Assembly (NCBI GenBank): GCA_965208905.1
Contig: OZ242365.1
Coordinates: 544,001 to 608,000, forward strand
Length of the DNA: 64,000 nucleotides
Reading direction: 5' to 3'
Source of the DNA: Nitrosopumilaceae archaeon
GTDB lineage: Archaea; Thermoproteota; Nitrososphaeria; Nitrososphaerales; Nitrosopumilaceae
Part shown: positions 1 to 64,000 of the stretch, piece after piece
How the letters are laid out: the number at the start of each line of letters is the position of its first letter
Numbering within the stretch: position 1 is the stretch's first letter
Notes under the pieces: model-generated
Told to the model about the DNA's origin: nothing
The model's input: only the letters and a program-made list of their open reading frames with translations
Databases searched by the model: none
Position numbers and translations under genes: made by a program

Positions 1-1001
1 GTCATACTCACATAGGTGACTCCATAGCAAAAGACATATCATTGGGTTTGGATGTAAAGGGGGGCGTACATCCAGTTTATGGTGTAAAATCCCGGGTATT
101 AAACAGAACAGAACCCAAGCATTTAGTACAGTTTATGCAGAATACCTGTCTATCCATGTTGGCCGGTGGAACTACTACCTTTGTTGACTTTCGAGAAGGC
201 GGAATCTCCGGAGTACATATGGCACAAAGCGCGTGTGATGTAACTTCCATAAAGGGGATAATATTGGGTCGTACAAATAAATATCAAGATAAAAATCAGA
301 TTAAAAATAACATAATACCAAATAATATAAAAAATGATCTAAAAAACGTTATTGTTCAAGCAGATGGTCTAGGAGTTAGTGGTGCCAATGAGAACAGTGA
401 TGCAGTGTTAGAGTTGTACTCGGAGACCTCAAAGATTAGGGCAATTCATGCCGCCGAAACTGCAGAGAGTGTACAGGACTCTTATGATATGACAGGTAAA
501 GGTGAGGTGGAACGGGCCTTACTAATGAAACCTCATTTTTTGGTGCATATGGTGCATGCCAGTGATACCGAGTTAAATACTGTATCTGAGGCCCGCATAG
601 GTGTGGTGGCATGTCCTAGGTCCAATGCAGTTCTCAGTGGTACGATTCCAGATATATCTAGAATGGTGAATATGGGTTGTATAGTAGCCTTGGGCACAGA
701 CAATATAATGGTAAATTCTCCAGACATGTTTCGAGAGATGGAGTTTGCATGGAAGACCTCCAATGGAAGACTGACTCCTCATGACACATTACGGATGGCA
801 ACGGTCAATGGGGGGCGTGTTTTAGGTATGAAATTGGGAGCTATATCTATGGGGTATATGGCCGATCTTATATTATTTGAAAAACATCATATTAGCATGG
901 AGCCCATGCATAATCCTTATGCGGCCTTGGTGCACAGGGCCTGTGCCGATACCATACGGGCGGTGGTTGTAGATGGTAGTGTTGTCCATGGACGTATGTA
1001 A
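1..1001 (+). CDS. Amidohydrolase-family metal-dependent hydrolase (5'-partial)
   Basis: The frame opens at the window start with HTHIGD (HxH metal motif); also IHAAE, LGTDN and ADLIL motifs of the amidohydrolase superfamily. Confidence 0.85.
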   Translation, partial: HTHIGDSIAKDISLGLDVKGGVHPVYGVKSRVLNRTEPKHLVQFMQNTCLSMLAGGTTTFVDFREGGISGVHMAQSACDVTSIKGIILGRTNKYQDKNQIKNNIIPNNIKNDLKNVIVQADGLGVSGANENSDAVLELYSETSKIRAIHAAETAESVQDSYDMTGKGEVERALLMKPHFLVHMVHASDTELNTVSEARIGVVACPRSNAVLSGTIPDISRMVNMGCIVALGTDNIMVNSPDMFREMEFAWKTSNGRLTPHDTLRMATVNGGRVLGMKLGAISMGYMADLILFEKHHISMEPMHNPYAALVHRACADTIRAVVVDGSVVHGRM

Positions 1002-1686
1002 GAGGCCGCGCATAATAATTAGCGCCGCAGTTACAATTGATGGTAGAATAGCCACCAAGGCTGGGGACTCAAAGATATCCTCAGATATAGATATGGTGCG
1101 TCTGCATAAACTACGCGCCAGTATAGATGCCATACTTGTCGGCCGAAATACAATGATGCATGATGACCCGTTACTGACTGTACGATATACAACAGGCAAG
1201 AATCCTATACGTATAATATTAGACCCGTGTGGTGAGATACCATCAAACTCACAGATTTTAACCACATCTAGTGCGGTCCCCACAATATTGGTATTAACAA
1301 ATAATGCCAGTGTAAAAGATCAGAGACGATTGGCAGATTTTAATGTAAAAATAATACACACTGGGACTGAGCGTATAAACCTAAAATGGTTGGTAACCGA
1401 ATTATTTGAAAAATACAATATTAAAACAGTTTTAGTTGAGGGCGGAGGCAGGACCAACTGGTCGTTCATAAAAGAGGATATATTCGACGAGATAATACTG
1501 ACTGTATCGCCACATATAGCTGGAGATGGAATAAATCTCATACATGGGGATGGGTTTGCGCAGATACATGAGGGTCCATCTTTGCACTTAAAATCGGCGC
1601 AGACACAAGGTGATGAGATAGTTCTGCATTATACGCGACACACTACTCCACATAGTGATGATGAATTAAATTGTCATAAAATCTGA
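988..1686 (+). CDS. 2,5-diamino-6-(ribosylamino)-4(3H)-pyrimidinone 5'-phosphate reductase (RibD C-terminal type)
   Basis: AVTIDGRIA, DAILVGRNT, DDPLLTVR, PIRIILD and VLVEGGG motifs; the 3' end overlaps the convergent aldehyde dehydrogenase by 44 bp. Confidence 0.9.
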   Translation: MDVCKRPRIIISAAVTIDGRIATKAGDSKISSDIDMVRLHKLRASIDAILVGRNTMMHDDPLLTVRYTTGKNPIRIILDPCGEIPSNSQILTTSSAVPTILVLTNNASVKDQRRLADFNVKIIHTGTERINLKWLVTELFEKYNIKTVLVEGGGRTNWSFIKEDIFDEIILTVSPHIAGDGINLIHGDGFAQIHEGPSLHLKSAQTQGDEIVLHYTRHTTPHSDDELNCHKI

Positions 1687-3034
1687 CAGATTTTATATTA
1701 ACAAACTCCATCATGCCGTGTTTGGAGAGTTCACGACCAAATCCACTATTCTTTATACCGCCAAATGGTATACGAGGGTCTGAGACTACAACATTATTTA
1801 CGCTCACTATGCCCGACTCTATGCGTCTTGACAGACGTTCGGCCTTTGCCAGATCTCTAGTCCATATACTTGCCCCCAAGCCAAACTCAGTGGAGTTTGC
1901 CATCTTTATTGCGTCTCGCTCATCATCAATTATTGCAATGGGAGCGATTGGTCCAAACGTCTCTTCGGTGTGTAGTAGCATGTCATCTTTTATGTCCGTA
2001 ATAATTGTGGGCTCATAAAAACAGCCCCGGTTGCCAATCTGCTTTCCGCCTACTAGTACATTGGCTCCCTTGGCGCGGGCATCCTCAACCATCTCAGAGA
2101 TGGTCTCTAGGCCTCCCTTGGTGGAGAGTGGTCCAATGTCTGTATCCATGGATGTGGGATCGCCCACTGTAAGACGGGATGTATTCTTTACAAACTGCTC
2201 TATGAATTCGCCAGCTATATTCTTGCCTAGAATGAATCTCTTGGAGGCTACGCAGCTCTGGCCACAGTTGATAAATCTCCCTTTGACTGCACCTTCGGCG
2301 GCATCCTCAATTATGGCGTCATCCAGTACGATAAAGGGATCGCTACCGCCCAGTTCCAGAACACACTTCTTCAACTGTCCAGTAGCCCTCCTACCCACCT
2401 TGGCACCAGCTTGAGTGCTACCGGTGAATGTAATGGCAGCGACATCAGAGTCGATTAGATGGGTGGCCGTATCTACAGAACCTGTCAGTGTTTGAAGTAC
2501 ACCATCAGGTATACCAGCCTCGGCAAATGCCTTCATAACCTCAAGACCTGATTGCAGTGTCACCCTAGATGGTTTCATCACAATGACATTTCCTGCCATC
2601 AAGCAGGGTGCTGCAAATCGTAGTGCTTGCCAGTATGGAAAGTTCCAAGGCATTATGGAGCCTACCACTCCTAGAGGTTCAAATGCCAAAAAACTCTTTC
2701 GTGCGTCTGTGTTGAGTACCTCATCGGCCAAAAAACTATCACCATGATCTGCATAATATATCATAGTTTTAGCGCATTTTTCCACCTCACCCACAGACTC
2801 TTTCATGGTCTTTCCCATCTCAGCGGTGGCTACTTTCGCTAGTTCATACTTGTGTTTTGTCAGATACTCTGCCAAATTATAGATGTATCCTTGGCGCGAT
2901 GCATAGCTGCGCCTCCATTCAGGAAACGCCCTTTTGGCACGTTTTACAGTTTCATCAGTTTGTGTTTTATCCATTATGTCATATTCAGCTATGGGTTCAT
3001 CGGTAGCTGGATTTACAGTTATGATTTGATTCAC
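1643..3034 (-). CDS. NAD(P)-dependent succinate-semialdehyde dehydrogenase (aldehyde dehydrogenase family)
   Basis: PWNFP, FTGST, LELGGSDP, catalytic GQSCVA, EETFGP and PFGGIKNSGFGRE motifs. Confidence 0.9.
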   Translation of the reverse strand: MNQIITVNPATDEPIAEYDIMDKTQTDETVKRAKRAFPEWRRSYASRQGYIYNLAEYLTKHKYELAKVATAEMGKTMKESVGEVEKCAKTMIYYADHGDSFLADEVLNTDARKSFLAFEPLGVVGSIMPWNFPYWQALRFAAPCLMAGNVIVMKPSRVTLQSGLEVMKAFAEAGIPDGVLQTLTGSVDTATHLIDSDVAAITFTGSTQAGAKVGRRATGQLKKCVLELGGSDPFIVLDDAIIEDAAEGAVKGRFINCGQSCVASKRFILGKNIAGEFIEQFVKNTSRLTVGDPTSMDTDIGPLSTKGGLETISEMVEDARAKGANVLVGGKQIGNRGCFYEPTIITDIKDDMLLHTEETFGPIAPIAIIDDERDAIKMANSTEFGLGASIWTRDLAKAERLSRRIESGIVSVNNVVVSDPRIPFGGIKNSGFGRELSKHGMMEFVNIKSVRFYDNLIHHHYVE

Positions 3035-3492
3035 GCGCTCTTCCTCCGGCCCCTGCGAGTTCGAGTCTGTTTTTTAGTATCCAAGGATGTCTTGCTCTTG
3101 GGAGTGTTGGAGGTTGATCTCTTAATTGGCATACCAGCCATGCTCATACAGTTATGAATAGCCTGGTCTAGCGACTTCATGCCAGCCAATCGTATATCAG
3201 AGTACCACTTTAGATACTCACCATACATGTCCAACCCCATTAAAACTGCATTTGAGTATGTTCGTATATTATACTCAACAATATCTTTGGATAACTGATT
3301 CTGAGGTAGTTTATTCGTCTTTGCGAGCTCCAATGTGTGTCCTGCTTCAAAAGTGTCTTCTATAATACGCATGTACTCCCGGTAGAGATCCGAATACATC
3401 TTTACGTATAGTGGTATCTGTGTGTCAATCTTCTTCATTACACGGGCGGCATTATCCTTAACTATATCACTGGTAAGTTGTTCTTCTGACAT
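3031..3492 (-). CDS. Hypothetical helical protein with basic C-terminal tail
   Basis: 153-aa ORF whose stop overlaps the aldehyde dehydrogenase start by 4 bp, suggesting an operon. Confidence 0.7.
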   Translation of the reverse strand: MSEEQLTSDIVKDNAARVMKKIDTQIPLYVKMYSDLYREYMRIIEDTFEAGHTLELAKTNKLPQNQLSKDIVEYNIRTYSNAVLMGLDMYGEYLKWYSDIRLAGMKSLDQAIHNCMSMAGMPIKRSTSNTPKSKTSLDTKKQTRTRRGRRKSA

Positions 3493-4466
3493 ATCATAAT
3501 GTGATATTCTCCCGCTAATATATCTAGAGTCGGGTTGTTACCACAAGAGTTACAACCAAAACATAATACTACCATGCAGAGCAGTCTGCATCTGTAATGC
3601 CAGAGCAAACTATACAAATATTCCACACATCATGATGCTAAAAATTTAGATCTATTAATTATTTAATGTAATAATGATTAAATTTGTGATATATGATGAA
3701 AGATTACACCCTATGATTGTTTAAGACATTGCAGTGTGCCATCACATACCAGAGTGTAATGAACTTGATCAAAGTCCAAACATTCTGCATGATAATTTCA
3801 GTTAAAATCCATACAAAAATTATATAAACATAGTATTGTCTGGGCCTTGTTAGAATGAGACTAGTTAAAACCAAATGAATTCGCTCACAGACGAGAAAAT
3901 AAAAATAAATAATAGTTAAGATCATTTAAAAATCAGTGCATAAAACTATAATAAAAGACAGGATCCAGATCAAGGAAGAGTCACATACTAAATAATATTA
4001 TAATAATGTCTGCGCAATCATAATTGTCGCACATCAAGCAAGATACATGAAATTATCAAAGTTATCATAGGATGAACTGTGGTATTCGTATGAAATGTAG
4101 ATTTCTCCTTAAAAATAAAAGTCATAAAATCATGTGGTGGCTCAAGTATATACAGATAAAATTAAGTTGTTAAATTTGGTCACAAAATTTTAGTCATGTG
4201 TTACCAGCGTCATTTTTTACTACTTTTAGATAATTACAAGATAAAACATAGAGATAATAGCCTGTTGTTAGATGTAGACCATCATAAATTATTATGCTAC
4301 ATAGCGCACCGTAGATAATACATGAGGTGCCATAAAATGGGACCTGCAGTGTAGAGTTGAGGTTTTACGATCGAAACTTAAGAATGTCATTCATCAATGT
4401 GTACCTGCCAGAGATCCATATATGATATATTTATATATCAATACTACTTATAGTTATAATAATATC

Positions 4467-5255
4467 ATGAATGAAATAACAAACTTACGTATACACATTG
4501 CTCCAATGGGTTTTGAGGTGGATCGTATAGTAATTCCTGCAAAAGAACAGAGAGCGGACCGCCTCTGGCTTCTTACAACAGCGATGTCCAACCAAGTAGG
4601 CCCGTTTAAAGAGACAATAACAGAGCAGTTACAGGCCCACAACATAGAAGTAAAAGAGATGATACATGACAGAAGTGATCCATTTGATATTATCCGGGCA
4701 ACACGTCAGATAATACAACAAGAGGATGGCAACAATATAGCGGTAAATCTCTCGTCTGGCTCTAAGATACAGGCGGTCGGATGCATGCTTGCATGTATGA
4801 TGTTCAATCATAATCGAAATGTGAGTTCCTACTATGCTGAGCCGAAAAAGTACAGTCAGAGTGTAGATGGGCCTCTCTCGGAGGGCGTGCAACGCATAAT
4901 GACCATGCCCGGATATGATATTCAGATACCCGACAAGATGTTGGTCTCTGTATTACACATTATACAAGAGCGTGGTAGAATCAATAAAAAAGATCTGTTA
5001 AGAAAGATGCAAGACGTTGGCCTTGTAGTAATTTATGAAGAGTTAGACTCGAGTATAAAACAAGACAACAATGTGATATTGATACAGGCAAAACGTGGTG
5101 TAGAGACAGTGGCAGGGCTTACTCGTCTAAACAACAAAATCATTACACCTCTTTTGAAGTGGGGATTCATAGATGTGGAACAGGTGGGACGCAACAACTA
5201 CATCACGCTGACCAGCAAAGGAAAGAACGCCATAAAGTTTCTCCCAAAGTTATGA
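4467..5255 (+). CDS. DUF6293/HFX_2341-like protein (Rossmann/CARF-like N-terminus plus winged HTH)
   Basis: RIHIAPMGFEVDRIV, VNLSSGSKIQA and YYAEPKKY, then a C-terminal wHTH (IITPLLKWGFI...ITLTSKG). Confidence 0.75.
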   Translation: MNEITNLRIHIAPMGFEVDRIVIPAKEQRADRLWLLTTAMSNQVGPFKETITEQLQAHNIEVKEMIHDRSDPFDIIRATRQIIQQEDGNNIAVNLSSGSKIQAVGCMLACMMFNHNRNVSSYYAEPKKYSQSVDGPLSEGVQRIMTMPGYDIQIPDKMLVSVLHIIQERGRINKKDLLRKMQDVGLVVIYEELDSSIKQDNNVILIQAKRGVETVAGLTRLNNKIITPLLKWGFIDVEQVGRNNYITLTSKGKNAIKFLPKL

Positions 5256-5456
5256 CTACAATCTCTCGGCGACATACCAAAGTACTATGCCAACGCCTAT
5301 AACTCCATACCATTTGAAGTTGGCCTTATGTGTAAACATGGTCGGTGAGCCCGTCTCGTTCTCATTGGCAAGGCGTATTTTTCTCATCTCAAATGCCTGT
5401 CCCACCAACCCTATCACTAAGCACGCTATACCACCAAAGCCTAGATACCAATCCAT
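5256..5456 (-). CDS. Small two-TM membrane protein
   Basis: 66 aa with two hydrophobic segments and an ATG start. Confidence 0.65.
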   Translation of the reverse strand: MDWYLGFGGIACLVIGLVGQAFEMRKIRLANENETGSPTMFTHKANFKWYGVIGVGIVLWYVAERL

Positions 5457-5712
5457 GACTTGTATTGTAGTGACACTAAATTTGTATTATACGCATGGGG
5501 GCAGATACTCTGACTTTTTTATAATGTGTCATGCCTGCAACACACCTCTAGTATCGGTATAGACACCTAACATTGTACCAGCAGAGTACTTTGGGCGTGT
5601 ACCTAACAGACTACACCACATAGTACTTGTATTATACGTACAGAGGCTGTCACACTATTTGATACGTTGTAACCGCATCTTCTTTATACTACCTTTTGTA
5701 CAAACTACTGGT

Positions 5713-5871
5713 ATGATGTGTGATAATGAGTCAACCAAAGAGATCTGTTGGTTTTGTAGGAATGGTCGATGTAGTGATTGTATGGGTTCCATACCGGTGA
5801 GCGCCCCCTCAGAAGGTCCCCATGACTGCACATTCGATACCAAGATGGTAGAGTGCAAGTGTACTCATTAA
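5713..5871 (+). CDS. Small Cys-rich, putative Zn-binding protein
   Basis: CWFC...CSDC...CKC pattern in 52 aa, directly upstream of the methyltransferase. Confidence 0.5.
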   Translation: MMCDNESTKEICWFCRNGRCSDCMGSIPVSAPSEGPHDCTFDTKMVECKCTH

Positions 5872-5894
5872 AATTGCCTTGTATGCCCATCTAG

Positions 5895-6452
5895 ATGATG
5901 TATGATGTATCATACTGGGACGAATATGCTCGTTGTAATGAGTCTAGATACAGTGAGGCGTTCGCCACCACCATCTCAAATATGCTGTATGATCTGCAGT
6001 GTCATAGTGTCTTGGAGGTGGGGTGTGGTACTGGCATTGATCTATTAAAAATAAACCAAGATGTCCTGATGTGTGGTGCCGACTTGAACAGTCAGGCATT
6101 ATGCATGGCAAAAAGACTAAACCCTTTGGGTAACTTTCAAAGATGTACTGTTGAGCAACTCCCTTATGCAGACTCGTCAATTGACTTTGTCTTTAGCCAT
6201 GGACTACTAAGTTGTTTGGATGATACCATACTAGTGAGAACCATGTCTGAGATGTATCGTGTTGCCCGCCGGTACATAATGGATTGTGAGATGTTGGGTG
6301 ATGATGGAGAGGTCATTGATGGTCCGTTTTACCAGCGAAACATGCAAGCCAGGTGGCAATGTCATGGTCTCCAACCAATCAGAACCCAGACTATACCAGG
6401 GGCTGCACATCTAGTGCCGCGCACATTACAGCTTTACGGTCTTGATGAATAA
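5895..6452 (+). CDS. Class I SAM-dependent methyltransferase
   Basis: VLEVGCGTG motif I, LPYADSSIDFVFS and EMYRV. Confidence 0.9.
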   Translation: MMYDVSYWDEYARCNESRYSEAFATTISNMLYDLQCHSVLEVGCGTGIDLLKINQDVLMCGADLNSQALCMAKRLNPLGNFQRCTVEQLPYADSSIDFVFSHGLLSCLDDTILVRTMSEMYRVARRYIMDCEMLGDDGEVIDGPFYQRNMQARWQCHGLQPIRTQTIPGAAHLVPRTLQLYGLDE

Positions 6453-6562
6453 TACGTTGGTTGACTATCAACCGATCTTAAATTAAAATAGTGATTGATC
6501 ATAAAAATATCTAAACAGTAAAATGTTATATAGACAAGTCAGCGTTGTTATAATTATGAATT

Positions 6563-9220
6563 TTGTTAAAAACCAGGTTAGGTGTAATTAGGTTGGCCCT
6601 AGCTAGTGCGATCACCAACGTAATAAAACGCAATGGTAGTACGGCCAAGTTCAATAAGAGCAAGATCTCCAATGCCATATACAAAGCCATGAACGCATGT
6701 TCAAAGCCTGACAAGCAGTTAGCCGATAGTCTAGCAGATCAGGTTATAGAGAATCTCATAAAGGGTGGATACTCTGACAAGTCCGTGCCCGGTGTCGAGA
6801 ATATACAAGATACTGTAGAGATAGTCCTCTTAGAAAACAAGCATAGCGATATAGCAAAGGCGTACATCTTGTATAGGCAAGATCGTCGAAAGATACGTAA
6901 TGAAAAGATGCACATACTCAACACAAAGACACTAGACCCGGTTGCTAGAAAATTTGATGCCAACTGTTTACGTGTACTAGCATCCCGATATCTATTTCGG
7001 GATTCGAACAGTCGTATTGTCGAGTCGCCCCAGCAGCTGTTTGAGAGAGTGGCAATACAAATTGGCATAGGGGATATGTTGTATGATCCCACGCTGTTTG
7101 ACAGGGACGGCGCACATACGCAAAATATTGAGGTTGCGCAGCAGTATCTACGAAAGCTTGACAATTTTGACAACAAGTTTCACATTGGCAAGTATTATCT
7201 AAATAAATGGCATTTTAGATCACTTATTACTCACTACATATATCTAGCTCGGAACAACAAGATGCGTGTCAAGTTTCGCGACATACTAGAGCTACTGGCA
7301 TCCAACAAGTTCGATGAGCTTGAAAACAAGATAACCAGTTATCTAGAGATAATGACATCACAGAAATACCTCCCCAACTCCCCCACCATGATGAATGCAG
7401 GGGGCCGTTTAGGTCAGCTTTCAGCATGTTTTGTTTTGGACATGAAAGATGACATGGAAGGTATAATGAAGTCCACCTCGGATGCAGCTCTCATATTCAA
7501 ATCCGGTGGTGGTGTGGGAATAAACTATTCAGATTTGCGCCATGAGGGCGACACTGTAGCCTCTACATTTGGAGTGGCATCAGGTCCTGTCTCATTCATG
7601 AATATAATCAATACAGTAACCGAGGTGGTGAAACAAGGAGGAAAGAGACGTGGCGCCAACATGGGGATTTTGGAGGTATGGCATCCAGATATAGAAAAGT
7701 TTGTGAGCAACAAGACAAAACCTGGTGTCTTGGAGAACTTTAACGTCTCAGTGGGTATATGGGAAGACTTTTGGGATGCCCTTCTTAACTCAGAGGATAA
7801 AAAGTACACACTGCGAAATCCTCGAGATCAAACTCCAGTGAAAGAGATCAACGCTCAACAACTGATAGACCAGATAGCGCTCTCGGCATGGAAGAGCGCT
7901 GAGCCTGGACTGATATTCCTTGATCAAATCAACAAGTATAATGTAATGGCCAAGGCACGCATGACACCTTTGCGAGCCACCAATCCGTGCGGCGAACAGA
8001 GTCTGTATCCCAACGAGTCCTGCAACTTGGGTTCTATAAATCTGGCAAACTTGGTCCATAAGACAGAAGATGGCACATATGAGTTCGATTGGGAAGACTA
8101 TGAGCGTATAATACGTCAGACGACTAGATTCTTAGATAATGTGGTGGATGTAAACCAATATCCTGTAGAACAGATTAACGAGGCCTCCAAGGAGTCCCGG
8201 CGTATTGGATTAGGTGTAATGGGCGTAGCAGATTTACTGTACAAGCTGCGTGTACCATATAACTCAGAGGAGGGATATGCACTACAGTCTCGTTTGGCCG
8301 AGGCTCTATCGTACTTTTCCATGGATGAGTCAGTTGAGCTGGCAAAGGAGAGAGGCGCCTTCAAGCTGTATCCAAACACAGAGTATCCTGAAGGTCGTAT
8401 CCCCATAGCTGGACATTATGAATGCGAGGATAGTATGTACGATTGGAGTTCTTTAATTAAGAATATCACAACATATGGTATAAGGAACGTACTCACGACT
8501 ACTGTAGCCCCCACAGGCACGCTGTCCATGATTGCAGATTGCTCTAATGGCATGGAACCCAACTTTGCCTTGGTGTATGAAAAGCGTGTCACTATAGGCA
8601 AGTTCATGTACGTCAACAAGATACTCAAAGAAGCCCTAGAAGAGGAGGGACTATACAATGATAGTATACTTGAGAGTATAATAAACAACTACGGCTCACT
8701 TCGAGGCATAGATGATATACCCGGGTGGATGCAGGACGTCTTTGTTACGGCCATGGACATACATTGGTCAGATCATTTAATGGCCCAGGCGGTGTGGCAG
8801 AGATGGATAAGTAATGCCATTGCAAAGACCATCAATATGCCGTATGATGTTACCGTTGAGGATGTAAAGGCGGCATATCTTTTGGCACATGAGATGGGAT
8901 TAAAAGGAATTACAGTATATAGGGATGGTTCAAGGCAGAGTCAGGTTATGAATATGGCCGATGATGATGCTAAAAAATTGTTTGAGGTGGCCCCCAGTAA
9001 ACTAATGTTAAAATTTGTCTCGGAGCATACAACAGATTCATACGCAGGACAGCGTGTCCGCGATGCGCTAGTTCCAAAGATATACAATCGTGAGACCCAC
9101 ATCAACAATGTTGAGGTGTCCGAAGAGATGCTGTGTCCTACCTGCAAGAGTCATCTGATATTTGCTGAGGGTTGTAGCATATGTGTAGAGTGTGGCTTTA
9201 GCGGTTGTACTTCCAGTTAA
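6563..9220 (+). CDS. nrdJ: Adenosylcobalamin-dependent (class II) ribonucleoside-diphosphate reductase with ATP cone
   Basis: N-terminal VIKRNG ATP cone, PNSPTMMNAG, LSACFV, ATNPCGEQ...ESCNLGS, VAPTGT, and a C-terminal Cys cluster. Exact start uncertain. Confidence 0.93.
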   Translation: MLKTRLGVIRLALASAITNVIKRNGSTAKFNKSKISNAIYKAMNACSKPDKQLADSLADQVIENLIKGGYSDKSVPGVENIQDTVEIVLLENKHSDIAKAYILYRQDRRKIRNEKMHILNTKTLDPVARKFDANCLRVLASRYLFRDSNSRIVESPQQLFERVAIQIGIGDMLYDPTLFDRDGAHTQNIEVAQQYLRKLDNFDNKFHIGKYYLNKWHFRSLITHYIYLARNNKMRVKFRDILELLASNKFDELENKITSYLEIMTSQKYLPNSPTMMNAGGRLGQLSACFVLDMKDDMEGIMKSTSDAALIFKSGGGVGINYSDLRHEGDTVASTFGVASGPVSFMNIINTVTEVVKQGGKRRGANMGILEVWHPDIEKFVSNKTKPGVLENFNVSVGIWEDFWDALLNSEDKKYTLRNPRDQTPVKEINAQQLIDQIALSAWKSAEPGLIFLDQINKYNVMAKARMTPLRATNPCGEQSLYPNESCNLGSINLANLVHKTEDGTYEFDWEDYERIIRQTTRFLDNVVDVNQYPVEQINEASKESRRIGLGVMGVADLLYKLRVPYNSEEGYALQSRLAEALSYFSMDESVELAKERGAFKLYPNTEYPEGRIPIAGHYECEDSMYDWSSLIKNITTYGIRNVLTTTVAPTGTLSMIADCSNGMEPNFALVYEKRVTIGKFMYVNKILKEALEEEGLYNDSILESIINNYGSLRGIDDIPGWMQDVFVTAMDIHWSDHLMAQAVWQRWISNAIAKTINMPYDVTVEDVKAAYLLAHEMGLKGITVYRDGSRQSQVMNMADDDAKKLFEVAPSKLMLKFVSEHTTDSYAGQRVRDALVPKIYNRETHINNVEVSEEMLCPTCKSHLIFAEGCSICVECGFSGCTSS

Positions 9221-9233
9221 ATTATACACTTTG

Positions 9234-9917
9234 ATGTATCATGTGGTTTTAGCCGAATCAGCACTTGAGACTGTTCCTAATTCAATTGCAAATCATCCTG
9301 CTGTGATGCATCATGCCCAAAAGTTGGGGCGTCATGTATCCCAAATACTATTGGACAAATCTTGGCATTATGCTGCAATGAAGGGTATGCAAGATGTTCA
9401 TAAGCGTGGACGGCCTGATCTGGTTCATTTCTCCCTACTGTCGGCCATAGCTACGCCCCTATATCAGCGTGCATTGATGAAGTTGTACATACACACAATA
9501 CAGGATACGGTTATACGGTTTGCAGATAACATAAGAATACCAAAGTCGTATCACCGATTTGAAGGGTTGTTCTCCAAGTTGCTATACCAAAACAGTATAG
9601 AGTCTGAGGGTCGTATGCTACTAGAGGCGCAAAAAGGTACCATGTATGATCTGATAAAATCGATAAATCCCACAGATACAATAGGTCTCTCTGTGCGCGG
9701 CAAACAGATTATCGATGAGAATGTAATTGGTAGATTGGGAGAGAATCCATGTATTGTAATTGGAGGCTTTCAGAAAGGAGAGTTCACCAGACCAACTAGT
9801 AATACATTTGATTGCATATATAGTGTGTCGTCCATGCCACTGGAGGCTCACGTTGTAATGAGTCGTATCTTATATGATATGGAGCGATGGTGCTCATCTC
9901 AATTCAACGGTGTCTGA
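9234..9917 (+). CDS. nep1: 16S rRNA pseudouridine N1-methyltransferase Nep1/EMG1
   Basis: LAESALE, KRGRPDLVH, RIPKSYHRFEGL and VIGGFQKG SPOUT motifs. Confidence 0.9.
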   Translation: MYHVVLAESALETVPNSIANHPAVMHHAQKLGRHVSQILLDKSWHYAAMKGMQDVHKRGRPDLVHFSLLSAIATPLYQRALMKLYIHTIQDTVIRFADNIRIPKSYHRFEGLFSKLLYQNSIESEGRMLLEAQKGTMYDLIKSINPTDTIGLSVRGKQIIDENVIGRLGENPCIVIGGFQKGEFTRPTSNTFDCIYSVSSMPLEAHVVMSRILYDMERWCSSQFNGV

Positions 9918-9923
9918 TTTCGG

Positions 9924-11339
9924 GAATTATATACCTGGGTATGCACGCGTAACATACGCGTACATTCCTAGGTGCTTCATGGCGCTTGATGTCTTGGGTC
10001 GATTGCACGCTTGATTCTCACGCCGCCGTCTGGCGTCCGGAACTGCACAAACAGGTGGCTTCCGGGTCCGGCCCATTTCACGCCTTTCGAGGGCTATTCC
10101 TTCCCCCGCGGGAACCTTCATACCGGTCCCCCGTTGTATGATATTCACCGGCGCATTGCCATCGGCGTTTGCTACATGGTTACATCTAAGGCACTTGAAC
10201 ATCTCCCCATTTCGGTTCTCCTTGGATATGTAGCCGCATATACTGCACTCCTGGCTCGTGTGTTTTGGACTTACCTCTACTACACGGATGCCCAGCCGCT
10301 CTGCGATGGTGTGGATCTTTCGCAGTATTGCATAATGCCGAATGAACCTCATACCGCGGTTCATACCCTTCTTGTGCCTGCCACCGCGCCTGCTCATGGC
10401 CTCGAGGTTGAGCTGCTCGACATATATTACATCCACGCCCTCGCATATCTTCTTGGCCAATAACCACTCTGCATACTCGCGGTCGTTCGCATTACCGCGG
10501 TTGTACTTTTCTCGCTTGCGTTTAATTTTACACGTCGAGTTGGAGTGTTTATTGCGATGTGAGATGGTACGGCGCGTCTCATCATTCCATGTACGGTTCG
10601 TGCGGAATGCGGTTGCTGTATCGTATAATGTTATATTTGAGGCGTTATGGTCTGTCTTGCACACGACGGTCGGATTTGTTATCCCTCTGTCTATGCCGGC
10701 AACAACACCAGTCTTGGCGCGCCGTTCGGGTACTGGTACGTCATATGTTATGTGCAGCCGGTAGATATGGTCACATGACTTGACGTGCCCCCATGACTTT
10801 GGTGTTACACATACCAAACGGAAAGACCTTGAGCCATACAGCCAGTTATGTGGAAACTGATATGGCTGCTCCTCAGACAACTCAACAACACCAAGGCCCG
10901 GCAATGACGCGTGCCTGTTGTCCACAAATCGCGGCTGCACATCACATGATACTGCCTTTTTATTATCGCGCTTTCTGGAGCGGAAACTCAGCTCGCCATT
11001 GCCGTATTTGTTCGAGACATCCACAGCAGTGCGGGCCTGATGGATGGCCGTATTTTGGTAGATGCGCTCCACTGTTTGTAGCCACGATACGGAACGCCTC
11101 ACCTTGGTGAACTCTCTGGAGAGGTCATATGTAGTAAGTGTGGGGTTAGTAAGCAGCCGCTCCACGGCCCAGTTGTACACGAACCGTTGTGAGTCCCGTA
11201 TTTTGGATATGTGACGCGCCTGAGAGCGTGTCAGGTCTATGCGGAAGCCATAAGACCGATACATGTAGTTTTGTATACCATAATACTTTATAAACATGTA
11301 CTCTACAGGACTTGCCTTGCCTACCCAGGTATATAATTC
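9924..11339. mobile_element. tnpB-only element bounded by inverted repeats
   Basis: GAATTATATACCTGGGTA at 9924-9941 and its exact reverse complement at 11322-11339 (21/22 bp when extended inward); no TnpA gene. Confidence 0.7.
9927..11264 (-). CDS. tnpB: TnpB RNA-guided endonuclease
   Basis: N-terminal RSYGFRI...RFVYNWA, RuvC residues GIDRG / YVEQL / NADGNA, Zn finger TSQECSICG...CLRC; the likely start is MYRSY at 11264. Confidence 0.92.
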   Translation of the reverse strand: MYRSYGFRIDLTRSQARHISKIRDSQRFVYNWAVERLLTNPTLTTYDLSREFTKVRRSVSWLQTVERIYQNTAIHQARTAVDVSNKYGNGELSFRSRKRDNKKAVSCDVQPRFVDNRHASLPGLGVVELSEEQPYQFPHNWLYGSRSFRLVCVTPKSWGHVKSCDHIYRLHITYDVPVPERRAKTGVVAGIDRGITNPTVVCKTDHNASNITLYDTATAFRTNRTWNDETRRTISHRNKHSNSTCKIKRKREKYNRGNANDREYAEWLLAKKICEGVDVIYVEQLNLEAMSRRGGRHKKGMNRGMRFIRHYAILRKIHTIAERLGIRVVEVSPKHTSQECSICGYISKENRNGEMFKCLRCNHVANADGNAPVNIIQRGTGMKVPAGEGIALERREMGRTRKPPVCAVPDARRRRENQACNRPKTSSAMKHLGMYAYVTRAYPGI

Positions 11340-11392
11340 TCTTAATTTCACCTACATCATTTTTATGTAGGTCAGCGATTGGTGTGACTTGT

Positions 11393-11466
11393 GCGGTCAT
11401 AGTATAGCCTGGTTAGTATGTTGGCCTTCCAAGCCAATTACCCGGGTTCAAATCCCGGTGACCGCA
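11393..11466 (+). tRNA. tRNA-Gly(TCC)
   Basis: Acceptor stem GCGGTCA/TGACCGC, anticodon arm TTGGC-CTTCCAA-GCCAA, T arm CCGGG-TTCAAAT-CCCGG; CCA not encoded. Confidence 0.97.
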
Positions 11467-11482
11467 CTGTGGTGTTATTGAT

Positions 11483-11773
11483 ATGAGACGAAAAGACCGA
11501 GTAGCAGCCTTAAAAGAGATGGCAGATATACTAGAGATGGCTGCTCTCTCTACTGATGTTGTTTTGGCACAAAAGTATGCGGCCATGGCCTGGCGCATAA
11601 GTACCAAACATCGAATCCGCATGCCATACATAATGCGATTTATGTTCTGCAAAAAATGTAAAAAGTTTATGCGGCCCGGCGTAGATTCCAGAATCAGATT
11701 GTGTGGTGGCCGTCCACGAACAGTTAGAGTGACGTGTCTATACTGCAGTCACATATACCGCAAAGTGTTATAG
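11483..11773 (+). CDS. rnp4: Ribonuclease P protein component Rpp21 (Rpr2)
   Basis: LAQKY..MAWRIS, FCKKC...RIRL...VTCLYC Zn ribbon. Confidence 0.88.
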   Translation: MRRKDRVAALKEMADILEMAALSTDVVLAQKYAAMAWRISTKHRIRMPYIMRFMFCKKCKKFMRPGVDSRIRLCGGRPRTVRVTCLYCSHIYRKVL

Positions 11774-11899
11774 TTGTTAGGGATATAGGTTTGTCACTAC
11801 GTAGACTTTCATGTGTAGTGCAGTTAGCTGGTTAGATTCGCAGTTTGGGATCAGAAGTCATGTATGATGTGTTGGTTGCAGAATCTACTCTCTCTTCAT

Positions 11900-12790
11900 T
11901 GTGCCAGCTAGTGTCCAGTTACCATTATGGACATTCCACACCTCCAAAGAGCCTCCCAGCACATCGCCGTTGGAGTCCATCCTCCAAACTTAATGAGTCA
12001 GTAGTTGCACAGCAACTTACTACCACTATATCATCACTGTGTCGGCTTAGATCATAGAGTTGTCCCGTCTGGTGGGCCCAAATATACTGATGTGTCTATC
12101 TCATCGATTATCTCTGAAATACTCTGCTGGTGTATATCGCGAATATTCAGCGCCATCTGCCAATCCTCATGTATGTCTCTCAAGTAATCATTAAAGTCCT
12201 CCACACCAATCTTTGTGGCCTCCAGTATAGCAGTACCAAACCTGCTCAAAGTAGAGTTCATTGGAAATGGGGCTCCGATCACACCCGGATTAAATGAGTC
12301 CAGATGACAGTAGGCATCACGTCCCCCTGCATATGTTATGGTTGCAACTGCTTAAACTCCAAAGTCCGAGGATATCCGTATTGGAATCATCAGAGCCGGG
12401 TTGAGAAAGTATGATGGAAAATGATCCTAAATCTATAGTACTGTCTCGTATTAGCTCCAAACGGATATCGCCCGAGTATCCATCATGCTCTAAAATCTAG
12501 CCGTTCTGTCTTATGGAGTCCTTTTTTATCACGTACGTAGTTCCACCGACAAACATGTCCATGGAGTATAGTATTATATCATCAGTACACCACAAAACCA
12601 CTCTATGTGTTGAGTCACCGCCGGGTATGACATCATATATGGTATCGGTCCAAAGTAAAAGACTTCGGGCTTCATGTGTATTTGACTCTGTGTGTACAAG
12701 CAGTGCATCTGGTATATTTAGTGGCTCTTGCTGGGCCATGGCTATCGGGGGTATCACGCATAAAAGTAGCATGATTACATGCCGCCACAT
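11900..12790 (-). pseudogene. Fragmented paralogue of the solute-binding protein at 57065-58672
   Basis: Pieces in different frames match the intact copy (WCTDDIILYSMDMFV vs GCTDDALLYSLNLYV; EDFNDYLRDIHEDW vs DFNSYLEEIGEDW; YLGPPD; VVSCC; WNVHNGNW vs WSVHDGEW), with stops, frameshifts and a deletion. Confidence 0.75.
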
Positions 12791-13010
12791 GTTTAGTGGT
12801 TACAGCGTGTAGGCTATTAAGCATATTTTATGGTACAGAAAAATGGTCAGTCCGGTTGGAGTTTGATGTGTAGTGTTACGTATAGTCAGTCTGTATCAAT
12901 AGTTGGGCATCTGGTTTGGCTGGTCTGGCCCATATGGTATCTGACAAATGCTATCATCCCAAGTTTGTACTTTCAAAACCTTTAAATCAACTTTCAGTTG
13001 GGTTTTGTAT

Positions 13011-13607
13011 ATGGCCACGGTCACAAAATCGATAGAGATCAAGGCTCCTGTTGATAATGTGTTTACTTACTTTGCTCGCCCTGAACATGTATCAGATCAA
13101 ATAAAGAATGATGCTGTTGGAATGGCCGTTGTTCCCATGGATATAAAGGAAGGCATGGGTGTTGGAACTACATTTCGCATAATCGGCAACTTTAATGGCA
13201 AACAACTAGAATGGGATTGTGAGACCACACAGTTTGATCGAAATGAAAGAATATCTGCAAAGCAGATTGACGGTCCCTTCAAAAAATGGAGTATCACCAA
13301 CGAGTTCAAATCATTGGGTCCTAACAAGACTCGAGTCACCATGACCGTTGACTATGACATGCCCTTTGGTCCGTTGGGAAGTATTATGGATAAGGCAAAG
13401 TTTGCAAAGTCAGCAGAGAGAGGTATGGAAACTGCACTGTATAACGTACGCGGGTTACTAGAAGGAAATGGCTCAATACCAGTATACATAACACTAGACG
13501 CATACCGCAAGTTGTTAGACGAAAAGAAGAAGATGAATGACTTGCCAGTATCTACTGTACTTACTGCCATTTTAGAAAAGTACGAGCAGACTAAAACTGC
13601 TGTATAG
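13011..13607 (+). CDS. SRPBCC/START (polyketide cyclase-like) family protein
   Basis: KSIEIKAPVDNVF, GVGTTFR, DGPFKKW and TRVTMTVDY signature. Confidence 0.85.
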   Translation: MATVTKSIEIKAPVDNVFTYFARPEHVSDQIKNDAVGMAVVPMDIKEGMGVGTTFRIIGNFNGKQLEWDCETTQFDRNERISAKQIDGPFKKWSITNEFKSLGPNKTRVTMTVDYDMPFGPLGSIMDKAKFAKSAERGMETALYNVRGLLEGNGSIPVYITLDAYRKLLDEKKKMNDLPVSTVLTAILEKYEQTKTAV

Positions 13608-13649
13608 AAAATCTCAAGATTAATAACGATATATCTTACTCATACATTT

Positions 13650-13723
13650 GGGTCTATGGCTCAGCCAGGTAGAGCACCGGACTCTTAATCCGGCTGTCGG
13701 GGGTTCGAATCCCCCTAGACCCG
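13650..13723 (+). tRNA. tRNA-Lys(CTT); island integration site
   Basis: Acceptor stem GGGTCTA/TAGACCC, anticodon arm CCGGA-CTCTTAA-TCCGG, T arm GGGGG-TTCGAAT-CCCCC. Confidence 0.97.
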
Positions 13724-13767
13724 TCTATTTAACAGTTCTTTTATAGGTTCCTGATCTATGCTTATAT

Positions 13768-15198
13768 GTGAAGCTCAACAAAGAAGACATCGTGCGGGTT
13801 GAAGATGACTCACCACTAGAGTTGTTCAGGCAGGGTATAAAGTCCAAGGTGACGGCCGAAAAGTATACGCGGACACTCAGGCAAATTCTGTGCAAGATAC
13901 TTGAGAATGTACTGACAGGTACATTTGAGGAGCGCGTACAGCAGCTGGTCAATATGGGCAGGGAGGATCCCAGGTGGGTGCGCGACCTGCTGCTGAATCT
14001 GTCAAAGAAGTTACGCGAGAGGACAGAACTTGACATCGAAGACAAAGAATACCTTAATCCGGATACGGTTGGGAACTACTTCAAGCCCATCAAGAAACTA
14101 TTCGACATGAATGATATCTCCATACCGTGGAGGAGAATCTATGCTACATATCCTGAACGGGACAATATGGCAGATTCCAGAGGCTGGACTAGACAAGAGA
14201 TAGCCTTGATGCTAAAGCATGCACACGGTCCACTGGACAGGGCCCTGGTACTTGTACTGGCAAGCTCGGGCATGCGTGCCGGCGGTCTTGATCTGATATG
14301 GGAGGACCTAACGGCAGTATATCGCATGGCCGACGGCAGCCTTGTACTGGATCCGGGAAAAGATGACAGCAGCGTGGCATGTGCAGTACTGCGCGTATAC
14401 AGGGGGTCGCCCGAGAGCTATCTGGCATTTATTACACCGGAGGCGTTTGATGCCCTGCAGGTATATGGCCGCACATGGGTCAAGCAGAGGTGTCATCTGC
14501 CGCGTCCAAAGGATCCCATATTCTTGGTACAGAACGGCGCCCACAAGAACGCGTCCGTAAAGATACTCCGGGACAGGGTTGCCAGGATGGCCACAAAAGC
14601 AGGACTGCGAGGAGCCAAGGAATCCAAGAGATTCGAGGTACCTGCAATGAACGGCTTTCGTCGATTCTGGAACAAGACATGCAAGGAGACTGCATCTGGA
14701 GATTCATTGGCCTCATTGATAAAAAAGGAGTACATGATGGGACATCAGGGGCTGGTATCACTGGACCAGAACTACTTTAAGACAAATTTGATGGAGCTGG
14801 CCACAGAGTACATCAAGGTCGTGCCTGACCTTACGATAGAGGACTCTGAGCGGTTGCGGCAGTCCAACCGTACAATGTCATCCAACATACAGAAGCTTGA
14901 AAGTGAGAAGGATGAGAAACTGGAGCGTCTTACGCGCAAGGTTGATGATATGAGGCGTGAGAGAGATAGTATGAGACAGGAGATATTCGAGCTAAAGAAA
15001 CAGCGGGAATCGCCGGCTATGGATTTGCTGGATGCGCTAAAGAAGCACTCTGGTACGGATGGAATATCTGAGGATGTGTTGGGACCTTTGACGAGCATGA
15101 TGCATCAACTTACTGCGATGCATAAGAATGATCTAGAGGAGATACGGCGCGAGTATGGTGCAGAGATAGACCGTCTGAAGCGTGCCGCAGACGACTGA
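13768..15198 (+). CDS. Tyrosine recombinase/integrase with C-terminal coiled coil
   Basis: LASSGMRAGG (R), MNGFRRF (HxxR position, N variant), MMGH and QNYF (Y); adjacent to the tRNA. Confidence 0.88.
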   Translation: MKLNKEDIVRVEDDSPLELFRQGIKSKVTAEKYTRTLRQILCKILENVLTGTFEERVQQLVNMGREDPRWVRDLLLNLSKKLRERTELDIEDKEYLNPDTVGNYFKPIKKLFDMNDISIPWRRIYATYPERDNMADSRGWTRQEIALMLKHAHGPLDRALVLVLASSGMRAGGLDLIWEDLTAVYRMADGSLVLDPGKDDSSVACAVLRVYRGSPESYLAFITPEAFDALQVYGRTWVKQRCHLPRPKDPIFLVQNGAHKNASVKILRDRVARMATKAGLRGAKESKRFEVPAMNGFRRFWNKTCKETASGDSLASLIKKEYMMGHQGLVSLDQNYFKTNLMELATEYIKVVPDLTIEDSERLRQSNRTMSSNIQKLESEKDEKLERLTRKVDDMRRERDSMRQEIFELKKQRESPAMDLLDALKKHSGTDGISEDVLGPLTSMMHQLTAMHKNDLEEIRREYGAEIDRLKRAADD

Positions 15199-15405
15199 CA
15201 TGCATGCTGCCAATATGGTTCCTGCCCATGCCATGATATGCCTGCATTTGTTGTAATTAGGCTCTGGGACGGCCGGTGTTTGCTCATATATCGATGCAAT
15301 CTTCACAATATGGATCTAATGATTTAATGTCGCATTCTAGTGTTTGCCGTACATTTTGCATGGTATGACACCATGGTAACTTGATATAAAAAAAGAAGGA
15401 GGTAA

Positions 15406-15963
15406 TTAATGCTGTCTAGGTAGGCTTATGCGCAGTACGCCGACGGATGCTATTGCCGAGATGGTAACGACAATTTTGAATATGTCAATTACATATATTG
15501 CAGATTCTTTCACTTTGTCGTTTACCATTCGGATTTCGTCAACTATGCGGTTACCACCGGCGTTGCTGTTATTGCTGTCGACATTAGAGGCATCATAATG
15601 ATTAATCATTGCCTGAAGGCGGTCATATTCGGCGGGGTCTGCGGTAGGCGAGCCGGGGCCGTATGAGTCACGGACCAATACGAGTTGTGCGCGAGTCCAG
15701 CCGTCCGGGTGGGCGGCATGCGCAGTTGTACCCATTGAAGTGGTTGATGTCTTGTCGTCCAAGTCAATGCCAAGTAGTGGTCCGGCAAGCCATAATATGG
15801 CTGCCAGCGTAATCAAGACGTAGATTACATTCTTGGTATTATCCAACGTGTTGTCTCTGTCTCCGACTTTGTCGGCATTGCCGGTTATTCTTTTTAGCAT
15901 ACTATACAACTGTTCAGGATCCGTTAATGGGTTACAGAGGCTATCTTGCATACGACCGCGCAT
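15406..15963 (-). CDS. Hypothetical membrane protein (two TM segments)
   Basis: 185-aa ORF with two hydrophobic helices flanking a soluble loop; start uncertain. Confidence 0.55.
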   Translation of the reverse strand: MRGRMQDSLCNPLTDPEQLYSMLKRITGNADKVGDRDNTLDNTKNVIYVLITLAAILWLAGPLLGIDLDDKTSTTSMGTTAHAAHPDGWTRAQLVLVRDSYGPGSPTADPAEYDRLQAMINHYDASNVDSNNSNAGGNRIVDEIRMVNDKVKESAIYVIDIFKIVVTISAIASVGVLRISLPRQH

Positions 15964-16050
15964 AGTATAACCAACTGGTGTATTTTGTCATGTTTAATCA
16001 CAATATGGGACCATGATAGACTATATATGATAACAAATTGTATAACTTAC

Positions 16051-16311
16051 ATGGATGTCAGCGAAGAGATGATAAGAAAGCTTGGATACAAGGGTGTAGC
16101 AGACAAGGTAGGAACGGTGCGGCTTTGGGATGCATGTGGAAATAGTTTTCGGGCGGAAATATTGGACCAGCTCGGAGTGAAGCGTATCGCAGATGAGATA
16201 GGCATGGCGCGATTATGGGACGAATGTGGTACACGTTTTCGGGTGGAGATACTAAAGGAGTTTGGCCGCGCTGAGCTCAAGAATAAAGGAATAGATGCCA
16301 GCGGGTATTAG
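16051..16311 (+). CDS. Small hypothetical protein with two tandem 30-aa repeats
   Basis: EMIRKLGYKGVADKVGTVRLWDACGNSFRA / EILDQLGVKRIADEIGMARLWDECGTRFRV. Confidence 0.65.
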   Translation: MDVSEEMIRKLGYKGVADKVGTVRLWDACGNSFRAEILDQLGVKRIADEIGMARLWDECGTRFRVEILKEFGRAELKNKGIDASGY

Positions 16312-16534
16312 TTACAATACCCTACTCTTACCCATGGCAGCCAGGACAGCAACGAATGACCCATCGGCAACGAAATAGTAAATCTGACGTACGTCACGGT
16401 GGTTCCACCGTGGGGGCCGTTTTTTGGAACTTTTCCTGACAGGAAATGAGTCGTGAAAGGTGGTCGGCCTGGGGACATCCCTGCTGCCGGACATAGGCCA
16501 GGGCGCCGTCCACGACCTAGCCGGCAACCCCATC

Positions 16535-16667
16535 GCCGCCCTTCCGGCAGCGCGAAACGCAACAGGCAACCCTTGGTAATTCCATACCTAAAACCGTATA
16601 AAACAACATTTTATGCCTAAAACCGTATACCCATATGGAATTAACCCCTTCTACCGTTAATTACAAC
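16535..16667. repeat. Non-coding repeat module, copy 1
   Basis: GC-rich block, two CCTAAAACCGTATA motifs (16587, 16616), then CCTTCTACCGTTAATTACAAC (16647-16667), which is identical to 25729-25749. Confidence 0.85.
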
Positions 16668-16718
16668 GCACTTGACCAGACATTTACACACAAAAAGCGG
16701 TTTTCTTAGAAAGACCAA

Positions 16719-18071
16719 TAGTATTCCTGCTTAAAATCGCTACAATAACCATCCGGCAAACTACTGCAACCGCCCCTGCACCACTGCGCAGAACCCAGTA
16801 GAACTGCCATGAAGTGGTTTGGCGGCCGGTATCTGTCCATACGTGCGCAGCCTCCCCCATACGGCCGGTTTGGCCGCCATACCAGACGCTCAGGCAGCCG
16901 AGGCAGTCAGGTAATCGTACGTTTTAACGGTCTTTATCTCCCCGGTTTCATACATCGTATCAATCGATCTCTGCATGTCCTCGGCGCTCTGGTATTGTCT
17001 ACCGGCGGTATGTCGTTTCTGCTCCCTCCATTGCGTCTCCACAGGGTTGAGATCAGGGGTGTACGGCAGAAAGTATTCCAGAATGACATCACCGCAGAAT
17101 TTCTCGACAGCGTCCAGTACCGCCTTTGACTTGTGATAGCTGGCGTTGTCCAAAAATATCACGCATCTGCCAAATGTACGGTGCGCCTTCCCGATAAACT
17201 CCAGAAAGTTGTCTCCGTTCGCCTTTTCATAGAACGTGTGAAACTCCCGGCCGTGACCCAGAACCCCAAACGTGTAGAATCGCTCGCCGGACAGCGTGGT
17301 CGGCACGGTAATCTCCTCGCCTCTTGGAAGCCAGCCTGACTTGTTGCCCCATCCCACTATGGTGGAGCACTCATCCTGTGCCAGGACTGCGTATCCCCTG
17401 CGTTTGTATTCGGCAACCAACTGTGTAGCTTTTTTTTATATTTCTCTTTTTCCTCCTCGGAGGCGGCCTTTGTGTGTCGCGGACGCGCCTTTCTCCAGGA
17501 GAATCCCATACGGTGCAGCAGGTCTTCCATTCCGCTGCTCTTGTATTTGATGTCAAACTTGCTGTAGACATGCGCTATGACCATGGGGGCGGTCCACATG
17601 CCCGATTCAAAGCCGCATTCGATGGGTCCGGCTATCAGATCCTTCTTTAGTTCCACCAGCCGTTCTGGTTTCAGCTTGCATGCGGCCCCCGGATGCATAT
17701 CGTGGTATCTTCCTGCAAGGCCCATGCGGTGCATGCGGTGCAGCCACTTGCCTATCATCCCAAATGATTTATCCAAGACGGCTTCTATCTGGCGTAGAGT
17801 CATGCCCTCTTTTCGTTTCAGGGCCGCCCGCAGCCTGTTGTGTGCGTTGGCATTCTTTTCTTTCCTGATGGCACTGTTCAGCTGTTTTACACTGACGTTG
17901 GGCATGAATTTGTCGCCCTTGGGTAACCGTTGTGTATTTGTCATTACCATGTATTACAAAATTAGTATATATGCGCCTGATACCTGCGAGTTTTGGTGTA
18001 GTTAGGCATGGTGCCGTCTGGCACGGCAGTTTGCCGGATGGTTATTGTAGTGATTTTAAGCAGGAATACTA
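16719..18071 (-). mobile_element. IS630-family insertion sequence with 44-bp terminal inverted repeats (terminal TA included)
   Basis: 16719-16762 and 18028-18071 are inverted repeats with one mismatch; they enclose a split IS630 transposase. Confidence 0.9.
16890..17950 (-). CDS. IS630 transposase, two overlapping frames (HTH orf 17357-17950, DDE orf 16890-17420)
   Basis: LHRMGFSWRKARP winged-HTH region; QDE, FLDNASYH and LPYTPDLNPVE DDE motifs; frames join at an A8 run near 17430-17437, as in frameshifted IS630 members. Confidence 0.88.
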
Positions 18072-18334
18072 CAGTATAACTCGCCGTCCCGCACACCGAC
18101 CTCGGCTATCATACCTGTGGTGTGGTCGCGCAGCACCGTAGTGTCTCCGTCTATACCTATCTTGTACATTATTGGATTGGACTCGCGCATGACCTTGTCC
18201 TGTATGATGCGCCCCTCAAGCATGTGCGATACATACTTGGAGAGGCTATAGTCACTGTCGTTGTCTTTGTACGACTTGAACCTGTCGTATATCTCCTCGG
18301 GGATTGTTATTGATTTGTATCCTGGTTTTGGCAT
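18072..18334 (-). pseudogene. Small putative DNA-binding protein truncated by the IS630
   Basis: MPKPGYKSITIPEEIYDRF looks like a ribbon-helix-helix start; the frame enters the IS inverted repeat right after ELYC. Confidence 0.6.
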
Positions 18335-18563
18335 TGTACGGTACAGTGTTGGTGGCTTTTAAGGGAGGTTGTGGGTTGGATGGGAGGAAATGGTAGCCTG
18401 GCAAAGAGTGGAAAGTTTGTGACAGGGTGGAAACGGCGGTACATACTGTACAGTGGAAATAAAGGTTGAAGTGGAAACAGTACGCCAAGTTTCGCACAGG
18501 CGCTATAACTGAACAGTTCCAACCAATTACTATCTTTATAAATAATGAGCTCTTGGATGGCGT

Positions 18564-21500
18564 ATGGATAACACGCCTACTGCGATAGTTTTTGTAGCCG
18601 TCGCCGGTGTAATGTGGGGCGTATACGACGCTGCCTATGCCACGAACAGTACGGAACTTGACAATATCCGAACAAGCGTGATTGCCGCTGGCTCCATACC
18701 TGACACATACCTGATTAAACCGTCCGGCACATACTGGGATGCCAGAAACATGACTGCAGTGTATGAGCGCCTTGAGGCATGGACGCTTGCCAAGGACGAA
18801 TCCATTCCGTCTGAACGCTTTCAGAACGAGGTGAACCGGGAGCTGTTTAATACGGCCATTCTGCTGGAGGGCCGCATTGACATACACCATGTGACCGCAC
18901 TAGCCATTGCAAGGGAGCTTGCCCTTGGCACATACGACAACAATACGGCACAATATCTGAAAAAGTACCATGATTATATAATCGATACATTTGACATACC
19001 AAATACGGCCAGCGGCATAAACGCAACACTACACCAAAAGCTGGGCGACATGGCTCCGTTGACCGACGAGATCGTATCCATAACGCACAGGGCCGCCTCA
19101 ATTGCAGGTATACCAAACAAACTGTTGGAGTCCGATATTGAATACTGGGTGGACATAGAACTGGCCACGTATTGTAGACTGAACGGCGGGAGTGGTGGTG
19201 CCAACTGCGTGTATGTCCAACCTGTTACTGATGCCGTAATCGATGGTCAGGATGCCGCCTCGGCAGGCAGTTCACTCTCTTCAACATGGTATTGGCGAGC
19301 ACTCGTATGTTTATCATCGTTTCGAGGCTACAGCCAAGGCGCTATCTGCAGTGACACAATTGGTTTTAGTACGGGTACCAAAGAAATTGATGAAACTGTA
19401 TCTGGCCGCGGAATATACTCTAAATTGAGTGTAAGCGGCGAACCACGTGGCACCACGGGTAAGTTGCATATCGAAGTAGGTGCAGGTGAGAAAGAATCTA
19501 AAACTATAGCTGGGCCTGTGGCATGGAATAGTCCCATAAAAGGAACATGGTCGGCATGGTCGAATCTAAATGATCATCCCTGTTATAGAACGCCCAGCGA
19601 TGCATCAGAACTTCCATATTGCTTAGTAAGTACTACTTGGTCCTTCAAGGGTACGGCAACAGTTACACCACCAACACCTCCATCTCTAGTTAATAGCGCT
19701 CCGACCGCCAATGCCGGAAAGGATCAGATTGTACAGGCTGGCGACACAGTCACGTTGAGTGGCACTGGCTCAGATTCGGATGGGGATACGCTGTCATACG
19801 AATGGAAACAAACATCTAACAATACGGTCCAGCTGAACGGTTCTGGCAAATCCCGGACGTTTACAGCCCCGGAGGGTCCATCCACATTGTTGTTTATGCT
19901 GACTGTCAGTGATAACCGTGGCAAGTCGGCCACAGACACAGTCCAAATTAGAGTCAACGGACCCCCGATGGCCAACATAGGTCCAGTCCCCCAACCGGTC
20001 AACCCTGATACGAAGGTGGAACTAGACGGCAGTGTATCTACTGATCCTGACAACGATCTCCTGACGTATTCATGGGAACAACACCCCACATCCACCGTAA
20101 CCCTGTTAGATTCGGATACCGCAACACCGTCATTTATGGTCGAAGATGATCATGGTCTGGATGTCGTACGGTTCATACTTACCGTTACAGACATACATAA
20201 TGCAACAGATACTGCCATGATCGACATTGAAGTAAATGCAGCCCCCCACCTTGATGTGGAACAGCCTGAAATGATCTGGATATATTCCCTGCGGAACCCC
20301 GCCGAAAAACTGAACAATGAAATACTGGAATTTTTTGGATTGCACCAGTTTGTAACCCATACGGACAGCACGCCAATCCACACGTATACCGGCATCCTGG
20401 CTGGCGAGGCCAGATTTGGTTTAAACGGCACTGACACAAACGACGACACTCTTGATATTTTAGTTGCAGAAAAACCAAAGAGAATTTATCTGGTCGACTG
20501 CGATTCCATCGATGTGCAGTATAAGAACAATAACACCATCACCAGTGGGCCCAGTCCGCTTGTCGGTTCGGTGTGTCTGATGGCACTGGACACAGGGAGC
20601 GGCATATTTGAATTGATGGCCAAAGATGAACATGATGCGTCAACCAATACCGAGGTTGGATATAACGTGTTTAACGGTGCCTCCGTCGAGTTCCCTGAAA
20701 TAAAATTTGAAAGTGACGAACAACAAAATACAAAAAAACCAAAATCGACATTTAAAGCCAGCATTAAAAAACCCGGACTTGGTGGAGAAGTGCCGGATAT
20801 CATTTTATATGTCGCATCTGTGGAGGTTCTCAAATGCGTCAACGGCGACGATACACGAAACTACGTGTTTTGCAACATCATAAATCTTATCCGAGGAACC
20901 GACTATGCCAGCGCGTTGCATGGCGACTCTGACAAACCGCAACAGCACAAAAACAACGCTGCGTGGGATGTTGTGGCAGTCATATCGGAAACTACGACTA
21001 GCACCCATCCTGATGTGGTGGTGACCATCAATACGGCAGGTACTGAGGCACACTCACGATTAACAACCGACGCAAATATGGGTGCATCTACTAAAGATAT
21101 AACAGTCGAGGATCATGGTGTGGAGGAAGGTGGCATGTACTCGTATGCACTGGGCGTTACCCTAAACGACGGGAGCCACAAATACATCCCATTGGGGAGT
21201 GTGACCGTTCCGGACATCACTGCACCGACAATTACGTTGTTGGGTAATGTGGACATAACCATGCCGTTCAATTCTGCATATGTGGAACCAGGTTACAACG
21301 CCACCGACAATGTGGATGGCGACATCACATCCAAGGTAATAGTAACCAGCACGCTGAACACTACCAAGGCGGGCACATATCACATACACTATGATGTGGC
21401 AGATGATGCGGGCAATCAGGCCGTACGGCAGAATAGGACGGTCACGGTGGCGCCCAACATGCATCCGCTTGCCGATGCCGGAGTGAACCAGACAGTACGG

Positions 21501-23624
21501 TTTGGCGATGTGGTGAGGCTGAATGGTTCGGCATCTACGGATCCCGATAACGGAACAATATCGCACACATGGAGGCAGACGGCGGGGCCGGCCGTAGTTC
21601 TGTCGGATAACATGTCGCCATCTCCGACATTCACGGCACCGGACAGTGTCGGTACGTTTACGTTTGAGCTGACCGTATCTGATGGCTATGACACCGGTAC
21701 GGATACGGTTACAGTCACGGTGGCGGGGTTTCCGACTGCCGATGCGGGTATAGACCAGACCGTGCATCGCCTGCAAACCGTATCGCTGGACGGCTCGGCC
21801 TCACATGATCCTGACAACGATACCTTGTCATACCTGTGGAGGCAGACGGTGGGTCCGGCCGTAACACTATCCAATGGCACGGCGCCATCGCCGACGTTCA
21901 CATCCCCGGATAGCGCGGCCGCCATTACGTTTGAGCTGACCGTATCAGACGGTACATATTCAGATACCGACACGGTCACCATACATGTGGTGAACCGCCC
22001 GCCCGTTGCCAACGCCGGACCCGACCGGACAGTACAGTCGGGCGAGAACATGACATTGAGCGGGGCAGCATCCACCGATGCGGACGGCGACACATTGTCA
22101 TATTCCTGGAGTGTGGTGACGGGCCCAAGGATATCTTTGACAAATCCTGACAGCGCGCAGGTCAGTTTTGTCGCCCCCACCGGCCCTGTACTCCTGGGCA
22201 TCCTGCTTACCGTACATGACGGCTGGGACTCCTCGCAGGACTTGGTTGTTATAGACGTGCTCAGGCCGCCCAACCGCCCACCCGTATCAGATGCCGGCAT
22301 AGACCGGACTGCCGGATACGGCAAGACCATACATATTGACGGCTCCACATCACACGACCCGGACAGCGATACCATATCATACGTATGGAACCAGACGGCC
22401 GGCATTGCAGTCTCGCTGTCCGACCATACGATACCAAATCCCGCGTTCACCACGCCAAATGCCACCACATCCATAACATTTGAGCTGACCGTGTCGGACG
22501 GACATCTGGCGCACACCGACGCCGTTACCATAACCGTGGCCAACCGCTCCCCAGCCGCTGACGCAGGCGCAGACCGGGCCGCAGGGTTCGGCCATATTAT
22601 AACGCTGGACGGCTCCGCATCGGATCCCGACGGCGATGCCATATCATACGTATGGAACCAGACATCGGGGCCGGCAGTCATTCTATCAGATAATGCGGCG
22701 CTGTCGCCCTCATTTGCGGCGCCCACCAGTATGGCCACCATGACATTTGAGATTACCGCATCGGACGGATGGCTGTCCCATACGGATGCGGTTGCCATAA
22801 CCGTGGTGAACCATCCACCCACATCCGATGCGGGTGTAGCCCAGACCGTACGGCTTGGCGATACGGTAACACTGGACGGCTCCGCATCAGATCCTGACGG
22901 CGATACCATATCATACATGTGGAACCAGACTGCGGGTCCGACCGTAGCCCTCTCGGATGATGCCGCATCATCGCCTACATTCACGGCGCCGAGCAGCGCC
23001 GGCATATTGACATTTGAGCTGACCGTATCGGACGGATACGATACAGACACCGATACGGTCACGATAACCGTGGTGAACCGGCCCCCCGTGGCCAGTGCGG
23101 GCGCAGACCAGACAGTGCGGTTCGGCGATACCGTAACCTTGGACGGCTCCGCATCTACCGACCCGGACGGTGATGCCATAACATATGTCTGGAAAGAGAC
23201 GTCGGGGACAGGCGTAAAGCTGTCCGATACTACCGTACAATCCCCCACGTTTACGGCGCCCGGCAGCGCTGCAACATTAACATTTGAGCTTACGGTATCC
23301 GACGGCGAGTTCAGCAGCACCGGTACAGTTACAATAACGGTAAAGCATCCCAACCGCGCCCCCACTGCCAACGCCGGTCCAGACCATACCGCCGGTGTGG
23401 GCGATACAATAACACTAAGCGGGGCCGCATCCACCGACCCGGACAATGACACATTAACGTATACGTGGGAGGTCCTAATCGGCCCATCACAAATACTATC
23501 TGGCACGACAGGCCCTTCGGTTACAGTTACCGTTCCGAGCGGTGTGGGCCTTCTAGGAATATACCTTACTGTATCTGATGGCCAGTATGCATCGCAAGAC
23601 CTGGTGGTAATCACGGTGGAATAA
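18564..23624 (+). CDS. Large secreted/surface protein with tandem PKD-like Ig-fold repeats and one DUF5011-like domain
   Basis: Hydrophobic N-terminal signal; about ten repeats of PxAxAGxDQTV...VTLDGSASxDPDGDTxSYxWxQTxG...FELTVSDG; DITAPTITLLG...PGYNATDNVDGD Ig-like domain. Confidence 0.85.
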   Translation: MDNTPTAIVFVAVAGVMWGVYDAAYATNSTELDNIRTSVIAAGSIPDTYLIKPSGTYWDARNMTAVYERLEAWTLAKDESIPSERFQNEVNRELFNTAILLEGRIDIHHVTALAIARELALGTYDNNTAQYLKKYHDYIIDTFDIPNTASGINATLHQKLGDMAPLTDEIVSITHRAASIAGIPNKLLESDIEYWVDIELATYCRLNGGSGGANCVYVQPVTDAVIDGQDAASAGSSLSSTWYWRALVCLSSFRGYSQGAICSDTIGFSTGTKEIDETVSGRGIYSKLSVSGEPRGTTGKLHIEVGAGEKESKTIAGPVAWNSPIKGTWSAWSNLNDHPCYRTPSDASELPYCLVSTTWSFKGTATVTPPTPPSLVNSAPTANAGKDQIVQAGDTVTLSGTGSDSDGDTLSYEWKQTSNNTVQLNGSGKSRTFTAPEGPSTLLFMLTVSDNRGKSATDTVQIRVNGPPMANIGPVPQPVNPDTKVELDGSVSTDPDNDLLTYSWEQHPTSTVTLLDSDTATPSFMVEDDHGLDVVRFILTVTDIHNATDTAMIDIEVNAAPHLDVEQPEMIWIYSLRNPAEKLNNEILEFFGLHQFVTHTDSTPIHTYTGILAGEARFGLNGTDTNDDTLDILVAEKPKRIYLVDCDSIDVQYKNNNTITSGPSPLVGSVCLMALDTGSGIFELMAKDEHDASTNTEVGYNVFNGASVEFPEIKFESDEQQNTKKPKSTFKASIKKPGLGGEVPDIILYVASVEVLKCVNGDDTRNYVFCNIINLIRGTDYASALHGDSDKPQQHKNNAAWDVVAVISETTTSTHPDVVVTINTAGTEAHSRLTTDANMGASTKDITVEDHGVEEGGMYSYALGVTLNDGSHKYIPLGSVTVPDITAPTITLLGNVDITMPFNSAYVEPGYNATDNVDGDITSKVIVTSTLNTTKAGTYHIHYDVADDAGNQAVRQNRTVTVAPNMHPLADAGVNQTVRFGDVVRLNGSASTDPDNGTISHTWRQTAGPAVVLSDNMSPSPTFTAPDSVGTFTFELTVSDGYDTGTDTVTVTVAGFPTADAGIDQTVHRLQTVSLDGSASHDPDNDTLSYLWRQTVGPAVTLSNGTAPSPTFTSPDSAAAITFELTVSDGTYSDTDTVTIHVVNRPPVANAGPDRTVQSGENMTLSGAASTDADGDTLSYSWSVVTGPRISLTNPDSAQVSFVAPTGPVLLGILLTVHDGWDSSQDLVVIDVLRPPNRPPVSDAGIDRTAGYGKTIHIDGSTSHDPDSDTISYVWNQTAGIAVSLSDHTIPNPAFTTPNATTSITFELTVSDGHLAHTDAVTITVANRSPAADAGADRAAGFGHIITLDGSASDPDGDAISYVWNQTSGPAVILSDNAALSPSFAAPTSMATMTFEITASDGWLSHTDAVAITVVNHPPTSDAGVAQTVRLGDTVTLDGSASDPDGDTISYMWNQTAGPTVALSDDAASSPTFTAPSSAGILTFELTVSDGYDTDTDTVTITVVNRPPVASAGADQTVRFGDTVTLDGSASTDPDGDAITYVWKETSGTGVKLSDTTVQSPTFTAPGSAATLTFELTVSDGEFSSTGTVTITVKHPNRAPTANAGPDHTAGVGDTITLSGAASTDPDNDTLTYTWEVLIGPSQILSGTTGPSVTVTVPSGVGLLGIYLTVSDGQYASQDLVVITVE

Positions 23625-25277
23625 ATGAGGCGCGATATACATATTCCAGTATTGTTGGCGGTCGTGTTCGCCGCTGCAATGGGCACTGTTGCCGTCTCCA
23701 TGGCTGCCGAGGATTTGGCGGGGGCGGATCTATTCGGCGCCAACCTGACAGGGGCGGACCTGTCTTATGCGGACATGCGGGGAGCGGACCTGTCTTATGC
23801 GGACATGCGGGGAGCGGACCTGTCTTATGCGGACATGCGGGGAGCGGACCTGCAGTATGCCGTACTGTCAACTGAGACTAACTTCAAAAACATGTCTGGC
23901 ACAAACATGGCATTTGCCAACCTGCGCGGCGCCAACCTGACAGGCGCCACACTGCAGGGCGCGGATCTGACAGGCGCCACACTGCAGGGCGCGGATCTGA
24001 CAGATGCGGATCTGCGGGGCGCCAACCTGACGGACACAAAATTGTGGGGTTCGACTCTCACCGGTACAGATCTGAGCCGCACTGACATAGACGACACTGA
24101 TCTGCGGTATCTAAACCTGCAGGGGACAAGTCTGCGGGGAGTGTTTCTACAGCATATAGACTTGCAGGATGTGGATTTCAGGGGAGTGGATCTGTCGGGA
24201 GCACGCCTATGGAGGTGTAGCTTGGAAGGCGTGGATATGGAGGGTGCGGTTCTGGTGGGGGCGGATCTGAATGGTGCAAAGATGGCCGGAGTTAACCTAA
24301 GGGGTGCCAACCTGACAAACGCGTCATTATTGAATACGCATATGACTAATGCAAATTTGGAGGATGCAGATCTGCGGGGCGTTGCTCTGGGAAATGCAGA
24401 TCTGCGGGGTGCAGATCTGCGGGGTGCAGATCTGCGGGGGGTACGATATCTACTTTCTTCGTATTTGCAGGGGGCAGACATGGCGCATGCAGTTCTCTCG
24501 GATTTAGATCTACGGGACATAGACCTGCGGGAGGTGGACCTGACACACGCCAACATGCGCGGGGTGGACCTGCGTGATACAGACCTGCGGGAGGTGGAAC
24601 TGTCGATATTTTTAGAGAGTGCGGATCTGCGGGGCGCAAACATGGAGGGCATGAGCCTTACAAGTGCACGCCTGTGGCATGCGAATCTGGAAGGCGCAAA
24701 CCTGAAGTTTGCAAACCTAACCGATGCATACCTGTCTGCCGCAAACCTGCGGGGTGCGGATCTGCAGGGCGCCCGTCTAACGTCACATCTGGACGGGGCG
24801 GATCTGCGCAACGCAAACCTGCGCAACGCAAACCTCTGGAGGGCACTCATACACAATACAAACCTGTCGGGCGCAGACCTGCGCAATGCAAATCTCTCAG
24901 GCGTTGACTTTTCAGGCAACCATCCGGGCGTTTTATCATTTTCAGACATTATACCGCTACTCGCCAACCTGACAAACATCGACCTGACAAGCTCCGCCCA
25001 AACGGATACGCCCCCACGACTTTCCATCACATCATACCCCGTCCGCTTCAATGGTACAGACGTGACGTTTGCCGACCTGCGTGGCGCGGACCTGAGCGGG
25101 GCGGGACTGGCCAACATCAACTTTACGGGTGCGGACTTCCGCAATGCGGTTTTGTGTGGTGCGGACCTAACCGGCGCCACCCTGAATGGCGCGGACCTAA
25201 CCGGCGCCACCATACACCAAAACCAGTCGCGGGCCCAAGAGCTCATCAAACTGGGAGCCATATACGCATGCAGATGA
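23625..25277 (+). CDS. Secreted pentapeptide-repeat protein
   Basis: Signal-like N-terminus followed by long A(D/N)Lxx arrays; ATG directly follows the upstream TAA. Confidence 0.92.
   Translation: MRRDIHIPVLLAVVFAAAMGTVAVSMAAEDLAGADLFGANLTGADLSYADMRGADLSYADMRGADLSYADMRGADLQYAVLSTETNFKNMSGTNMAFANLRGANLTGATLQGADLTGATLQGADLTDADLRGANLTDTKLWGSTLTGTDLSRTDIDDTDLRYLNLQGTSLRGVFLQHIDLQDVDFRGVDLSGARLWRCSLEGVDMEGAVLVGADLNGAKMAGVNLRGANLTNASLLNTHMTNANLEDADLRGVALGNADLRGADLRGADLRGVRYLLSSYLQGADMAHAVLSDLDLRDIDLREVDLTHANMRGVDLRDTDLREVELSIFLESADLRGANMEGMSLTSARLWHANLEGANLKFANLTDAYLSAANLRGADLQGARLTSHLDGADLRNANLRNANLWRALIHNTNLSGADLRNANLSGVDFSGNHPGVLSFSDIIPLLANLTNIDLTSSAQTDTPPRLSITSYPVRFNGTDVTFADLRGADLSGAGLANINFTGADFRNAVLCGADLTGATLNGADLTGATIHQNQSRAQELIKLGAIYACR
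23761..23850 (+). repeat. Perfect 30-bp tandem repeat x3 inside the pentapeptide gene
   Basis: TGTCTTATGCGGACATGCGGGGAGCGGACC repeated three times. Confidence 0.95.
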
Positions 25278-25514
25278 CATAACATATCACAGCCGCGGTG
25301 TCTAATGAAACTGGATGTGAGTATGTAGGTAGTTAGCGGCTCAACTAATTCTAGGTGCGACCTAGTGCATGTTGCAACAGGCTGTGTACCACGGACATTA
25401 CCATCTTAAGATCGTAAAGTATATTGATCATATTATCGCAGTCCACAATATATGCGAATCAAACAAATCTATTCGGCACTACTGCAGAATACTGCGATAC
25501 CGCCCCCACCAGTT

Positions 25515-25749
25515 GCCGCCATTCCGGCAGCGCGAAGCGCAACAGCCAACCCCTGGTGACATTGTATACTAAAAACCGTTATAAACGAATTACATTGTAG
25601 GCGTAAAACCGTTATAAAGAGACGCTGCATGCGACAAAATCACCATAAAACGGCTGACATTGTATACTAAAAACCGTTATAAAATGACATTGTATACTAA
25701 AAACCGTTATAACCATAAGGTATTGACTCCTTCTACCGTTAATTACAAC
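25515..25749. repeat. Non-coding repeat module, copy 2, with four iteron-like repeats
   Basis: TGACATTGTATACTAAAAACCGTTATAA at 25557, 25655 and 25685 plus a variant at 25591; same GC-rich start and 21-bp end as 16535-16667. Confidence 0.9.
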
Positions 25750-25924
25750 CTTTAATCGCCCCCCCACAACATAATATCATGAAGATATTCAACAAACATG
25801 ACACATCAGATACTATACCTACAGGTGTAGTAACAATATCAAAATCCAAACCATATAGTACAATAAGAATAAACAATGCTGCTCACAGCAACGTACTAAA
25901 CAGATGTGCTGGCACAACTAACCA

Positions 25925-26191
25925 ATGCCTTTCATATCTGTGATGACATACACTATCATGAAGCTAAAGCAATACAACATAGTTGATCTACAACTCAAAC
26001 AAGATGCCTCAGATCAAAAAATTCTACGTACTATAGGCATTTCACTAGCATTTGGGACGTTAGCAGGTTTTGCATCATATTTATCAACAGAAACTGTTGA
26101 ATATTCCATTCCAAACCATACTGTGATGGTTGCATCCATTGCTGCTGTACCAACGGTTTCTGTTATACTATCTTGGTTTGAAGCTAGATGA
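25925..26191 (+). CDS. Small hypothetical two-TM protein or fragment
   Basis: 88-aa ORF with two hydrophobic stretches. Confidence 0.4.
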   Translation: MPFISVMTYTIMKLKQYNIVDLQLKQDASDQKILRTIGISLAFGTLAGFASYLSTETVEYSIPNHTVMVASIAAVPTVSVILSWFEAR

Positions 26192-26326
26192 CATACACTA
26201 CGAATCAACTGTCTAATTCAATTTTAGCCACCATATTGCAGTGATGTGCATCATACTTTCTTGGAGCCAACTCCTCAACAACAGATTCTCGATTCCTTTA
26301 ATTATGATTCGTCGTTATGCATACTC

Positions 26327-26698
26327 ATGGTATACCTAGACTATAATGCCACCACACCCGTGGACAGTAGAGTAATAGATGTAATGATGCCACTATTAGC
26401 AGAAGGCTTTGGTAATCCATCAAGTAGCCATAAGTCTGGTAGACTGGCTGCGCAGGTAGTAGAAGAATCGCGCAGAAACGTAGCAGAGGCCGTGGGTATG
26501 GGTAAATCTGATGTGATATTCACTTCTGGGGCAACTGAGGCCAACAACTTAGCCCTAACCGGTCTACAAAAAGGACTTGGGCGAGTCATCAATACACTGA
26601 CGGGAGCCACAGAACACAAGTCAGTCCTCCAAACATGTGGATGCAAATACTTTGACAACGGATGCTGTCCGTCTCAAAATAATACAGTTGCCGGATAG
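26327..26698 (+). pseudogene. Truncated cysteine desulfurase (IscS/NifS/DndA-like), N-terminal third only
   Basis: YLDYNATTP, FGNPSS, IFTSGATEANN and EHKSV present; the ORF ends before the PLP-lysine and catalytic Cys regions. Confidence 0.85.
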
Positions 26699-26761
26699 CC
26701 AAAAGATTTTGCGTATAGTGAAACTGTAACACTATCAATAATATTATCGAATCATAATAAT

Positions 26762-27316
26762 ATGACAAGATTGCTTAAATCCAAACATGGTGGGGCCAAC
26801 AGGCGGTGTCCTTTGAAACGTAAACCTACTCTAAAATCTCTGCTGGATAGGTTCAACCTAGACAAGGTGAGTATAAACATGCCATTCCTCACAGCAGACA
26901 TTACATTCAAAGCTCCAGACAAAGATGCGGCTTGGGACCTGTATGTAGAGATGCTCACCAGAGTTGTTACCCAGCCACTTCCGCCCAACTCCGGCGATGA
27001 AAAGGCAGCCTTAGAGAGCGTACACACACTCTTTTCTACCACTCGGGAAATTTTGCGACACCATGGCAGAAAAGCCACTACATTCAGCAAGGTTGCCATA
27101 CCAATACTGAACCAAGTGGTGCGCCCGTTCACAACCAAATGGCATGCACGCCTAAAAGACGGCACGTCTTGCAGCCAAGAAGAACTTGATGAGTTTCGCA
27201 CAGAATTGGACGTTCTTGCTAAAGACTTGCGCAATTATGCCAAGTTGTTGGCAGAGATTGCATGTGTAGAGGACTTGACAGATTTAGAACAGGTTGAAAA
27301 CGGGCAACATGACTAA
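26762..27316 (+). CDS. Hypothetical alpha-helical protein upstream of the TIR gene
   Basis: Intact 184-aa ORF (AAWDLYVEMLTRV...LNQVVRPFTTKWH), 38 bp from the TIR gene on the same strand. Confidence 0.75.
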   Translation: MTRLLKSKHGGANRRCPLKRKPTLKSLLDRFNLDKVSINMPFLTADITFKAPDKDAAWDLYVEMLTRVVTQPLPPNSGDEKAALESVHTLFSTTREILRHHGRKATTFSKVAIPILNQVVRPFTTKWHARLKDGTSCSQEELDEFRTELDVLAKDLRNYAKLLAEIACVEDLTDLEQVENGQHD

Positions 27317-27354
27317 CCCACTCCAATAAATACTGGTAAAATACCATAGCAGTA

Positions 27355-27906
27355 ATGACTGATAGGCATAAGGTATTCGTATCATTTCATCACGATGATG
27401 AGGAATACAAGGACCAGTTTGTGGATATGATGGAGGGGTATATTGTGGACAAGTCTATACACGACCAAGATATAGACGATGATAACCTGAAGACTGAAAC
27501 TACGCGTCAAAAAATTCGGGATAATTTTATTGCGGACGCGACGGTGACCGTGGTGCTTGTTGGTAAATGCACATGGCAGCGGAAGCATGTTGACTGGGAA
27601 ATTGGGTCCAGCTTGAGGGATACAAAACACAATTCCCGGTGTGGACTGCTAGGCATTCTACTTCCAACACATCCAAGCTATAATAAGGAAAAATACAATC
27701 CATATTTGGTGCCACCGAGGCTAGCCGACAATCACGATAATAATAATTCTTATGCACGAATGTATGATTGGTCAAATTCAGCAGATATGGTTCAAAAATG
27801 GATTCATGAGGCTTTTACCAGAAGAGACAAGATAAATCCAAACAACAGTCGGCAACAGTTTAAGCATAATCGAAGTGGTAAATGCTCACAAGGCTGGTCT
27901 GAATAA
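27355..27906 (+). CDS. TIR-domain protein (ThsB/MTH538/DUF1863-like)
   Basis: HKVFVSFHH, TVTVVLVG..TWQRKHVDWEI with the conserved catalytic-position Glu, and PPRLADN. Confidence 0.88.
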   Translation: MTDRHKVFVSFHHDDEEYKDQFVDMMEGYIVDKSIHDQDIDDDNLKTETTRQKIRDNFIADATVTVVLVGKCTWQRKHVDWEIGSSLRDTKHNSRCGLLGILLPTHPSYNKEKYNPYLVPPRLADNHDNNNSYARMYDWSNSADMVQKWIHEAFTRRDKINPNNSRQQFKHNRSGKCSQGWSE

Positions 27907-28044
27907 GCAGTATATCGCGCCGAAAACATGTATTATTTTGTGTAACAATATTTTACGGTGGCTTAGTGACTGTTTCACTTTTTGAAGATACATCCATTTG
28001 TAATACTTGGTCAGGTCGTGCTTATTGTTCTAAGTAAAAAACCA

Positions 28045-29725
28045 CCTATGTAAACCAAGCCTGGGAGAGTGTGTCGCCGCATACCTTGTTGAATGCCAAG
28101 TACGATAGCCAGTCGGTATTATGTAAACAATCGGTGGTTGGAACAACTTTTTCGACCTGACGGGAGGGGGAAGGAGGGAGTCGAAGCCGCCCCTCGCCTG
28201 AATGGGGGCGGCAAGATGCCACCCGCGCCGCCGGACAAAATGCAATGCGCAGAATCCCCCACGGGCGGCGGACCCCAAAAACAAATATCGTGTCCTTCCG
28301 AGTCTTCCGATGCGGCACAAAACAGCCGGGTTTTTTAGGGGCGTATGGCCCCGGAAAAGCAGCGCGTCTGATGTATTGTATCGACATATGCCGGAACCGT
28401 CCCATTGTAGTTTGAGGGCTCAGTTGCGGCATACGGCCTAGGGTTTCGGCTTTAGGCGCGCCAGCTTTTGCCTGTATTTTTTATCGTCGCGGTATCCGTA
28501 TAGTTCGCCCCTGGTCAGCATGTGCCAGATGTATTTGGCCATCTTGTTGCCCACAATGCTGCGTGCCACCTTTGGCGGGTGGCTCTTTTTGGCATCCTCG
28601 TAGATGCCCTTCAGATGCGGGTCGTGTTTCCCTGCTATCATGGCTGCCTGCATCATTGTCCATTTCAGGTTGGAGTCTACGTTCTGTATCGTGCGGCCGT
28701 ATTTGATGCTCTCGCCGGACTGGTACGCTCCAGGACACAATCCCGTGAACGATACCAGTTTTTTGGGGGTCGTCGAACCTCTTTATGCCGTCTATGGGCG
28801 CCGCCACCAACAGCGCCCCGAGCGGGCCGAATCCGGGAATACTCATTATGGTTCTGGCATCTTTGTTTTCGTATGCGGCCCCGCAGATGCTCTTCTCCAA
28901 TGTGTCTATCTCTCCGTTCAGATATCTGACGTGTTGTACATACTGCATCATTATTTTTGTGTCGTGCGAATTTAGCGCCAACTTTTCAAGTAACTGTTGG
29001 TGCTTCTCGTTGTGCGTGTTGCCGTGTCCCGTAACTAGTTCATAGTCGTACCTCTCGCACAGGCTGCTCTGTCGGTTCAGGACGCGGGTTCTGTCCCTGA
29101 CCAGTGTGATGCGATGGCGCATCAGATCCAAAAGTCGCCTGGACTCTTTTGGGTAGACGTAGCACTCTGGAACCGCGTTCATTCTGAGCCGGTCCGCCAG
29201 CTTCCTAGCGTTGAGCTTGTCCGTCTTGACGCCGGACTGGGCCATCTTCATTCGAATCGGATTTCCCAAAATGATGGGTATTCTGTGCTCTTCAAACGCT
29301 TCGTATGTCTTCATCCACATTTTTGATGTTGACTCGCACACGGCGCTGCATGTGCCGTACTTTGACAGTACAGTCTTGGCTAATTTGTCTGCATCCTCGC
29401 GCGTATTTTTGTATTTCATCTGCTCCAAAACGTTGCCGCCACTGTCCATGATACAAACGGCGCAGATTCGCTTTCCTATATCGATTCCAACGTATTTTAT
29501 CGTGTCTATTGTTACGCAATTCATTTTTTTCTCACCTCCTTTTTCTTTTGGTTGGCAAGCAGCAAGGCTACAATCACCTATCAGAGCTCGAAGCCCACTA
29601 AAGTCGTAGCTTGACTGTCCCCATTCACTCCGGAGAGCTCGAAGCCCATGGAAACAAAGGGGTCTGCTTACCGCTCTCCACACGGTGAACGCGAATTTAC
29701 TCGCTTTCACTCTTAGCCAAAGCAT
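28045..29725 (-). mobile_element. IS110-family element with long non-coding ends (boundaries approximate)
   Basis: About 200 bp upstream and 390 bp downstream of non-coding flank; 15-bp direct repeat AGAGCTCGAAGCCCA at 29583-29597 and 29634-29648. Confidence 0.65.
28438..29524 (-). pseudogene. IS110-family transposase with a frameshift
   Basis: YVGIDIG, VCESTS, KTDKLNA, SIPGFG, GLCPGAYQSG; frameshift in the C5A6 tract near 28759-28769; ribosome-binding site GGAGGTGA before the ATG at 29524. Confidence 0.88.
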
Positions 29726-29791
29726 CTGAGCATAGATTTAGCCAACTTTTTGTTCGACCCGGTTATATAGCACCGCGTAAACCCCACAACA

Positions 29792-30790
29792 GTGTCCCTA
29801 ACCTCGTTCTTGACCATAAAGGAAGTCAAAAGCCTCTTCAGGCAAACCTTCGAGTTTAAGCCGGTAAACATGGAGGCGCCGATGAAAGCCCCGCCGCTCA
29901 CGGCCAACCACTCGATCATAGGCAACGCCTTTGACTATCTGGTGAGATTCTGGCTGGAACGGCGCCACAAGGCAGTTAAATCCTACCAGTGGATAGCAGA
30001 GCGTGCTGTAGTTTACCTAAGCGTGGAGAGCGGCGATTACGTACTGGTAAGCGTTGATGGTACGCGGCGGTTGATGCCAACCAAAGAATGGGAAAGCGTG
30101 CAGTCTAAAGGCTGGCCAGCAGGCTACGGACCGACCCGCATCGCCTCCAAACCTGATCCGGCAATTTCAAGGGTTGCTGCCGCTGCGCGAGGCGTGCTAA
30201 AGGCCACAAAAGACGATGCCGCGGCGTATATAGAGTCCGGCGTGGTCACTGATGAACTGCTTCGTTCAGCCCTATTGCTGGGCGGATTGGATGTGGTGTT
30301 CAGGACCAAGCAGGCAAAATACTTCAGCACGTCAACCACCGACAAGGACGTTGAAGACTTGCGCAACCTTTGGAACGTTCTTGAAGAAGGTGATCTGCGC
30401 GATATGACTGAACCGGTGCAGCTCAACCCAACATTCGGTGAGGCATCAGTGATGGTTGGCGGAGCCGATGCCGATTTCATAGCCGGAGATACACTTGTCG
30501 ATGTAAAGACGACAAAAAACGGCCGGTTTACGCGTGACCGCTTTAACCAACTGGCTGGATACTGCGTTCTGGACTACTTGGAGCGGAAACACGGCATGCG
30601 GAACGACGCTAGCCTGAATCGGGCTGGTGTGTATTTTTCCAGGCATGGTACCCTCATGACGGTGGATACGGAACGGATTTACAACGCTCCCGGTTTTGCC
30701 GGTTTTGTCGATGAGTTTTCCAGGCTGGTCAAGGAGAGGCCCTCGTGCGTCATGTCGGTGTCAGTTCAACCCGTGAAAGGGCCACCATAA
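29792..30790 (+). CDS. Putative PD-(D/E)xK nuclease
   Basis: GGADADFIAGDTLVDVKTT followed by a RecB-like QLAGY motif. Confidence 0.65.
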   Translation: MSLTSFLTIKEVKSLFRQTFEFKPVNMEAPMKAPPLTANHSIIGNAFDYLVRFWLERRHKAVKSYQWIAERAVVYLSVESGDYVLVSVDGTRRLMPTKEWESVQSKGWPAGYGPTRIASKPDPAISRVAAAARGVLKATKDDAAAYIESGVVTDELLRSALLLGGLDVVFRTKQAKYFSTSTTDKDVEDLRNLWNVLEEGDLRDMTEPVQLNPTFGEASVMVGGADADFIAGDTLVDVKTTKNGRFTRDRFNQLAGYCVLDYLERKHGMRNDASLNRAGVYFSRHGTLMTVDTERIYNAPGFAGFVDEFSRLVKERPSCVMSVSVQPVKGPP

Positions 30791-31853
30791 CCGCATGCAG
30801 ATGTCGGAGAAATGATACGACAAGGTAATAAGCAATAGTGGGACCCTGTCACCAATGGGAAAATATTCTGGAAGCGGCGACAAGGCCGATTTGGACAACC
30901 ACAGTAACCATCTGAATCCCAACCATAAGGAGTACGCTGGTGACGACGAAGACGACGAGTAGAATCGTCCAACCTCTTTCTTTTTTGTTTATGACAGTGG
31001 TGGCGTCACCTGCAGGCCTGGCTCTTGCAACGTCAAACTTTTACAAGTAGCAGCGGTGTTGCCGCGAGTGATAGATGACTGATGTTGATAGTATGCGCGT
31101 TATAAAAAATCGCAAATTTTTAGCGCGCCAGCACCGTCAGACGTAAGTGATCGAATAACTTGCGATGGCGCCTGCCTAAAATTCAAAACCATGTAGCCGG
31201 ATTAGCATGCCAGATCATACAGCAAAAACAATGCAAACACATTCTAGAGTTGCTTGTAATCATAATGCAAACAATGTTTGATGTCCTCAATTACCGCTTC
31301 AAACTTGGCCAGCATGTTTTGAGCCACCTCCTGTGTGTAATGGGCATTGGTTACATACCGTTTACCCCCATAATCCACGCCTGATATGCCGAGTCCGGCG
31401 ATCTCATCTTTTGAGAATTTTACGGATTGGCCATCCACGATCATTGGATAGTGCGTGCACTGTTGGTGAATGTATGCAGGGCACATGATATTAACATGTT
31501 TTATCAGCGCAAGCAACGGAACCAATCTTTTGAATGCTTTATTGTCAACTCAGGCTTATTCTTATACGACATTAGCTTTTTACAAATAGGATCTTGGACT
31601 GCCAACCCGCACGTGGACCTGTTCACGCGCTACGGCACCGAGTTCTTTGCTTCCATGTCAGGCAAGAATCCTGATACTGGGGCGCCTTGCACCAAGGCTA
31701 TCTATGCTGGTGGCAGGCACGAGTACCGGCACATGACCGGGCCAGGCGTCAACGATGTTGGCGGATACGTGTGCCTGGAAGGCTCGCCTTGAAGTGACGA
31801 AACGCGCGAGAGTACGTGCGCCGAGTTTGGACCGCTGAGGTGCCGCAGATGCG

Positions 31854-32080
31854 TACTAGCGGACAATAGGATCCGATAGTCTATCCGGCGAAGGGTGATG
31901 CCCATGTGGTTTTTGTCAAAGTCCGATGACTTTAGTGCGGTCAGCTGTCCAGAGGCGGGAGAATATACCTGATGTATAGTGTTTTGATGGATCGTATCGT
32001 AGAACTACCCGGATGTGGGGCAAATTCATCGATTCAGGATATTGCGCCCAAAATCTATCGGATCCTATTGTCCGCCAGTA
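31854..32080. mobile_element. MITE-like element (227 bp) with 26-bp inverted repeats and terminal TA
   Basis: TACTAGCGGACAATAGGATCCGATAG at 31854-31879 versus CTATCGGATCCTATTGTCCGCCAGTA at 32055-32080 (one mismatch). Confidence 0.7.
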
Positions 32081-32225
32081 TCCATAATAACGGCAAAACC
32101 GCTATACATGTGGAAACTATTGCGCAGAAACTTATGCACGCCGCTATAGGTTCTAACCTTACGATTCAAGCTGCACTGCCGGACACAGGATGATCGCCCA
32201 TATCCAACCAGCACTGTATAATACG

Positions 32226-33122
32226 TCACGATGGCAACACTTTCTCAAACTTGGCCAGTATGCTCTTCCAGTTTAGTATATTACTGGGACGTCCCATCTC
32301 TTCCAATGCGGCTTCCACCACGGCTTCCCTTTCGGGTGATCCGAAGAACTGGTCGTCAAATAGTTGAATCGGGCCGTGGTTGACTTCGAACCAGTACACG
32401 ACACCGGCCAACACATCTGCTATGAGCGACTGTCTCTTCATAAATCCACTGATCAACTCCTCACGCGTATACTGTTTTGTTCCTAGTGGAGGCGATGTTG
32501 ATTTTGGGTTGTACTGCATCGATGATGGATTTTCCAGATTATCGGCAACCAGAACACTACCATCATCGATAATTCGGAACGACGAGTGTGCTATACCGTT
32601 GCGCAGGAAATAATCTGCCGCATCCCTCACGTCAAACCCCTGTTTTGCTAGATGCTCGGCGCGCTCTACTGTCTGCGTCCTTTTGTAACGTTTGTCGTCC
32701 GAACAGTCATAGACAAAGTCCACGACGACCTTGTAAGCAGATTCATGTAGTATGAGTGTGGTGAGTAGTAGTAGGTGACTATCTTGATGCATGTACAACA
32801 ACCGATGCATACCATACTTCTCGGGATCGTCGGGACACACCTTCAGGCCGCCATCCTGCCCAACACATATTTCCCTGATCGTGTCACACACTTCGTGCCA
32901 CTGCTTCATCTTGGGCACCGCCGCCATAAGGCCGGTCAATGGATCCATCACTCTGTATGACATCATATCCAGTTCAGACTTCGTAAAGTTACGGTTGTTC
33001 AGAACACTACCAGTCATGCAGTAAAAGCGGTTTATGCTATCCCACGATGTATTGTTGGCGGCGTGTACTTCCTTGAACTTTGCGTCAAACCACGGTCTCC
33101 ATTTCAGGTACGTCTTTGTCAT
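32226..33122 (-). CDS. Hypothetical protein with a HEPN-like RxxxxH motif
   Basis: 298-aa ORF containing FLRNGIAHSSF in a helical context. Confidence 0.55.
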   Translation of the reverse strand: MTKTYLKWRPWFDAKFKEVHAANNTSWDSINRFYCMTGSVLNNRNFTKSELDMMSYRVMDPLTGLMAAVPKMKQWHEVCDTIREICVGQDGGLKVCPDDPEKYGMHRLLYMHQDSHLLLLTTLILHESAYKVVVDFVYDCSDDKRYKRTQTVERAEHLAKQGFDVRDAADYFLRNGIAHSSFRIIDDGSVLVADNLENPSSMQYNPKSTSPPLGTKQYTREELISGFMKRQSLIADVLAGVVYWFEVNHGPIQLFDDQFFGSPEREAVVEAALEEMGRPSNILNWKSILAKFEKVLPS

Positions 33123-33393
33123 GTAGACACGAAGTTGCGGTCATGTTTATAGTGTTCGTAACAATGAGGTCGAGAGGACGTAATGTGGTGACACAGGGTG
33201 GCCGCCCGTAACCCGCACGACTAGCCATCGCGTGGTCAGGATCTAGCCATCCAGTAGCTCCTGCCGTTGTCTATGCACACCATCTATCATTCAATTCTGC
33301 TTTGGTATGGCATATGGGCCCGGTCCACCGCATCTCCAGTGGTGGATGCTACAGCCCAAAAACTAGACATATGCCGTCCTAGCCTCTCTAGAT

Positions 33394-34248
33394 GTGTCTG
33401 CGTCAAGGGGCTCAAACTGGAATTTACCATACGGGACTAGACGTCACATCTACGGAGTGGCGTTTTTGTGTATTATTGCCGTTAATGCCTGGTCATACAG
33501 CTCTACGCCGGAGGGGAGTGGCGCGTATTACGGGGATGGTCGGTTAATTTGGACATATGTCACTGCAGGCATACTGGCGTTTATGATTGTAGTTGGCGCT
33601 GTATTTGGCGCATATTACGGGATATGGATGGCTACGGAAAGAGGGCGGACCCGTATTAAGTTGATACTGATGTCCATCATAGCCACCAGCGCATTGGTGC
33701 ATGCCATTGTACAGGGGGTGGGTGGCTGGTGGCCGGAGGAATTTGAAGCCGCTTGGCAGCCCATTATAGCGGCTACGCTGACGTTTATGGTTGCAGCGGG
33801 GGCCGTGTTGGGAGCGCACTTTGAGGCGCCAAATATGTCCAAAAAAAGACGAGTTGGTACGGAGGTCGCGCTGATTGCGATTGTGATCGTCGGCGCCTGC
33901 GTCTTTGCCTCGGAGGCGAGTGGAGGGTTGTTTGATGTCGGTGATGCCCAACCTCTTATTTTTGTAGGTGCATCGTCGGCCATGTCTGCGGGTGGGGCCG
34001 GGTTGGGAGCGCACTATACAGCGCTAGTCAAAAAGATGTTCTGGATACCTGTAGTGCTGACGGCGCTCATATTTGTCGTTGTTTTGGTTCATATTTGGAC
34101 CAAAAGTTTGGATGTCACGGGATGGGATGAGTGTGGCAGATTCATCTGGATGGTGGCTACTGCAACCACACTGGCGATTCCGGTCGTAGCAGGAGCAATG
34201 CTAGCTGGACACTACAGTGTGCGCATGCAGGAGAGTCTCCAAGATTGA
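33394..34248 (+). CDS. Polytopic membrane protein with four internal repeats
   Basis: About eight TM segments; repeated helix endings VGAVFGAYY / AGAVLGAHF / GGAGLGAHY / AGAMLAGHY. Confidence 0.7.
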   Translation: MSASRGSNWNLPYGTRRHIYGVAFLCIIAVNAWSYSSTPEGSGAYYGDGRLIWTYVTAGILAFMIVVGAVFGAYYGIWMATERGRTRIKLILMSIIATSALVHAIVQGVGGWWPEEFEAAWQPIIAATLTFMVAAGAVLGAHFEAPNMSKKRRVGTEVALIAIVIVGACVFASEASGGLFDVGDAQPLIFVGASSAMSAGGAGLGAHYTALVKKMFWIPVVLTALIFVVVLVHIWTKSLDVTGWDECGRFIWMVATATTLAIPVVAGAMLAGHYSVRMQESLQD

Positions 34249-34327
34249 CACGTCGCCAACAGCCATGGTCCTAGCGGACGAGCTCATACACTAGGTTGCC
34301 AGGCAGGTCATTTGCACAACACACAAT

Positions 34328-34901
34328 GTGGCGGTATTCAGGAATAGTTATGACACAAAGTTCGTATTGGGTACCCCACCTCTTGTAGATACCACATCGG
34401 ACAGTTCAGATGATGGTTCAGAGATGCCCACTATTGTGTATGGAGATGCCGCATACGGCTCAAGGGCCAATATTGCTGCATGTGAGCGTGCAGGGGTAGT
34501 TCTAGGTATACTACACAAGATAAACGTGACGCCGCGGAGCAAGGGGTTTGGCGCTGCATGGTGTACATCTGTAAGGGATCAACTGGGAGGCAGTACCAAG
34601 GCTACACGGCTAGACCTGTTAAGCCGAGAAGAGAGAGAATCAGGTGTACTGGAAGGCCAAGATTGGATACCGCAGGAGATGGGTTGTGGAGGGCGTATTT
34701 TCTATATTTAAACGCGTGTTTGGTGAACATATTCTCGCCCTCAAATGGGAGAATATCGTACATGATGATTATAAAGTCACAAAGATACAGGACCCGTACC
34801 AGATGTTGCGCAGCATAATAAAAAAGGAGCCCATCATGACGGACACACTCACCTTTAGTTGGGCAGATTGGAAGGATGTTTCTGGTAATATGTCAGGATA
34901 A
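34328..34901 (+). pseudogene. IS5-family transposase fragment (frameshifted C-terminus)
   Basis: VYGDAAYGS and WKAKIGYRRRWVVEGVFSIFKRVFGE (YxxRxxxE motif) in two frames. Confidence 0.8.
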
Positions 34902-35168
34902 ACCGCGGTAAAGGGTTACATGATAGCGCGATGCAGTTAATGAGGGTTATCGTTAATTTTGGGCGCGCTGGACCTGTGACGCGCGGGGAGCACCACAGAG
35001 GCACACGTAACACATCCGTGGAACCATGCAACTGCGCATAATAGAATAGATGTCTATGCTACCCAAATAGCGCCTTTTAAGTGATGGATATGTGCTACTG
35101 TATTGAGACATAGCGGTACCGCAACTGACAGGAATCTGGCCCAGACAGGCTTAATCGACGAGGTCACC

Positions 35169-36530
35169 ATGACCAGACCGTACGAGGAATATATAGCGCG
35201 CGTCGTTGACAGAGAAAACCTCCTTGTAGTATGCCCAGATGGCACAACACAGAAAGTTGTTGAGCGAGAAGCTGCTGCGCGGAAAGTTGTTGCGCAGGTA
35301 GTGTCAAGTCATATGAAGTCGCATAATAATCGGGAATTAGTGATAGCATCGGAGAAGAAGCTAGTCGAATATTATAGAGACTGGATATCTAGTAAAATTA
35401 CCACAGTAGTCGAGATAGGGACAGTCACCGGCGACATCCCTGTGAAGACGCGCGAGAAGAGGTTGAGCGATATAGACATAGTCTGTACCACCCCGGAGAT
35501 GCTCCTTCACGGCATAGAAAAGGGTGTGGCGTGTCCAAAACAGTTCGGGCTGGTGGTGTTCGTTGATGGTAGCATGGCAAGGGGCAATCACAAGCTTGTA
35601 GAGGCGGCGCGCGTTCTGGCCGGCAGTGATAACTGCAACTGTAATGGCGACAAGTGTCATGGTGTAAAGGAGACACGCATTCTGGCAATAACCAACTCTC
35701 TTCCCTCAATAGACAACAAAGATATGCTAGAAGCGCTCAGGATTACCTGCATTCTCGAGCCTCCATGGTATAAACCAGATGAGACTCTCTACCCGAAAGG
35801 CCTGAAAGTCGAACATGTGTTGGTATACCCATCCCCGGCGATGATCCAGATAAGAGACTGTATGATGAAGGCATTGGGGCGCGCCAAAGCGAATGGGGAT
35901 GACTCGGATATATGGTCTGTACTGCTCGTCTTGCATGTGCTAGAGGCGCACGGGATAGAGTCGTTCCTGAATTCGTATAGGAGGATATATAGCAAGATTA
36001 CTGACTATTTCCTGCCAGACGAACACCCACTAGTCAAGGCAGTCGGCTTAGCACAGGAGGCGTTGAAGTATGAGCTATGCCACCCCAAGGTGGACAAGCT
36101 GGCCAACATAATAAAGTCTGCACAGGGCAGGGTATTGGTAATTGCAGGCCAGGATGATTCGGCGCGAGCCATCAAAACACAGCTAGAGAAGATGGATATC
36201 CCTGCTGCGCTACTACCCGAAAGAGAGGCCGGCCAGACGTGCGCGGAACTAAAGGATGTGGCAAGTAAGTTTCGGTCAGGCAGGTACAAGGCGCTAATAG
36301 TGGCAAAAGCGACAGATGCGTACGAGGGGCTTCTGGTACACGGTGACGCACACACTGTGGTATGTTATGTAAACGACTACAATACTGTGCAGTCCGCACT
36401 GGGTTGTGGTGCGGCCAGAGTGGTTGTCTTGGGTACCAAGGGAAGCGACGAGGACCCCAGCGCACAACCTCTTGTACAACAGGACCAGAAGACGCGGCTG
36501 CTGATAGAAGACCTAAGGATGAGGCTGTAA
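35169..36530 (+). CDS. Degenerate Hef/FANCM-like SF2 helicase lacking canonical ATPase motifs
   Basis: Motif order is preserved but eroded: NLLVVCPDGTTQK (Walker A position), IVCTTPE, LVVFVDGS (DExH position), ILAITNS, HPKVDKL, FRSGRYKALI. Confidence 0.65.
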   Translation: MTRPYEEYIARVVDRENLLVVCPDGTTQKVVEREAAARKVVAQVVSSHMKSHNNRELVIASEKKLVEYYRDWISSKITTVVEIGTVTGDIPVKTREKRLSDIDIVCTTPEMLLHGIEKGVACPKQFGLVVFVDGSMARGNHKLVEAARVLAGSDNCNCNGDKCHGVKETRILAITNSLPSIDNKDMLEALRITCILEPPWYKPDETLYPKGLKVEHVLVYPSPAMIQIRDCMMKALGRAKANGDDSDIWSVLLVLHVLEAHGIESFLNSYRRIYSKITDYFLPDEHPLVKAVGLAQEALKYELCHPKVDKLANIIKSAQGRVLVIAGQDDSARAIKTQLEKMDIPAALLPEREAGQTCAELKDVASKFRSGRYKALIVAKATDAYEGLLVHGDAHTVVCYVNDYNTVQSALGCGAARVVVLGTKGSDEDPSAQPLVQQDQKTRLLIEDLRMRL

Positions 36531-36705
36531 GATGGCGCTCTATTGTACACTGCAACAGGAACCCTTTGGGCGCACATACAGCCAAGATGCGCCTTTTACG
36601 TCACCGATATGTGACTTTAGCATGTTGACCATATACATATGTGGGACGATTGGCCGCGCGGTAACGGAGCGCGCAGGTCTTGTACCACACACATCCCACT
36701 ATACA

Positions 36706-38832
36706 TCAAGAGTCATCCGCTTGGACATGTGGGGATCGCGCGACAGTGGCTCCCCTCTGTGTGGCAGTATAGTCAGCACACAGGTCGTTCCCATAAGAGG
36801 CATCGAGGCCTGGTGGCATATCTGTATGGTACATTTGCATGTATTCGACCCAAAGGTCCTTCAATATATCGTCCTTCCAGCCACTCGTCGGAGTGCCATT
36901 GCTGGCCAGATAGTGGTGCACAGCGTATTTGGCAGCATCCTTGTCGATATCAGGGTCTTGACGGCGCATCATACTGACGGCGCGCTTGGTGAAACTCTCA
37001 TCAACTTCCCTCTGCAGAACGCTGTGGTACTCTTTATTGATTCCAGAGATGCCCACCGGCATACTCTTAATGCCCATATCCCAGTGAGGCGAGCCATCAT
37101 CCCCATAATACGGCACGCCCCTACCATGGTGCATACATCCAGGTTGGTATCTGGTCCAGTCTGCAGCGTCATTATACATGAATTGCTTGTCTTCTGGATG
37201 GTCTCTATCTGGGGGCGGTATGCCTCCCCCACCCAAACGGACTATTGCATGCAGGACGCGCCCACACTTGTGGCAGAGATTTACGGTAGACGGGTCCAAG
37301 GCGATAACGGTAAATTTCGATCGTACTCGACTACTATCGTACTTTTCGTATATATTTAATCGGGCTACGATGTATCTGTAGGGTTCATCAGCGGGCTTGT
37401 CGGCGCGGTCCTGCCATTCCTTTTCGAGTATAGGAGCATTATATAGACGCGCCACATTCTCCCGCAAGTATGCTGCCATATTGTTTAGTTTGACATTCTT
37501 GATGGCGCCGTACTCTGCAGAACGTATATCTACGTTTGACAGGCTACCATAACGCTTGTCGCGCTTCCCCCCGCCGTGGCGCGGCGGACATGTCACCATC
37601 TGTATAGACATATCCGCGGACTGCTTCAGACCATCAACTTTACTCATCAATGACTGCTCTATTTTGTCTATGTCAGACCCAGATTCACTACTATACGACA
37701 GAATCTTCTTGGTGGAGAACTTGTTGTTGGAGGTATCCCCAAAGTAGGCGATCGCGTGTCCATAGTTGCTGCCCCCCTCCCCCTCTGGCTTGGGTATGCG
37801 CAGGCCAACATGTGTCAGCAGGTATGTTACCATAGCTGCCAGATCGTCAAACGAACTTGCTTGGGATATTATTGTGTATGTATCGCCCCCGGTCTTTTTG
37901 TTGATCTCTCTTATGGGGTGGGATTCCATCTTACCCAGCATGACACGCTTACCATTCTTGCGGAGGTACTTTTCACGGTCAATATATCCGGCTGCAATTA
38001 TATGGAAGTGTGGAGCAAAATGTATGCCCCCCTTAAACTCCCAGAGATGATAGATGACCAACCCGCCCCTGTAACCAAGCCACTTTATATTCTTGAACAC
38101 CTTTTTTCGGTACCGGTCCACCCCGTCCGGCGTCTTGAACTGTTCGTGATTGTCCTGATGTACCGACACGGCAACATGGTGATAGGTTAATTTCTGTGGC
38201 TCTGTATATAGTGATGAGTTTCGACGCATGGCGCTGACCATCAGGCGATTGGCGGCATTTACAGCATGCCGTTTCATGGAATTTTTGTAGCATACAGGAC
38301 AGGTCAGCCGATTGCATGAAAATCGTACGGTCTTGCTGTGGCGCTGACCGTCGTCGTGAAGACATCCCATGACTACATACTTGCCACACCGGTCATACTT
38401 TGTGCCGTGTGAGGGCAGTGTGTACCCGTACAGGCAGCAGTCGTCTGCCCAGCGGCGCGTGGCAAGTCCATGAAGATAATCTTTGGTCGTGAGTGTTATA
38501 TTATTCGATTTTTCGTCCGTACTCCTTGCGGTTTTATGACTGCCAGCAGCCGTTATGTCACCCATGCAGTCGCATATGGACGCGTTCATCGGGTTTGCAG
38601 TATAATCGTCGGTATGCTTTTTAAAGTCCCAGCAGAGCAGTCTGTGGACTTGTGAAGCTACACCATATGGGTTGAGGTTCAGGCTGGCGCCCACCTCGGC
38701 TACACTCCGCAGTATGTCTGCAATGGCCGTCCCGTCTAACAGGGCCCTCAAGACATATTTGTAGACCTGTTCTGGCAGGGCCAGTTTGCGGGCATGTTCA
38801 TAAAACATCCCCTCCTGGCGCTTGGATGTCAT
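36706..38832 (-). CDS. HUH-superfamily rolling-circle replication initiator-like protein
   Basis: Zn finger SCNRLTCPVC, motif I HHVAVSV, motif II PHFHII, motif III YLLTH; long C-terminal extension with CHKC. Confidence 0.78.
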   Translation of the reverse strand: MTSKRQEGMFYEHARKLALPEQVYKYVLRALLDGTAIADILRSVAEVGASLNLNPYGVASQVHRLLCWDFKKHTDDYTANPMNASICDCMGDITAAGSHKTARSTDEKSNNITLTTKDYLHGLATRRWADDCCLYGYTLPSHGTKYDRCGKYVVMGCLHDDGQRHSKTVRFSCNRLTCPVCYKNSMKRHAVNAANRLMVSAMRRNSSLYTEPQKLTYHHVAVSVHQDNHEQFKTPDGVDRYRKKVFKNIKWLGYRGGLVIYHLWEFKGGIHFAPHFHIIAAGYIDREKYLRKNGKRVMLGKMESHPIREINKKTGGDTYTIISQASSFDDLAAMVTYLLTHVGLRIPKPEGEGGSNYGHAIAYFGDTSNNKFSTKKILSYSSESGSDIDKIEQSLMSKVDGLKQSADMSIQMVTCPPRHGGGKRDKRYGSLSNVDIRSAEYGAIKNVKLNNMAAYLRENVARLYNAPILEKEWQDRADKPADEPYRYIVARLNIYEKYDSSRVRSKFTVIALDPSTVNLCHKCGRVLHAIVRLGGGGIPPPDRDHPEDKQFMYNDAADWTRYQPGCMHHGRGVPYYGDDGSPHWDMGIKSMPVGISGINKEYHSVLQREVDESFTKRAVSMMRRQDPDIDKDAAKYAVHHYLASNGTPTSGWKDDILKDLWVEYMQMYHTDMPPGLDASYGNDLCADYTATQRGATVARSPHVQADDS

Positions 38833-39134
38833 CGGGAGGACTCCTCTGGTATTGCAGCTTCCCGGATATGGCGTATCCTCCCGCCGGCGGATCTGCTCCG
38901 GCGCCCGCCCATCTCTAACAGGCGCCCATTCTTAGGAGTGTGGAGCCTCAAATGTTGTGAACCGGTCATTTCCGTAGTAACTGACCGGTGACGTTTAAGG
39001 GGGTTAATGGCATCTGGGTATGGGGGCCTTATTGGCAAGCATTAGGCACACTCCGCCTACACATGGCGGGGCCCTCTTAGAAGGAGAACGATCCGCGACA
39101 AAAAGTTTTTGGGCCAGCCCGGGAGGCTTAAACC

Positions 39135-39422
39135 ATGACCAAGAATCGCTGGACCGTCGAGGACGATGTCAAGATCGTAATGGAGTCGCTCACCACGTCG
39201 GCCAGCACCGCCGACATATGCAAAAAATATGGCCTGTCACCAAACACCTTCTATCCTTGGTGCGAGAAATTTCTTGAGGGTGGTAAGGCCGCCCTATCTG
39301 GAAGCCCGAGCGTTCGCGCCGCCGGGGCCATCCAGAAGAACGCCACGCTGAAGACCTTGGTCGGTGAGATCACACTGACCAACGATGTTTTAAAAAAAAC
39401 GTTGGAGGGGAAGAAAAGATGA
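39135..39422 (+). pseudogene. IS3-family transposase OrfA remnant
   Basis: KIVMESL...DICKKYGLSPNTFYPW HTH and LKTLVGEITLTNDVLKK with an A-run frameshift site; OrfB absent. Confidence 0.75.
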
Positions 39423-39456
39423 TGGCCGTGCAGAGGCTGATCCAACAGGACATGGG

Positions 39457-39747
39457 CTAGTCGCGGCGATACACGTTTTTGTGATCCCCAATGTCCAATA
39501 ACCGAATTACCTTGGCACCACGATCTACCACAAACAGTAACCGGACAGACTTTGACAACCTTGTTCCGTATGCTCCGTTCAACGGCCCAACCTTGATGTC
39601 CCCCACACGCTCAGGATCTTTTGCATCTTGGAGTGATTTGAGGCGTTCACAGAGCGCCTTGCTTACGTTCTGATCATGTAGGTACCTCTTCCTATGCTTC
39701 TCATACTGCCTACTCTGGACAAGTTTCCACTTGGCCTCTGAGGTCAT
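39457..39747 (-). CDS. RelE/ParE-fold toxin
   Basis: 96-aa basic protein with GPLNGAYGTRLSKSVRLLFVV...IRLLDIGDHKNVY. Confidence 0.75.
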   Translation of the reverse strand: MTSEAKWKLVQSRQYEKHRKRYLHDQNVSKALCERLKSLQDAKDPERVGDIKVGPLNGAYGTRLSKSVRLLFVVDRGAKVIRLLDIGDHKNVYRRD

Positions 39748-39750
39748 GGG

Positions 39751-40782
39751 TTACCTGTCCTTTACTACATCTAACGACAATGGTGTAAACACATGATTCT
39801 CCGGATGAAGTATCATGTCCTCTATCCCCGGATCCAAGTCCGGCTCATTCACACTGACATCACCAAACTGCTCCATACACTTGTTTGTTTCATATTCCAA
39901 TTTGTCCAATACTGTATCATACATCTCCCTCCACTTCCCTAGGTGGCTATCATATTGTGGATCGTGGTGATGCACTCGTACTCCGTACGCAAAAGCATCC
40001 CATATGTCAGCACTTAGTACCGGAAGCCACTCTACTATGTTCTTGGAAGTATGATGAGAGTCCCGTCGCAAGAAGGCGTTCGCCATCTTTGCAAAGTCCA
40101 TGAACATCATCCTATGTTCCATGAACTCTGGGATGGTTGGATAGTCCAACACCGAGTCATCCAATCGTTCCAGCATATCGTTATCTGTATGCACGCCTTC
40201 ACGGCTAGTGAGTACATTCTTACAATACGCCTCAAACTGGGGCTTGAACTCTAGGTTGTATGTGGTGTACCACTTGAACGGAGCCATCTCATACGTATGC
40301 CTGACGGCATCATGTACTTTGGGATTCTCACTCGCTACTAGGCCTATCTCACGCCTGGCAGCATCCAGATCAGCACCACTCGCCACTGGCCGCATGGTCA
40401 GTTCCGATACAAGCTTGTATGTCTCCGACTTGTCAGTCTTGTGGACCTTGACCAAACCACTATCTATCATCTGGTCAAGGTTGGCATACACAACCTCAGA
40501 GTATGGTCCCTCTTTATACCAATAATATGCCAAGTTGTGCTTTATGTGGTTATTATCAGGTAAATTTTCTCTGGCCAAGAACAGGACTTTTAGTATGTGC
40601 TTCTTGGTGACGCCAGCTCTACCACTTCTGGATAGCCGTTGTATGGCAACGCGGATTGTCTCTTGGACGATTGGATTAGCCTCCCGTGCCCAAGCCAGCT
40701 CCATATCGGTCACATCCTCTGTCTTGTTTACATCTATCTTCACTTTATCGACCCCACCATACGAAAAACCCCCATATATCAT
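39751..40782 (-). CDS. Putative SocA/Panacea (DUF4065)-like antitoxin
   Basis: ILKVLFLA...YYWYKEGPYSEVV winged-helix motif; ends 3 bp upstream of the toxin gene. Confidence 0.55.
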   Translation of the reverse strand: MIYGGFSYGGVDKVKIDVNKTEDVTDMELAWAREANPIVQETIRVAIQRLSRSGRAGVTKKHILKVLFLARENLPDNNHIKHNLAYYWYKEGPYSEVVYANLDQMIDSGLVKVHKTDKSETYKLVSELTMRPVASGADLDAARREIGLVASENPKVHDAVRHTYEMAPFKWYTTYNLEFKPQFEAYCKNVLTSREGVHTDNDMLERLDDSVLDYPTIPEFMEHRMMFMDFAKMANAFLRRDSHHTSKNIVEWLPVLSADIWDAFAYGVRVHHHDPQYDSHLGKWREMYDTVLDKLEYETNKCMEQFGDVSVNEPDLDPGIEDMILHPENHVFTPLSLDVVKDR

Positions 40783-40862
40783 ATGACTGGGGATATTTTA
40801 TTTTACCGCACCGGGCGTGTAGCACTAGTAAAAAGTTGGATAAAGCCAGCACGAATCTTGCA

Positions 40863-41132
40863 TCATGTATGGTGGCCCGAGTACGCGCCAACCTCTATGG
40901 TATGGATTGTGATATTGTCGCGGCTTAGCTCATATTTGCCGTTCTCTACAAGCCACCTTTTGGACTTGTATAATTCGGCCATTGTTATGGCACCTGCATC
41001 GTCTTTGGCATCAAGTATTACCGTATGTGATGTGATATTGGCCAGAATCTGTGATAGCGTGTAGCGCGGCGGCTGTGAGGTCTCCGTATCGGGACGAGGC
41101 ACTGCCATTGTCGACATGTCTTTGTATGGCAT
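40863..41132 (-). CDS. Small hypothetical protein
   Basis: 89-aa ORF co-oriented with and 9 bp from the upstream ORF. Confidence 0.45.
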   Translation of the reverse strand: MPYKDMSTMAVPRPDTETSQPPRYTLSQILANITSHTVILDAKDDAGAITMAELYKSKRWLVENGKYELSRDNITIHTIEVGAYSGHHT

Positions 41133-41141
41133 TCATTGCAT

Positions 41142-41402
41142 TTAAGGAGGGGACTCATCCGCCTTGCTGTTTACCGCCCTGATCTCGGCCTCTACAATCA
41201 TCTGGTCAACCTGCGACTCCATCGCCGCTATGCGTTCGCGCATAACATCAACCAGTACCTCACGCGTAGTACTCGCTGGAAACTCTCCGGCCGCATTACC
41301 GCACGACTTTGTCTTGTGGAGCCCGTTGACATACCGCCCCACGTAAACATACTTGGCCCGCCCTATATGCTTGGTTGTTATACGGCCCATTCTATACGGC
41401 AT
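41142..41402 (-). CDS. Small basic protein with a coiled-coil tail
   Basis: TKHIGRAKYVYVGRYVNGLHKTKSCG resembles beta-strand DNA-binding domains of archaeal plasmids and viruses. Confidence 0.45.
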   Translation of the reverse strand: MPYRMGRITTKHIGRAKYVYVGRYVNGLHKTKSCGNAAGEFPASTTREVLVDVMRERIAAMESQVDQMIVEAEIRAVNSKADESPP

Positions 41403-41462
41403 ATGTGCGGTGACGTTTAAGATATTAAACTGCGCGGCCCGACGTTTGATGGCATCCTCGTT

Positions 41463-41760
41463 TCACGCCTTGATGGAGCCCAAGTTCCTGTTGAGTTTCA
41501 GCGGGGACTGCCTGAATCCGCCCTCAGTGTCGCGCTTGTGGGCGAAGGGGTGGTTGCTATACTCAAGGTTGTATCCGGTGAGCGTGAGGTTTCCCAGAGA
41601 TGACAGATACTCATCGTGTATGTGTTCATGATCCGGCCCGAGTGAAGTCTTCCACTCCCCGGTCAGCTTCTGTGGCATTATGTGCTCCAAGGTGTACGTC
41701 TTGTCAACATACTCCTTGCGGTCATTGTTCTCAATGCGGTACAGCCAATACTTGTCGTCG
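41463..41760 (-). pseudogene. GmrSD-type (DUF1524) HNH nuclease domain fragment
   Basis: TLEHIMPQ, LGNLTLTGYN and SNHPFAHKR motifs; no DUF262 part. Confidence 0.8.
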
Positions 41761-42037
41761 GGGAACCTGAAACTGTCACGCAACCACCCTCTGCGCGGCC
41801 AGACGCGCAGTACGGACGCGCGTCTCAAGTTCAAAGCATTCCTGAATTATAACGGAACATGTCGTTACAACCACGACGCGCCTCCGCGCATCTTAAACCC
41901 CGCGCGACTGGATGTCCCTACTGGACGCGCTACGTGTAGCGTGGTCGCACCCTCGCATAGTACGGACGCGCGCCACCGCATAGTCCCTGAAGCCTCCCCC
42001 ACGCGACTAGACTCCGTTGTGCGCCCTTGGTCACACA

Positions 42038-42147
42038 CGCGACTGGTCGCATCCCTTAAGCCCCCGAAGCATTCGGAGGATGGCTGTGTTGATGATCCAG
42101 TCAGTCATATCCGCGACTGGTCGCATCCCTTAAGCCCCCGAAGCATT
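42038..42147. repeat. Two perfect 36-bp direct repeats separated by 38 bp
   Basis: CGCGACTGGTCGCATCCCTTAAGCCCCCGAAGCATT at 42038-42073 and 42112-42147. Confidence 0.9.
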
Positions 42148-42404
42148 ATTGCATAATGACATTTACGGCACGCGCCCCTAAAGGCTCCAGCCGTGTATAG
42201 CCCCTGGCAGGGTAGGACGGACAGCAGGGTATAGTCCCCTAAGATTATGACATGGCCAAGACGGTATAAGACCTCCTGGCGCACATGGCCGCGGTGCGGC
42301 TTGAGTACGCTAGACTGTCCGCTGGCACATAAGCGGAGCAGAGCCTTGTAGCGGCCTGGAATGACGGCCATATTATACGGCGGAAACAAAGGCGCTCACC
42401 CCCG

Positions 42405-43151
42405 TCACTCATTTTTCGTAAACAGGTATACAAACGGGACTAGTCCAAAGAAGCCGCTTGCGACAGTCATGATGCCATCTGCATAGGTGTAGGTTCGGCT
42501 AAGGGCCTCAAGCCCCACCCGCATCTCATAACCTGGTGGCGGCATTCCCCGCTCAGCAACGACCACATACGCCATAACGCCCGCTAGTGTGAGGATTGTC
42601 GCAACCATTACAAAAATGGCATACCAGGCAAGTTTTTTTGCACCAGTTGCATAAAGCGCAACCCCGCCGGAAAACAGTGCATATAACAACGAAACCAGCG
42701 TTTGATTGGCAGGATAGGCAACCATCACATATACCAAGAATGCAGCGACTGTGACCCAACCAAGAAGCGCCCCCCTTAGAGACTTGGTGAGCGACAGGGA
42801 AATCCACACGACTACCAATATTAAGCAAAATATCGCCATATCGTACGTCACTGAGGCAATTTGTGACATGGTAAAAGACACTAGTACTGTAACAGTGGCG
42901 ACAATTCCAGTGTAAGTTATGGCGGTCTTGCGCGATTCTCTAGTTTCATAAAACAGGACTAACGAGACCGCAGTAAATGATAAGCTGGCCGGAGCAAAGA
43001 GGACAAGGTGGAATGATTGGAAAGAGTGGGCGCAGTCAATAAAGTCAAGGGGCCATAGGTAGCAGCCAAGAAACGCCGCAGACAGGTACGTCGCAGCGAT
43101 TCCACCCACTACCGCATATGGCCGGAGGTCTCCCCGCTTGTTCATGAACAT
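42405..43151 (-). CDS. Hypothetical polytopic membrane protein
   Basis: 248 aa with about eight hydrophobic segments. Confidence 0.7.
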   Translation of the reverse strand: MFMNKRGDLRPYAVVGGIAATYLSAAFLGCYLWPLDFIDCAHSFQSFHLVLFAPASLSFTAVSLVLFYETRESRKTAITYTGIVATVTVLVSFTMSQIASVTYDMAIFCLILVVVWISLSLTKSLRGALLGWVTVAAFLVYVMVAYPANQTLVSLLYALFSGGVALYATGAKKLAWYAIFVMVATILTLAGVMAYVVVAERGMPPPGYEMRVGLEALSRTYTYADGIMTVASGFFGLVPFVYLFTKNE

Positions 43152-43226
43152 ATACTACTTTAGAATCGGTTGTTTGTAAGCTGTCATGTTTTAACCATGC
43201 CATCTGCCAATAGAACGCATAGTATG

Positions 43227-43390
43227 GTAACAGCTCGCCGTTGTGAAGTTGGTTTATATACTAAAATTATACTTGTTCAGGCCAGCATGGTATCCATGCG
43301 TAAAAAGCAGTCTTTTGCTTGAAGAAATAGACATAACCTGACCAAGTATCAGGTTTTTTCACGCCTAGCTTCACAACGGCGAGCTGTTAC
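43227..43390. mobile_element. MITE (164 bp) with IS66-like ends
   Basis: Perfect 22-bp inverted repeats GTAACAGCTCGCCGTTGTGAAG (43227-43248, 43369-43390) and an 8-bp target duplication ATAGTATG (43219-43226, 43391-43398). Confidence 0.9.
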
Positions 43391-43725
43391 ATAGTATGGG
43401 AAAAACTGATATCTTTTGCCTCTCATGTGTGGCAGTGTTCAACATTTGACGGGGTTGGTGCGTAATTCTTTTGCCCGAACCATTCCGATATTGGTTGGGG
43501 GTGTCGGGTAGTTTGACCAAATCTCGGAGTACGGGCAGAAACTAGGGTTGAACACGGCAGATACCCAAATAGACCGGTACAAAAGTGGATGGTGTGAATT
43601 ACGCACCAACCCATGTCTTATGAGGAGACTTTCAACTATACGGAACCAAAAAAACGATACCAAATTATCCCGAATCCCAGAGATGTTACGTACGATCAGC
43701 TTCAAAAAGCAAAACAGTTTCAAAT

Positions 43726-46700
43726 TTACTTGCTTTCAGTTCCCTTGGCGGCGGTCCACCCGTCTGCCAGAACCTCTGCCTGCTCCAGAACGGTCCTAGT
43801 AGCCTTCTCTTGTTTGTCCGGGGGATACCCGTACTTGCGCAGTACCCGCTTCACTAGTATGCGCAGCCTGGCCCTCACACTCTCCCGGATGGTCCAGTCT
43901 ATGGTTACGTTGTTTTGAACCGTCTTAACCAGATCCTGGGCTATGATGCGCAGCGTATCGTCTCCCAGCACCTGAACGGCGCTATCGTTAGTCTCCAGCG
44001 CATCATAGAAGGCCACCTCGTCATCGGTCAGCCCCAGCCGCTCGCCCCGCGCTTTTGCCTCGCACATCTCTTTGGCAAGTTGTATCAGCTCCTCAATGAC
44101 CTGCGCCGCCTCAACCGACCGGTTGTGATACCGGCGCAGTGTACGCTCCAGCATCTCCGCAAAGGATCTGGCCTGCACCACGTTCTTGCGCCGCCGCTCA
44201 ACTATTTCTGCGTTCAGTAGCTTTTGCAGTACGTCCACGGCTAGGTTCTGCTGGGGCATTCTGCGCACCTCCTCTAGAAACTCGTCCGACAGTATGGATA
44301 TATCCGGCTTGTCCAGTCCTGCAGCTGCAAAGATATCCAAGACTCCCTTTGACTCGATTGCTCTGGATACTATCTCGCGGATTGCCCTCTCCAGATCCCC
44401 ACTGGCGTTCTTCCCATCTGCGGCCTTTCTAGCCAAGGCTCCGCGCACCGCTTGGAAGAATCCCACCGCATTGCGTATATCCTCTGCCTCATCTCTGGTG
44501 GAAGCTAGGGCGTAGGCTCGGGTGAGCCTAGTCACCGCCTCATTATACCGTACCTTGCCGTTGTCCAAAGACAAGATGTGTTCCTGCGCCCCGGGCAACA
44601 TGCCAATGCGCATCTTTGAGTCTCCCCCGACCCATCCAGACCAGTCAAACCCGTGGAACATGGCGCAGCAGACCTCATACGTTTCCAGCATTATTTGGAC
44701 GGCCTTCTCCTGATCGATGGCGGGCTCTCCGGTACCACCGCTCTCCGTGTAGGTTGCCAGGGCACGCTTGAGATCCTGGGCCAGTCCGATATAGTCCACC
44801 ACCAAGCCGCCGGGCTTGTCACGAAAGACCCTGTTCACCCTGGCCACTGCCTGCATCAGGCCATGACCGCGCATGGGCTTGTCCACATACATGGTGTGCA
44901 AGCTGGGCGCATCAAAGCCAGTAAGCCACATGTCCCGCACCAGCACTATCCGGAACGGATCGTCTACACGGCGGAAACGGTTGGCCAACGCTTCCCGCTG
45001 GGACTTGCTTCGTATATGCTGCTGCCATGCAGGCGGATCCGTGGCAGATCCTGTCATCACCACCTTGATGATGCCTTCTTCGTCTCTTTCATCATGCCAG
45101 TCGGGGCGCAAGCGCACCAGCTCCTGATAGAGATCAACGCAGATGCGCCTGCTCATGCAGACTATCATCGCCTTACCCTCCAGCGTCTGGCAGCGTCGCT
45201 CCAGATGGCCTATTATATCCTTAGCCACCAATCTGAGGCGTTTTTTGGCTCCTACGACCGACTCAAGTCGCGCCCATTTGGTTTTTAGGCTCTCCTTGTG
45301 CTCAGTTTCTTCACCCTCGGTGATCTCCTCAAAGTCTTCGTCAATGGTCGGACGCTCCCCTTCATTTAGGGACAGCTTGGCCATGCGGCCCTCATAGTAT
45401 ATGGGGACGGTGGCACCATCATCGACAGAGCGCTGTATGTCATATATGCTGATGTGTTCGCCAAAGACGGCGCGGGTATTGGCATCGTTTAACTCGATTG
45501 GCGTGCCAGTAAATCCGATGAACGACGCGTTGGGCAGCGCATCACGCATGTGGCGCGCAAAACCATCTATGAAATCGTACTGACTGCGATGGGCCTCATC
45601 GGCGATAACCACTATGTTGCGGCGTTCCGACAGCGCGGGGTGACGGTCACCCTTCTCGGACGGAAAGAACTTTTGGATGGTCGTAAAGATTACTCCACCC
45701 GACTCCACCGACAGCCTGTGGCGCAGGTCCGCCCTGCTATCGGCCTGGACCGGAGGCTGACGTAGCAGGTCCTGACACCTGGAGAATGTTCCAAATAACT
45801 GATCATCTAGGTCGTTGCGGTCAGTTATAACTACGATTGTAGGGTTTTCCATTGCAGGTTCCCGGATTATCGCCCCCGCATAAAACGCCATGGTCAGGCT
45901 CTTGCCGGATCCCTGAGTATGCCAGACCACGCCGATGCGGCGGTCCCCAAGAGAACCTCCGTGCCGGTCTCCTGACTTGCCATTATATCGACCACCTAAA
46001 GTGTCACCGTCATTCCGACTTGCCGCCGCGCGGATAGTCTCGCCCGTGGCGACACGTACCGCATGGAACTGATGGTATCCGGCCATCTTCTTGGTGATGG
46101 AGCCTGCGCCGTCATCATCAAAGACGATAAAATCGCGTATCAAAGATAGGAAACTGTTCGGCTCGGCTATCCCGTACAGCATAGTTTTAAGCTCAGTCAC
46201 GTTATTTGTAGAATCTGCTCCGGGCAAGTCTCGCCAGGGCTTGAACCACTCCCACTCGGAGGTGATGGTTCCAACCCGCGCCTCTGTGACATCAGACACC
46301 ATCAGCATCTCATTCATCGAAAAGAGTGTTGGTAGCTCCGTCTTGTACGTCTGTAGTTGCTGTCGGGCCATACGAGTGGTGGCGTTGGGGTCGGTGGGAT
46401 TCTTGAGCTCTATTATACACAAGGGTAGACCGTTGACAAACAGTATGATGTCCGGCCTGCGCCGGTGACGGTTCTCGGTTACGGTAAACTGATTGGTTGC
46501 CAGCCAGTTATTGTTGCCAGGGTTTTCTACGTCAAGTATGCGCACCTGCGCACCCCTGACGGCTCCACTTTTATCGCGGTACTCGACGTTTACGCCGTTG
46601 ACCAGCATTAGGTGGAAGGCGCGGTTGCGCACCTCCACAGTGGCCCCTTCAAGACGAGTGAGTTTGTGGAAGGCATCTGTCAATGCAGACGCAGGCAAGT

Positions 46701-46881
46701 CCGGATTCAGCTGGACCAGCGACTCCCGTAATCGACGCTCCAAAATTACCTGACCGTAATCGTCTCGCTCAGCGCCGGTAGCCTCGGGTGCTATGTGAGA
46801 GCCGCGAACCACCTGCCAACCGAGCTCGGCTAACCAATCAAGGCACACTTCTTCAACGTTAGATTCGGAGAGCTGATTCAT
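43726..46881 (-). CDS. hsdR: Type I restriction endonuclease subunit R
   Basis: [20 protein letters not shown] nuclease motif, [39 protein letters not shown]. Confidence 0.96.
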
Positions 46882-47402
46882 AGTATGTTATTTCCCATCT
46901 GCCGAAATATTATTTTGGTGCAATCAAGTACAAACCTCGCCTGTCGCTCTCGCAACATTTCATATGGATTGATGCAACGGATGTTAAGGCCTAAACATGC
47001 ATTCGGAATCTTGATCTTTTTGGTGGTATTGGCAGGAATCTCGTGTGTAACCACGATACAATTGTACTTTAGTGCATAAGCAACAAGCCAGTAGTCTGCA
47101 ACCTGTAGGAATGTAGCAACTGCTGCAGAGTCATAGCCTTGACTGGTTGCCCAATGACTGACTTTGTTGAGGGTTGGGATAATGGTTGAATCCGGACGCA
47201 GAAAGAACGTCTCTCCATGCTCCTTGGCCCATTCTGAAAGATCGTCTACACCGGCGCGTATCTCATACCCAACCTGCTCTATACTTGCCACATTTCCTGC
47301 CTTGTTTTCCCTGATTAGCCAGTCCCAGAATGCCGGAACAAAATCGAATCCATAGTGTAGATTCTTTGCCTGAATGAGAACATTCGCATCAAGTAAATAC
47401 AT
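46878..47402 (-). CDS. DUF4411 PIN-like domain protein
   Basis: [34 protein letters not shown]. Confidence 0.85.
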
Positions 47403-47404
47403 GG

Positions 47405-48556
47405 TTAAACTGCCACCCCGGCTTTTCGTCCGAGTTCTTTGAGTGTCTTGACCCTTTTGATGCCCAGCATGCGGAATGCATCTCGGTAGAGTGTTTGTCC
47501 TTCAAGCGTACTAACTACCAGTGCACTAACGAATCTGTGCCCGACGCGAGAGAGAGTAAGCCTGTAAAAGTCTCCACCGCTACTATTCTGATCTGATGCC
47601 TGAAATTGTGCAATCTCACGATCCCAGCATGATTCAAAATCTGCACGGTCAATCCATTCTGCATCCAGAAGCCGTCGCAGTATGACCAGCGTACTGACCT
47701 TGAATGTACGCGCCAGACGCGATATGGTGTCGGGTAAAGACTCTTTATTGTTCAGTTCGGCGCCCAAAATGTCCAGCGGTACCAAAAATTCGGCGGCCAC
47801 CTTGTTACACCACTCCTCTTTGAGCAGGGGAGACTGTGTGGGCTTTACCCCCATGTTTGACAGGGCCGAAGATCCGAGCCAGATGTGAGCAAGTTCGTGT
47901 GCAAGCGTAAATATCTGCGCCGCCTTTGTATCGGAGCCGTTAATGAAGACTAGCGGTGCAAACGGATCAGATAGTGCAAAACCGCGAAACTCAGAGATGT
48001 CAAGACTGCGGTGATTGTTGCCCATTACCACCCCGCCGACCATTACAAGTACGCCTGCCCTATCAGCCTTTTGTATGAACAGGCGCAAAGCGTCAGTCCA
48101 TGAAGAGCATTCATTACGATCTTTAGCCTCAAAGTCAAGCGTATTGCGCATACGGGCCGCAACATTACTTGGCGACATGTCATGAGTGGCGCTACCGACA
48201 AATTCATGCTTAGAATGTTGTGACACGCGGGCGAACTCCCGATACCAACTCTGTCGTTCCTGACAGGTATGTATGGTGTCAATCAGGTCCGGACTCGGAC
48301 GGCTTACGGTCTGCCCATGCATGGTACGAAAGTCCGGAATGGGCAACGACTCTTTGGGCGGCTCACTCAGAAACAGATAGCCCACCGGAACGTGGACGGC
48401 ATCAGCGAATGCCTCTATCTGTCTGAGTGTGGGCTCTGCTTCTCCCGTCTCCCATTTATTCAACTTCTTGAACTTACCGGTCAAGTCCCCCTGTGCAAGG
48501 CCGGCGCGCTCCCGTGCCCATTTCAGGAGATGCGGGTTGACCGTGACACTGATCAT
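47405..48556 (-). CDS. XRE HTH plus ImmA/IrrE-family metallopeptidase
   Basis: N-terminal HTH (LKWARERAG...WETGEAEPT) and FTLAHELAHIW HExxH motif. Confidence 0.9.
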   Translation of the reverse strand: MISVTVNPHLLKWARERAGLAQGDLTGKFKKLNKWETGEAEPTLRQIEAFADAVHVPVGYLFLSEPPKESLPIPDFRTMHGQTVSRPSPDLIDTIHTCQERQSWYREFARVSQHSKHEFVGSATHDMSPSNVAARMRNTLDFEAKDRNECSSWTDALRLFIQKADRAGVLVMVGGVVMGNNHRSLDISEFRGFALSDPFAPLVFINGSDTKAAQIFTLAHELAHIWLGSSALSNMGVKPTQSPLLKEEWCNKVAAEFLVPLDILGAELNNKESLPDTISRLARTFKVSTLVILRRLLDAEWIDRADFESCWDREIAQFQASDQNSSGGDFYRLTLSRVGHRFVSALVVSTLEGQTLYRDAFRMLGIKRVKTLKELGRKAGVAV

Positions 48557-50184
48557 GAAACCTCCTCCGTAAACTTTCGCACCCGAATCTCTCCCGACAT
48601 CAATTTCGGCAGCAATGTATTCCTCTGAGCTACCAAGGTTCGAGATTCTATACGAATACTCTGGTTTCTGTCCAAAAGTGGTTTCATATGCCTACTCATT
48701 AATTTGAGGGTTACGTTATTTGGGATGGAGATCTTTGCTTCATGGATATGATGCCTCTGTATATGTCCCATGGTTGTTGCTTTATCTGATGCTATGTCCC
48801 GAAAGCCTGCCAAGTGTCGTCTTATTGAATGATAGTATAACCACTTTGGGTAGTCTACTGACTCAACTTTGAACAAATGTTGATTAAGTGCTCCTTCTCC
48901 ACCTGTCCAGATATCCAACACCAAGCTTCCGGACCAAGAAAATAACACATCCCCATCATGTATTTGGTATTGTTTAGGTATATTTCGACTTGCCACATTA
49001 GCTCTGTGTGTATTGCCGGCTCTTAACTGAGCAATTTTAATAACCGGTAATGATGGTCCGCCATTGGCCGGATACTTCTGCAATGCGAGACCGTTCAAAA
49101 ACGTAGCAATTTCATCCAACGCCTTTACTACCCACCCCTCCGGTATTTCACCAAGTTCCGAGTCCACCAAACGGTCTGGAAACATATCGTAATACTCGGC
49201 GGGAAGTCCTAAAAGTGACTCTCCCTGCTTCCAGCGCCCGTCCATCTTGGCACGAACGGGATCAAAGTCAACAAACCACGATTTGAACAGTGTACGGGCC
49301 ATCTCTTCCAGTGTTTGGTTCATTCGGCAGTTCAGCTCAATCTTGTCGTCCAGTGTTCTTAGGGTGTGCGCTATGCTACGCTGTTCATCCAGGGGTGGAA
49401 GCGGTATCTCTACAAAGCCGATATCGGTCTTACGCAATCCAAACCGTGTTATCCCATTCGCATATGATTGAAACTGATGCCGAGCCTCAACCGTATTCAG
49501 TGCATAGTACAGATAATTTCCATCGATCTTTGGAGTAGGACGGAGTATTGTAAGATGATAACCGCAGACTAGATTTGGTATATCGCCACGGACAAGAGCC
49601 GGCACACCAATGTCGTCGTGCTTTTCTGAGTCCTTGGTGATGATTACGTCACCATCTGACAGCAGACATTTGAAGATCTCATTTTCGGTTGCAGTAGCTG
49701 TCATAAAATCCATATCTGCATTAATGAAGGTATTATTATACACGTCTGTGTAGTTGCAGAGTCGGACCGGGCGTTCACCTTTTTTGGTTTTTTTATCTAC
49801 ACCACTTATTCTGAGATCAACAACATCCCTTAGTGAGACCATATGCCAGTTGTTTTCAGTATTACCCCTATCTTTTGTTATCGGAAAGATTATCTTCTGT
49901 GCATCTACGATCTGTCTGAAACCGTCAGTAACTTGGCTGAGGTCTATGACATCTACCTTGTACGGGATATCGGACTCCTCAAAGGCCGTCTCCAGCACCA
50001 CCATAACACCATAATCCAAGGCCGAGTCGCCCTCCAGCGCCAGATCCAAATCAGAAGAGTCCCTTGTGGTCCAGTCGGCTCTGCTCCCGAACACCCAGAC
50101 TTTAACGCCTACCGGAAGATATTTGCGCAAAATGTCAAGTATCATATCCATATGGTTTGGACTGATGTCAACTGGACTGCTCAA
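48553..50184 (-). CDS. hsdS: Type I R-M specificity subunit with an N-terminal minimal nucleotidyltransferase (MNT) domain
   Basis: Residues 1-100: VFGSRA...SDLDLAL...YKVDVID; then two TRDs with IPLPPLDEQ, SELGEIPEGW and RNTLLPKLMSGE. Confidence 0.9.
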   Translation of the reverse strand: MSSPVDISPNHMDMILDILRKYLPVGVKVWVFGSRADWTTRDSSDLDLALEGDSALDYGVMVVLETAFEESDIPYKVDVIDLSQVTDGFRQIVDAQKIIFPITKDRGNTENNWHMVSLRDVVDLRISGVDKKTKKGERPVRLCNYTDVYNNTFINADMDFMTATATENEIFKCLLSDGDVIITKDSEKHDDIGVPALVRGDIPNLVCGYHLTILRPTPKIDGNYLYYALNTVEARHQFQSYANGITRFGLRKTDIGFVEIPLPPLDEQRSIAHTLRTLDDKIELNCRMNQTLEEMARTLFKSWFVDFDPVRAKMDGRWKQGESLLGLPAEYYDMFPDRLVDSELGEIPEGWVVKALDEIATFLNGLALQKYPANGGPSLPVIKIAQLRAGNTHRANVASRNIPKQYQIHDGDVLFSWSGSLVLDIWTGGEGALNQHLFKVESVDYPKWLYYHSIRRHLAGFRDIASDKATTMGHIQRHHIHEAKISIPNNVTLKLMSRHMKPLLDRNQSIRIESRTLVAQRNTLLPKLMSGEIRVRKFTEEVS

Positions 50185-50185
50185 A

Positions 50186-50608
50186 TTATCCGTTCAACTC
50201 TTGCAGTCTATACAGAACATATCTTGCTTCATCCAAAAAGTTTACGGCACTTTCAAAAACTTTTTGCGCCTTGTCTTCATCATATGTATGACTAGTAATT
50301 CCCCGCCGTTTGCGGTACTCGCACCAGACAGAGACATCCGACTTTGCTATATCTTTTCCATGTGCCACTCGTATTATATCATTAAATGTCATGTCATCAA
50401 TCTCTTTTGGATTTTGCAAAGACATTACAATGCGACGCTTAATCATCTTGAACGTTAATTCATACGTATACTCAAAAGCCTGTATCGTTGCACTGCGAAA
50501 ATACTTTTTGGTCTCCGGCATACTTTCAGCTAGCTCGGAATTATACATATCCAACGACCCCCCCAATTGGGAAATGGCTTTTTGCAACGGTGTGAGTTCA
50601 AGTCTCAT
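50186..50608 (-). CDS. HEPN-type nucleotidyltransferase substrate-binding protein (HI0074 family)
   Basis: [19 protein letters not shown] and [10 protein letters not shown] (RxxxxH). Confidence 0.88.
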
Positions 50609-52203
50609 GTCGTATTACCATACAATCCAAACAACTTTAAGTTTTGGTTAATTTTTTTATCCAGTTTCTTTGCCTCTGCTTGCTGCTGTATCAACTGCGC
50701 CGCTAATCTGGACATCTTTTGCTCGAACGGCTCGCCATCATCAGGCTGTGGCTCGGCTCCAACATATCGGCCCGGAGTAAGAATATAGTCGTGCTTGCGT
50801 ATTTCATCAAGTTTGGCACTCTTGCAGAATCCGGGCTTATCGGCGTATTTGTCTGTGTTTTGGTCACCACGCCAGGCGGCATACGTGCGGGCTATACGGT
50901 TTATGTCATCACCGGTCAGCTCGCGATGGGTTCGGTCCAACATCCGGCCCATACTGCGGGCATCAACAAACAGCACCTCGCCCCGCCGGCGATGCCTTCT
51001 TGTACGATCCCTAGACAAAAACCACAGGCAGGCGGGTATCTGGGTCGAATAGAAGAGCTGGCCAGGCAGTGCCACCATGCAGTCCACAAGGTCCGCTTCC
51101 ACCAAACTCCTGCGAATATCGCCCTCGCCGGACTGTTTGGATGACATTGAACCGTTGGCCAGTACAAACCCCGCCACACCGGAAGGTGCCAGATGGTGCA
51201 CCATGTGCTGCACCCAGGCAAAGTTGGCATTGCCCTTTGGCGGAGTTCCATAGACCCAGCGTCGGTCATTTTGTAGACGTTCGCCTCCCCACTCCGAGAC
51301 GTTAAAGGGCGGATTGGCCAAGATAAAGTCTGCCTTCAGGTCCAGGTGCTGGTCGTTGTGGAAACTGTCCCCGTGGGTTATCTGGCCCGCATCTATACCG
51401 CGTATGGCTAGGTTCATCTTGGCCAGTTGCCATGTGGTATAGTTTGATTCCTGACCATATATGGATATGTCCCCCACGGCTCGGCCCCCGTTACCGTTTC
51501 CGCTAGCGTGGGCGTGGATAAATTCGACTGACTGTACAAACATCCCTGCAGATCCGCAGCAGGGGTCGTAGACGCGCCCATTGTACGGTTGGAGCATCTC
51601 GACCAGCAACCTAACTACGCTCCGGGGCGTGTAGAACTCACCGCCTTTCTTGCCCTCGGCATTGGCAAACTGCGAGAGAAAGTATTCGTAGACACGGCCT
51701 AGCACGTCTTTGGATCTGGCCTCCTCATCACCCATACTTATGTTGCTGATCAGGTCAATTATCCTGCCCAGGCGCGTCTTGTCCAGGGACGGTCGGGCAT
51801 AGTTCTTTCGCAATACGTCCTTGATGGCCGGGTTCTCCCTTTCGATGGATGCCATGGCGCCATCTACAATCTGGCCGATTGTGGGTTGGCGAGCCTGGGC
51901 CTTGATATTTGACCAGCGGCCTTCAGGCGGCACCCAGAATATATTCTGGGCGCGGTACTCGTCGGGATCTTCAGGATCGGCATTCTGTTCCGTGTCCAGT
52001 CTGGCTTTGGCTTCCTCAAAGGCATCGGACACATATTTTAGAAAGATGAGGCCCAAGACGACATGCTTGTATTCGGCAGCATCCATGCTGCCCCTCAGCG
52101 TGTCGGCCATCTCCCACATCTCCGCCTCGATTACCGATGTGTTGTCGGCAGAAGATTTGGTTGCCTGCTTGTAACCAACTCGTTTATGCTCCGTTCTTGT
52201 CAT
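50605..52203 (-). CDS. hsdM: Type I R-M N6-adenine methyltransferase
   Basis: [30 protein letters not shown]. Confidence 0.96.
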
Positions 52204-52555
52204 AATCTATCATACAAGTAGTTCTTTTTACTACTTTATGCTTACGGATGCTGTCAGAAGGTGGAGATGTGTCAATTTACGTCTAGATGTCAGGCAGGAA
52301 AGATTCCCTAGGTTCACCCTCCGCAGCACGAAATTTAGGACCTACGTTTCTACCCCAGGCGCTATTTTTTAACAGGCGCTACTAACCTGACAGTCCGGTC
52401 TTTTTACAAGCACCAGCCAGGCTATCGGGCTCGTAAACGTTGTATAACCCCGGTCGTCGCCACGTACAAACTTGGGCTTTCATTCACCACAAGTGACAAA
52501 CAGCGTAGTTGCGTATCACTGCCATCCCATTCCATGTATCTTGAATGTACTGTAT

Positions 52556-52585
52556 ACTATCGGATCCTATTGTCCGCTAGTACGC
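52556..52585. repeat. 30-bp perfect inverted copy of 31851-31880
   Basis: ACTATCGGATCCTATTGTCCGCTAGTACGC is the exact reverse complement of GCGTACTAGCGGACAATAGGATCCGATAGT. Confidence 0.92.
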
Positions 52586-52835
52586 TCCACCTACATCACG
52601 GGACTCTGGTCCAGATTGTTCTAGATGCCACCACTAGTGGGAAGCCTGTGCATGATTTTTTGATATCATAAACATTACTTCAAAAAACAAAACACTTTCC
52701 TATACTAATTGTCTGGTGAGTTTGTAATACGTACTTGTATGCTTGTTATTGTGCGGGGTGGCCTCACATTTTGTAGACTTCTGAGATCAGGTGGCCTAAT
52801 TTTGGAACTAAATAATGCACGATTAAATCAACACG

Positions 52836-52849
52836 TCCCCCTAGACCCG
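52836..52849 (+). repeat. attR-like duplication of the tRNA-Lys 3' end
   Basis: TCCCCCTAGACCCG, identical to 13710-13723. Confidence 0.8.
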
Positions 52850-53524
52850 CAGATCTTCTGGCTGAATTCCACTTGTAAATTTGCCATCGATTTTATGCGG
52901 GTCGATCTTAATACGACGGGGGTAAGTTGTTCATATGCCTCCGGACATTATCTAGTTATTTATGATGCCAGATTGTTAGTTGCAGATCCTGCATCATCAC
53001 TCCCGAGTCCGCCCAAACCCCATCTGGTGTTGTTGAGAATTTGTTCCACCTCTACTGCCTTACTAGCCATTCACTCCGCGCAGTTCTTTCTGGAGAACTG
53101 CCATTTCCTCTATGGCGGCTTCGATCATCAGGCGCAACTCATGCAGTTTTTGCCGGTCAGCCTCATTGTCTGCGTTGCGAGCCGCAATTCTAGACATGAT
53201 GCCGAGTGCGGCGCTATAATCGTCGTCACTTTGCTTAGATAGTTTGTCTAGATTCTCTTTAGCCTAGACTTTCTCTCCTATTCGGACAAGGTAGTCTTTC
53301 ATCTCTCTGTACAGGCGGTTTCCTTTGCGGTATGTGCCCCAGACCCGTCAAAAAATGGTGTATTTTAGGTTCCGCTGTGCCGGTGTCCTTTCACCCGCGT
53401 GTGATGAACTCCCCAAACGGGAGAACACGAAATTTGGTCACAGTCGGATAGCTGTGCCGCCAGACACCTGTGAGCGCCAGTCCCGCGCCACCAGTCTTTT
53501 ATAGGTAGGTCGAGTACGGAACGC

Positions 53525-54160
53525 ATGCACCCCTGCCTGAACATGGCTCTGCGCGTGATGATTCAACCCAATTCCGCATTTACCGAGATACGCGATAACG
53601 ATCAAAGGTACTTTGCGTGGTCGGTCTGGATCTACGTACTCGGCGCCGTTCTGTGGGCAGTCATCACTGTTCCGTTGGACGATTCCGCTAGTGGGTATTG
53701 GGAGGCGGCGGTCCTGTCTACGGTGGTCTCCATACCAAGCGGAATCATCTCCATAGCTGTGATCTACTTGGTTGGAAGGCGGCTCGGCGGAAACGCGAGC
53801 TGGAGGAAGGTCTTCTCTGCTATCTTTTACGCGCATGTCTACGCCATTCCAATGTTCGTCGTACTGATGGCGCTAATGCTCCCGACCGTAGGCCTTATAC
53901 CACTGTATCCTCTGGACGGGCCGGGTCCAGCCGATGTTGGTATCCACGAAATAACCAGTGAATCCCTCAATGCTTTCCGGGACATCATCACGTTCTGGAT
54001 AGTCCTCACTATCATCATGGTCACGTTTGTCATCTGGGGGTTAGTGCTCTTGGTAAAGGCGGTAAAGACCGTCAACGGGTTCGGCACCGCTAAGGCGTTC
54101 GGCATCATCGTATTGGGGTCGGTGGTCTCGATCGTCATATTCGCGCCATTCAGCATATGA
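53525..54160 (+). CDS. Yip1-domain membrane protein
   Basis: RVMIQPNSAFTEI, VGRRLGGNASWRKVF and VKTVNGFGTAKA; five TM segments. Confidence 0.85.
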   Translation: MHPCLNMALRVMIQPNSAFTEIRDNDQRYFAWSVWIYVLGAVLWAVITVPLDDSASGYWEAAVLSTVVSIPSGIISIAVIYLVGRRLGGNASWRKVFSAIFYAHVYAIPMFVVLMALMLPTVGLIPLYPLDGPGPADVGIHEITSESLNAFRDIITFWIVLTIIMVTFVIWGLVLLVKAVKTVNGFGTAKAFGIIVLGSVVSIVIFAPFSI

Positions 54161-54362
54161 GACCGTATTCATGTTAGTGACATACGCGCCGCGTAGGTCT
54201 TGGGACGCGCCTACAGCATGCAGTCGGATTACAGCCGCTTCCAAGATGGGAAACGCCGAGCCGGTCCCACACTTTTATGGTTCTGTGTACTCATCGACAC
54301 CATACGCACCACCGTTTGTGTCATTCTGCTGACCGGACTGACGGCTCTAGTCCTCTCATTTA

Positions 54363-55472
54363 TAGTTGGGAGTATAAATAATCCTACATTCTGTTAGAAA
54401 GGCATAAATGATCAAAATTATTACCTAATTATATGAATAACCAAACTAATGCCCAAAAAATAAAGGCTGCCCTAAAACAGACTAAGAGTACAACGCAATA
54501 CGCCCGTATCGTAGCCGTAAATATGGTGCGCGTTAAAGGATATACCGTCTCTGCGGCAGCGGATGTGCTTGGTGTAGATCGTAGCACCATATATGATTGG
54601 CTTAATGTCTACGACCATAAAGGCCTGGATGGCCTCGCCGATGGTGCGAGGCCTGGCCGTCCATCTTTCGTACCGCGCCACACATTAGAGAATATAATTA
54701 ACAATACCAAACAATTCACCGCCTACGGATTTGTTAAACTGGCTGAGAAAAAGACCGGCATAAAATACAGCGAATCGCAAGCGCGCCGTATCCTTAGGTC
54801 TCTTGGGTTTACCATACGGAAGACTCCCCGGATATCCGACCGAATTCCACCAAGGAAAGATCTCGAAATCTGGCAGAAAGATGCCAAAAATGAGATAGAA
54901 ACATTGGAAAAAGACGGATTCACGCCTATAATGTCGGATGAAAGCCACCAAAATTTGAGCATGTTTGGCAGCGGCGCAGTCTATACACGCGGTGATGCCA
55001 TACCGGTACAAACACCACTCGGCAACCAGCGCCAGACCATATACGGCGGCATCACGCTGGACGGGCAGACATGCTATATGGCCGCTAGCAAGGCCAACGA
55101 CAGGTCCTTTATCAGGTATTTAAACAAGACAAAAAAACGGTTCGGCAAGGTTGCCGTAATACTGGACAATGCCGCATATCACAACTCTAGTCGTGTAAAG
55201 CGATACTTGAAAAAGAATAATAATTTCGTCAAACTGATATTCTTGCCTCCATACTCGCCGTTTTTAAATCCAGCCGAATGGTTATGGCTCAACGGCAAGG
55301 CAAGGATACGGCGAACTTTCAGGCGGCCGGCCAAAAGATATTTCCGAAGAAAAATCATGCTGATATACGAGTCACTGGAAATAAAGTTTGATCCGCGCAA
55401 TATTCTGTTCAGAAATTTGGACAGAATCCTGCCGGTGTAAAACTGGTGTCGGGTTATTTATGCACCTAACTA
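54363..55472 (+). mobile_element. IS630-family element, copy A (1110 bp), TA duplication
   Basis: Imperfect inverted ends TAGTTGGGAGTATAAATAATCC and GGGTTATTTATGCACCTAACTA, flanked by TA on both sides. Confidence 0.92.
54433..55440 (+). CDS. IS630 transposase
   Basis: HTH, SDES, LDNAAYH, LPPYSPFLNPAE. Confidence 0.93.
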   Translation: MNNQTNAQKIKAALKQTKSTTQYARIVAVNMVRVKGYTVSAAADVLGVDRSTIYDWLNVYDHKGLDGLADGARPGRPSFVPRHTLENIINNTKQFTAYGFVKLAEKKTGIKYSESQARRILRSLGFTIRKTPRISDRIPPRKDLEIWQKDAKNEIETLEKDGFTPIMSDESHQNLSMFGSGAVYTRGDAIPVQTPLGNQRQTIYGGITLDGQTCYMAASKANDRSFIRYLNKTKKRFGKVAVILDNAAYHNSSRVKRYLKKNNNFVKLIFLPPYSPFLNPAEWLWLNGKARIRRTFRRPAKRYFRRKIMLIYESLEIKFDPRNILFRNLDRILPV

Positions 55473-55673
55473 TACACACGCGCAGCAAACACCGGACCAG
55501 CTCCCGTTTATCACCACTTGGAAGACCGACACCGCCAACAGACCATCACCATCCCTTTAGTGTATTCCGGCTACCCAGGGAAACTCTGGTGTCGATAACT
55601 ACTATCTTGCATCCCCATAGTCTTTGACTATCCTAGCCGTAGAACCAACGGCCTCTTTAAGTCGGTAAAGTAA

Positions 55674-56138
55674 CTATGCGGACTCTCCGTCAATTAAAAG
55701 TATGGGGCAGGATACACGCTCTATAATTTTTCTAGAGATGCTGCCTAGTTTCAATACCCCCATTATCCCCGTCAACTTCCTTCTTTTTGCCATCACGATC
55801 AAGTCGCACTTTTCGGCAGCACTTATTCGCACTATCTCGTCGTCGGGATACCCGTGAACGACTACAGTATCGATCTCAATTCCGCTCTTTCCAAGTTCTG
55901 CCGCCTTTGCATCCAACTGCTTGCGCATTTCTCTTTTCATTTCGCTTCTTATCTGATTGAGACTCTCTGTAATCTTCTTTCTCTCGGAATACTCAAGCGA
56001 CAGTGGAATGGGCATGTTTTCAACAACATACAGTACCGTAATCTTTGCATGGTTGTCTTTGGCCATCATTACGGCATGCTGTAGGGCTTCGTCTCCTGCG
56101 CTGCTGCCTGCATGGGGGACCAGTATGTTTCTATACAT
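55674..56138 (-). CDS. Universal stress protein
   Basis: YRNILVP, GYPDDEIV, DLIVMA and LGSISRKIIERVSCPILLI. Confidence 0.92.
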   Translation of the reverse strand: MYRNILVPHAGSSAGDEALQHAVMMAKDNHAKITVLYVVENMPIPLSLEYSERKKITESLNQIRSEMKREMRKQLDAKAAELGKSGIEIDTVVVHGYPDDEIVRISAAEKCDLIVMAKRRKLTGIMGVLKLGSISRKIIERVSCPILLIDGESA

Positions 56139-56527
56139 GCCAACCTCCAGACGCAGAAACAGATGCCTTGCGCCACTGTTGGCTTTGCAGATGTTTCGAC
56201 TCCCGAGACTTTGTCGTGGACCTCTGCGCTGCCAGTAGTTTGAATTCTCGTCTTTGCCTATGTGCCGGCCTTGTAATTTTTTTCACCGGCTTGCTGCTTG
56301 GTATGATGGCTAGGCCGATGATAGTAGACCAAGCTACCAACAATAGAGAGTAAGAGGGGTTCTTGGTTTTTGAGGCTTGTAATTTTTGTTTTGGTTTATG
56401 GTGCAGCATCATTATAGAATGCATGGCGGAAACTGATAATTCGTTTCTACCCGACTTCCAGTTCAAACTCCTATCGCCACCATAGCATATCTTCCTATTT
56501 ACTGTATTTATATTGGTAGCAACTCAT

Positions 56528-56844
56528 TAGTTGGGATCAAAAGTAATCCCGTATCCTGTAAGGCATAAATGATCCCAGCTTCAACCCGGTGCATGAACGA
56601 CCAAACCGTGCCAAAAAAAATCAAGACGGTCATAAAACAAACCCGAGGCACATATGAGTATGGCCGTGTCATGACCATAAACATGATGCGTATCAAGGGA
56701 TTTGCCACATTGGTAGCGGCAGACGCGCTAGACGTTGACCGCAGAACCGTCAGCGACTGGCTTGACACTTACAACAGCAAACGCCGGGACAGTCTCGCCG
56801 ACGACGCGAGGGCGGTCCGGGCCAAAGGCAGATACTGGACATGA
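56528..56844 (+). pseudogene. Truncated, diverged relative of the IS630 copies
   Basis: Left end TAGTTGGGATCAAAAGTAATCC and N-terminus MNDQTVPKKIK...AADALDVDRRTVSDWL similar to copies A/B; DDE part missing. Confidence 0.8.
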
Positions 56845-57064
56845 TACTGAACATGATCTTGTACAAGGATCCCACGCATTATTGATTGTACGCGCAACTG
56901 GGACGAGCACTAAGACCTGATGTTGATACAAAAACACTAGATGCACACCGGGCCGGATTCGGATGGATGGCGCATGCGGAAAGAGGGTTAGATTGCAGCC
57001 AAAACCACTGTAGATGTCCAAAATGTATTCTTAATGAACCGAGCAGTTCAGGCAGCTGACGGCC

Positions 57065-58672
57065 TCAGCGCATGACACCGACCAGCGCCCACTCACCATC
57101 ATGCACACTCCATACTTCTATACTGGAAGGAGAGAGATCCCCGTTCGAGTCCAGAACCATGGGTCCCAGCGTGCCGAAGTGCCTCTGCGCCACGTACGGG
57201 ATAGCCTCCTTCAACCGTTCCGGGTCCATACTCTGGGAATGCTGGATGGCAAGGCCTAGAATCCACGCTGACTCGTAGGCGGCCAGCATATCGTGTGTTG
57301 CAACCTTGCCGGTAGCCTCAGTGAGGCCCTGGCGCACGGTCTCAAGGTTCGGACCTGTTCCTTCCACCTGCAGGGCAGTATATCCGGTAGCAGAGACAAA
57401 CCCGGATATGGCCGGATTGTTCGTGTACCTAGCGTCCCTAGCGGTATAGTCGGTGCCGAACCATCTAACCCTTTCTGCGCCTTGGTGCGTGCTCATGGTC
57501 TCCAAGAAGAGCAGATCTTCGGTGGGTAGCGAAAAGACAGCCACCCGGTTGTCTCCATGGGTATCGGCCAGTAACACTATCCTGTCACGTATCTCCGCGC
57601 CCAAGTCTCCTAGCCTCATGCCAGCATCCTGAGTGATGCCGTCGTCCACTGCACCGCCCAGCCCAGCAAAGGATGTTGCAATGTCATTCCGGTAGTTGTT
57701 GTTCCACGGGTCGTCCGTCCAGACCGGAAGAAGTACACGTATGCCGTTATGCCACATTAGTCTTGCCAAGTCCGCCCCGAGCCGCGCATCGCTGGGGGAC
57801 GTCCGGAACACTCCGTCCGGCTCGTTCAGGGGGCTGGATGTGCCACAACAACTGAGGGCCACCACATCAGAATTATGCTCTCTTAGTGTCATCAGGCCAA
57901 GAAAGTCTGGCGGGCCCAGATATGCAGTTACACCTTCGGAGGAGAGATCATCGGCCAGCTTTTGGATCTCCGCGCCGACGGTATCCTGTATGACTACCTC
58001 CAGCATCCAGTCCTCGCCTATCTCCTCCAAGTATGAGTTAAAGTCTGTCACTCCTGCCATGGTGGACTCTAGCATTATGCTGCCAAAGCCTCCAAAATCA
58101 GCATCCAGCGGGAAGAGACCGCCCACCTTGGTTGGTGTAAACGCGCTCAAGGAGCAGACCGTCTGGCTGCCAGAGATGTGGCGAACATCCACAACAACTT
58201 TGGCACCGCCCGTGCCGTTGGTCGTCTCTATCGGTATCATCAGGGATCCGGATCCCGAGAGCGCCAGCGGGAACCTCTCTGCGCTCAGCCTGATGGGCTC
58301 GGACAGGACGATATCCGTCCTGATTTCATCTTGGTTTAAATATCCTGCGTGATCCAAAGCCATGCCGTCCAGACGCACTGAGTCTGATCTGATGGTATAC
58401 TCTCCGCTACCTTCCGAGACATACAGGTTCAGCGAGTAGAGCAGCGCATCGTCGGTGCATCCGAACACCAGCTTGTGCGTTGCAGTGCCGTCAGAATGAG
58501 GGATAGTAGCATGGAACGTCTGTGACCAGAGCACCGCATCCTGACTTGTGGACGTCATATGGGATGGAGCCTCCGTGGATGCGGGCATATCCAACATAGC
58601 CGGGGCTGCCAGGGCGCCAGGGATGATGCCGCATGTAGCAACTAATATGGCGCCTAGCAATACCGGATTCAA
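57065..58672 (-). CDS. Type 1 periplasmic-binding-fold (branched-chain amino acid-like) solute-binding protein with an extra N-terminal beta domain
   Basis: Signal peptide, KVGGLFPL, VFRTSPSD, AAYESAWILG, GTLGPMVLDSNGD. Confidence 0.75.
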   Translation of the reverse strand: MNPVLLGAILVATCGIIPGALAAPAMLDMPASTEAPSHMTSTSQDAVLWSQTFHATIPHSDGTATHKLVFGCTDDALLYSLNLYVSEGSGEYTIRSDSVRLDGMALDHAGYLNQDEIRTDIVLSEPIRLSAERFPLALSGSGSLMIPIETTNGTGGAKVVVDVRHISGSQTVCSLSAFTPTKVGGLFPLDADFGGFGSIMLESTMAGVTDFNSYLEEIGEDWMLEVVIQDTVGAEIQKLADDLSSEGVTAYLGPPDFLGLMTLREHNSDVVALSCCGTSSPLNEPDGVFRTSPSDARLGADLARLMWHNGIRVLLPVWTDDPWNNNYRNDIATSFAGLGGAVDDGITQDAGMRLGDLGAEIRDRIVLLADTHGDNRVAVFSLPTEDLLFLETMSTHQGAERVRWFGTDYTARDARYTNNPAISGFVSATGYTALQVEGTGPNLETVRQGLTEATGKVATHDMLAAYESAWILGLAIQHSQSMDPERLKEAIPYVAQRHFGTLGPMVLDSNGDLSPSSIEVWSVHDGEWALVGVMR

Positions 58673-59333
58673 TATCTTGTATCATTTCTAGATTCTTATA
58701 ACTTTACTGGCTAAAACAAGGTTGTTGCGTAATTCGATCCTGACCCCATTGAAGTCCACTCGATAAGTTTTTTGATCGTTGATTCCCTGCACACGACAAT
58801 GAGCTAACATACTAGATGACCGGACTATTGGAAATATTAGATGCTTTTTTCTAGTATAATTTTATCAGTAGGAGTACGCTGACAAACCTACACTCATGTG
58901 TATGAAATGCTCGACTTGTTCTACATCTGTCATTAGTTGGCTACAATTTGACCCATCTTATCGGCCTGTAAGGCCTCTAGTATATATGGCCAAGTTTTTG
59001 TAGAGTAGCATCCTGTATGAGTTGCTATACTGACAGTCTCTGTTTTATGATATCGCCTGTGTCTGATTGTTCTAGGCGTTCTTTAGAATATACAAGGGCC
59101 TCGCGCACTTCGGCTATGGACACTTTTGGCAGGACATATTTGGTGGTTGTATGTCTGGATTCCATTGTGCACCACTTCTCATGGAGATTAAGATCTAATA
59201 ACACTTAGATTAGATCATAAATATTTTTAATGTATAATTGTCAGTTATTATTTGGCCCTACGACTACCATGCGCCATAATATCAGTCTAGAATTCATCAT
59301 TAGGTATAACTAGAAGACCATTCAATATTGTAC

Positions 59334-59615
59334 ATGACAGAGCTTCCCACTAGAAACGACATAAAAAAAGGATTAATGGTAGAGGTAGAGACCAAGAAGG
59401 ATCAAGGTACGGGTAGACTTACTGTTGGGACAGTCAAAGAAATTCTCACGGCCAGTAAATATCACCCATACGGCATCAAGGTCAGATTGCAGAGCGGTCA
59501 AGTGGGCCGTGTCAAAAAAATTACCACCGCTATTACAGAAAAACAAACACGTTCATTCACAAACTTGGACATAAAGTCCATTCCAAAAACCGAGAACAAG
59601 TACAATGAGCTCTAG
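59334..59615 (+). CDS. YwbE (DUF2196) family protein, possibly C-terminally truncated
   Basis: KKDQGTGRLTVGTVKEILT...HPYGIKVRLQSGQVGRVKKI. Confidence 0.8.
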   Translation: MTELPTRNDIKKGLMVEVETKKDQGTGRLTVGTVKEILTASKYHPYGIKVRLQSGQVGRVKKITTAITEKQTRSFTNLDIKSIPKTENKYNEL

Positions 59616-61351
59616 GAAGATCATCAAATAGTATAATTGTCATATCGCCTTCTAAAACTGCGTACAGCTCCCCATTGCTCCATTACAAACTAATTCCAGA
59701 ATACCAAGACGCATCGTCATATATCATATTACCTATAGTAATAGTCACGTTTTGTTCCTCAGTCTATAATTTTTTATTTTTATCTTTTAATGTACCATAT
59801 TGCATCATATTGTGTGTTTAAATTCGGTCAGAGATACTGTCTTTAATACGGCTAATAAACATCATATAGTTAACCAATTTTTATGTATAATTTAATTTAT
59901 CAAAAAACAGCCCACACATTGTACGGTATTATTTTATATTTTATTTAATAAAAAATATCAAAAACAAATTATAGTATCGATATAATAAAATGAACCTATT
60001 GGGCTCAGAACAGATAGAAAATAATTCAAAGTTGTTTAGTGCCAATCCGCAGGAGGTTGTAGTAGCCATAGAGGCAAAGCGACTTCAGTATGCATTTATG
60101 TTTGATCCGTTATTGGCAATGAGTACCTCCAAGGTGGATCCACTGCCACATCAAATAGAGGCCGTATACAAATACTTACTAAAGAAACCCCGTATTCGTT
60201 TTCTGTTTGCTCATGATCCTGGTGCGGGTAAGACCATAATGGCAGGACTAGTAATAAAGGAGCTAAAACTACGAGGTTTAATAAATCGAATATTGATAGT
60301 CGTACCCGGGCATCTTAAGGAGCAGTGGCGTTGGGAGATGGAAGACAGATTTCATGAGACGTTCGATGTCATAGATCGTCAGCGTTACAACGAGTTGAAT
60401 AGCACCAATGTTTGGAATGGTTCTCAGATTATTACAGCGCTTGACTTTGCCAAACGTGTGGACGTGTTAGACTCCATAGATGGTGTTAACTTTGATCTCA
60501 TAATAGTAGATGAGGCACACAAGATGAGCGCCTATTCTACTGGTAGGACCACTACAAAGACGCAGAGGTACCGTTTAGGAGAGACGCTCTCATCTGTAAG
60601 CAAACACTTACTATTCTTAACAGCCACTCCTCACAAGGGAGACCCCGCCAACTTTCGACTGTTGTTAGACCTGTTGGAGCCCGGCTACTTTTCGGCGGAT
60701 GGTATGATAGAGGATGCCATCAAAAATCAGGACAATCCATTGTTTCTTCGCCGGGCAAAAGAGAGTATGGTTGATTTTGATGGTAAGCCTTTGTTTATGC
60801 CCCGCCAGGTACATACGCCTGATCTGAAGCTCTCTCCCACTGAGAGAACATTATACAATACTCTATCCAACTACGTACAGAAGCAGTATAATTTAGCTAT
60901 GCAGGCGATCAGGGGCCACAATATCACATTTGCCCTCATAATACTGCAGAGACGTTTTGCTTCCAGTACATATGCGCTCTCCGAGTCATTGAAGCGTAGA
61001 AAGGCACGGCTCGAAGAGTTGGAGAGAAGTGCCACCAAGGTAACCAGTGATAATGTTGATGTCACAACACAGATGGAACGGGTGGAGGAGATGTCTGAAA
61101 GTGAGAGATGGGACGAGGAGAAGAAGTGGGAGATACTCAGTCTTGCCCAAAATACTAAAGAGTTGCGCCAAGAGATAGAGATGCTGGACAAGCTGATACA
61201 GAACGCCAGTCGAGTCATGAAGCGGAAGACCGAGACAAAGTTGAGTCAACTACAAAGCACATTACGCACGTTGGATCAGGAACAACCAAACGAAAAGGTA
61301 CTGATATTTACCGAGGCCAAGGATACACTAGACTATCTCGTATCAAATATA

Positions 61352-62461
61352 TAGTTAGGTGCATAAATAACCCGACACCAGTTTTACACCGGTAGGATTT
61401 TGTCTAAATTTCTGAACAGAATATTGCGCGGATCAAACTTTATTTCCAGTGACTCGTATATCAGCATGATTTTTCTTCGGAAATATCTTTTGGCCGGCCG
61501 CCTGAAAGTTCGCCGTATCCTTGCCTTGCCGTTGAGCCATAACCATTCGGCTGGATTTAAAAACGGCGAGTACGGCGGCAAGAATATCAGTTTGACGAAA
61601 TTACTATTCTTTTTCAAGTATCGCTTTACACGGCTGGAATTATGATACGCGGCATTGTCCACTATTACGGCAACCTTGCCGAACTGTTTTTTCGTCTTGT
61701 TCAAATACCTGATAAAGGACCTGTCGTTGGCCTTGCTAGCGGCCATATAGCATGTCTGCCCGTCCAACGTGATGCCACCGTATATGCTCTGGCGCTGGTT
61801 GCAAAGTGGCGTTTGTACCGGTATGGCATCACCGCGTGTATAGACCGCGCCGCTGCCAAACATGCTCAAATTTTGGTGGCTTTCATCCGACATTATAGGC
61901 GTGAATCCGTCTTTTTCCAGCGTTTCTATCTCATTTTTGGCATCTTTCTGCCAGATTTCGAGATCTTTCCTTGGTGGAATTCGGTCGGATATCCGGGAAG
62001 TCTTCCGTATAGTAAAGCCAAGAGACCTAAGGATACGGCGCGCTTGCGATTCGCTGTATTTTATGCCGGTCTTTTTCTCAACCAGTTTAACAAATCTGTA
62101 GGCGGTAAATCGCTTGATGCCGTTAATTATATTCTCTAATGTGTGACGCGGTACGAAATATGGACGGCCCGGCCTCGCACCATCGGCGAGGCCATCCAGG
62201 CCTTTGTGGTCGTAGGCATTAAGCCAATCATATATGGTACTACGATCGACACCGAGCACATCCGCTGCCAAGGAGACAGCATGTCCTTTAATGCGCACCA
62301 TATTTACGGCTACGATACGGGCGTATTGCGTCGCACTCTTGGTCTGTTTTAGGGCCGTTTTTATTTTTTGAGCTTCGGTTTGGTTATTCATATAATTAGG
62401 TAATGATTTTGATCATTTATGCCTTTCTAATAGAATGTAGGATTATTTATGCTCCCAACTA
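61352..62461 (-). mobile_element. IS630-family element, copy B (1110 bp), TA duplication
   Basis: Close inverted copy of 54363-55472; TA at 61350-61351 and 62462-62463. Confidence 0.93.
61384..62391 (-). CDS. IS630 transposase
   Basis: 335 aa, nearly identical to copy A, DDE motifs intact. Confidence 0.93.
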   Translation of the reverse strand: MNNQTEAQKIKTALKQTKSATQYARIVAVNMVRIKGHAVSLAADVLGVDRSTIYDWLNAYDHKGLDGLADGARPGRPYFVPRHTLENIINGIKRFTAYRFVKLVEKKTGIKYSESQARRILRSLGFTIRKTSRISDRIPPRKDLEIWQKDAKNEIETLEKDGFTPIMSDESHQNLSMFGSGAVYTRGDAIPVQTPLCNQRQSIYGGITLDGQTCYMAASKANDRSFIRYLNKTKKQFGKVAVIVDNAAYHNSSRVKRYLKKNSNFVKLIFLPPYSPFLNPAEWLWLNGKARIRRTFRRPAKRYFRRKIMLIYESLEIKFDPRNILFRNLDKILPV

Positions 62462-64000
62462 TAGAGTCGTGGGGATATACAGTAAACACCATACATGGTG
62501 CCATGACATCCAATACACGTAAGGAAGCAGAAGCCATATTCCAAGACAAGACGCGCATAATGGTGGCAACAGAAGCCGCGGGGGAGGGAATAAATCTACA
62601 ATTCTGCCACATTATGATCAATTATGACTTGCCATGGAATCCCAACAGATTAGAACAGCGGATGGGCAGAATACACCGATACGGGCAGAAGCGGGACGTA
62701 CATGTCTTTAATCTGGTGGCAGCAAACACCCGAGAAGGCCAGATAATGCAAGTACTCTTTGACAAACTATTAGAGATAAAGAATGCCATTGGGAGCGATA
62801 AGGTCTTTGATGTCATCAGTGATATAGTTCCAGGCAAGAGTCTATCGCAGTTGCTACTGGATGCCACCGTCCGCTCAAGGAGTCAGAAGGTCATAATGAG
62901 GGACTTGAACCAGATTTTAGATATTGATCGTCATAATGCCCAGAACTATCCCAAGGACAGTCTTGCCAGCAAATACATGGACCAGACCATACTCCAAGAA
63001 AGACAGGAGTCGGCGCGAGAGAGGCAGCTTGTGCCCCACTACACACAGAGTATATTTAATGACATCATACAACTGGGTCAGGGAGATATAACTAATTTAG
63101 GTGGAGGATTAGTCTCCATAGCCCCTCCAAAAGATATGAAACTGGAGGGTGCCAAGACATGTCCAGTAGCAACCTTCCAAAAACAGATTCGTATGGCAAA
63201 TCCCAAAGTAGACCTTATAACATTTGGCCATCCACTCTTTGACTCGACATTACGGTGGGCTGCACGACGCTATGCCGGTACAGCCAATATAGGAGCAGTC
63301 TTTACAGACCCAACTGGCAGTCTATCGGGTGTTATAGCTTTTTGTGAGATGTCCATAAAAGATGGGGTCGGTAGATTGGCAGGCCATACCATGACAGCCT
63401 ATTATGTAGACCTGTCTGGCAATGTAAAGGAGGTACCAACTGCAATCTTGTTGGATTTGGAGCCTAGAGGAGAGATTGTAGAGGCCCCGGATATGAACAA
63501 AGTGCAGCGCTTAGTCTTAAAGGCAGTAAAAGAGTCACAGAGTAAATTTACAGATACCATACAGCAAGATCGAAGCGCTCAAGCTGACACAGCCCAGAGA
63601 TATGGAATTAAATCCATAGACAACATGTTAGCTACTATTAGTGATGATATTGAGGTCTTGCTTGGTAAAAAGACCAAGGGAAAGAAGGTAGATTTGGCCA
63701 TATATAATAAGCGTAAAGATCGTTATCGATACAGGCGGGCTCAACGAGAATTAAAAGAGCGCATAAAGAAAGACAGTATGCTAAAGTCTGACACTCCTTG
63801 TCTAATAGGCATTGCCCTGGTGGTTCCCAGCACTGCCAATATCACACAACAGTACAAGCAAGCAGTACAATTGGCCATGAAACATGAAAAAAGACGCAAA
63901 AGGCAACCAGAAGAGACCACTGCAATGGGGTATGGCTTCAATATACGCTCGGTGGATACTGCAAAAAAGTCTGGGGACACTCCAAATACCAGATATATAA

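Follow-up and report, generated by a model that had tools for sequence, protein, structure and literature searches.

The window, a stretch of 64,000 nucleotides from the genome of a sponge-associated ammonia-oxidising archaeon of the Nitrosopumilaceae (single contig, 99.57% complete), was found to carry a tnpB gene enclosed in a 1,420 bp element (positions 9922-11341) that has terminal inverted repeats (TIRs) and is flanked by an 8-bp target-site duplication (TSD). The element is very probably a non-autonomous IS1595-type transposon with an intact tnpB and a guide-RNA scaffold as its cargo, moved in trans. As its ends and 8-base footprint match IS1595, a different transposon family, it is probably a borrowed enzyme that moves it. 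The original prediction had proposed a non-autonomous TIR element with intact tnpB that is served in trans by a DDE transposase, and this is still the best explanation; its assignment to IS630/Tc1-mariner had to be abandoned, since the TSD is 8 bp long and the termini match those of IS1595-family elements of the same genome and not those of the IS630 copies. Known TnpB biology rests on IS605 and IS607, with scarless excision next to a TAM, and TnpB is the ancestor of Cas12.

The perfect 18-bp inverted repeat noticed at the outset was recovered in a search of the whole window, with exact matches of GAATTATATACCTGGGTA at 9924-9941 (plus strand) and 11322-11339 (minus strand) and no further match in the window when up to 3 mismatches were allowed; two matches arose in 0 of 100 dinucleotide shuffles. 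In a repeat search the arms extended to 29 nt at 86% identity (9917-9945 and 11318-11346). At either end the element extends 2 bases beyond the repeat first described, and comparison of 9922-9943 with 11320-11341 gave 20 matches in 22 positions, one fewer than the 21 originally counted. The right-end TIR (9922-9943, minus strand) reads GGGAATTATATACCTGGGTATG on the plus strand, so that the tnpB strand ends in TACCCAGGTATATAATTCCC, and the left-end TIR (11320-11341, minus strand) reads GAGAATTATATACCTGGGTAGG on the tnpB strand, where sibling elements begin with GGGAATTAT. Both TIRs are GG-initiated (GGGAATTATATACCTGGGTA).

The TSD copy by the right end of the element (in tnpB orientation) lies at 9914-9921, reads CTGATTTC on the plus strand and overlaps the nep1 stop codon TGA (9915-9917); the second copy, TTAATTTC at 11342-11349, differs from it in 2 of 8 bases. 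The element is thus inserted 4 nt past the nep1 stop codon, upstream of a tRNA-Gly gene. The empty site was found in a sister genome of the same genus (G005), with flanks 95-96% identical to those in the window and no full copy of the TnpB family of the window in the genome. It reads GTGTCTGATTTC joined to ACCTACATC, with a single target copy: there CTGATTTC is followed directly by ACCTACATC, where the window has CTGATTTC, the element, TTAATTTC and then ACCTACATC. The window has gained 1,420 bp and a second copy of the 8-bp target. The target duplicated on insertion was therefore 8 bp long rather than TA, and ends of the IS605 type can be dismissed; the empty site that had been predicted, a single TA or TATA inside GAAT..ATTC, was not what G005 contains, as neither that context nor a TA footprint is present. 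A hairpin at 11350-11372 belongs to the host, since the empty site contains it too, and the only hairpin of the element is the one at its right end.

The genome holds seven full copies of the element (that in the window and six others), one split copy and three fragments. TSDs lie directly outside the GGG...CCC ends and match at 8/8 positions in five full copies, 7/8 in one and 6/8 in the window copy. The right-end homology boundary falls at base 9922 in all seven. Copies c2 and c3 are near-identical (dS 0.002) and occupy separate sites with different TSDs; siblings of the window element have moved recently. Two subfamilies, A and B, were recognised, in which the inner part of the repeat differs at both ends in a coordinated fashion; both retain GGGA(A/C)TTAT at one end and ATAATTCCC at the other, while the subfamily B repeats match one another at just 15-16 of 26 positions. 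Eleven homologous loci (67-71% nucleotide identity) were retrieved from three other genomes of the genus, ten of them with clean GGGAATTAT-type ends and with TSDs matching at 8/8 (nine loci) or 7/8 (one). The terminal 9 nt of the right end are ATAATTCCC in 7/7 copies of the genome itself and in 8/10 clean-ended copies of the relatives, the remaining 2/10 ending in ATAGTTCCC. A wider search of contigs gave only four related loci, two from a Nitrosopumilaceae archaeon MAG (60-65% identity) and two distant bacterial matches.

The minus-strand open reading frame at 9927-11351 carries the HTH_OrfB_IS605, OrfB_IS605 and Cas12f1-like_TNB domains (Pfam PF12323, PF01385 and PF07282) and scores 126 bits with the NCBIfam model guided_TnpB (NF040570), well past its cut-off (100). 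As its homologues begin at MYRS, the coding sequence was placed at 9927-11264 on the minus strand, encoding 445 aa from MYRSYG onwards. The HTH, RuvC and zinc-finger TNB architecture of TnpB is present, and in the alignment to Cas12f (7l48) the RuvC residues D (GIDRG), E (YVEQLN) and D (NADGNA) and the CxxC...CxxC finger are seen, in keeping with the intact nuclease first reported. The stop codon (9927-9929) falls within the terminal repeat, also as reported. Over codons 1-380, dN/dS among the paralogues is 0.14-0.21, and TnpB is under purifying selection. A TATA-box-like sequence, TTTATAAA, was read at 11287-11294 on the minus strand, about 22 nt upstream of the ATG, and a similar A/T block is retained in both subfamilies. 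This sequence is a candidate internal archaeal promoter, from which tnpB would be transcribed as a near-leaderless mRNA.

The same terminal motif, together with 8-bp TSDs, bounds E2131 (two copies, at 675271-677401 and 1211856-1213986), E2837 and E2690, which encode four intact IS1595-family enzymes of 316-320 aa. Their open reading frames match DDE_Tnp_IS1595 at 138-140 bits, and that of E2131, the one scanned against NCBIfam, matches transpos_IS1595 with 176 bits against a cut-off of 75. The subfamily A repeat is identical to that of E2690 over the first 13 nt and agrees with that of E2131 at 17 of 21 positions; it counts against the IS1595 reading that the subfamily B repeats have only about 10 nt in common with the autonomous elements. 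Other copies of the repeat bound tnpB, one of the two cases raised in the original prediction, but the transposase-bearing elements with shared termini are of the IS1595 family and not of IS630. The autonomous siblings encode a Zn-ribbon and DDE_Tnp_IS1595, in some cases with passenger genes (methylase-HNH). Of the IS1595 traits, the window element has the 8-bp TSD and the GG-starting TIRs common to the transposase-bearing elements; a Zn-ribbon and DDE_Tnp_IS1595 transposase is absent from it, and since tnpB is the only long open reading frame, it is at most a non-autonomous IS1595 derivative. Within this family, the ISNwi1-like subgroup has ends of the form ggnnatTAT, and '+' variants carry passenger genes (ISfinder). 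DDE_Tnp_IS1595 was detected in 9 of 10 genomes of the genus. A point against the proposed partnership is that G005 has at least five intact GGGAATTAT-type transposases devoid of internal stops among 12 matches in total, yet no full copy of this TnpB family. IS1595-family DDE transposases would bind the shared termini and mobilise the element in trans, the candidates being the products of E2131 (both copies), E2837 and E2690.

It is conceivable, if rather unlikely, that the co-resident GGGAATTAT-type IS1595 transposases are not what moves this DDE-type TIR/TSD transposon, and that it depends instead on, for instance, an extrachromosomal or viral transposase, an enzyme from another IS1595 subgroup or some unrecognised protein. 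This reading draws on another genome of the genus, G009, in which two pairs of elements of this lineage are 99.5-99.7% identical at different sites. Elements of the TnpB lineage of the window have moved recently in G009, and in the search for an intact cognate transposase there the one GGGAATTAT-type homologue that came up was broken (50% identity, residues 18-164, one TAG). Among the intact IS1595 genes of G009, ends were found for three of the four loci fetched, and these differ (CGCTCATATTCC). In G009 the exact terminus GGGAATTATAT is present at 14 places, compared with 0 in the reversed control; 10 occurrences are at the ends of fetched TnpB elements and 4 stand alone. A partner transposase likewise was not found in the genome of the window for a second repeat type, GGTTCCTCCCGCAA, borne by TnpB families 1 and 4. 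Such an enzyme is made less likely by four elements with intact IS1595 transposases in the genome of the window, which have the outermost 10-13 nt and an 8-bp TSD in common with the TnpB element; two of the four (the E2131 copies) are themselves duplicated, with different TSDs.

Membership of IS630/Tc1-mariner, with duplication of TA and movement by the IS630 transposases of the window, is now very improbable. Two IS630 copies do lie in the window (54361-55474 and 61350-62463; NF033545, 156 bits), with ends consisting of TA followed by TAGTTGGG as first noted, and IS630-linked TnpBs have been described (PMC10691335). The 8-bp duplication with no TA footprint at the empty site excludes such a mechanism here, and the likeness of the repeat to the IS630 ends does not hold: the repeat is out of register with them, TA followed by TAGTTGGGAGTATAAA in IS630 facing GGGAATTATATACC in the TnpB element, and conserved sequence reaches 7 nt outside TATACC, to GGGAATTA, in all copies.

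Elements of the IS200/IS605 family have subterminal hairpins at both ends, insert 3' of a TAM and depend on the Y1 TnpA. These and IS607 are the usual home of TnpB, and the right end of the window element has a hairpin; in its size of about 1.4 kb, its single tnpB reading frame extending almost to the right end, its conserved non-protein constraint at the 3' end and its many copies per genome, the element resembles the IS1341 group. That it is a TnpB-only element of either kind, moved in trans by a Y1 or serine TnpA and with an inverted repeat that is incidental, is nevertheless scarcely credible: IS605 and IS607 families are described as devoid of TIRs and TSDs in passages of a 2026 review (PMC13565253), and the element has both; the supposed left-end hairpin, on which an earlier caveat about IS605-type ends had partly relied, is the host sequence described above. 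Y1_Tnp had 0 matches in the genome of the window and was absent from all 10 genomes of the genus that were scanned, and Resolvase (serine recombinase) had 0 matches in the genome of the window, which bears out the reported lack of TnpA; as positive controls, the Y1_Tnp profile matched 6 of 14 known genomes and that of Resolvase 12 of 14.

For the preferred IS1595-type element, a guide-RNA (omega RNA or reRNA) scaffold is predicted at 9946-10141 on the minus strand, overlapping the last ~65 codons of tnpB. In this region dS is 0.02-0.09, against 0.30-0.39 in codons 1-380 (paralogues, the near-identical c2/c3 pair left out), and the region is 81-87% identical to its counterparts in three other genomes, where the remainder of the coding sequence reaches 63-67%. 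Such constraint at the nucleotide level on the last ~200 nt of tnpB is as expected for a guide-RNA scaffold. At 9933-9973 (minus strand) the inner half of the right-end repeat is predicted to pair with an upstream segment to form the right-end hairpin (arms 9933-9951 and 9955-9973, 84% complementary); a hairpin is predicted there in 13/13 distinct sequences. At this hairpin 79.9% of cells pair, against 19-51% when it is slid, a share that is not above that in column shuffles (219/500); what does stand out is how many pairs have changed on both sides (4 of 18), a number that 4 of 500 shuffles attained. Judged from these alignments, the hairpin is probably the 3' stem of the predicted scaffold. 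An Rfam scan of 9700-11600 (E<=1) gave only the tRNA-Gly and a chance antisense match, and no family in the omega region. In one sponge study, two of three metatranscriptome runs gave contigs that span 9948-10580 and parts of 10790-11170; with 95-99% identity they derive from sibling copies. One stops at the subfamily B terminus plus 2 nt, and the nep1 flank is uncovered. These contigs reveal neither RNA ends nor strand, DNA carry-over is possible, and they were not counted for the omega RNA.

The last ~200 nt, including the hairpin, would fold as the omega RNA scaffold, and the guide would be read from the flank, namely the TSD copy and the 3' end of nep1. TnpB might then cut unoccupied alleles and give the element a homing or retention advantage. 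This step is the weakest for the family of the window, as a search of 17 elements of the lineage gave no TAM-like motif, whether 5' of the left TSD, elsewhere in the flanks or inside the TSD itself; a classical homing role is unsupported there, and the TAM of this motif-less family may be relaxed, or its TnpB may serve in some other way.

TnpB carried by DDE transposons has already been published as DDE-1 to DDE-6, of which DDE-6 is IS630-linked (Altae-Tran et al. 2023, PNAS, PMC10691335). As in the present element, these have symmetric inverted terminal repeats and a tnpB 3' end near the transposon end, and solo TnpBs of the DDE branches have ends as in transposase-bearing elements, implying mobilisation in trans (PMC10691335). 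The window element differs from them in its IS1595-type partner and non-specific 8-bp TSD, in a transposase never found in cis with tnpB, and in its host, an archaeon of the Nitrosopumilaceae. The term IS1595 is absent from the main text of that article, though it may figure among the DDE partners named in its supplements and Figure 4; the passages on partners in the 2026 review name only ISL2, IS630 and IS1031, and consider the benefit of TnpB to DDE transposons small and prokaryotic examples of the pairing rare (PMC13565253). By title or abstract, no published IS1595 partner of TnpB was found, the ISNwi1 papers being unrelated; literature searches also gave nothing on TnpB in sponge Nitrosopumil-type archaea and no prokaryotic IS1595 case of a non-autonomous TnpB element with a DDE transposase in trans.

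IS1595 members have GG-initiated TIRs and are usually flanked by 8-bp TSDs (PMC8101967), as here; in contrast to them the window element has lost or never had its transposase, and tnpB with its predicted RNA fills the interior. Merlin elements are the eukaryotic relatives of IS1595 (PMC8101967). Fanzors of eukaryotic and viral cut-and-paste transposons are likewise TnpB-family nucleases that form the sole cargo of non-autonomous TIR/TSD elements (Yoon et al. 2023, PMC10711439), whereas the protein described here is a TnpB from a prokaryote, and the structures nearest to it in sequence are those of Cas12f and TnpB; the parallel is drawn with no phylogenetic link implied. TnpB elements have multiplied in this genus within IS1595-type ends and with no TnpA, their TnpB being kept under purifying selection. 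They offer a natural setting in which to study how a cut-and-paste element is served by an RNA-guided nuclease, a source of compact archaeal TnpBs with candidate TAMs readable from the flanks, and a prokaryotic counterpart to Fanzors in eukaryotic TIR transposons.

The genome of the window contains 74-75 TnpB loci, and in at least five other TnpB families there the inverted ends likewise begin with GG and are flanked by 8-bp duplications. Three attempts to assign a partner to the GGTTCCTCCCGCAA-type repeats were rejected: L042 has no open reading frame of at least 150 aa, the two ends of L043 enclose host genes, and L044 has a weak IS1595-like open reading frame devoid of those ends. Families 0, 1 and 4 have a family-specific and orientation-specific TAM-like motif beside the duplication (A-T-N-G, TTA|C, TTG), which directly precedes (5') the 8-bp duplication at the end upstream of tnpB. 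As the inverted repeats are almost perfectly symmetric, an oriented motif does not come from the transposase alone, and its site is where a TAM must lie for a flank-derived guide to cut the unoccupied allele. A tentative and rather doubtful extension is that TnpB of this lineage switched partners wholesale, with at least six families in transposase-less IS1595-kind elements, no TnpA, and the nuclease coupled to the insertion sites. If true, this would be the first sign of OMEGA homing, or of TnpB-biased insertion, in partnership with a DDE transposon whose target duplications are non-specific.

The 18-mer GAATTATATACCTGGGTA was found at 9924-9941 on the plus strand and at 11322-11339 on the minus strand, with no further match in the window when up to three mismatches were allowed. 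Two matches occurred in 0 of 100 shuffles. The inverted repeat that the original prediction had placed around tnpB is confirmed; a repeat search extended its arms to 29 nt at 86% identity. The open reading frame between the arms (9927-11351, minus strand) contains HTH_OrfB_IS605, OrfB_IS605 and Cas12f1-like TNB domains, and its product scored 126 bits against the NCBIfam model guided_TnpB (cut-off 100). Because the paralogues begin with MYRSYG, the start of the coding sequence was set there, giving a 445 aa protein (9927-11264, minus strand). Alignment to Cas12f 7l48 made visible the RuvC aspartate (GIDRG), glutamate (YVEQLN) and aspartate (NADGNA) as well as the CxxC...CxxC finger, the glutamate being assigned by motif since the HMMER alignment was off by two residues past a gap; the TnpB is thus intact in its RuvC triad and Zn finger, as had been claimed. 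The neighbours are nep1/EMG1 (9192-9917), tRNA-Gly (11393-11467) and a gene for an Rpr2-type RNase P subunit.

The genome, a single 2.21-Mb contig (99.57% complete), contains 13 matches to the element, which comprise seven full-length copies including that of the window, one copy split through later insertions and three small fragments. Aligned in tnpB orientation, the seven full copies lose homology at identical bases, starting with (G/A)(G/A)G(A/G)(A/C)TTAT and finishing with ATAATTCCC. Immediately beyond these ends are 8-bp direct repeats, perfect in five copies (AATTTGTC, TCAGCGTA, AGCCTTGC, AGGTTCAG and AAGGATCC), matching at 7/8 in one (TTGTTTAT/TTGTTCAT) and at 6/8 in the window copy (GAAATTAA/GAAATCAG). 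The split copy (G000:C1:1098872-1110535, L046) is in three pieces interrupted by insertions of ~1.25 kb and ~9 kb, and so shows nested transposition.

A sister genome of the same genus, G005, has the window flanks at 95-96% identity and lacks the element. Its empty site reads ...GTGTCTGATTTC|ACCTACATCATTTTTATGTAGG..., and the occupied site ...GTGTCTGATTTC-[9922 GGGAATTAT...ATAATTCTC 11341]-TTAATTTC-ACCTACATC...; the insertion therefore added 1,420 bp and a second copy of the 8-bp target, in which two bases have since been altered. This falsifies the predicted empty site, a TA or TATA within GAAT..ATTC. The two target copies, 9914-9921 (CTGATTTC) and 11342-11349 (TTAATTTC), differ at 2/8 bases; an in-frame stop triplet stands at an equal offset in both (TGA and TAA, respectively), and that of the left copy is the stop of nep1. 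The suggestion that a hairpin at 11350-11372 could be an IS605-type end is untenable, as the hairpin is present in the empty site and is host DNA. Situated in the nep1 to tRNA-Gly interval, this hairpin (ACCTACATCATTTTTATGTAGGT) probably serves as the terminator of nep1; the insertion lies between it and the nep1 stop codon.

When the genome was searched for inverted pairs of GG(G/A)A(A/C)TTAT, three kinds of element proved to be bounded by the same termini and 8-bp duplications: the window TnpB family, another one (family 0) and four longer elements, namely E2131 in two copies (675271-677401 and 1211856-1213986; duplications AAAATTAT and AAAAAAAT), E2837 and E2690. The ORFs of the longer elements code for intact enzymes of 316-320 aa and match DDE_Tnp_IS1595 at 138-140 bits. 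The E2131 protein, the only one of these scanned against NCBIfam, scored 176 bits with transpos_IS1595 (cut-off 75). The ISNwi1 subgroup in ISfinder has ends ggnnatTAT. Within the window family two subfamilies, A and B, differ in the inner repeat at both ends jointly (...TATACCTGGGTA in A, ...TCC(C/A)C(T/C)T.ACTG in B) and have the outer 9-10 nt in common; the subfamily A repeat, which is that of the window element, equals the E2690 repeat across the first 13 nt and matches E2131 at 17/21 positions. Duplications of 8 bp usually flank IS1595 members, according to the description in PMC8101967. Two of the longer elements carry a methylase-HNH passenger gene; in the IS1595-type elements at G000:C1:1043578-1046414 and 1770047-1772736 it encodes an N6/N4 DNA methylase fused to an HNH nuclease, the methylase frame of the latter being seemingly split in two.

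No Y1 transposase or serine recombinase was found in the genome by a search that recovered them in 6/14 and 12/14 known control genomes, respectively, so that the absence of TnpA noted in the window holds genome-wide. Y1 is absent from all ten genomes of the genus and IS1595 transposases are present in nine. The window element is best read as a non-autonomous, TIR-bounded TnpB carrier of IS1595 type with an 8-bp duplication, which would be moved by a DDE transposase. The original prediction of a DDE-mobilised, non-autonomous carrier bounded by inverted repeats is hence retained, and its assignment to the IS630 family with TA duplication is replaced, the ends being of IS1595 type.

The window does contain two genuine IS630 copies (NF033545, 156 bits; ends TA|TAGTTGGG). 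They lie at 54361-55474 and 61350-62463, encode a 335-aa transposase and are members of a family with about 14 repeats across the genome. As a model for the window element IS630 was rejected: its ends are out of register with those of the element, and its copies duplicate TA, the element 8 bp.

Three further genomes of the genus supplied eleven homologous loci, at 67-71% nucleotide identity. Repeats of the GGGAATTAT type, reaching about 28 bp, bound ten of them, with perfect 8-bp duplications at nine and a 7/8 duplication at one; clean ends were not found at the remaining locus. Among 251 sampled genomes of the class the window TnpB lineage (E<=1e-40) occurs in four genomes of two genera, and GG-starting repeats with exact 8-bp duplications were found under strict criteria in G006 (2/6 copies) and in G242, from another genus (2/4). 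Elements of this lineage moved recently in G009 (G009:C1 L059-L067, L074-L077, L082), where two pairs at different sites are 99.5-99.7% identical. The GGGAATTAT-type transposase was found in G009 in broken pieces only. Of the intact IS1595 elements there, those with located ends (3/4 loci; 1,225-1,228 bp, 8-bp duplications) carry a different end type, CGCTCATATTCC. In the window genome, copies c2 and c3 are nearly identical at different sites, and therefore the window family has moved recently there too.

Selection on TnpB was estimated between five copies with the canonical start, the comparison of the near-identical c2 with c3 being left out. Codons 1-380 gave dN/dS of 0.14-0.21 at dS of 0.30-0.39. 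Over the last ~65 codons dS drops to 0.02-0.09, with dN/dS reaching 0.3-1.6, so what is constrained there is the nucleotide sequence, not the protein. Cross-species identity is 81-87% in the 195 nt preceding the terminal repeat (9946-10141), as against 63-67% in the remaining coding sequence. RNAfold predicted a hairpin in 13/13 distinct sequences, formed by the inner half of the repeat at the right end and a segment upstream of it. Paired cells amount to 79.9% versus 19-51% in slid controls, a share not above column shuffles (219/500), and 4/18 pairs have changed on both sides, a value reached in 4/500 shuffles. Being built from the TIR, this predicted hairpin resembles Fanzor elements, for which PMC10711439 describes the TIR as part of the predicted guide-RNA scaffold. 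Rfam returned no match for the predicted guide RNA; metatranscriptome contigs stem from sibling copies, not the window copy, and RNA ends are not readable from them. In copies c6 and c7 (G000:C1:2182264-2183701 and 862339-863710) ATA replaces the tnpB start codon, which is thus kept in 5/7 full-length copies; c7 is additionally truncated to a 250-aa frame.

The 2.2-Mb genome has 75 TnpB-type matches (PF07282), of which 74 were clustered after one sub-threshold row overlapping another was dropped, giving families of 16, 13, 12, 12 and 9 members, plus smaller ones. Family 0 (about 1,466 bp, 16 loci, e.g. G000:C1 33496-34967, 102957-104422 and 339644-341109) is 30% identical in protein to the window TnpB, and its repeat, GGGAATTATATACAAAAGTACACA, is of the GGGAATTAT type, symmetric at 25/26, with 8-bp duplications. 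Families 1 and 4 (e.g. G000:C1 239554-241169 and 1677879-1679392) have in common a second, 25-bp repeat type, GGTTCCTCCCGCAA..., and a third, GGnnCTGTCAAATCTTAG..., belongs to family 3, each accompanied by 8-bp duplications; no transposase partner with the GGTTCC-type ends of families 1 and 4 was found in the genome. An exact 8-bp duplication together with a repeat of at least 10/14 was found at 30/74 loci, in six families, versus 7/740 shuffled controls. The families are mutually 25-30% identical in protein or without detectable similarity, and from this divergence the packaging is either old or repeatedly acquired.

In Altae-Tran et al. 2023, inverted terminal repeats are described for six TnpB branches associated with DDE transposases, IS630 being named for one of them, along with solo TnpBs that share ends with transposase-bearing elements (PMC10691335); "IS1595" does not appear in the main text of that paper, figures and SI aside. 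The IS1595 partner type proposed for the window element differs from the DDE partners given in the review of Kojima 2026, ISL2, IS630 and IS1031, where TnpB-DDE pairings are called rare in prokaryotes (PMC13565253). A literature search returned nothing on TnpB within IS1595 elements or in Nitrosopumilaceae. The main significance lies in the scale of TnpB packaging in TnpA-less genomes and in a possible TAM signal in sibling families.

That signal is an oriented flank motif. The window family, whose repeat type is that of family 0, has no such motif in 17 elements, and a homing role for it gains no support from any TAM-like signal. In family 1, (T/A)-T-A lies 5' of the left duplication in 8/8 clean copies and the first duplicated base is C in 7/8 (TTA|C, a TTAC-like motif); family 4 has T-T there in 5/5, mostly as ATTG or CTTG. 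The motif thus varies between families with one repeat type in common and is missing from the window family, and therefore tracks TnpB, not the ends. In family 0, G stands directly 5' of the left duplication in 12/12 copies with duplications of at least 7/8 (13/15 counting all full copies), with A (9/12), T (9/12) and N before it, and the mirror position on the right has no comparable bias. With repeats this close to symmetric (25/26 in family 0), the element could not be oriented relative to the motif by the transposase alone. Judging from these small samples, the motif would lie at the position expected of a TAM in the unoccupied allele, given a guide starting directly past the right end, and the family 0 consensus A-T-N-G looks like a candidate TAM.
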